Shown: positions 1 to 64,000 of the stretch, one piece after another
Numbering within the stretch: position 1 is the first letter of the stretch
How the letters are laid out: every line of letters begins with the position of its first letter
Notes under the pieces: model-generated
The model's database searches: none
Seen by the model: only the letters and a program-made list of their open reading frames with translations
Told to the model about the DNA's origin: nothing
Program-made: the position numbers and the translations under genes
NCBI RefSeq assembly: GCF_018977255.1
Contig: NW_024704742.1
Location: forward strand, 76,882,001 to 76,946,000
Direction: 5' to 3'
Length of the DNA stretch: 64,000 nucleotides
Origin: Callorhinchus milii
Lineage: Eukaryota

Positions 1-19
1 AGCCTAATCAGTTATATTT

Positions 20-310
20 GGATTCCCATATGTCATTCTCAGGCTGTACAATGCTTTGGTCAGACTGCACATTGAGTATTGTGTACAGTTGTGGTCACCA
101 CAATATAAAGGGCTAGCAAGCCCAGAAACTGCGCAGAGGAAAGAGGATGATTCCCGGTGCTAGAGGAATGAGCTATAAACAAGAATTAGACGAGCTAGGG
201 TCTTCAGTCTGGAGAGAAGTCATCTCAGAGGGGACCTCATAGAGCTATATAAAATTTTAAATTGGATTGATAATATAAACCCAGATCAATATTTTAGGAT
301 ACACAGGAAA
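20..310 (+). mobile_element. CR1-like LINE 3' fragment
   Basis: LVRLHIEYCVQLWSP and GDLIELYKIL-type motifs; similar fragments at 7860-8210, 9560-9630 and 43655-43845. Confidence 0.75.
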
Positions 311-828
311 TTGGGTTTCTGGAGGAATGAGATCAAATGAACCGAAGGATCTTCTTACAAACCAATTTTGATACAGAATGCCGTGACTACTAGTCTCTGA
401 AAAGTAATTTTGGATTGGAGCTGGCAAACCCAAAGCAATAAGGTTATTGAGGCTTCTTTGCAGGAAGCCTGAAAGTCTTTCTCCAGTAGAAGCAAGAGTG
501 ATGTTAACTGGAGCAAGTTGGAGGCCTGGAATTTCTTTGAGTCTTAGCCTTAGGGCCACTGTCTTAAAATTTAAGGTTGTGCAGAACTTTGGAAAATTCT
601 TAAAAAGAACAGAGGGAAAACAGTGCCAAATTAAAATGCATGTAATAATTTTCACAAATGTTGCATATTCGTAATTTGTAAGACCATTGTGTTTTGGCTA
701 AGACAATGAGGGGCTTCGGACCTCAACATCCTTAGTCCATTAAGGTAGGTATTAAAATAGTGGATTGCTGCAGTTGGACTGCTCAGCCTCCTGCTCACTG
801 CATAGAACTCAGTATTAATGAAGTAAGT

Positions 829-1150
829 GGAGTCCTGTAGCTCAGTGGTTAGAGCACTCGCTTTGCAAGTGAGAGACCTGAGTTCAATTCCAGGCAGGGC
901 GAAACCTTGGGCAAGTTTCCTTACTCCACACACCTAATAATAATCCCTCCAAAAAAACAACAATAATAAATTGGTCATTTTCAATCTACGACTGTTTGTG
1001 GGACATTGCTGTGCGCAATTGGCTGCCGCGTTCGCCCACAAATATACAGTCAATTCACTTTACAGTGTGTTCTGTGAAGCGCTTTGGGACGTCCTCCCGA
1101 CGTGAAAAGCGCTATATCAAATGCAAGGATTATTATTATTATTATTATTA
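829..1150 (+). mobile_element. tRNA(Ala-like)-derived SINE, full length, with L2-type tail and (ATT)n end
   Basis: A box TAGCTCAGTGG, B box GTTCAATTCC, anticodon-like loop TTTGCAA, tail gacgtcctcccgacgtgaaaagcgctatatcaaatgcaagg(att)n; near-identical copies elsewhere in the window. Confidence 0.9.
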
Positions 1151-1656
1151 TAGTACAATTACAGAGAATTGCATAGAACATTGCAGCACAGAAATGTATC
1201 ATTTCAACCAACTTGTCTGCATGATCGAACTAGTCCATGTTGCCCAACTAGTACCAGATGAGATAACCTGGAATGTTGGAGACTTCTCTCCCTGTAGCAA
1301 CATCTTATACCTTCAAAGGTATTGTTGTGCTGCTGCATTGTATGGCTTTGTAGAGCTGCAGAATCATCATCATCATAATAATTAATAATAATAATCCTTG
1401 CATGTGATATAGTGTCTTTCACATCAGGAGGACATCTCAAAGCACATCACAGGATATCCTGTAAAATGCAGTGATTGTGTATTTTGTAGGTGAATGTCTG
1501 TGTATTTTCAACCTCAGGTCTGTTGATGTGATGGTTTTATTTTGCAGATGAATTGTGTAATCCTGAATTAAACGGGATGGTTCTCAGTCTCCACAGGATG
1601 GGAAGCCACTCTCCTCTTTCCCCCACCCAGACTGCACAGACATAAGAAAATGTAAT

Positions 1657-1972
1657 TAATAATAATAATCCTTGTATCTGATATAGCGCTTTTCACGTCT
1701 TCTAGATGTCCCAAAGCGCTTCACAGAATATACTGTAAAGTGAATTGACTGTATATTTGTGGGTGAACGCGGCAGACAATTGTGCACAGCAGTGTCCCAC
1801 AAACAGTCATGGATTGAAATGATCAATTTTATTATTGTTTTTTTTGGAGGGATTATTATTAGGCTCTGTGTGGAGTAAGGAAACTTGCCCAAGGTTTCGC
1901 CCTCTGCCGGGAATTGAACTCAGGTCTCTCACTTGCAAAGCAAGTGCTCTAACCACTGAGCTACAGGACTTC
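1657..1972 (-). mobile_element. Same tRNA-SINE, full length
   Basis: Reverse-complement match to 829-1150. Confidence 0.9.
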
Positions 1973-2401
1973 ACTGTATAATTGCCAAAAGTGGGAGAAA
2001 TCAGGGCTTTTCTGACCCTTGATCTATCCAATTCAGCCTCTAAAACTTTCAAATGCAAGTTTGGTGTTTTGTGACCTCTTTCCCTCCCCTTTATTACACT
2101 CTTTCTTGGCTTATTCTGGAGGAAGCTGATGTGTAGGCCACAAGGCTGTTTGTTCTGTCGCAGTCATTCTGAGTTTTAGTCTGATCATTACATTGCTCGT
2201 TCTTGTTGTGAAGATTCATGGCTATTTGAGTGCTGTTTAAAATGAGACTTGCCAAATATCATTCTGAGTATCCAGTATTCTCATGGCAACAATACCCTGA
2301 ACACTTTGAGGACCTTTATCTGTCTAGAATTTTTTTTCAAGGAGAGCATCTCATTATCAGGTTCTAGTTTTAAAAACTGAATATCTCTGATGATTCAGGA
2401 A

Positions 2402-2691
2402 TAATATAAAAATAATCCTTGCATTTGATGTAGCGCTTTTCACGTCTTCTTGACGTCTCAAAGCGCTTTACAGAATATACTGTAAAGTGAATTGACTGTA
2501 TATTTGTGGGTGAAACGTGGCAGCCATTTATGCACAGCAGTGTCCCACAAACAGTCATGGATTGAAATGACCAATTTTATTATTGTTTTTTTTTCTTGAG
2601 GGATTATTATCAGGCGTTTGGAGTAAGAAAACCTGCCCAAGCCTTGTCGGGAATCAAACCCAGGGCTTTAACCACTGAGCTACAGGGCTCC
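2402..2691 (-). mobile_element. Same tRNA-SINE with an internal deletion in the head
   Basis: Reverse-complement match to 829-1150. Confidence 0.85.
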
Positions 2692-3504
2692 CTTTTTATG
2701 TTTCATTCAAACCTATCAAACCAGAATCATCAGCCTTGCAACTCTCCCTTCCCCGATCATCATGTAGATGACTCATTAAATTGGTTTGACCCATTAATTT
2801 TATACAATGATGGCTCCTTGATGGCTGTCTCCGATTCAAAAATATGTCATCCTATCCAAAGCTACTGACTTGCTCAAGTAGTTCACCTGCAGAATATTGT
2901 TACACATCACTTGTTTGTGAAACAGCAGCAGAATACTCTTCATTCCTGACATTGTACTGAAGTAGATGATTGTTTTGACAATCTGGTGTGATGGATTGCA
3001 CTCTTGCGACACCTGACACCTCAAGTAGTGTACATTCAAGTATTGTGACTCCAGACTCGGGAGAAATATCCATGTATTGGTGGCATACATATGCAGAACT
3101 CTTGCCTGGTTTGGGCAGCCATAAGCACAGTGATGGGTTTCTTCATACATTAGTCACCTGGCTGACCAAAAAAAAACAGGGCTGTGACCCAATTTACAAT
3201 TGGTAACATGGGGACATGCACTGATGCTTTGGATGCTGCCTCAGGCTAATGGCAGAATCAATTGAGCACCTTTGTGGAACGTTACCCTTTGGCATTAAAA
3301 GTGGATGCCACTTATATTGCTCTTGTGGTGCAAGTTCTCGTAAGAGCATTGTCATAAACCTTAACTGCTAAATAGAAGGTTTTATATTCTCTGCCTTTCG
3401 TACAGTCTAATTTCTGTTGTATCGCCTAGAACCTAGGGCCCCTTGGGCCTTCAATACATTATTATCAAGATACCAGCCCCACCAGAGGTGAGCTGCACAT
3501 TGAT

Positions 3505-4310
3505 TCATTGATCGTTAGCACGGTCGAAAAGGAAGGTTTTCAGGCAGAACTTGAAAAAGGGGAGAGAGGGGTAAAGGCAGAGGGATTGAGGGAGAGTGTT
3601 CCAGAGTTTCGGGGCGTAGTGGCATGGTCGACTGCATCGAACGCGGCAAAGAGATCCAGGAGGATGAGGAGCAGAGGGAGCCCTGATAACAGACAGAGAG
3701 GACATTGTTTTTGACTTTGATAAGCGCCATCTCTGTGCTGTGGGTAGGGCAAAAAACAGACTGCAGGGGCTTGAGGAGGAGGGGAGAGAAAGGTATGACC
3801 AAAGTTGACCTAAAACAATGTGTCCCAGGAGTTTGGCAAGGAAGGGTAGGTTGGAAATGGGATGGTAGTGTGAGATTAGAGGGATCGAGGTTGGGTTTTT
3901 TGAGGAGGGGTGTGATGACAGTAGTTTTCAGGGGGAGTGGAACAGAGACTGAGGAGAGAGACTGGTTGACCGTGTCAGCCAGCAGGGGGGAGAGGAGGGG
4001 GAGTTGAGTGACCGGCAGCTGGGTGGGGAGGGGATCATGGCAGCAGGTGGTGAACTTCAGGGGGTGATTGAGAGGGAGGAGGGAGAAATGGGGTCAAAGG
4101 AGTGTAAGGAGGCGGAAGTGGCAGGAGCTGTGGCGGAGGGAGAAGGCGGTGTGGATGGGTGGGGTGGAAGGGGACATGGGGAGAGGACGATGCAGCCAAG
4201 CAAATGTTTTCAATCTTTGAGGTGAAGAAGTCTAGCTCCTCTTTGCATTTGGCATTTGATGTGAGGATAGAGGGAGCTTGAGGAGGTGCATGGAGGAGGT
4301 GATGGATGGT
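3505..4310 (-). mobile_element. L2 LINE fragments
   Basis: HSTEMALIKV and LLDLFAAFDAVDH on -; purine-rich + strand. Confidence 0.8.
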
Positions 4311-4784
4311 TTGCCCACAAATATACAGTCAATTCACTTTACAGTATATTCTGTGAAGCGCTTTGGGACGTCTAGAAGACGTGAAAAGCGCTATATCAAA
4401 TGCAAAGATTATTATTATTATTATTATGGTGGAAAACAGTGTATTTAGGTTGTTTTTAGCCTCCAGGATAACTTTGGATCCTAAAACATTGGCTGTACAT
4501 CAGGGACACTGCTTGTGGACATAAGAAATTTCAACTCTTGGCTTCCCAAAATAATCTAGGTTTGGGCTTCAAACCAAACCAAGGCTTGAGCCCATAATCT
4601 GGGAGAACACACCAGTGCAGCACTGAGACAATGTTGCATTGTCACAAGTGCATTCACGAGAGTCACAAATTGTTTTGTGATTAGTGAATCCTAAAATGAA
4701 AAGAATAATCCTTTTCTAAGAGTGCCATAGGATCCTTAATTTCGAATCAAACAGGGAGGCAGAGGGAACAGAATACAGTAATAC

Positions 4785-5105
4785 AATAATTTGATACAGC
4801 ACCTTATCACGTCATTGAAATGTCTCAAAGGGCTTCATGGAATATACTACAAAGTGAATTGACCATATATTTGTGCGTTAAACGTGGCAACCAATTGCGC
4901 ACAGCAGTGTCCCACAAATAGTCGTTGATTGAAGTGACCAATTTATTATTATTATTTTTGAAGGAATTATTACTCCTGTAAAAGTGATCCGCCAATCGGC
5001 TAACAACCGGGTACCTACTTACTGCGAGGTAAACAGAGGCCTTGATCAAAGAAAACTTGCATAACATTTCGCCCTACTGAGAATCGGACCCAAGTCTCTC
5101 GCATG
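4785..5105 (-). mobile_element. Related longer tRNA-SINE subfamily (extra insert ...ccgccaatcggctaacaaccggg...)
   Basis: Shares body and tail with the 829 SINE; the extra segment also occurs at 59480-59540, 60605-60680 and 62270-62340. Confidence 0.75.
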
Positions 5106-5786
5106 TGGCTTTTAAACATTCTGTGTATTATTTTGAACTAGAGCAAGTCAATTCTTCAGGCCAATATTTATCCCTCGTCCAAATGTACCAAAAAAACCAA
5201 GTCAAATATTGTCATTTCTCTCATTGTTGCTTGCAATGTTGGTGGCACAAAATAGGCTACAATGTTTTCCATGTGTCAAAGTAACTTATTCCGTGAAGTG
5301 CTTTGAGATATTTTTGACACAATAATGCACTGTGACAAGTTCAAGTATTATTATATTATTGAAACCAATATAGCTTTTGTATCCTGTCAGATTCCTGTTT
5401 GGATGGGATATTCTTTGGTGTTACTCAATGGTTAGGGACATGTATCCAAGCTGAAGGTAGATGATATTGGCAATGCTCTCACAAATGCTGTACTGTTCAC
5501 CAGGCTGCTCATAAGTAGCTCCTGGTACATGCTATTTACCTCATGAGTGTTCAGACCTGCACTTGCCAGATGTCAAATAACCAATGAGTGACTATCCTCC
5601 TGAGTAGGGGTTGGGGTAGGTGGAGGTAAGCGAGATCTCCTTGGGGTTGAGCTGGCTCCAAGATGCTTGGCAATGGAATGGTAAAATAGTTTAATTCTCT
5701 ATGGTGGTCTGAATCTGGTTCTTTAGCCAGGCAGGTCCACTATAGTCCAGGGTACCGTTGATGTTAGTCCAGCAGCCTGGCTATAA

Positions 5787-6293
5787 ACAAAACGCAAAAT
5801 ACTGCAGATGCTGCAAATCTGAAAATAAAAACAGAAGTCGCTGGGAACACTCAGCAGGTCCGGCAGCAGTCATCTGGTAATGGTCACAGAAGAGGGGTAG
5901 GGGAAATGTGAGCTGTTATGGTCTGAAATTATTGAAATCAATATTGAGGCCAGAGGGCTGTAAGATACTTAGCTTACATTCCCCCTCCCCCTCCACTGGG
6001 ATCATTACCACATCAGCTGGGTCCCAGACACACGCTTTGTTGCAATCTCCCCCATTTATTTTACATCATTAATACTTCTTTAAACTATCATCCCCTGTCC
6101 TCTACCCCATTTTCTCCCATGTCTTCCTTGCCCTGCCTCTCCCTCTCTGTTAGCCCTTAAAATCCTCTCCCTCTCAACATGCTCCCGTTCTGATGAAGTG
6201 TTGTGGACCCGAAACATTGACTCACTTCGTTTCTCCATAGATGCTGCCTGACCTGCTGAGTGTTCCCAGTGACTTCTGTTTTTTGTTTTCAGA
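5787..6293. mobile_element. Penelope-like element with inverted pseudo-LTR arrangement
   Basis: 5871-5965 matches about 58405-58497 in direct orientation and 5975-6293 matches 58037-58445 reversed; about 50-nt inverted termini. Confidence 0.78.
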
Positions 6294-9200
6294 CAGCTTG
6301 ACTTATTGGTAGGATATGAAGGGGTAGACTGTGCCTGAGGCAGGGATTCTTACCCCTGTTACTCCTGTTAACCTTAGAAGCCAAAGTCCTAGCCGATAGG
6401 GAGAGAGTGATCCTAACTGGACACACAATGGGAAAGTTTGCCAGACAGAACTCTCATGGCATGCTATGGTTAGCTGGTTAAACTCCAGGAGTACCCCAAC
6501 ACATACTCAGGGTCCCCAAGCCTTGACTCTCACCAACCTGTGCCAAATATGAATTAGGTAAAAAGAATGAATCTCTCAAGAATGCATATTTTATTCCAGA
6601 CACCGGGAAATTTCCACGTGGAGGTGCTATGCATATGTGGGATTCTGTGTGTTTTGGATATGCTTAAGCATGGTGATGGGTTTCCGCATGTAGCAGATAC
6701 TGGCTGACCAAAAAAAAATTGTATTCAAAGAATGAACAACCTGTAAAGAATTAAGAAACTTGCTGTTATGATAAATTATCTGACATTATTTCCTTTAATG
6801 CTGCATCCCTTGTTCTTTCAATTAAACTACCACAATAACTTAACATTTATATAGTGCTCTTCACACTGGGTAGCGTCCTGGAGCGCTTGCTATAAAAACT
6901 ATTTTTCATAGTACCCTCATTTATTTTCCTCTTGCTAACCAGGCAGACCATAGATACTTAGCTTCCAACTGCACATTGCAGCTTTTCTCGCAGTTGTATA
7001 AATGCAGCATTGAATTTCGTACTATATTCCTCAGAGCCCCTGTACCTTTTAAATTGCTTTTCAAGCCTTCAAACCTTGTCAAAAAAAACACAGCTCTTCA
7101 TTGTATCTCTGATCTGCCTGACTGTAAGATTTTGTCTTTAAGAATTGACTGTTCATTCAGTGTCGCTTATTAACTGTTGCATGAAAACTGACCTTGTGTT
7201 CTCAAACCAGTAACAGAATGATTTTTGTGTGTGTTTGACGTAGTTCTTTTCCTTTACACTTTTGTTCCCCTTTTTCGTGTAGAATTCAAATTTTACGCAT
7301 GCTTTTTGATGAAAATAAGCCATATATTTTGGTTGTACTCTGTGGCATTATCTCCATGGGCTAAATTTTTTCCAGCTGGTTTCTGTAAAATGCGTGAATA
7401 ACAAAATGCTAATCAAGTTTTCTGTCTTACTTTCCACTAAATAAATGGTTCTTATGTGTGAGCATATAATCTCGTATTTCCTGGTATATCATTTAGGATT
7501 GACGTGTGCAGCTAAACTCTTAAAAGTCTTGATTATTCCTCAAAACTCCTATCCTTTTTCGCTGTTGATTGAGCTCCCATCATTGAAAGTTTATACCTTT
7601 TGCTTCAATTGTATTGCCAAGCAGTTTGGTTCATTGATGGATCCAGTTATGGATGCAGACAGTTGTGTGTGGTAAGAGACAACTCAATTCTGAATGTTCC
7701 TTATATGCTGTAAAACTGAAAAGTATTCAATATCAAGTGTGGTGCAGAATATGGGCTTGAAATAGTATAAACTGATTGAAGGAGCTTGTAATTTCAGCGC
7801 AGGTATTTTATGCCATGTTAACACTGCATGTGTTGTATCAATTCAGCATGATGATTAGACAAGATAGGGCTCTTCAGTCTTGAGAGAAGATAACTCAGAC
7901 GGGACTTCATAGAAGTGTATAACATTTTAAATGGGATTGAAAAAGTAAACCCAGATCAATATTTTCGATGCATCAAAAAAGCGGAACAAGAAGACATAGG
8001 TTTAGAGTTGTATAGGACAACCTCAGGACAAAGACCAGGAAGTATTTCTTTCTGCATAGGGTAATTAATGAACAGGTTACCCGAAAGTAACTCACTTAAA
8101 ACACAGCTTGATGTTGTATTGGGAGGAGGGGGCTGGGGGAGCGTTAGGTGGTAGGTTGGGTATTCCAGACAGATGAGATCAGATGGGCTGAAAGGCCTTT
8201 TTCGTCCAAACCAATCGTGTCACAATAGCACAGAATCTACATGAAAAAACAGATATTTTGTCAGGGATTCTTTATGTACAGGTGCAGCACAAGTGCAGAC
8301 AGTGAATCTATTCAACATCAACTTATAAACAATAATAATTAATCCTTGCGTTTGATATAGTGCCTTATCACATCATTGAAACGTCTCAAAGTGCTTCATA
8401 GAATATACTGTAAAGTGAATTGGCTGTATATTTTGTGGGCGAATGCACATAGGCCACTAAAATCTCTTGGGACAGTACTTTACCGACTAGTAATGTTTTA
8501 ACGGATCTAATAAAAGACTGGCACACTTCCAACACTTCAAAAACTTTAGCAAAGGAACCGTCTTTTCGCTTATTGTTGCATGTGCAGAGTGCTGCACAGT
8601 CCAGGCGAATGAGATTTTGAAGTGGGAATACAAATCTTAATTTCAGCTCATAGTGATATACTTTTGGAAGCAGTTTTCAATTCATTTCCAGCAGTCCAAC
8701 ATGGCATTAAATGACAATTCTCTAGCTATTTCTCCATATATTTTTCGTCAGTTGAGTATCTGACACTTGCGGAAACCCATCACCATGCTTAAGATCATCC
8801 AAACTAGACTGAGAGTTTCACATGCATTTGCATACGTTCAAATACACATGGAAATTTCCCTGAATCTGGAAAGGAATGCGCACTCAGTCCCTGGAGGGAC
8901 ACAGCCTGCTTACTGAATTCCAGGGAGTGTTAAACACAGGTTGGCAAGAGACGAGGCTTGGGGACCCAGAGTGTGCGTTGAGGTATTTATGGAGTCTAAA
9001 CAGCTATAATTGTGCCATTATCCTGGCCAATCATCCCTAAGATAAAATGGGTCACTGACTTTGTGGCTGTTTGTGGGAAATTGTTGTGCGCAAACTGGCT
9101 GCTGCCTTTGCCTGCAAATCCACAGTCACCATTTTCTGCAGTAAATCCTGTGAAGTCCTTTTTGAGATATTTTGGCACTGTAATTAGGTACTATAATCAA

Positions 9201-9826
9201 ATGTAAGCATTATGATTATATAACAATAGTGAAGGAAATGCTGCTTTATGGTCCTATCAAGGTATTTGTTGATCAGCTAATTTTGTGTTTGTTTATGAAT
9301 TTGGGAGTCAACTTTTCGTACTATGCCTATAACTTACTTGTGAAAATACGAGCAGTATGTAGCATTAAAGGTACATTTCATTCAGGAAGGAGTTCTTTCC
9401 CAATTTTCAAGGTAGACACCCATATGTGCCAGGATTGAGGCAGCTGGGTGGATATTGTGTGAAATATTAATGCATTACTCATACCAGCTGCTATCCAAAC
9501 AACCTAAAAGGTAACTCTAACACTTGTCTAGAAAATATATCACATCCATAGAGAGAATACAGTGAAGGTTCATTTAGGTTATAGGAATGAGATTATAGTT
9601 AAATGGATAGACTCGAAAAGTTAGTGCTTTGTTTTCTGGAGCAGAGATGGTTAAAAGACTATCTAATAGAGTTTTTCAAATTTATGAGACTCTCACAAGC
9701 TCTCCTCAGCCCCCCTCCCCTGACTCACCACCTTGGGCTGTCAGGAAACACCTCAAAATGCTTCACAATACTGACTGATATGAAAGTCACTATATGAATG
9801 TAAATTATTGTTGTTGTTAAATAGCG

Positions 9827-10070
9827 GAGTGGGCGGTGTATAATTTGAATTTTTTTGGTTTAAACATCCTGGTGCTCACTCAACCCGGCTATCAGTGTTT
9901 GATTTGACCTTTGCATATTTGTCCTTTGGCCAGCTGTGTGTTATGAAATCAACCTCGCCAGTGGATTAAATTGAGCATTACATACTGCTTCAGAAACAGA
10001 TGCGATAGCTCAGTTGGCAGAGCACCAGGAAGTTTAAACCAGAAAATTCAAATCATACGAAGTCCAACTC
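9827..10070. repeat. Inverted repeat or MITE-like hairpin (about 65-nt arms, about 110-nt spacer)
   Basis: 9827-9893 is the imperfect reverse complement of 10004-10070. Confidence 0.75.
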
Positions 10071-11003
10071 AACTCTTCACCCTTTCTGATGGACCAGAAC
10101 CCTGGCTTTGCAGGCTATAAAATCATTATGCTTTGCTCTTATAATGTTTCTCATGTCTTTGAGTTTTCTATTAGCTTCACGGTCCAATCCTACATCAGAT
10201 GGCTGGTTTCTTTCTCCTGGGCAAAAAATCAAGACAAATGTTAGGTGAATTTTTATGTGTATTTTGTAACACAATTGTTTCACAATTCCTTAAAGGACTC
10301 GGTATGTTACCAGGGAAAATAATAAAATAATAACTTTGTTGGCCAGGAAACCCCTCCATTCTATCCATATAGTGCCATAGGATTTTTACTGTGACTGAAT
10401 TTAATTGAATTACATTTAACTTGTGCTGGTGTTTCACAGTTGCACTGCTTGGGAAAACTTGCAAACCAAGTATCGACATGCGCAGAATTTCTGTCCGAAC
10501 TCTGTGCTGATTTCAATTCTACATCAGAGCCTCGATACGGATAAGTGAACTTACAGATTGTCTATGGGGTTGTGTAGTGATTTACTGTACTGTTACAAGG
10601 TTTGATCTTTGAATTCCCTCTTCTGATCCTGCATGTCCTCAAAACATTTCCCCATGGAACCTATGTGTGTGTACATGATGACATTCAAGCGCTTTTCAGT
10701 CTATGGAAGCTCATTGGAGGTCTATTTTAAACTGAAATGGCCAAAATTGGAGCTTGCGATGTTTTGCACCCTAGGGATTTTATTGCTCATTATTCATATA
10801 GACAATGGTCCAGTTGTTGACTGGCTTCAGGGGTGTCCACAGACAATTACATTAGGTGGTTTGGCTGCACAGCTAATTCAGCATCATTTTCACAGTGTTT
10901 GTTGCTTGATTCATTGTATGGTTTCTTCCCTGTGAAGAGTAGAACAGCACACGTTGTCAATACAATGGGGTTTATTGTTTTTCTTTCTATTATCTTACAT
11001 AAG

Positions 11004-42660
<31,657 letters not shown>

Positions 42661-44624
42661 TCATCCCTCTCGAGCAATTCCTGAGAGTATCAGCAATAAA
42701 CAAATACCTGCGTACGGGTAAGAGTGATACACAGATCATGGATGGAAGAGTGCAAAATAAGGCTGATCTAAAATGCTGTGTTATTAGTTTCTGAATGTAA
42801 TCATGTGTCTCCTCCAATTTGCTGTCTTACATGTTAAGCAGGTGTTTTCTATTGTACTGTAAGTGTTTAATTTAGTTTGTTCCTCAATACAAATAAAAAA
42901 CTGAGAATTGTTCTTTATGAGATAGAAATATTTATAGGATATTTGTTTTTACTTGAAAGGCAGACATTCATGGACAGTTGCTGGTTCAATAAATTTATTT
43001 ACCAATAGGGGTAATTTATTTTAATGTAGTTTTTGTGTTTAAAGATTCTGAATGAAGCAGGAGGAAAAAAACCTCATCATTAGTTATTACAAATCCTGTG
43101 GAAACATATCGTTAATTTGGCGAACACAAAATTATGTAAGTGTTTTCATCACTGGACCTGGAGGATTAATCACCAGAAGAACTCAAAACCTTTATTGGAA
43201 TTGTTACGTTGCTGGTAGCTATGAGCTTGTAATTGTGAGTTTCATTGTGCAGGACAACTTGTGCCTCGTTAAGTTTACTGAAATGTGAGTTTCCTGAAGC
43301 CGGCTGGTCTGTGTCAGAAGTGACATCAGGGTTACCTGATGACCTAGAAATGGGATTGACTGCCTTGCTTTCTTTAAAGCTGGCCCAATTTTCTGGATCT
43401 GAAACAATGCATTATACTTTGTGTGTACGTGATCGTGTCTTGCCTTTTTAAATGTGTACAGATGGGGCCATTCTCTTACATACAAACTGCTGTTAACTTT
43501 TTCTGTATGATTCTCGTCTATAGTGGCCAGTGGTTTCTTACTTCAAAAAAATTCTAGACGTATTGTTGAAACTAAATCAGACTGTACTATGTTTACGGAT
43601 AGCTTTAAATATGATCTTTTCGTAGTGTCCATTATGGGACTAAATGTTACACTAGGCAAAGAATGTTACCAGGCCTAAAAGGGTTAAGTTACGAGGAAAG
43701 GCTGCGTAAACCTGGATTGTATTCCCCTGAGTTTAGAAGATTGAAGCGTGATTTGATTGAGATGTTTAAGATGATGAAGGGATATGATAGGGTAGATACA
43801 GAGAAGCTATTTACTCTGGTGGGGGAATCCAAAACAAGGGGCATGAGAAAGAAGTGCATCAGCTAACTGTGCACATTTTAGTGGAACCACCTAACGTGCT
43901 TTCCTATAGAACAGGTTGGGATTTTATGGACCCAAGCACTGCATTATAAAGAGGTTCCATGATGACCCACATAGGATCACTGTATTGCCAAAGAAATACA
44001 TGTTATAAAGAAACTGCACTATTGGTTAAAGCTAGAATGAAAGAAGCTAGGATGTGGCAAACAATTATGCTTATTTGTTCTGTATAACTCTCTTAACCTG
44101 AACATGTAAGTACTGCAAAGGAAATTGAAATCATACTTGAGATATTTCATACTGAAATCCAGAAGAAAACAATGTACGTGGACATTAGTATGTGACCTCC
44201 TCAAATGGTGTGGCTAGGGTTCAGGCTGTCTCTGTCAACAACCCTCTTCTATTCCCTGTTACTGTAGCTCAGGTAAAGACTTATTTCATTGAGATGTTGA
44301 TCTATACTCAGTACTCTATTATTTAAAACCCACCCTCGAGGTCGAAATTGCGTAATAAATGCTAATGATGTAAATTAAGATGTCTGCCATAATTTGGGGA
44401 ATAAAGCAAAAACAATGTATTAATTTTACATTCATAATTCCTGTGCATGAATATATGTCTATATATATATTATATATGCTACTTATGAACAGTGTAGAAT
44501 ATATATTGAGTTACTGGTAACTCCACAAAAGTTGGAAAAAATATATCCGTGCAAGAAATATGAAAGTGTAGACCAAAGAAAAACTGAGGACACAACCAGG
44601 TGTGAAAAATAATTATATTAAAAA

Positions 44625-44634
44625 AATAAATAAA
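44625..44634 (+). terminator. Candidate distal polyadenylation signal of the TTC39B-like gene (tandem AATAAA)
   Basis: aataaataaa is followed about 30-70 nt later by GT-rich sequence (gtgtgcc...tgtatgtgttgtgtt). More proximal AATAAA sites also occur at 42695, 42892 and 42988. Confidence 0.4.
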
Positions 44635-47600
44635 ATATCCACAATATTTACATGTCTAACAGTGTGCCTTCTATCAGTGATCTATGCTGTATGTGTTGTG
44701 TTCTAAAGATGAGCCAGACAACCACCTGGATTGTAACACTTACTTCTAAAATCATCAGCCCCCCACCCCCCCCTCATGCTGTGTAATCCATGTTTCTTTA
44801 TATCCTCCCTTTCCGAGATGGTTTCCCTGAGCAATATCCCCCTTTCTTTTCAAAATAACTGTTGTCTTTGTATCCAATATCTTACCTATCCCTCCCCCCC
44901 ACCCCCCACCACCCCAAGAAAGAAAAGCACAAAAACAAAACCAGCAATGTACTTTTACTTTTCTTCAATTAGTCAGGCATTTTCATGACCCTCGGCCCCA
45001 TTTGAAACTCTTGTGTTTATTCTCCCGATGTACTTGATCTTTTCTCTATGGCTTTTGGGACTGTTACTTCCTCTCTTGAAACCTTGATATCCCTTACGTT
45101 GCAAATATGGGTTGCCTTGCTTGCTCATTGACAATCACATATGACCTTGGTATCATCTATTTGTCCTTCATTGTATCTTTTGCCTTTGTTCTTCTAAAGT
45201 GTACTTCCCCACTCTCTAATGGGTCTAGATTCTTTGCGATTGCACCCACAAAATACACAGTCAATTCACTTTACAGAATATTCTGTGAAGCGCTTTGAGA
45301 TGTCTCAACAACATGATAAGGTGCTATATTAAATGCAAGGATTATTATTATATATTCTGTAACATCAGTTAGCCTACTTATTTTTTCTCATTTCCCCATG
45401 CACAGATCAGTCAGACTGCTAGCCATTGGTAAAATACTTCATAACCACTTTAGAAATGTATCTATGTTGGAGATTCCTTGGGATACTCGAACATTGCAAA
45501 GGATGAGTCTGTCCCATCCTTCCTCACTTTCTTCATCACCTCTTTTACTGTCTGAATTACCCAACAACAACAACTTAGATTTATATAGCGCCCTCCATGC
45601 CGGACAGTGTCTCAGAGCGCTTCACAGTAACGGATCCCTGGAACTGTTCTAACCGTTCTATAAACACACTGTTTTAGGATAACTCGGAGTTGATGCTCTT
45701 ATTGGAAGGTTAACTGCAGTTAATTATCTGCAAGTATAGCACTTAAACACTAAATAGTGTTTTTATAAGGAAAAAGAGAAACCAATAAAGGTGTTCCTAA
45801 ATATGATAAGAAAATTATACTTTCCTGCCCAAGGTAAACACCCATTTGTGTGCAGTATATCTCTAGAATAGCAGTACACCTGTAGAAAGGTATTTTTTTT
45901 TAGCCAGTGTATTAACAGTGTAGCTAAAGTATATTACAATCGTAAGGCAATGTCGTATTTATTTTGAAATGCAAAGATGATCAGAGAGGTTTGGATGAAG
46001 AAGCCCAAACTATATTTTCTTCTGCCAATTGAAACCCCTTCATGTTGTACGTACATACAATTTCTTGTTCCAATACACATTACTTTGCACTTATCTACAT
46101 TGAAATCCACCCACCACACTTTTGGCCCATCTGCTTTATTTGTTTTCTTGCATGCTGGTTGTATTCCTCAGCTTGGTATCATCAGTCGAGTTATTTTTGT
46201 GCATGAATGACAATCAACTAAACTGATAAATGAAGTGATCTATCAATCATGTTACAACTCAGATAAACAGGGGGTGCCAGAAAGTATATAGATGGATTTG
46301 GAACTGTTGGTCAACACGCACTATACAACTAGAGAAGGAACGAGTGGTGTGCTTTGCAATGTGGTCCCTTATGCAATAAATTAATAGCTCGAGTGCCCAG
46401 CCATCGGTTTCAAACATTTTAAGTCATCCTTCTGAAGTGAAAGATGCTATATAAATGTAAATTGTATTGTATGTATGGCAAACCCACAGTGCTTGCTAGT
46501 GATGTAGTATTTCAAAGAGTTACTGTGTCTGTAAGAATTTCTCCTAATTTATTTGATGGGAGTACAGGATGTTTTCTAGGTGAACTATTCCCTATGTATT
46601 ACCATTCTGTCCTTGTGGGAAGGGCTTTCAAGTGGTAGGTTTCCAATTGTACTTAAGACGTGATCAGTTTATCAATCAGCCTTTGCGATCTCTGCAGGTA
46701 GGCCATCAAGGATTGATGTGATCAATGTCTGTTGAGAATGTCAGTCACTCTTGAGAAACATTCACCAATACCAATACATTTCAACCTAGAAGTTGTTGTT
46801 CATATAGCATTCTGAGGTGAGGTATGTCTGAGCTGCTTCTTGCAGGCAGCCTACTGGGGCGATCTGAAAGGTAACTAGGGCAGATGTTTTACCATCCCTT
46901 GAAGGATGGTGTTTAGTGCCTGCTTTCATGCATTGTGAGTCCAGTTGGATGAGAAGATGGTGAAAATAGTAATTGGTCTGGAGGAGAGAGGAAATTAAGT
47001 TCACTTACAACAGAGATCACAGTGTGGGTTTGAGCTGTGAATCTGACGTGAAATAGTGTGTCTGACTGTAATGATGGAAGTTGTTGTTGAGTTTATGTGC
47101 TATTGATATGTAGAGACCAAGCAGGTTTCAGGTTCAATCCCTCTTAAGTACTGATATAGTCTTGCCTTCAAAACAAGTTCTAACTATTCCACTCTATCTA
47201 TTTCACAGAGGCCCTTGCAGCCTCCGTGACCAAGTCCATCTGGCTATGGATTTTTCAGGTCACTGATATAATACACAAAACATTTTTGAGCCCTAAAAAT
47301 AACATCATGTAGATTTAGAAATAGTCTGAAAACTTAGCAAGTGTTTAGGTTCCATAAGTTTTATGGAAGGTTAATGGGACTATAACCTGGGTAGGTCAGT
47401 TGTGAGATTTTTAGTCAGATGTTTCATTTCTGTATCAATGGTAGCTGGCTGTCATATCCACCATATTTTGATTTGCTGGTTATATACCTGTCAGCTGGAT
47501 CCATCTCCATGGTCCATACAATGCAAAGTTGTGAAATACATTAGCTCAATCGTTCAGACTCGGGAAGGTCCAAGGTGCAATCTCCAGTTTATGCTGATAC

Positions 47601-50600
47601 ACCTGCACCTTGGGACGTCCTCCCGATGTGAAAGGCACTATACAAATGTAATCTTGTTGTTGTTGATTTAGCTAATCTCAACAGTGTCAGACGTTGGGGG
47701 CACTGCAAGAGATCTTAGTATCCTTGGTTAAAGAAGGGCACATCATCCATTGATTCTTCCTGTACAATATCATTATGTAGAGATGCATTTTTCTTCTAAA
47801 ATAAGTTGCCCTTTTATCTCTAATATACTCATGAGAATATACAATATGATTATCGTAACTATACTATTTTTCGAGTGACATGAAGACCTATATTTTTCTT
47901 GATCTTTATCCTCCTATACAACATATTCATAGCTTATACTTTGGCATGTATTTTTTCAAAGTACTCTAAATGTGCTATTGTGGCTAGTAGTATATGTGTA
48001 CTACTGTGTGATATACCTAGTATATATAGATATAAGGCAAATCAAATTGGATGGAGTTACATATTTTTAATTATTGAATTTCCAGTTTCAACCTTAGCAT
48101 GCATTTAGTATCAACACTGATGTAACTACTAGTATTAAATTATATTTTATTAGTTATCTGATATATTCAAATATGTGCTGTGTAATCTTTGGTCACTACA
48201 GATTGTAATACCAGAACAAGAATTACACTTTATTTAAAAAACATAAACGGTTCCATACAAAGTTCGGTTCTATTTTTTATAATACCCTGCTTAAAAAATT
48301 CAGAGAATCAATTGTGGTGATAGGAACCAAAAGCAAATTGTGTTTGTATTTGAAAGCTGTGATATACTCTTGGTGACCCAAAAACAATTTTAATCCATTA
48401 GTTTATCATGTACTGTAGCTGAATGCACTGGAGGCAGCAGTCAGTTATAATTCAAGTTCAATAGACTATTAGATGGTATATTTTTACTGCCATTTAGTAC
48501 AGGTGTGGTGGTCATCCTGTAACCGAATGAAAACTTTACCAATTTCTGTATGATACTTGTGGTTTAATTTTTGGTCCTGTTCAATGCCTTAGAATCATCT
48601 TGCATTTATTTAATGATTGATGGATCTCATTTGCTCTGATTTGCTGTTATGTGATCCACTGCTTCTCATTATACTTTACGATGTCCAGTCAACCTTTGTT
48701 CTCCAGAATCCCCTTCCCCCCACACTTCCTTTCTACTTCTTACTTCACAAAGGAATAGACTGTCAGGGTTTAAACCCTGCATCCTTGAACTCTTGAGGAG
48801 TAGACACACCAATTTCTGTAACAGGGGGCCACGATTAAACTTGACGTTTAATCTATATTTAATCTTAAAACTATATGGTTGTGTCCACTCGGTACTGTTG
48901 TTTATTTCAACTCAGGAACTGTGGTTGCACCCGGTAACAGTATCGGGCATTCTCAGATCAGATATAGAATGGTCAACAGCATCGCAAACTCTTTTTACTC
49001 TTCTCCAACAATAGGTATAATTTAGAGATGCATTCAATAGTAACACCAAATAGGGTTTTGCTAAACAAATTAGTCACTATCCATGGGCTAGAAATTCATT
49101 CCTGTGGACCTGACTTCATAATTTAATAATAATGTAATAAAAGTTTGGATTTTACCCCAAAAATAAACAGTCAATTCACTTTACAGTATATTCTGTGATG
49201 TGCACTGAGACTTCCCAATGTCACGCTAAGGTGCTATATGAAATGCAAATATCTCTGATACATTCTAATGAATATCGAATCTACCACTGAATTCATCCTT
49301 ACATGTTTTAACTTCAAGTACGAAAAAACACCTCCTAATGCACCAGTGTGACATTTCCAGCCTCCACACCAGCCTTATAGCTTTTTGGTTGAGTTTGGTA
49401 AATTGTGCCAAACATTCTGCTATGGTCTTGCACTTTCTGGGAATTGAGTGAGACTTCCTGAAGCCAGGACAGCTTGAGCTGGATTCAGGTCTCGGAGGTG
49501 AAAGTTCTGTGTATAAAACCATTATGCTACTCAATCCTTTTGTCTCCTTGTCATTGATTTGGGCATAGAAGGTACATATTTGGATGTGTGGAACTTACTG
49601 TGTGCTTCCATGAAGGGCATGTAATGGAGAGGGAAAAAAGTTAATACTAACTTGAAAAACTCCGCCCAAGTTTCTCATGACACCAAGAGAGATTAGAACA
49701 TAAGAATTAGGAGCAGGAGTAGACCATTCGGCCCCACTGGCCTGCCCCGCCATTCAATAAGATCATGGCTGATCTATTCTAACTCCACCTACCTGCCTTA
49801 TCCACCATATCCCTTAATCCCTTTATCCGCAAGAAATCTATCAATCCATAAATCTATTACAGTTTTGAAGTATGAATTAAACGTTGCGTTGTGTGTTCAT
49901 TAGCAGAGGAGGAAAAGTAAACTTAACTCTCAAGGGACTGCATCCCTTCAAACAACGGTTATCTACATTGAGTACTATGGATAGATTTTAGGACCAAAGC
50001 AAATTTAAACTTCAGTTTGTTCCATGAGCACTAAGATTTACCACTGATTCAATCAAGATTTATCAAATCACTTAACCTATAACAGTGAAGATTAGAAACA
50101 CAAGTCTACGGATTGTATTGCAATTCCAAAGTAATCTCGCCAGTTTATTGCAGTTAAATGGAGAATATCGCACAGGTCCAGACCTGAGCGTGCAATAACA
50201 TGTCACTGAGTCATCATTGCGTTGCTATGGTCTGAGGTTTTAGTTATTATAAATAATAATCCTTGTTTGTGATATTGAACCTAAAACATCAAAGCAATCC
50301 AAGGTACTTCACAGGTAATTACAGAAAAGTGTAGTAACTGTTTTTGTGTTCAATCCCTTTTTTCACCAAAACCTATGTGGTGTTGAATTGTCCCAAATAA
50401 AAATGGTTAACTTCATGGCTGTTTGTGGGACATTGTACAAATTTGCTGTCATGTTCACCTACAAAATACAGTCAATGCACTTTACAGTAAATCCTGTGCA
50501 GCATTAGGAGATGTCCTCCTGACATGAAAGGCATTATATCAACTGCAAGTATTTGATTATAATTTAATTGACTGTGTTCTTGGAACAGACTTAAGTCACA

Positions 50601-53600
50601 ATTTTATATTGCTAAAATCCTCCCTTGGAATTCACTGTAAGTTATCAAGGCATCCTGAACAGACAGGAACAGACGTCTCGAAGATGTGAAGCTATATCAA
50701 ATGCAAGGATTCTTATTATTTTCAGACCTGCTTTGAGGGTACTCTTAAGATAGAATAGATTCTCATTCCCATGGCAACACTTACCCAAGTATTAAATTCT
50801 GAAGATCGTAAAACCATGAGAAGTTTTAGAACAGCTGCACAATTCTAATAATAATCCTTGCTTTGATATAATTTGATATAGTGCCTTATCACGTCTTCGA
50901 GACAGATCATGCGACAAAATGCTGAGCTGTTGCCCTGCCTGTAGGTCGTAGGTTGACTCAGGTATCCGATTCAAAACAGACAGCTGCTCTTCCTCCCCAA
51001 ACTACTTTAGGATTCAGGCACTATTGAATCCAAACAGTTACTGCTTGTAATTCAAGAAGTTCCTTTGTAATCATTTTGAACACAAAAAAAAGCTTCAATA
51101 ACAAAATAATGTTTTTACCAACACAACTTTTGTTTTGTGTCGTTAATGTTTTCTGTGAATATAATTATTTGCATTGGAAGATCAAACACAGCTGGGGTCC
51201 TTTCCAGATTTGGGAGGCTAATAGGAAAGTCACTTGGTGTATGCAACTTGTTGATAATAGAACTATTTAGTTTTCGTCAATAGACGGTCCTATGAGGAAT
51301 TGGTTCTTAATTGAGGAGGACTCTTGTAATTCCCCCTTATATGGAAATGCAAGGATTATTATTATTATTAAATAACTTGCATTTTTAGACTTTATTTTCC
51401 TGTTGAAACATTGCACTTACCTGTGAAGTAATTATTTTGTTGCAGGCCAATACAGCAGCCTTTTGTGGCAGCAAGATTTCATGATATCCATGAGCTATGT
51501 ACACCAGGGTTTACACTTCATTTGCTCTTGGCACGCAATGTCCAAATTCAAGTAACTGGTCTAAAATGCAATTGATGTTGTATTGGTGTTCTTACGTTTC
51601 AACAGAATGCACTGTACCATTGTTTTTGCTATGAATGTATATCCTAAATAATGATTTTGTTGAATCTAGTATTTTTTTTGTGAAGGGCACATAATAAATT
51701 GGTTGTGTACTATCACTGAGACTCCACTTTTTATTGCAATGCAGTTGCTGTCTGATGTACAATGAGAAGGGTATGGGAAGGAGTTTGGAATGGGTGGAGA
51801 TTCATGGAGCATAAACACATGACAAGGACTAGTTGGGCCGAGTGGCCTATTTCCCTGCTGTAAATCTTTGGGAACATATCAGACATTCCAGAAGTCGCAC
51901 AATTGTAGAATTCAGAGACAGAGTCGCTGACCAACAAGAACAGCAACAACTTGCATTTGTATAGCACCTTCAAGTGGGTACCATCTCAGTACATGCTGAA
52001 AGCAACAGGGTTAATGTCTTTAGTAATTCTATTCATAGAATTGTATGGAGTGGTACAGCACACAAACGGGCCAATCTGCCCAATTAGTTCATGTCTGTGT
52101 TTATACTCCTATTCCCTGCTCCAAAACACTTCTATTCCCTTCTCCCTCATGCATTATCAAGTTTCCTGTTAAATATGTTGATGCTTATTGCTTTAACCAT
52201 AGCTTCCTCTGGTGAGTTCCACATTCGCAGCACTCACTGCCCTCACCGTCCTCTGTCATGTTGGATTGATGTTTACACTGTGGAGTTGTTGGTTTATGGA
52301 GGGTAGAATAGAGTTTTTGTCTTGATCTCAATGAAATGTATTTCAGTGCTTCCACTTTATTCTGATTTACAGCTGAAAGCATATGGTGAAAATATCCATT
52401 GTGGTGAATGAAACAATTTTGATGAAAAATGTTTTGTCTTTCAAAAAAGTTTAAATAAGTTCTTTTTATCGATCATCTTTGTTTACAGTAAATCCTGTGA
52501 AATGCTTTGAGACGTCCTTCTGACGTGAAAGGCGCTAAACCAAGCGTAAGGATTATTCTTTATTATTACTCGTAAATTCCAGCAGATTTGAATTGTTGCA
52601 TAAACATGCTCTGGTTCAATGGAAACATGCAGGATTATAAATCAAATTAAATTTTTTTTCATCAGGAGAAGGAAGGAATAGGAATATAATTTTGTAAGGG
52701 ATTAGAAGAAGACAGCATAAACACAGACATGGTTGGCCCAATGCTCTGCTTCTGTGCTGTAATCTTTCTAGCATTTTGTGGGCTAGAAATTATTAAAAAA
52801 AATATGATCACTTAATCCCTGATTGTTTGTGGGACACTGCTGTGCGCAATTGGCTGTTGCGTTTTACCCATAAAATATACAGTGAATTCACTTTACAGTA
52901 TATTCTGTGAAGCTCTTTGAGACGTCTTGAAGACGTGATCAGGCGCTATGTCAAATGCAAGGATTATTTTTATTTTATAATTCATTTTACATTGTTTTAT
53001 TAGAAAGTTGAATACATAAGCCCAAACAAACATCCCAAGGGACATTTAAGTTATTGTGAATTAGCACACTCTTTATTTATTTTCTGTAACCTAATACAGT
53101 AATATAGAATGTCAATTGTGTAACTATATAACTATAAGGATGTAGTAGACCTGAAGTATACATTTGATGGCTCCACTGACTGAAGATAAAATAACAATTA
53201 TTTCTAATTCTTCTGATGAATATTTAGTTTTAGTTTTACATTTATCTTCAGTGAGGCAGCGTGGGTTTGCATTTAGCTATGTAGAATGCAACTGTTCCAG
53301 TGATGGATATGGCAGTGTTTAAAACCAGTCTAAATAAATAATCAAATTGTAATTTGAGATCAATGCTGGCTGTGAAACAATACACAGCCAGCACCAGATT
53401 CGCAGGGGCAGATTCACGGAGGCAACTATTCTAATACAAACATGACATGGTTATGATTTCTGGTTCCCATTCTGCATACATGCTGATATCAATTCACAAG
53501 ATCAATTCACAATTCACTTCTTCAGGTGAAGAAGGCCCTTCAGCCCATCTGATCTCATCCTTCCAGAATAACCATCCTACCATTGTCCAATCACATCATC

Positions 53601-53828
53601 AAGTTGTTTTTTAAAATGAGTCCATCACATTTAACTATTTTACCTATGGTCCCAAAAGCTGTTATGTAAATAGTGGTGTGCTGACAAGTACTTTGTAATG
53701 CATACATAATCTACTGGAAGATTCAATTGTTCTATTGTCTTCATTTCCAGCATTTCCAAAAGCTGGTTCAGGTACTGCAATATAATTAGTTATTCTAGGT
53801 ACATAATGCACTTATTACTGGAAGTGTC

Positions 53829-53946
53829 TTATTTGCAGACACAGCTCTCAATGCTCATCTTTTTCAGACTTTCAATGGAAACATCTCCAGACTCTGCGAT
53901 GTAGATCATATTGACTGAAGAATATGTTTGTGGGACACAACGGGGT
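53829..53946 (-). CDS. TGF-beta-family ligand coding exon 4 (C-terminal finger 2)
   Basis: cctctcag|a PRCVPQTYSSVNMIYIAESGDVSIESLKKMSIESCVCK-TAA; typical CVP...M.xxxCxC ending. Confidence 0.92.
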
Positions 53947-56900
53947 CTGAGAGGAAACAAATGGCAGAAATTAACACATTAAACAGCAACAGCTTGCATT
54001 CATATTGCACCTTTCATGCAAGCAGCACCTCATAGAACTCAACGGTGGTATGGTTTGCGTTAAGCTAGAAAGAGAGGTGACCGAAGCCACAGTCAAAGAA
54101 GTTTTCAGGTGTGATTTGAAGACTATCAAAGAGGGGGCAAGATAGAAGGATTGAGTCAGGGGGTTCCATAGATTCGGAGCTGAAAGCACGGCTGCTAATA
54201 GTGGAGGGGACAAGGACCGTGCAGAAGATGGGAGACAGCTGAACAAAGGCAGGCGATTTGATGGAGGTGGCAAGAGTCCTGGTCTGGGACTGGATGTAGG
54301 ATAAGAAGGCAAACTGATGCCAAGATTGCAAACAAGTTTGGTTAGTCTGAGGGATGCTCAGGGAAGGTTAGGGGGTCAGAACTCCAAGTAAGAAGAAGTT
54401 GACAGGAGCCGAGGAATATAGCTTCTGTCTTTTTTATGTTCAGCTGCGGAAAGGTGGCATTCATTTAAGTGTTGATGTCAGACAAACACACAGGGAATCT
54501 TGGGTATGCTGCAGGTGACCCGGTGGGTGCGGGAAGAGAAAATGTTTGCGGAGACAAAGTGATGGCAGTTGGTTAAATAGGACTCGAACCAGGAGAGTGT
54601 GGTCCCGTAAGGTGGATGAGGGAGGAGAGGCTATCAAGGAAGATGGCATGTTCCACTGTGTCAACAGCAGCAGAGAGGTCCGGGAGGACAAGGAGGGCAG
54701 AGAGAGCCCTTGTCAGAGAGACAGAGGACGTCATTTATAACCTTGATGAGTGATTCCTGAGTGCTGTGAGCAGGGCAGAAACCAGATGGGAGGGGCTCGA
54801 CAAGGGAGTGGGAGTTAAGGTCTGAGCAATAGGAATAGCGTTTTAGAAGGGAAGAGTAGGTTTGGGATGGGAAGTTTGACACATCAAGGGTAGGTTTTTT
54901 GAGAAGATGGGTGATGACAATGGCACAGAGCTGGAGAAGAGGAACAGATTAACTATATCGGTCAATTGGGGGAGAGGAGCGGTAATTGGATGGCCAACAG
55001 CTGGGTGGGGAGGAGGTCATTTTTTAAAGAAAAGTTGTTTCTCTAAACAATACAAAAAAGACACGCGAAAGCTATGCTTACATTTGTGATATGGTTGTGT
55101 TTTGGCTTTCTGTTTTCCACAAAGGGTTCTGTGCTTCTGTCTTCTCCTGTCCAGATGTTTCGGTGGGGCAGTGACCTCTGGAACAAATGAAAGAGTTCAG
55201 ATTCCATATCTGGTTGAAACAAAATCACATTGCTCATTGTGGAGCTGAGGGCAACACTAGCCCCGTATGTGAGCCTTTTTTCTGTACTGAATTAACTGAT
55301 ATGAGGAGTGCCAGTGAGGGGGGTACAGTGCTATAGTAATATTGAGTTGTTAAAGTTGTAACTACTGTACTTTGTGTAATGCCAACTCCTGTAAAACAGT
55401 GGGCTAGAAATCTATCCACCCGATTTGACTTTCTTCCTCCAATAGTTAAATGTTTTAAAAAATTGTGGAAAAACATAAATATTAAAGTATTTTTTATACC
55501 ATGCTATAAATAACAGCATTTCTTCCTACATGGTTTAATTCTCACCTGCAGATATTAGCATAGTAACCGTGTGGCTCCAGGATCCGATGCTGTAACTCAG
55601 GGCCCTGTAGATTCACATACCACTGGTGCAGGCTGCATTCTCCAGGAGTGGTCCCATGTACTAAGCTCTTCCTCTTGCGCACCCTGGAACACTGCTGGCT
55701 ATCCCTTCTGCTGGGCTGATTCTCGGTCTTGCTGGTTCCGGATAATGGGATTCGATAGGCAATGAGTAACGGTTCATTCGGGGAGCTGGTGTTCAGACAG
55801 TACAGGCTCTGAGTCAGAGCATCATGTATAACCAAGCTGCCACTATCATCAGTGAACTGGAATTGGAATCCTACAATGTCCGCCTCCCACTGCTTCAGGA
55901 TCAGCGATACGTTAAATATGTCGTAGCCGAAGGGAGGAGGTTCATCCAGATTCAAAACTTTCTCATCCAGGGGCTCGCTGATGGTGAGCTTGTTTAGTTC
56001 GGTACCAATGCTGTGTATCGTCACGTTGACTGTCAAGGACTCCCGGTGGAGAGTTCGTCTCCGCACGACCAGCTCAGAGGCTGTCATGGATGCTTTGAGG
56101 TGGGAAATATTGAACCAGAGCCATCCTGGATTGTCAAATTCAGGAACTATTAAATAAACAGACAAATGATTTGGACATACTCATTTTCTGGTGCACTTTT
56201 TAAAGACTATTCCCTTACAATTTTCCCTCCATCACTCTTAAATGCATTGACTTTCTCTAGGTATGTTTTGATGGTCACTGACTGCCTTCTGACCTAACCT
56301 AAGTAGCTACTGACCGTGAACTTTGGCAAACTATTCAATCCCATGTCTACGGCTCAGACTGGGAGATTTAATCTACACCTTCTTGTCTGTATGACCCAGT
56401 GATGCAGTGGTACCTATTTCAATTGTTGCAAAACGGGGAGTTCTTTTACTATAATACTATAATAATCCACCTCATCATGCCATTGAATCGTCTCAAAGCA
56501 CTTCACAAGATTTACTGTAAGGAGCAGTGTCTGCCTTTTTGTAGGCATACTTGGCAGGCAATTTGATGTAGCTGTGTCCCATGAACAGCCATAAAGTGAT
56601 TGACCAATTCTTTATCTGGAAGATTGTTGGTCAGGACACTGAGAGAATCTCCCTTCTCTTTTCGAATCATGCTATGGGAACAAGCAGACACTGTTTAATG
56701 TCTCATGAGGTGAGTTTGCTAATTTTTCAGATTTAGATCAAGTGCTTCACAGAATATATTGAAAAGTATAGTGGCTGTATTTTGTGGGCAAAACGCGGCA
56801 GCCAATTGTGCGCAATAGTGTCCCAGCCGTGGATTAATTGAACAAATTATTATTACTTATTTAGTTATGAACTTAATGTTCTTTAATAACACAAAAAGGC

Positions 56901-59900
56901 AGTATTTGAGCTCAGGGGGACATTGCCCATTCACTCATATGCACCCTACCTTCATGCTAATAGTAATTTGCCAATTTTACAGTGAATGGTGAATGGTTGC
57001 TGCTTATGACTTATCAATTTAAAAGATCTCAGTGCATGATTCTTCTTCGAGAGCTCTAGGAGCATCCTGAATAAAGTGTCTCATGGTTAGATGAATTGTA
57101 AAGTTCCCTATTCTCTGATGCATCAATGTGCATCCCTCCCTCCCCATTCAGACATCTCTAACAAGTGAAATGTTTCCCCTTTTTCAAATCTCAGTACGCA
57201 ATTTGTGCCTTTATGAATTATGTTATTACGTGGAGTCCTGTAGCTCAGTGGTTAGAGCACTCGCTTTGCAAGCGAGAGACCTGAGTTCAATTCCAGGCAG
57301 GGCAAAACCTTGGGCAAGTTTCCTTACTCCACCCCTAATAATAATCCCTCCAAAACCAAAAACAATAATAAATTGGTCATTTTCAATCTACAACTATTTG
57401 TGGGACACTGCTGTGCGCAATTGGCTGCCGCGCTCGCCCACAAATATACAGTCACTTCACTTTACAGTGTGTTCTGTGAAACGTTTTGGGACGTCCTCCC
57501 GACGTGAAAAGTGCTATATCAAATGCAAGGATTATTATTATGTTGAGACAGAGAGGCGACCATTTATGTTATCATGTTTGCTATCATCTATCAGTCTGGG
57601 ATAGATTCAACACATGGTCCTGCTACGTGGCATTGAACTTGAAGCTGTCCTGTAAAGGTCCTCCTACCATGCTGAAGGCAGATGTTCATCAGATAGCTGA
57701 TGAGGAAACTCTGAGTCTGACTTTGCACATCCAGTGCTTGGATTCCATCTAGATTGACTTGCAGAGAGGTAAGCAGATCCTGCTTAAGCTCCACACCTCC
57801 AATTGGATAATAGGAAGCAATGAGTATCTGATGAATGTCCGAGCTGTGGACAGGAAGGCAGTGGCAATGCACTTGTGCATTTCATGCTGAGCTGTGTTGC
57901 CCACCAGGAAGCTTGCAGGGAGTTCCTGGTACCTGCCATCCATTAATTGAGGAAGTAAACTCACGCATGTCGGATGTCAAATGACCAACTAGTAACTATC
58001 CACCTTGGGAGCAAGGTAAGTGGGGTCTCATTGGAGCTGAAAACAAAAACAGAAGTCGCTGGGAACACTCAGCAGGTCAGGCAGCATCTTTGGAGAAAGG
58101 AAAGTGAGTCAATGTTTCGGGTCCATGGCCCTTCGTCAGAACAGGAGCATATTGGGAGGGGGAGGCTTTTAAGGGCTAAAAGAGAGGGGGGAGGTCAGGC
58201 AAGGAAGACAAAGGAGAAAATGGGGTAGAGGCAGGGGATGATGGGTTAAAGAGGTGTTAATGATGTAAACAAAGAGGGTTATTGCAACAAAGTAGGGGAA
58301 TAGAGGTGTTAATACTGCAGAACAAAAAAGGGGTTGGGGGGGGAAAGAACTTGCAACAAAAAAGGTAGATCAGGGAGAGAAAATGTGTGTCTGGGACCCA
58401 GATAATGTGATAATGGTCACAGAAGAGGGGGAGGGGGAAGGTGAGCTGTTATGGTCTGAAATTGATGAAATCAATATTGAGGCCAGAGGGCTGTAAGGTC
58501 CCCAGCAGATAGATGAGGTGCTGTTCCTCGAGCTTGTCCCCTACCTACCTGCCCGTACCCTCCGTTCCTCAGGCTCCGGTCTGCTCCACGTCCCCCGCCC
58601 CAATCGCCCTACCATTGGTGGTCGGGCCTTCAGCCTCTCAGCCCCGAGGCTCTGGAACTCCATCCCCCAGTGCCTTCGCCGCTTCCTCCCTCTCCTCCTT
58701 CAAGGCCGGTCTCAAAACCTTTCTCTTTGACCGTGCCTTCAGCTCCCCTCTCGACTCTCTTCCCCCTTCTCGCTCCCTCCCATCCCTCCCTCACCCTGAC
58801 CATTTCCCCCCTCCTCGCTCCCTCCCCTCACCCTGACCATTTCCCCCCTGCTCGGGTCATGACCCAACTGTGCAGCGCCTTGGGACGTCCTCCTGACGTG
58901 AAAGGCGCTTTATAAATGGAATCTTGTTGTTGTTGTTGTTGTTGTTGCTTGTGCTGTGGCTCATTGGTACAGCGTAGGAGACCGTGTTTGCTCATTGGAG
59001 CTGAACCGGCTCCGAGGTAACATGTTTGGCAATGGAATGTCACGATCAAGTCCACCCTCTGTGGAGGTTTGGATAGTTCCAGTTCCTGAGCCAGGAGGAT
59101 CAGCAGTATTCCAGGGCACTGTTGATGACAGTATGGCCGGCCTGGCTCATTGGCAGGACTGGGAAGGGCAGACCAACTACTGGGGTCAGGGAGTCATCCC
59201 ACTCAGCTCTCGTTAACCCTGCAAACCAAAGCCCAAACAGGAAGAGGGATCCTAGCAATTTCAAGACAGATTTCAGGCAGTTTATAATAATAATAATAAT
59301 CCTTGCATTTGATGTAGCTCCTTATCACGTCACTGAGACGTCTCAAAGTGCTTCACAGAATATATTGAAAAGTGTAGTGACTGTGTATTTTGTGGGCGAA
59401 ACGCGGCAGCCAATTGTGCACAATAGCGTCCCAGCCGTGGATTAATTGAACAAATTATTATTACTTATTTAGTTATTCTTTTGAAAGTGATCCGCCAATC
59501 AATTAACAACTGGATTCTTTCTTATTGCTAGGTAAACATGTGGAGTAAGGGAAGTTGCCTAAGGTTTCGCCCTGCCTGGAAGGATGAGATCATGTGGACC
59601 GAAGGCCTCAGATATAAATTTAATAAACTTAAATATATATTTAACTTTATATTTAATAAATATATTTAGTTTTACTTTAATAAATATATATTTATCTTTA
59701 TATTTAATAAAGATATATTTAACTTTATATTTAATAAAGATATATTTAATTTTATATTTAATAAATATATATTCTAACTTTCTTCATCAAATGTCAATCT
59801 AAGTGATCTGAGATGCTACCCCGTGTGAAGGGGGGCTATATAAATGTAAGTTGTTGCTGTTGTTGTCAAGACCAAGGCTCTCCTGATTGACTCCTGTCAG

Positions 59901-61526
59901 TGCCTTCTCACTTCAGGCATCAACCATAATTGACTTGGTTACTTACTCACTGCTCACTGCTACATGTGGCTCGAACACCTTTGAACCAACCACCATCAAG
60001 TAGATATTACATTTGCCATCCTCCTATCTCCAAAGTGTTGTTTAAATATGCTGGTGCCTCAGTTATCAACTCCCTAGTTTTTTTAAGGACCTTGGGTTCT
60101 GTCCATCTGGATCTGGTGTTTTATTCTCTATGTTGGTCTAATCTAATTTATGTACAGTAGTACATAAATTAACTGAGGTGATTTGATTCCCAACACCATG
60201 TTATTCCTGAAATTTCATTGTCAGTCTCTTTAGTGAAAATTGAGACAGAATATTCATTTAATATTTCAGCCATTTATTTATTATCCCTGTGAGCTTATCC
60301 CCTTCACCCCTTAGAGTCATATCCCTACCTTAGCTATTATTTTATGTCTGTAGATTACCTGACTTGTTTCTAATGTTTCTTGATATTTTCTCCTAGTAAT
60401 TTCTCATTGTCAACAACAACTTGCATTTATATAGTGATCCTCACACAAATCTTGACCCAGAGCGCTTTGAAAACTTAATTGTCTTTGTAACCTCTTTCCT
60501 TTTTGGATTCACTTTTGCTTTCTTCTGTATTATCTATTTTGTAACTTCCACACACTATGCAAGTTTTAAGTGAAACATTGGCCAAGTTTCCTTACTCCAC
60601 ATGACTCTTGTTTACCTAGCAGTAAGTAGGAACCCAGTTGTTAGTCGATTGGCGGATCGCTTTTCTGGGGGTAATAATTCCTTTAAAAAAATTGGTCATT
60701 CAATCCATGACTGTTTGTGGGACACTGCTGTGTGTAATTGGCTGCCACGTTTCGCCCACAAAATATACAGTCAATTCAACAACAACAACTTGCACTTAAA
60801 CAGCGCCCTCCACTCAGAGAGCTTAACAGTGGTGGAACCTGACTCCGACCGGGGGGAGAGGGGAGGTGGCCGTAAGCATGGTCGAACAGGAAAGTCTTCA
60901 GGCGGGACTTGAAAGAGGAGAGAGAGGAGGCAAGGCAGAGGGATTGAGGGAAGAGTGTTCCAGAGTTAATTCACATTACAGTACATTCTGTGACGTGCTT
61001 TGAAATGTCACAAAGGCGTGATAAGGCGCTATATCATAAATGCAAATGCAAGGATCATTATCGAGCCAGTCTTTTACCAGTTACACCAGAATTGCCTTTG
61101 GCTAGAATCAATATGACTATTTTGTCTGCTCTGAAATATAAACAAATCTCGTTGCTATTTTCGGTAGGGAAGCTTAAATGTTTCACTGCTGCTTGGTGGC
61201 TGAAAATATATTTAACAAGTTGAACTTTGAAATGTACCTCTTATGGTCCTGAAGCTTTGGACCAGTGTCCCCTCGATTGTAGCCGATTCCTTGGCCCCAG
61301 AGAAGCTGATTTGCTGGTAGACCAGTTTCATGTAAGGGTGAAGTTTGTTCCGGCGTGGGAATGTCAGAGTGTTGATGTGTAACATCTCTAAGATGGCTTT
61401 ATTACTCTGTTGCTCGCTGCCTTCACTCTCCGCATGACATGGCTTTAGCTCCGGGAAGCAGGTAAAAAACAAGTATCCAGAAAGAAAGCTGAACAGTCCC
61501 AGTGACCCGGCGCTTGCCAACCTCAT
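53829..61526 (-). CDS. Divergent TGF-beta superfamily (BMP/GDF-like) ligand precursor, 4 coding exons, 367 aa
   Basis: Exons 61526-61238, 56146-55546, 55177-55082 and 53946-53829 total 1104 nt with GT-AG introns of phase 1/2/2 and no internal stop. The protein has an N-terminal hydrophobic signal-like segment, prodomain motifs HPYMKLVYQ, WLWFNISHL and EPLLIAY, a basic cluster RVRKRK, and a C-terminal cystine knot C-X28-C-X3-C-X31-C-X31-C-X-C. Confidence 0.92.
53985..55012 (-). mobile_element. Old L2 LINE fragments in intron 3 of the ligand gene
   Basis: SGFCPAHSTQESLIKV and tail remnants. Confidence 0.75.
55082..55177 (-). CDS. TGF-beta-family ligand coding exon 3 (GxC and wrist region)
   Basis: ttgttccag|a GHCPTETSGQEKTEAQNPLWKTESQNTTISQ at|gtaagc; 96 nt, phase 2/2. 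It supplies knot Cys3 and restores the canonical spacing. Confidence 0.85.
55546..56146 (-). CDS. TGF-beta-family ligand coding exon 2 (prodomain, basic cleavage cluster, start of mature domain)
   Basis: ttaatag|(V)PEFDNPGWLWFNISHL...SRVRKRKSLVHGTTPGECSLHQWYVNLQGPELQHRILEPHGYYANIC ag|gtgaga; matches ORF 55542..56165. Confidence 0.93.
57230..57541 (+). mobile_element. tRNA-SINE, full length, young
   Basis: Near-identical to 829-1150; anticodon stem CTCGC-TTTGCAA-GCGAG is intact. Confidence 0.9.
57590..58036 (+). mobile_element. Degraded non-LTR retrotransposon ORF2 C-terminus (CCHC knuckle); resumes at 58991-59260
   Basis: 57836-57895 encodes CPSCGQEGSGNALVHFMLSC (C-X2-C-X10-H-X4-C). It is homologous to 5465-5690; related pieces lie at 6300-6718, 2990-3176, 8760-8990, 24750-25170 and 61800-62030. 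Confidence 0.6.
58037..58535 (-). mobile_element. Penelope-like element 3' end (GIY-YIG C-terminus and pseudo-LTR)
   Basis: The - strand 58535-58449 encodes KLEEQHLIYLLGTLQPSGLNIDFINFRP*, resembling the C-terminal motif of PLE GIY-YIG endonucleases; a hammerhead-like core follows. Confidence 0.8.
58536..58947 (+). mobile_element. L2 LINE 3' end, young
   Basis: Near-identical to 12130-12505; (GTT)n tail. Confidence 0.92.
59283..59580 (-). mobile_element. tRNA-SINE, long subfamily, 5'-truncated
   Basis: Match to the 62075-62447 copy. Confidence 0.8.
59629..59780. repeat. AT-rich minisatellite, about 27-nt unit, about 5 copies
   Basis: Unit aaatatatatttaactttatatttaat repeated with variation. 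Confidence 0.85.
60578..61060 (+). mobile_element. tRNA-SINE, long subfamily, interrupted by an antisense L2 3' fragment (about 60778-60967)
   Basis: The SINE body breaks at cagtcaattc and resumes at aattcacattacag; the insert starts with (aac)n. Confidence 0.75.
61238..61526 (-). CDS. TGF-beta-family ligand coding exon 1 (signal peptide and prodomain N-terminus)
   Basis: MRLASAGSLGLFSFLSGYLFFTCFPELKPCHAES...LHPYMKLVYQQ...GTLVQSFRTIR g|gtacat; 96 codons + 1 nt. Confidence 0.85.
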
Positions 61527-61624
61527 GTTCGAAACTTCTGGTTGTGTATATCTTTTTCTGTGTGTGTGTGTGTGTGTCTGTGTGCGCAGTTGCCCTGTGA
61601 CCAGTCATTGTGTGCGCCTTGAGC
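61527..61624 (-). promoter_or_regulatory. 5'UTR part of the first coding exon of the ligand gene (spliced; contains a uATG and (CA)n)
   Basis: Strong acceptor tttctcttgttttgatag| at 61625/61624 on -. There is an in-frame TGA upstream of the main ATG, an upstream ATG at 61608, and a (CA)n tract at about 61559-61584. Confidence 0.55.
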
Positions 61625-62074
61625 CTATCAAAACAAGAGAAATAATAAGGAACTTGAGCCAGGAAACTTGCTAATCAATTGCAAATTCTTGAAACATTTG
61701 GTAGGTTTTGAAACTCATTAGTGGCAGTTCGGAAAAGACTGCTGGAAAAATGCACTTAACCCTCTCCAGGCCAAGAAGCATATTTGCAGCACACAAGTAA
61801 AGAAAGCAGCTGTGAAATTGAAGGTTTTGTGAGAACTTGTTTATGTGACTCGTGGTGAGAGAGTAGCCCATGTACAGAGTTTCTCCCTTTTTTAGGGGGG
61901 GTCAGCCAGGTGTTTGACACAAACTGAAACCCATCACCTAAAGCATACCCAAACCAGACTGAGTGTTCCAGATATGTATGCACCTACACATGGAAATTTC
62001 TGGAATAAAATGCACATTGCCTCCCTGGAGAGACATATATGCTGCCATGTTTGGTTAAAATACCCAGTCACTAT

Positions 62075-62447
62075 AATAATAGTAATTGCATTTGATATAA
62101 CACCTTATCACATCTTTGAGACGTCTCAAAACATTTCACAGGTTACACTGTGATGTGAATTGCCTGTATATTTTGTGGGCAAATCACGGCAGCCAATTGC
62201 GCACAGCAGTTTCCCATAAACCGTTGTGGATTGAATGACCAAATTATTATCATTTTTTTGAAGGGATTATTACCCCCGTAAAGGCAATCTGTCAATCGAC
62301 TAATAACTGGGTTCCTATTTACTGCTAGGTAAACAGAGGTGTGTGGAGCAAGGAAACTTGCCCAATGTTTTGCCCTGCCTGGGAATCGAACCCAGGGAAC
62401 TCTGCCTGCGAGGTGAGTGCTCCAATCATTAAGGCTACAGGACTACA
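62075..62447 (-). mobile_element. tRNA-SINE, long subfamily, full length
   Basis: Head, body and (ATT)n tail are all recognisable on -. Confidence 0.85.
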
Positions 62448-64000
62448 CGTAACAGTAACTATTGTAAAGCAAATTGAGGTACTTTGATGTTTGTACACAG
62501 TATATCAAATGCAGGATCAATAATGTTATTAATAACTCTGCTAGCTTTCATCTCCTTTGTATGAAATATTCATATGAATTGTACAGCTAAAAATAACTGA
62601 TTTTGAATTCAATTGGATACTGACCCTGCTGCAGTGAATATTATTTCATATTTTAATCACTATTTTCCCTTTATCCCAGCCCACAGTGGGTAGGTTTTGT
62701 TTTCTCCAGTCAGAGGCAGCTGCAACAAGGCTTATGATTTTGACCCTGGTGATTTCTTCCATGATACACAGTCCTCATCTATAAAGTAACAAGCTACACT
62801 CTGCAAACTGCATATTTGTCTTCAAATCCTTCTAGGTCTTGCCTCGTTCTCTCTGTAATCTTCTCCAGCCATACATTCCGATCCATCCCTTTCACTCTTC
62901 CCACGCTAGTCTACTGTTTGCTACCCATGACCTTTGATTATAATGATCCTTGCATTTGATACAGTGCCTTATGTCACCATCAAGACATCTCAAAGCGCTT
63001 CAGAGGATTTGCCATAGTGTGTAGTGACTGGGTAAATATAGGCAAATCCAGGAGCCAATTTATGCACAGCAACGTCCCACAAACAGCTATGAAATGAATG
63101 ATCAATTTTATCTGGAGGATTGTTGGCCAGATCACCTGGAGAAACTCCTTTCTCTTTTGGAATATGGGATCTTTTGCATCCAATTGAACTATATGGTTTA
63201 ATATCTCATCTAAACAACAGTCCTGTTCGCCCACAAATATACAGTCAATTCACTTTACAGTGTATTCTGTGAAGCGCTTTGGGACCTCCTCCCGACGTGA
63301 AAAGTGCTATATCAAATGCAAGGATTATTATTATTATTATTAACAGCATAGACTGTGAATTCAAACTCGTGACGTGGTGCTTGAACCCACAACCTTCCTA
63401 CTGAGAGGCGAAAGTCCTACCAACTGAGCCAGACTGACAGCTTGTTTTCCATCGGTGACCAAGTTTTCAGCTTCCCTGACCTTGTCATTTTAAATCTCTT
63501 TCCCAAAATCACTTAATCTTTCCGCCTTTCTACTAACTTCAAAAACAAATCCCTGGAACCATGCTGTTGGTCTGGATCTTTAAATCACTGATTTCCCTGC
63601 TCTGTGTCACGGCATCACGACATTTGTCAAGAACTTTGAGGCTTTCATTCAAGTGAATATAAATGAAAGTTATTGTACACTGTATAACTAGTCTTAAACA
63701 GAAAACACTTTAGGTATTCAACACTTTAAACGTACAATTACATTTGTTATGTGTTTATGGTTCCAATTCAGCTTGTGAATATTACGTAATAAAAACAGTG
63801 TCTGATAGCTTCCTTAATATGGAAAATTTACTTAACTGTTCTGTGATGTGGTTCAGTCTATTGCAATAATCCTTTATCCCTGTCTCATTTTTCTTAAGGT
63901 TGTGGTTCATAAGCTGTCTTCATATAAAGGTGATTGGAAAAAAAAACTTCCTGACTTGATTAACAGGCCCAGCACCTTCAGGGAAAGCTTTTTTTTTTTT

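What the first reader, a model, noticed from the sequence alone, without database searches (positions are those of the whole stretch)
53829..61526. Intact orphan TGF-beta-family ligand with a 6-cysteine knot and no dimerisation Cys
Seen: four GT-AG-joined exons give an uninterrupted 367-aa precursor, and two of them (55082-55177, 53829-53946) are absent from the ORF track in this frame. Mature domain: CSLHQWYVNLQGPELQHRILEPHGYYANICRGHCPTETSGQEKTEAQNPLWKTESQNTTISQIPRCVPQTYSSVNMIYIAESGDVSIESLKKMSIESCVCK. Cys spacing (28/3/31/31/1) equals BMP2's, but the usual CCVP is RCVP. Known: only a few members (GDF9, BMP15, GDF3, Lefty) lack this Cys. By eye the sequence does not look like an orthologue of any of them, nor of Nodal, AMH, GSDF, inhibin or GDF15. 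Inference: an unnamed ancient ligand, possibly lost in mammals, acting as a monomer, non-covalent dimer or heterodimer partner.
Basis: partly seen in the sequence, partly recalled or inferred. Interest (0 to 1): 0.9.

Follow-up and report, generated by a model that had tools for sequence, protein, structure and literature searches.

The report
Unnamed six-cysteine BMP-like precursor gene
This is a real, spliced elephant-shark gene for a member of the TGF-beta family that has no agreed name, is shared by sharks, coelacanth, turtles and ray-finned fishes but was not found in mammals, and is odd because its "pro" part is better conserved than the growth-factor part.

Summary
Four GT-AG exons on the minus strand give a 1104-nt CDS of 367 aa. 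The C-terminus is a full Pfam TGF_beta domain (66.5 bits) with six knot cysteines spaced 28/3/31/31/1 and Arg at the interchain-Cys position. Intron-less contigs from three runs (two studies) join exons 2-3-4 at the predicted junctions.

The window is Callorhinchus milii LOC103177695. It belongs to a single-copy family found in chondrichthyans, coelacanth, turtles and actinopterygians, with inconsistent automatic names only. None was seen from mammals, birds, squamates or amphibians. It does not fit Bmp16, GSDF, Lefty or Nodal.

New here: conservation is inverted. Mean pairwise identity is 65% for the prodomain core, about 50% for the fingers and 16% for the wrist. Proprotein-convertase sites are poorly kept and absent in C. 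milii. In acanthomorph teleosts the protein is prodomain only, about 233 aa, with a conserved stop.

Best reading (inferred): a secreted non-canonical modulator whose main working part is the prodomain. The nearest outgroup is an amphioxus BMP5-8-like gene.

The parts
61238..61526 (-). Exon 1 (289 nt): ATG at 61526, hydrophobic N-terminus (residues 9-23), start of the prodomain (alpha1 / lasso motif NKAILEMLHI...PYM..VY from residue 42, i.e. 61403 downwards). Donor GT at 61237-61236.
   Evidence: The N-terminus aligns with shark orthologues. X6 contig record 18 begins exactly at 61238.
55546..56146 (-). Exon 2 (601 nt): rest of the prodomain (arm domain, to residue 228 at 55752), linker, and first finger of the growth-factor domain up to Cys296-Arg.
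   Evidence: Contigs of X3, X5 and X6 join it to exon 3 at 55546|55177.
55797..55799 (-). Codon of Cys213 (motif SLYCL). It is invariant among the 17 vertebrate members of A1 and at 90% or more in A3 and A5, which include amphioxus. It is the only Cys in the prodomain core (residues 42-228).
55668..55685 (-). Polybasic stretch RVRKRK (residues 251-256) in the linker. There is no R-X-X-R or R-X-K/R-R match in C. milii.
55546..55637 (-). Finger 1 of the mature domain, from Cys267 (TGC 55637-55635) to the split codon of Arg297. It reads HRILEP where 90% or more of relatives have HW(I/V)LEP.
55082..55177 (-). Exon 3 (96 nt): completes CRGHC, then a polar 'wrist' segment with one N-glycosylation sequon (NTT at residue 323). 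It stands where canonical ligands have the long helix.
   Evidence: Mean pairwise identity 16.3%. pLDDT under 50 and no helix in the model.
53829..53946 (-). Exon 4 (118 nt including TAA): Arg331 (CGT 53942-53940) at the interchain-Cys position, Cys332, finger 2, C-terminal CVCK.
53600..53828 (-). 3' untranslated region, at least this far. The X6 contig runs on about 190 nt beyond 53600.
   Evidence: table 8, records 7 and 13
17745..38804 (+). Neighbouring TTC39-family gene (at least three exons matching Pfam Iml2-TPR_39), tail-to-tail with the TGF-beta gene. The paralogue (A, B or C) is not resolved.

Best explanation
The locus is the Callorhinchus milii copy of a single-copy, gnathostome-wide, so far unnamed gene of the TGF-beta family. 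By its mature domain it is BMP-like. By its prodomain its nearest outside relative is an amphioxus BMP5-8/60A-like gene. It encodes a secreted precursor with a signal-like N-terminus, a well-conserved prodomain (four N-glycosylation sequons there and one more in the wrist), a variable basic linker, and a six-cysteine growth-factor domain. That growth-factor domain has lost the interchain Cys and has a variable, unstructured-looking wrist instead of the receptor-binding helix. In C. milii it also lacks an R-X-X-R cleavage site and the family's near-invariant Trp. Inferred mechanism: it is not a canonical disulfide-linked receptor agonist. The module under strongest selection is the prodomain, including the alpha1/lasso/alpha2 elements that in other family members clamp a growth-factor domain. 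I therefore think the protein works mainly as an extracellular modulator: a prodomain that binds a growth-factor domain, its own weakly cleaved one and probably others in trans, or that tethers to matrix. The single invariant prodomain Cys is available for a covalent dimer or tether. The six-Cys domain would be an accessory part, and acanthomorph fishes have dispensed with it. Shown: gene structure, intron-less contigs, domain folds, conservation pattern, family distribution. Inferred: secretion, lack of agonist activity, trans-binding, the role of Cys213.
For: Gene and transcripts. TGF_beta domain 66.5 bits. AlphaFold model of the C. milii protein: mean pLDDT 73; block means 82-91 over most of the arm domain (residues 41-180 of P0001; one block at 74) and 70-87 over the fingers; linker and wrist under 50 with no helix. 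Foldseek: pro-TGF-beta1 E 4.7e-14, pro-activin A 2.1e-11, pro-myostatin 4.9e-11, BMP2 TMt 0.66. Family profile against PDB sequences: BMP2 80 bits, BMP6 77, BMP7 71.5, GDF5 64, activin A 62, TGF-beta2/3 57. Orthology: a tree of 44 hand-picked rows follows the species tree, with chondrichthyans at SH-aLRT 95 and C. milii sister to elasmobranchs. Inverted conservation in 31 hand-picked full-length species: prodomain core 64.9%, finger 1 53.6%, finger 2 50.3%, linker 20.9%, wrist 16.3% mean pairwise identity; 0 of 31 have Cys at the interchain position. Cleavage motif: R-X-[KR]-R in 6 of 31 and R-X-X-R in 24 of 31, none in C. milii. Prodomain-only forms: 59 proteins end fewer than 25 aa after the EPLLV motif, 53 of them exactly 9 aa after it. 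They form one clade, 10 of 10 rows, SH-aLRT 100. Among 58 such proteins the alpha1/lasso segment is 86.7% identical and the arm 83.2%. None of the 13 odd-length models checked (7 of them acanthomorph) has a CxGxC tail. Amphioxus link: it is the only non-family eukaryote hit among 33 hits in 1.84 billion representatives (E 2e-5). A vertebrate-only prodomain HMM gives the five amphioxus sequences 35.9-43.0 bits, against 14.5 bits or less for the 63 60A/BMP6/BMP8a-class precursors in the same target set.
Against: No functional data exist. The six knot cysteines, the CxGxC glycine and much of both fingers are kept in all 31 full-length species over about 450 My, so the growth-factor domain is under selection where present and may signal or antagonise on its own. 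24 of 31 species do have a minimal R-X-X-R. Pfam's TGFb_propeptide model does not detect the prodomain in the C. milii, shark or sea-bass proteins. The labels alpha1, lasso and alpha2 rest on position, on the models' helices (43-50 and 66-78; 17-30) and on recalled motifs of BMP prodomains. The start of alpha1 has low pLDDT. The prodomain-only forms are known from protein models alone; I could not inspect their genomic DNA. Absence from mammals and other tetrapods rests on listed hits only: 42 of the 162 hits were not shown, and the clusters hide members more than 50% identical to a representative.
Confidence: 0.5

Rival explanations
1. It is a conventional signalling ligand of the GDF9/BMP15 type. 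It is cleaved from its prodomain, forms non-covalent homo- or heterodimers and activates type I and type II receptors.
For: There is a six-Cys knot with BMP2-like spacing and a conserved CxGxC glycine. Fingers are about 50% identical across 31 species and are modelled confidently as two beta-fingers. 24 of 31 species have R-X-X-R. From recall, known ligands without the interchain Cys do signal.
Against: The wrist segment is 16% identical, and modelled without a helix at pLDDT under 50. C. milii has no R-X-X-R and has Arg for the near-invariant Trp. The prodomain is more conserved than the ligand domain. The ligand domain is absent in 58 acanthomorph proteins that keep the prodomain.
Confidence: 0.22
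2. It is a Lefty-like antagonist. The monomeric six-Cys domain without a wrist helix blocks other ligands or co-receptors, and the prodomain is only a chaperone.
For: It shares two features with Lefty as I recall it: no interchain Cys and no long helix. The motif W(I/V)LEP.GF resembles Lefty's by recall. Searches show these features here.
Against: The chaperone-only idea does not explain a prodomain more conserved than the mature domain, nor prodomain-only proteins kept across acanthomorphs. The family profile scores BMP2 and BMP6 best among solved ligands. Holocephalans have LeftyA and LeftyB elsewhere, LeftyB inside an Sde2 intron (Kuraku 2024, passages), so it is not a Lefty orthologue.
Confidence: 0.15
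3. It is the fast-evolving orthologue of an already named ligand (Bmp16, GDF9, BMP15, GDF1/3/Vg1, GSDF).
For: Automatic names include BMP2/4, 'GDF3-like' (Caretta) and 'DVR-1 homolog' (Oncorhynchus keta). The second-nearest Atlas cluster is 'Protein DVR-1 homolog'. No superfamily tree could be built here.
Against: Feiner 2019 (Results read) reports that Bmp16 keeps seven Cys and was not found in turtles, thornback ray or elephant fish. This family has six Cys and is present in turtles, rays and the elephant fish. The GSDF knot lacks the Gly between Cys2 and Cys3 and lies by nup54, aff1, klhl8, ptpn13 and sdad1 (passages); here the motif is CRGHC and the neighbour is a TTC39 gene. Acanthomorph members have no growth-factor domain, while tilapia bmp15, gdf9 and gdf3 are described as ligand genes expressed in oocytes (Zheng 2018, passages). 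An exhaustive search with exon 2 found no named ligand at E of 1e-3 or better.
Confidence: 0.06
4. In C. milii the gene is decaying, with relaxed selection on the way to loss, and has no function.
For: The C. milii end branch is long (0.31). The near-invariant Trp and the R-X-X-R site are lost.
Against: The 367-codon frame is intact across four exons, all splice sites are canonical, and intron-less contigs appear in two studies. All six knot Cys and the prodomain hallmarks are kept; the prodomain core is 70-75% identical to elasmobranchs.
Confidence: 0.04

Closest known systems
BMP2/4/16 and BMP5-8 (60A/Gbb) class ligands
   Same: These are the best sequence matches of the mature domain among solved structures: BMP2 80 bits, BMP6 77, BMP7 71.5. 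The model superposes on BMP2 and BMP6 at TMt about 0.65. The Cys spacing is BMP2-like. The intron after the ...VQSFR motif lies where I recall the conserved prodomain intron of BMP genes.
   Different: There is no interchain Cys in 0 of 31 species. The wrist is variable, there are two extra introns inside the mature domain, the cleavage site is poor, and the prodomain is more conserved than the ligand. C. milii has a separate canonical BMP8a. The family differs from Bmp16 in Cys number and taxon distribution.
Amphioxus BMP5-8-like gene (P0054, P0098, P0117; auto-named BMP7, BMP8A-like, dpp-like)
   Same: It is the only non-family eukaryote found with the exon 2 query. Its prodomain scores 35.9-43.0 bits against the vertebrate-only prodomain HMM, versus 14.5 or less for the 60A/BMP6/BMP8a-class precursors. 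It is a possible pro-orthologue.
   Different: It keeps CC (seven Cys), an RTRR/RTKR site, a canonical wrist sequence and a Pfam TGFb_propeptide hit. Its mature domain is about 50% identical to insect 60A and coelacanth BMP6. Orthology is not shown.
GDF9 / BMP15 / GDF3 (ligands without the interchain Cys)
   Same: They have six-cysteine knots, so a covalent dimer through the fourth Cys is impossible (their features are recalled).
   Different: No sequence of these could be fetched for a test. No automatic name in the family points to GDF9 or BMP15. Acanthomorph members lack the ligand domain altogether.
Lefty
   Same: No interchain Cys and no long wrist helix (recalled for Lefty; for this gene). 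A four-exon gene of about 366 aa in human (recalled).
   Different: Holocephalan LeftyA and LeftyB are separate genes at another locus. There is no C-terminal extension after CxC here. The profile is closest to BMPs.
Latency-associated peptide / prodomains of TGF-beta1, myostatin, activin A, BMP9/10
   Same: The fold of the arm domain matches (Foldseek E 4.7e-14 to 1.5e-5). An N-terminal helix-loop-helix precedes it. There is a conserved unpaired Cys near the end of the arm; from recall, LAP uses cysteines for dimerisation and tethering.
   Different: No solved or named family member is known to me in which the prodomain persists as a stand-alone gene product after loss of the growth factor. 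The search for such wording found 0 papers. Binding of any growth factor is not shown.

Membership tests
TGF-beta superfamily precursor | C-terminal TGF_beta domain (Pfam PF00019) above the gathering score | tested here: met
   P0001 (residues 48-367 of this gene, with Q71L) scores 66.5 bits, E 3.9e-18, over profile 1-104 of 104, against a cut-off of 27. Exon 4 alone scores 32.6 bits.
TGF-beta superfamily precursor | Six knot cysteines with canonical spacing and CxGxC | tested here: met
   Cys at 267, 296, 300, 332, 364 and 366; motif CRGHC. The six Cys and the Gly are invariant in 17 of 17 sequences.
TGF-beta superfamily precursor | Seventh (interchain) cysteine directly before the fourth knot Cys | tested here: not met
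   Arg331 in C. milii. 0 of 31 full-length relatives have Cys there, and 13 different residues occur.
TGF-beta superfamily precursor | Prodomain with the arm-domain fold | tested here: met
   AlphaFold block means 82-91 over most of the arm domain. Foldseek matches pro-TGF-beta1 at E 4.7e-14, pro-activin A and pro-myostatin, and the BMP9 prodomain at TMt 0.51-0.54. Pfam PF00688 itself is not detected.
TGF-beta superfamily precursor | R-X-X-R proprotein-convertase site between prodomain and mature domain | tested here: not met
   There is no R..R match in the C. milii linker, only RVRKRK and SRR. Across the family R-X-X-R is present in 24 of 31 and R-X-[KR]-R in 6 of 31.
TGF-beta superfamily precursor | Wrist alpha-helix between Cys3 and Cys4 (type I receptor epitope) | tested here: inconclusive
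   The models show no helix, but pLDDT is under 50 there. The segment is 16.3% identical across 31 species and carries an N-glycosylation sequon in 25 of 31.
TGF-beta superfamily precursor | N-terminal signal peptide | tested here: inconclusive
   The most hydrophobic 15-mer of the protein is residues 9-23 (mean Kyte-Doolittle 1.63), and it aligns with shark N-termini. No dedicated predictor was run.
Bmp16 | Seven conserved Cys; reported absent from archelosaurs, thornback ray and elephant fish (Feiner 2019) | tested here: not met
   This family has six Cys and is present in turtles, rays and C. milii (against the paper's Results). No Bmp16 sequence was compared directly.
GSDF | Knot without Gly between Cys2 and Cys3; locus flanked by nup54, aff1, klhl8, ptpn13, sdad1 | tested here: not met
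   The motif is CRGHC with an invariant Gly. The neighbour is a TTC39-family gene. The GSDF features come from passages of PMC12989411.
Lefty / Nodal | Orthology to chondrichthyan LeftyA/B (LeftyB inside Sde2) or Nodal1/2 | tested here: not met
   Kuraku 2024 (passages) reports these genes in Holocephali at other loci. No Sde2 domain was found among the 150 longest ORFs outside the gene that were scanned, 150 of 323 ORFs of 55 aa or more. No Lefty or Nodal sequence was compared directly.
GDF9 / BMP15 | Orthology by tree and synteny | not testable with these tools
Only indirect evidence is available, as given under the rival explanations.

The most novel reading that the evidence does not exclude
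This would be a TGF-beta-family gene in which the prodomain, not the growth factor, is the functional product. It would act as a natural secreted 'latency peptide' that traps or tethers other BMP-class ligands in trans. In most jawed fishes and turtles it still carries a degenerate six-Cys domain. In acanthomorph teleosts it has been reduced to the prodomain alone and kept that way for over 100 My.
Probability: 0.35. Interest if true: 0.85.

Novelty: new variant of a known kind. Interest (0 to 1): 0.72.

Why it matters
If this holds, it adds a further ancient member to the vertebrate TGF-beta family. The member escaped naming because mammals, birds and the usual tetrapod models lack it, and because annotation pipelines label it after whichever BMP or GDF scores best. 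The family also offers a natural experiment on what prodomains do. The usual pattern of a conserved ligand and a loose prodomain is reversed here, and one large fish clade keeps only the prodomain. That makes an open question directly testable in zebrafish (full-length form) and medaka (prodomain-only form): can prodomains have extracellular functions of their own, such as latency, trapping of other ligands or matrix targeting?

Tried and rejected
1. The look-up of sequencing runs: no RNA holder listed, because the run kinds are guesses. I used only what the laid contigs bridge.
2. Complex prediction of two copies of the shark prodomain, residues 38-233: no answer.
3. A full superfamily tree was not possible. 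The three protein searches returned only the family itself, amphioxus and 60A/BMP6/BMP8a-class proteins. No GDF9, BMP15, Lefty, Nodal, GDF1/3, Bmp16 or BMP2/4 sequences were in hand, so placement rests on PDB profile scores and on papers.
4. I aligned C. milii BMP8a isoforms to look for shared intron positions in the mature domain. This told nothing.
5. The paralogue identity of the TTC39 neighbour and synteny in other species could not be tested.
6. dN/dS was not computed, because no coding DNA of relatives was available.
7. The supplement of Zheng 2018 with its accession lists could not be read. It may show whether that survey counted this gene.
8. The search of earlier findings by place and by sequence returned nothing.
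9. The ESM Atlas gave only generic TGF-beta clusters.
10. P0052 and P0053 are an unnamed ENA repeat protein and a bacterial (Schleiferilactobacillus) repeat protein. I rejected both as spurious.
11. Paper searches that found nothing on this gene: searches found 0 papers. Searches gave only background papers.

Full report
OBSERVATION. On the minus strand I read four exons: 61526-61238, 56146-55546, 55177-55082 and 53946-53829. A script that joined them by coordinates gave a 1104-nt frame of 367 codons plus a terminal stop. All three introns (5091, 368 and 1135 nt) are GT..AG. The two small exons sit in stop-to-stop ORFs of 48 and 49 aa, which explains why a 60-aa ORF track misses them.

The cysteines of the C-terminal part are at 267, 296, 300, 332, 364 and 366, which gives the spacing 28/3/31/31/1. 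Arg331 stands where other ligands have the interchain Cys.

Pfam TGF_beta matches the end of exon 2 (profile 1-31) and exon 4 (profile 68-104, 32.6 bits). It matches the spliced public model end to end (66.5 bits, E 3.9e-18, cut-off 27).

That public model, P0001 'uncharacterized LOC103177695 [Callorhinchus milii]', uses the same three junctions. It starts at Met48 and differs at one residue, Q71L. Its N-terminus holds the most hydrophobic 15-mer of the protein (residues 9-23) and aligns with the N-termini of shark orthologues.

TRANSCRIPTS. No run is on record as RNA. Contigs of X3 (study P1) and of X5 and X6 (study P2) nevertheless lie on 53946|55082 and 55177|55546 with consecutive record coordinates, so introns 2 and 3 are absent from them. 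X6 record 18 begins exactly at 61238, the exon 1 donor. Contigs of X9 run straight through introns 2 and 3, as genomic DNA would (table 8). The simplest reading is spliced mRNA in two independent studies. Junction 1 has only partial support.

WHAT IT BELONGS TO. A word-indexed search with the exon 2 ORF found 24 proteins. An exhaustive HMMER search of 1.84 billion representatives with exon 2 found only 33 hits at E of 1e-3 or better. Thirty of these are at 1e-10 or better. The remaining three are an amphioxus protein (E 2e-5), a bacterial repeat protein and an unnamed ENA repeat protein.

A profile search (11 family members plus the amphioxus protein) gave 162 hits, of which 120 were listed. 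Of the 120, 117 are vertebrate family members (one of them an unnamed Logan entry) and 3 are amphioxus proteins.

Full-length members (about 355-390 aa, with PF00019) come from:
- sharks, rays and the chimaera;
- coelacanth;
- many turtles;
- bichirs, sturgeons and paddlefish, and gar;
- elopomorphs, osteoglossomorphs and otocephalans;
- salmonids, pikes and smelt.

No listed hit is from a mammal, bird, crocodilian, squamate, amphibian, lungfish or cyclostome. This is not proof of absence. Forty-two hits were not shown, and the clusters hide close relatives.

The source names are automatic and contradictory: BMP2, BMP2-A/B, BMP4, BMP7(-like), GDF5, GDF6-A/B, GDF3-like, DVR-1 homolog, dbl-1, TGF-beta-1-like and uncharacterized.

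An IQ-TREE 'quick' tree of 44 hand-picked rows, rooted on amphioxus, follows the species tree. Chondrichthyans group at SH-aLRT 95, with C. milii sister to elasmobranchs (99). Coelacanth groups with turtles (85). Actinopterygians (99) branch in the expected order. This is a single-copy orthologous family that dates to the gnathostome ancestor.

NOT A NAMED LIGAND, AS FAR AS COULD BE TESTED.
- Bmp16: Feiner et al. 2019 (Results read) report that Bmp16 keeps seven Cys, with one exception in anole. They did not find it in archelosaurs, thornback ray or elephant fish. The present family has six Cys and is present in turtles, rays and elephant fish.
- GSDF: passages of PMC12989411 say the GSDF knot lacks the Gly between Cys2 and Cys3 and that the gene lies by nup54, aff1, klhl8, ptpn13 and sdad1. 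Here the motif is CRGHC, and the neighbour is a TTC39-family gene lying tail-to-tail at 17.7-38.8 kb.
- Lefty and Nodal: Kuraku 2024 (passages) reports Nodal1, Nodal2, LeftyA and LeftyB in Holocephali, with LeftyB inside an Sde2 intron.
- GDF9, BMP15 and GDF1/3: these could not be compared directly. Indirectly, acanthomorph members of this family have no ligand domain, while tilapia bmp15, gdf9 and gdf3 are treated as oocyte-expressed ligand genes (Zheng 2018, passages).
- Among solved structures the family profile scores BMP2 (80 bits), BMP6 (77), BMP7 (71.5), GDF5 (64), activin A (62), BMP3 (58) and TGF-beta2/3 (57). Only the mature domain aligns.
- Thirteen LOC identifiers and two descriptive phrases found 0 papers.

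THE UNEXPECTED PART. Conservation is inverted. In 31 hand-picked full-length species (out of 96 long forms in hand), mean pairwise identity is as follows:

| Region (C. milii residues) | Mean pairwise identity |
|---|---|
| Prodomain core (42-228) | 64.9% |
| Linker | 20.9% |
| Finger 1 | 53.6% |
| Wrist | 16.3% |
| Finger 2 | 50.3% |

Other counts from the same set:
- None of the 31 has Cys at the interchain position, where 13 different residues occur.
- 28 of 31 have exactly six Cys in the mature part. Pristiophorus and Polypterus have 8 and Scyliorhinus has 7.
- An optimal R-X-[KR]-R site occurs in 6 of 31 linkers and a minimal R-X-X-R in 24 of 31. C. milii, the three turtles, Narcine, Anguilla and Osmerus have none.
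- C. milii also reads HRILEP where 90% or more of relatives have Trp.

In spiny-rayed fishes the protein is a prodomain only. Fifty-nine fetched proteins end fewer than 25 aa after the EPLLV motif, and 53 of them end exactly 9 aa after it. They carry no PF00019. Sea bass P0102 has no Pfam hit at all. They form one clade (10 of 10 rows, SH-aLRT 100) inside euteleosts. Polymixia, which has the short form, is an acanthomorph. Osmerus, which has the full form, is a stomiatian. Of 13 odd-length family models checked, 7 of them acanthomorph, none has a CxGxC tail. The longer acanthomorph models that could be matched to the motif are mostly longer at the N-terminus.

Among 58 prodomain-only proteins the N-terminal helix-loop segment (C. 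milii 42-75) is 86.7% identical and the arm 83.2%. Between short and full-length forms the figures are 62.8% and 60.9%. Forty-four of the 58 have exactly one Cys after residue 30, the invariant SLYCL cysteine.

STRUCTURE. The AlphaFold model of the C. milii protein (P0001, 58-row alignment) has mean pLDDT 73.3. The arm domain is mostly in the 80s (block means 82-91, one block at 74). Both fingers are modelled as beta-hairpins (block means 70-87). Linker and wrist are under 50 without a helix. A model of the shark orthologue agrees for the prodomain. Foldseek finds pro-TGF-beta1 (E 4.7e-14), pro-activin A, pro-myostatin and the BMP9 prodomain, and mature BMP2, BMP6 and activin A at TMt 0.62-0.70.

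ORIGIN. The amphioxus proteins P0054, P0098 and P0117 keep CC, a canonical wrist, an RxxR site and a Pfam propeptide hit. Their mature domain is about 50% identical to insect 60A and coelacanth BMP6, and 47% identical to C. milii BMP8a. A prodomain HMM built from vertebrates only scores the five amphioxus sequences at 35.9-43.0 bits. It scores the 63 60A/BMP6/BMP8a-class precursors at 14.5 bits or less, and a bacterial repeat protein at 27.7 bits. The mature-domain HMM does not discriminate (70 target proteins). This suggests descent from a BMP5-8-like lineage, with later decay of the growth-factor domain. It does not prove it.

HOW IT MOST LIKELY WORKS.
- Shown: a spliced gene for a two-domain precursor with TGF-beta-family folds, with five N-glycosylation sequons and a hydrophobic N-terminus.
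- Inferred: it is secreted. Without the interchain Cys it cannot form the usual covalent dimer. With a variable wrist it probably lacks the usual type I receptor epitope. In C. milii cleavage by furin-type enzymes is doubtful.
- The strongest constraint is on the prodomain. This includes the N-terminal elements that, in solved pro-complexes as I recall them, grip the growth factor. That constraint persists where the cis growth factor is gone.
- The best explanation is therefore an extracellular modulator that acts through the prodomain, by binding growth-factor domains (its own, and probably others in trans) or matrix. Cys213 may serve for a covalent dimer or tether. I give this about 0.5.
- The rivals are a GDF9/BMP15-like non-covalent agonist (about 0.2) and a Lefty-like antagonist acting through the six-Cys domain (about 0.15). 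The constant knot and the roughly 50% identical fingers keep both alive.

VERDICT. The gene is present in public annotation but is unnamed, and I could find no study of it. The prodomain-centred conservation and the prodomain-only forms make it a new variant of a known kind.

Noticed in passing
window 61239-61526 (-) versus public model P0001: The public 320-aa model starts at Met48 and so lacks the signal-like N-terminus. It also differs at residue 71 (Gln in the window, Leu in P0001). This is an allele or an assembly difference.
   Followed up: partly
P0015 (Rhinoraja longicauda isoform X3, 291 aa): This predicted isoform joins the end of the prodomain (...PLLITYR) directly to the exon 3 equivalent (GHC...), skipping the linker and finger 1. 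Short isoform models also exist for Labeo, gar, Caretta and Lepidochelys. Alternative splicing may already give prodomain-rich products in species that have the full gene.
   Followed up: no
window 17745-38804 (+): A TTC39-family gene: Pfam Iml2-TPR_39 matches at 17745-18080, 26297-26521 and 38457-38804. LINE-type reverse-transcriptase and endonuclease ORFs lie in its introns at 28690-31057 (-) and 33131-33773 (+). This is also where GC content and GC skew jump, at 28-32 kb.
   Followed up: partly
window 57136-57679, 57952-58223, 58496-59583, 60400-60943 (intron 1): These are very high-copy repeats. Summed contig word depth there is 10^4 to 10^6, against about 10 on the exons, and there are thousands of repeat-to-repeat joints.
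   Followed up: no
window 61542-61590: A (CA)n microsatellite lies 16 nt upstream of the start codon. The read-laying tool skipped it as a repeat.
   Followed up: no
P0054, P0098, P0117 (Branchiostoma): An amphioxus ligand with a canonical seven-Cys, 60A-like mature domain has a prodomain that specifically resembles this vertebrate family. It is auto-named BMP7, BMP8A-like or dpp-like and is probably not the classical BMP5-8 orthologue.
   Followed up: partly
N-terminal prodomain, C. milii Cys30 (KPCHAES) and shark, skate and turtle equivalents: Many chondrichthyan and turtle proteins have an extra Cys just after the signal-like region, and often another in the linker (Cys249 in C. milii). Neither is conserved in teleosts. 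The position recalls the LAP cysteine that tethers TGF-beta1 to LTBP or GARP (recalled).
   Followed up: no
P0053 (Schleiferilactobacillus harbinensis, 1044 aa) and P0052 (unnamed ENA entry, 1326 aa): These repeat proteins, one bacterial and one of unknown origin, match residues 36-109 of the exon 2 translation several times (E 1e-8 and 4e-8). I take this as a compositional or repeat artefact.
   Followed up: partly
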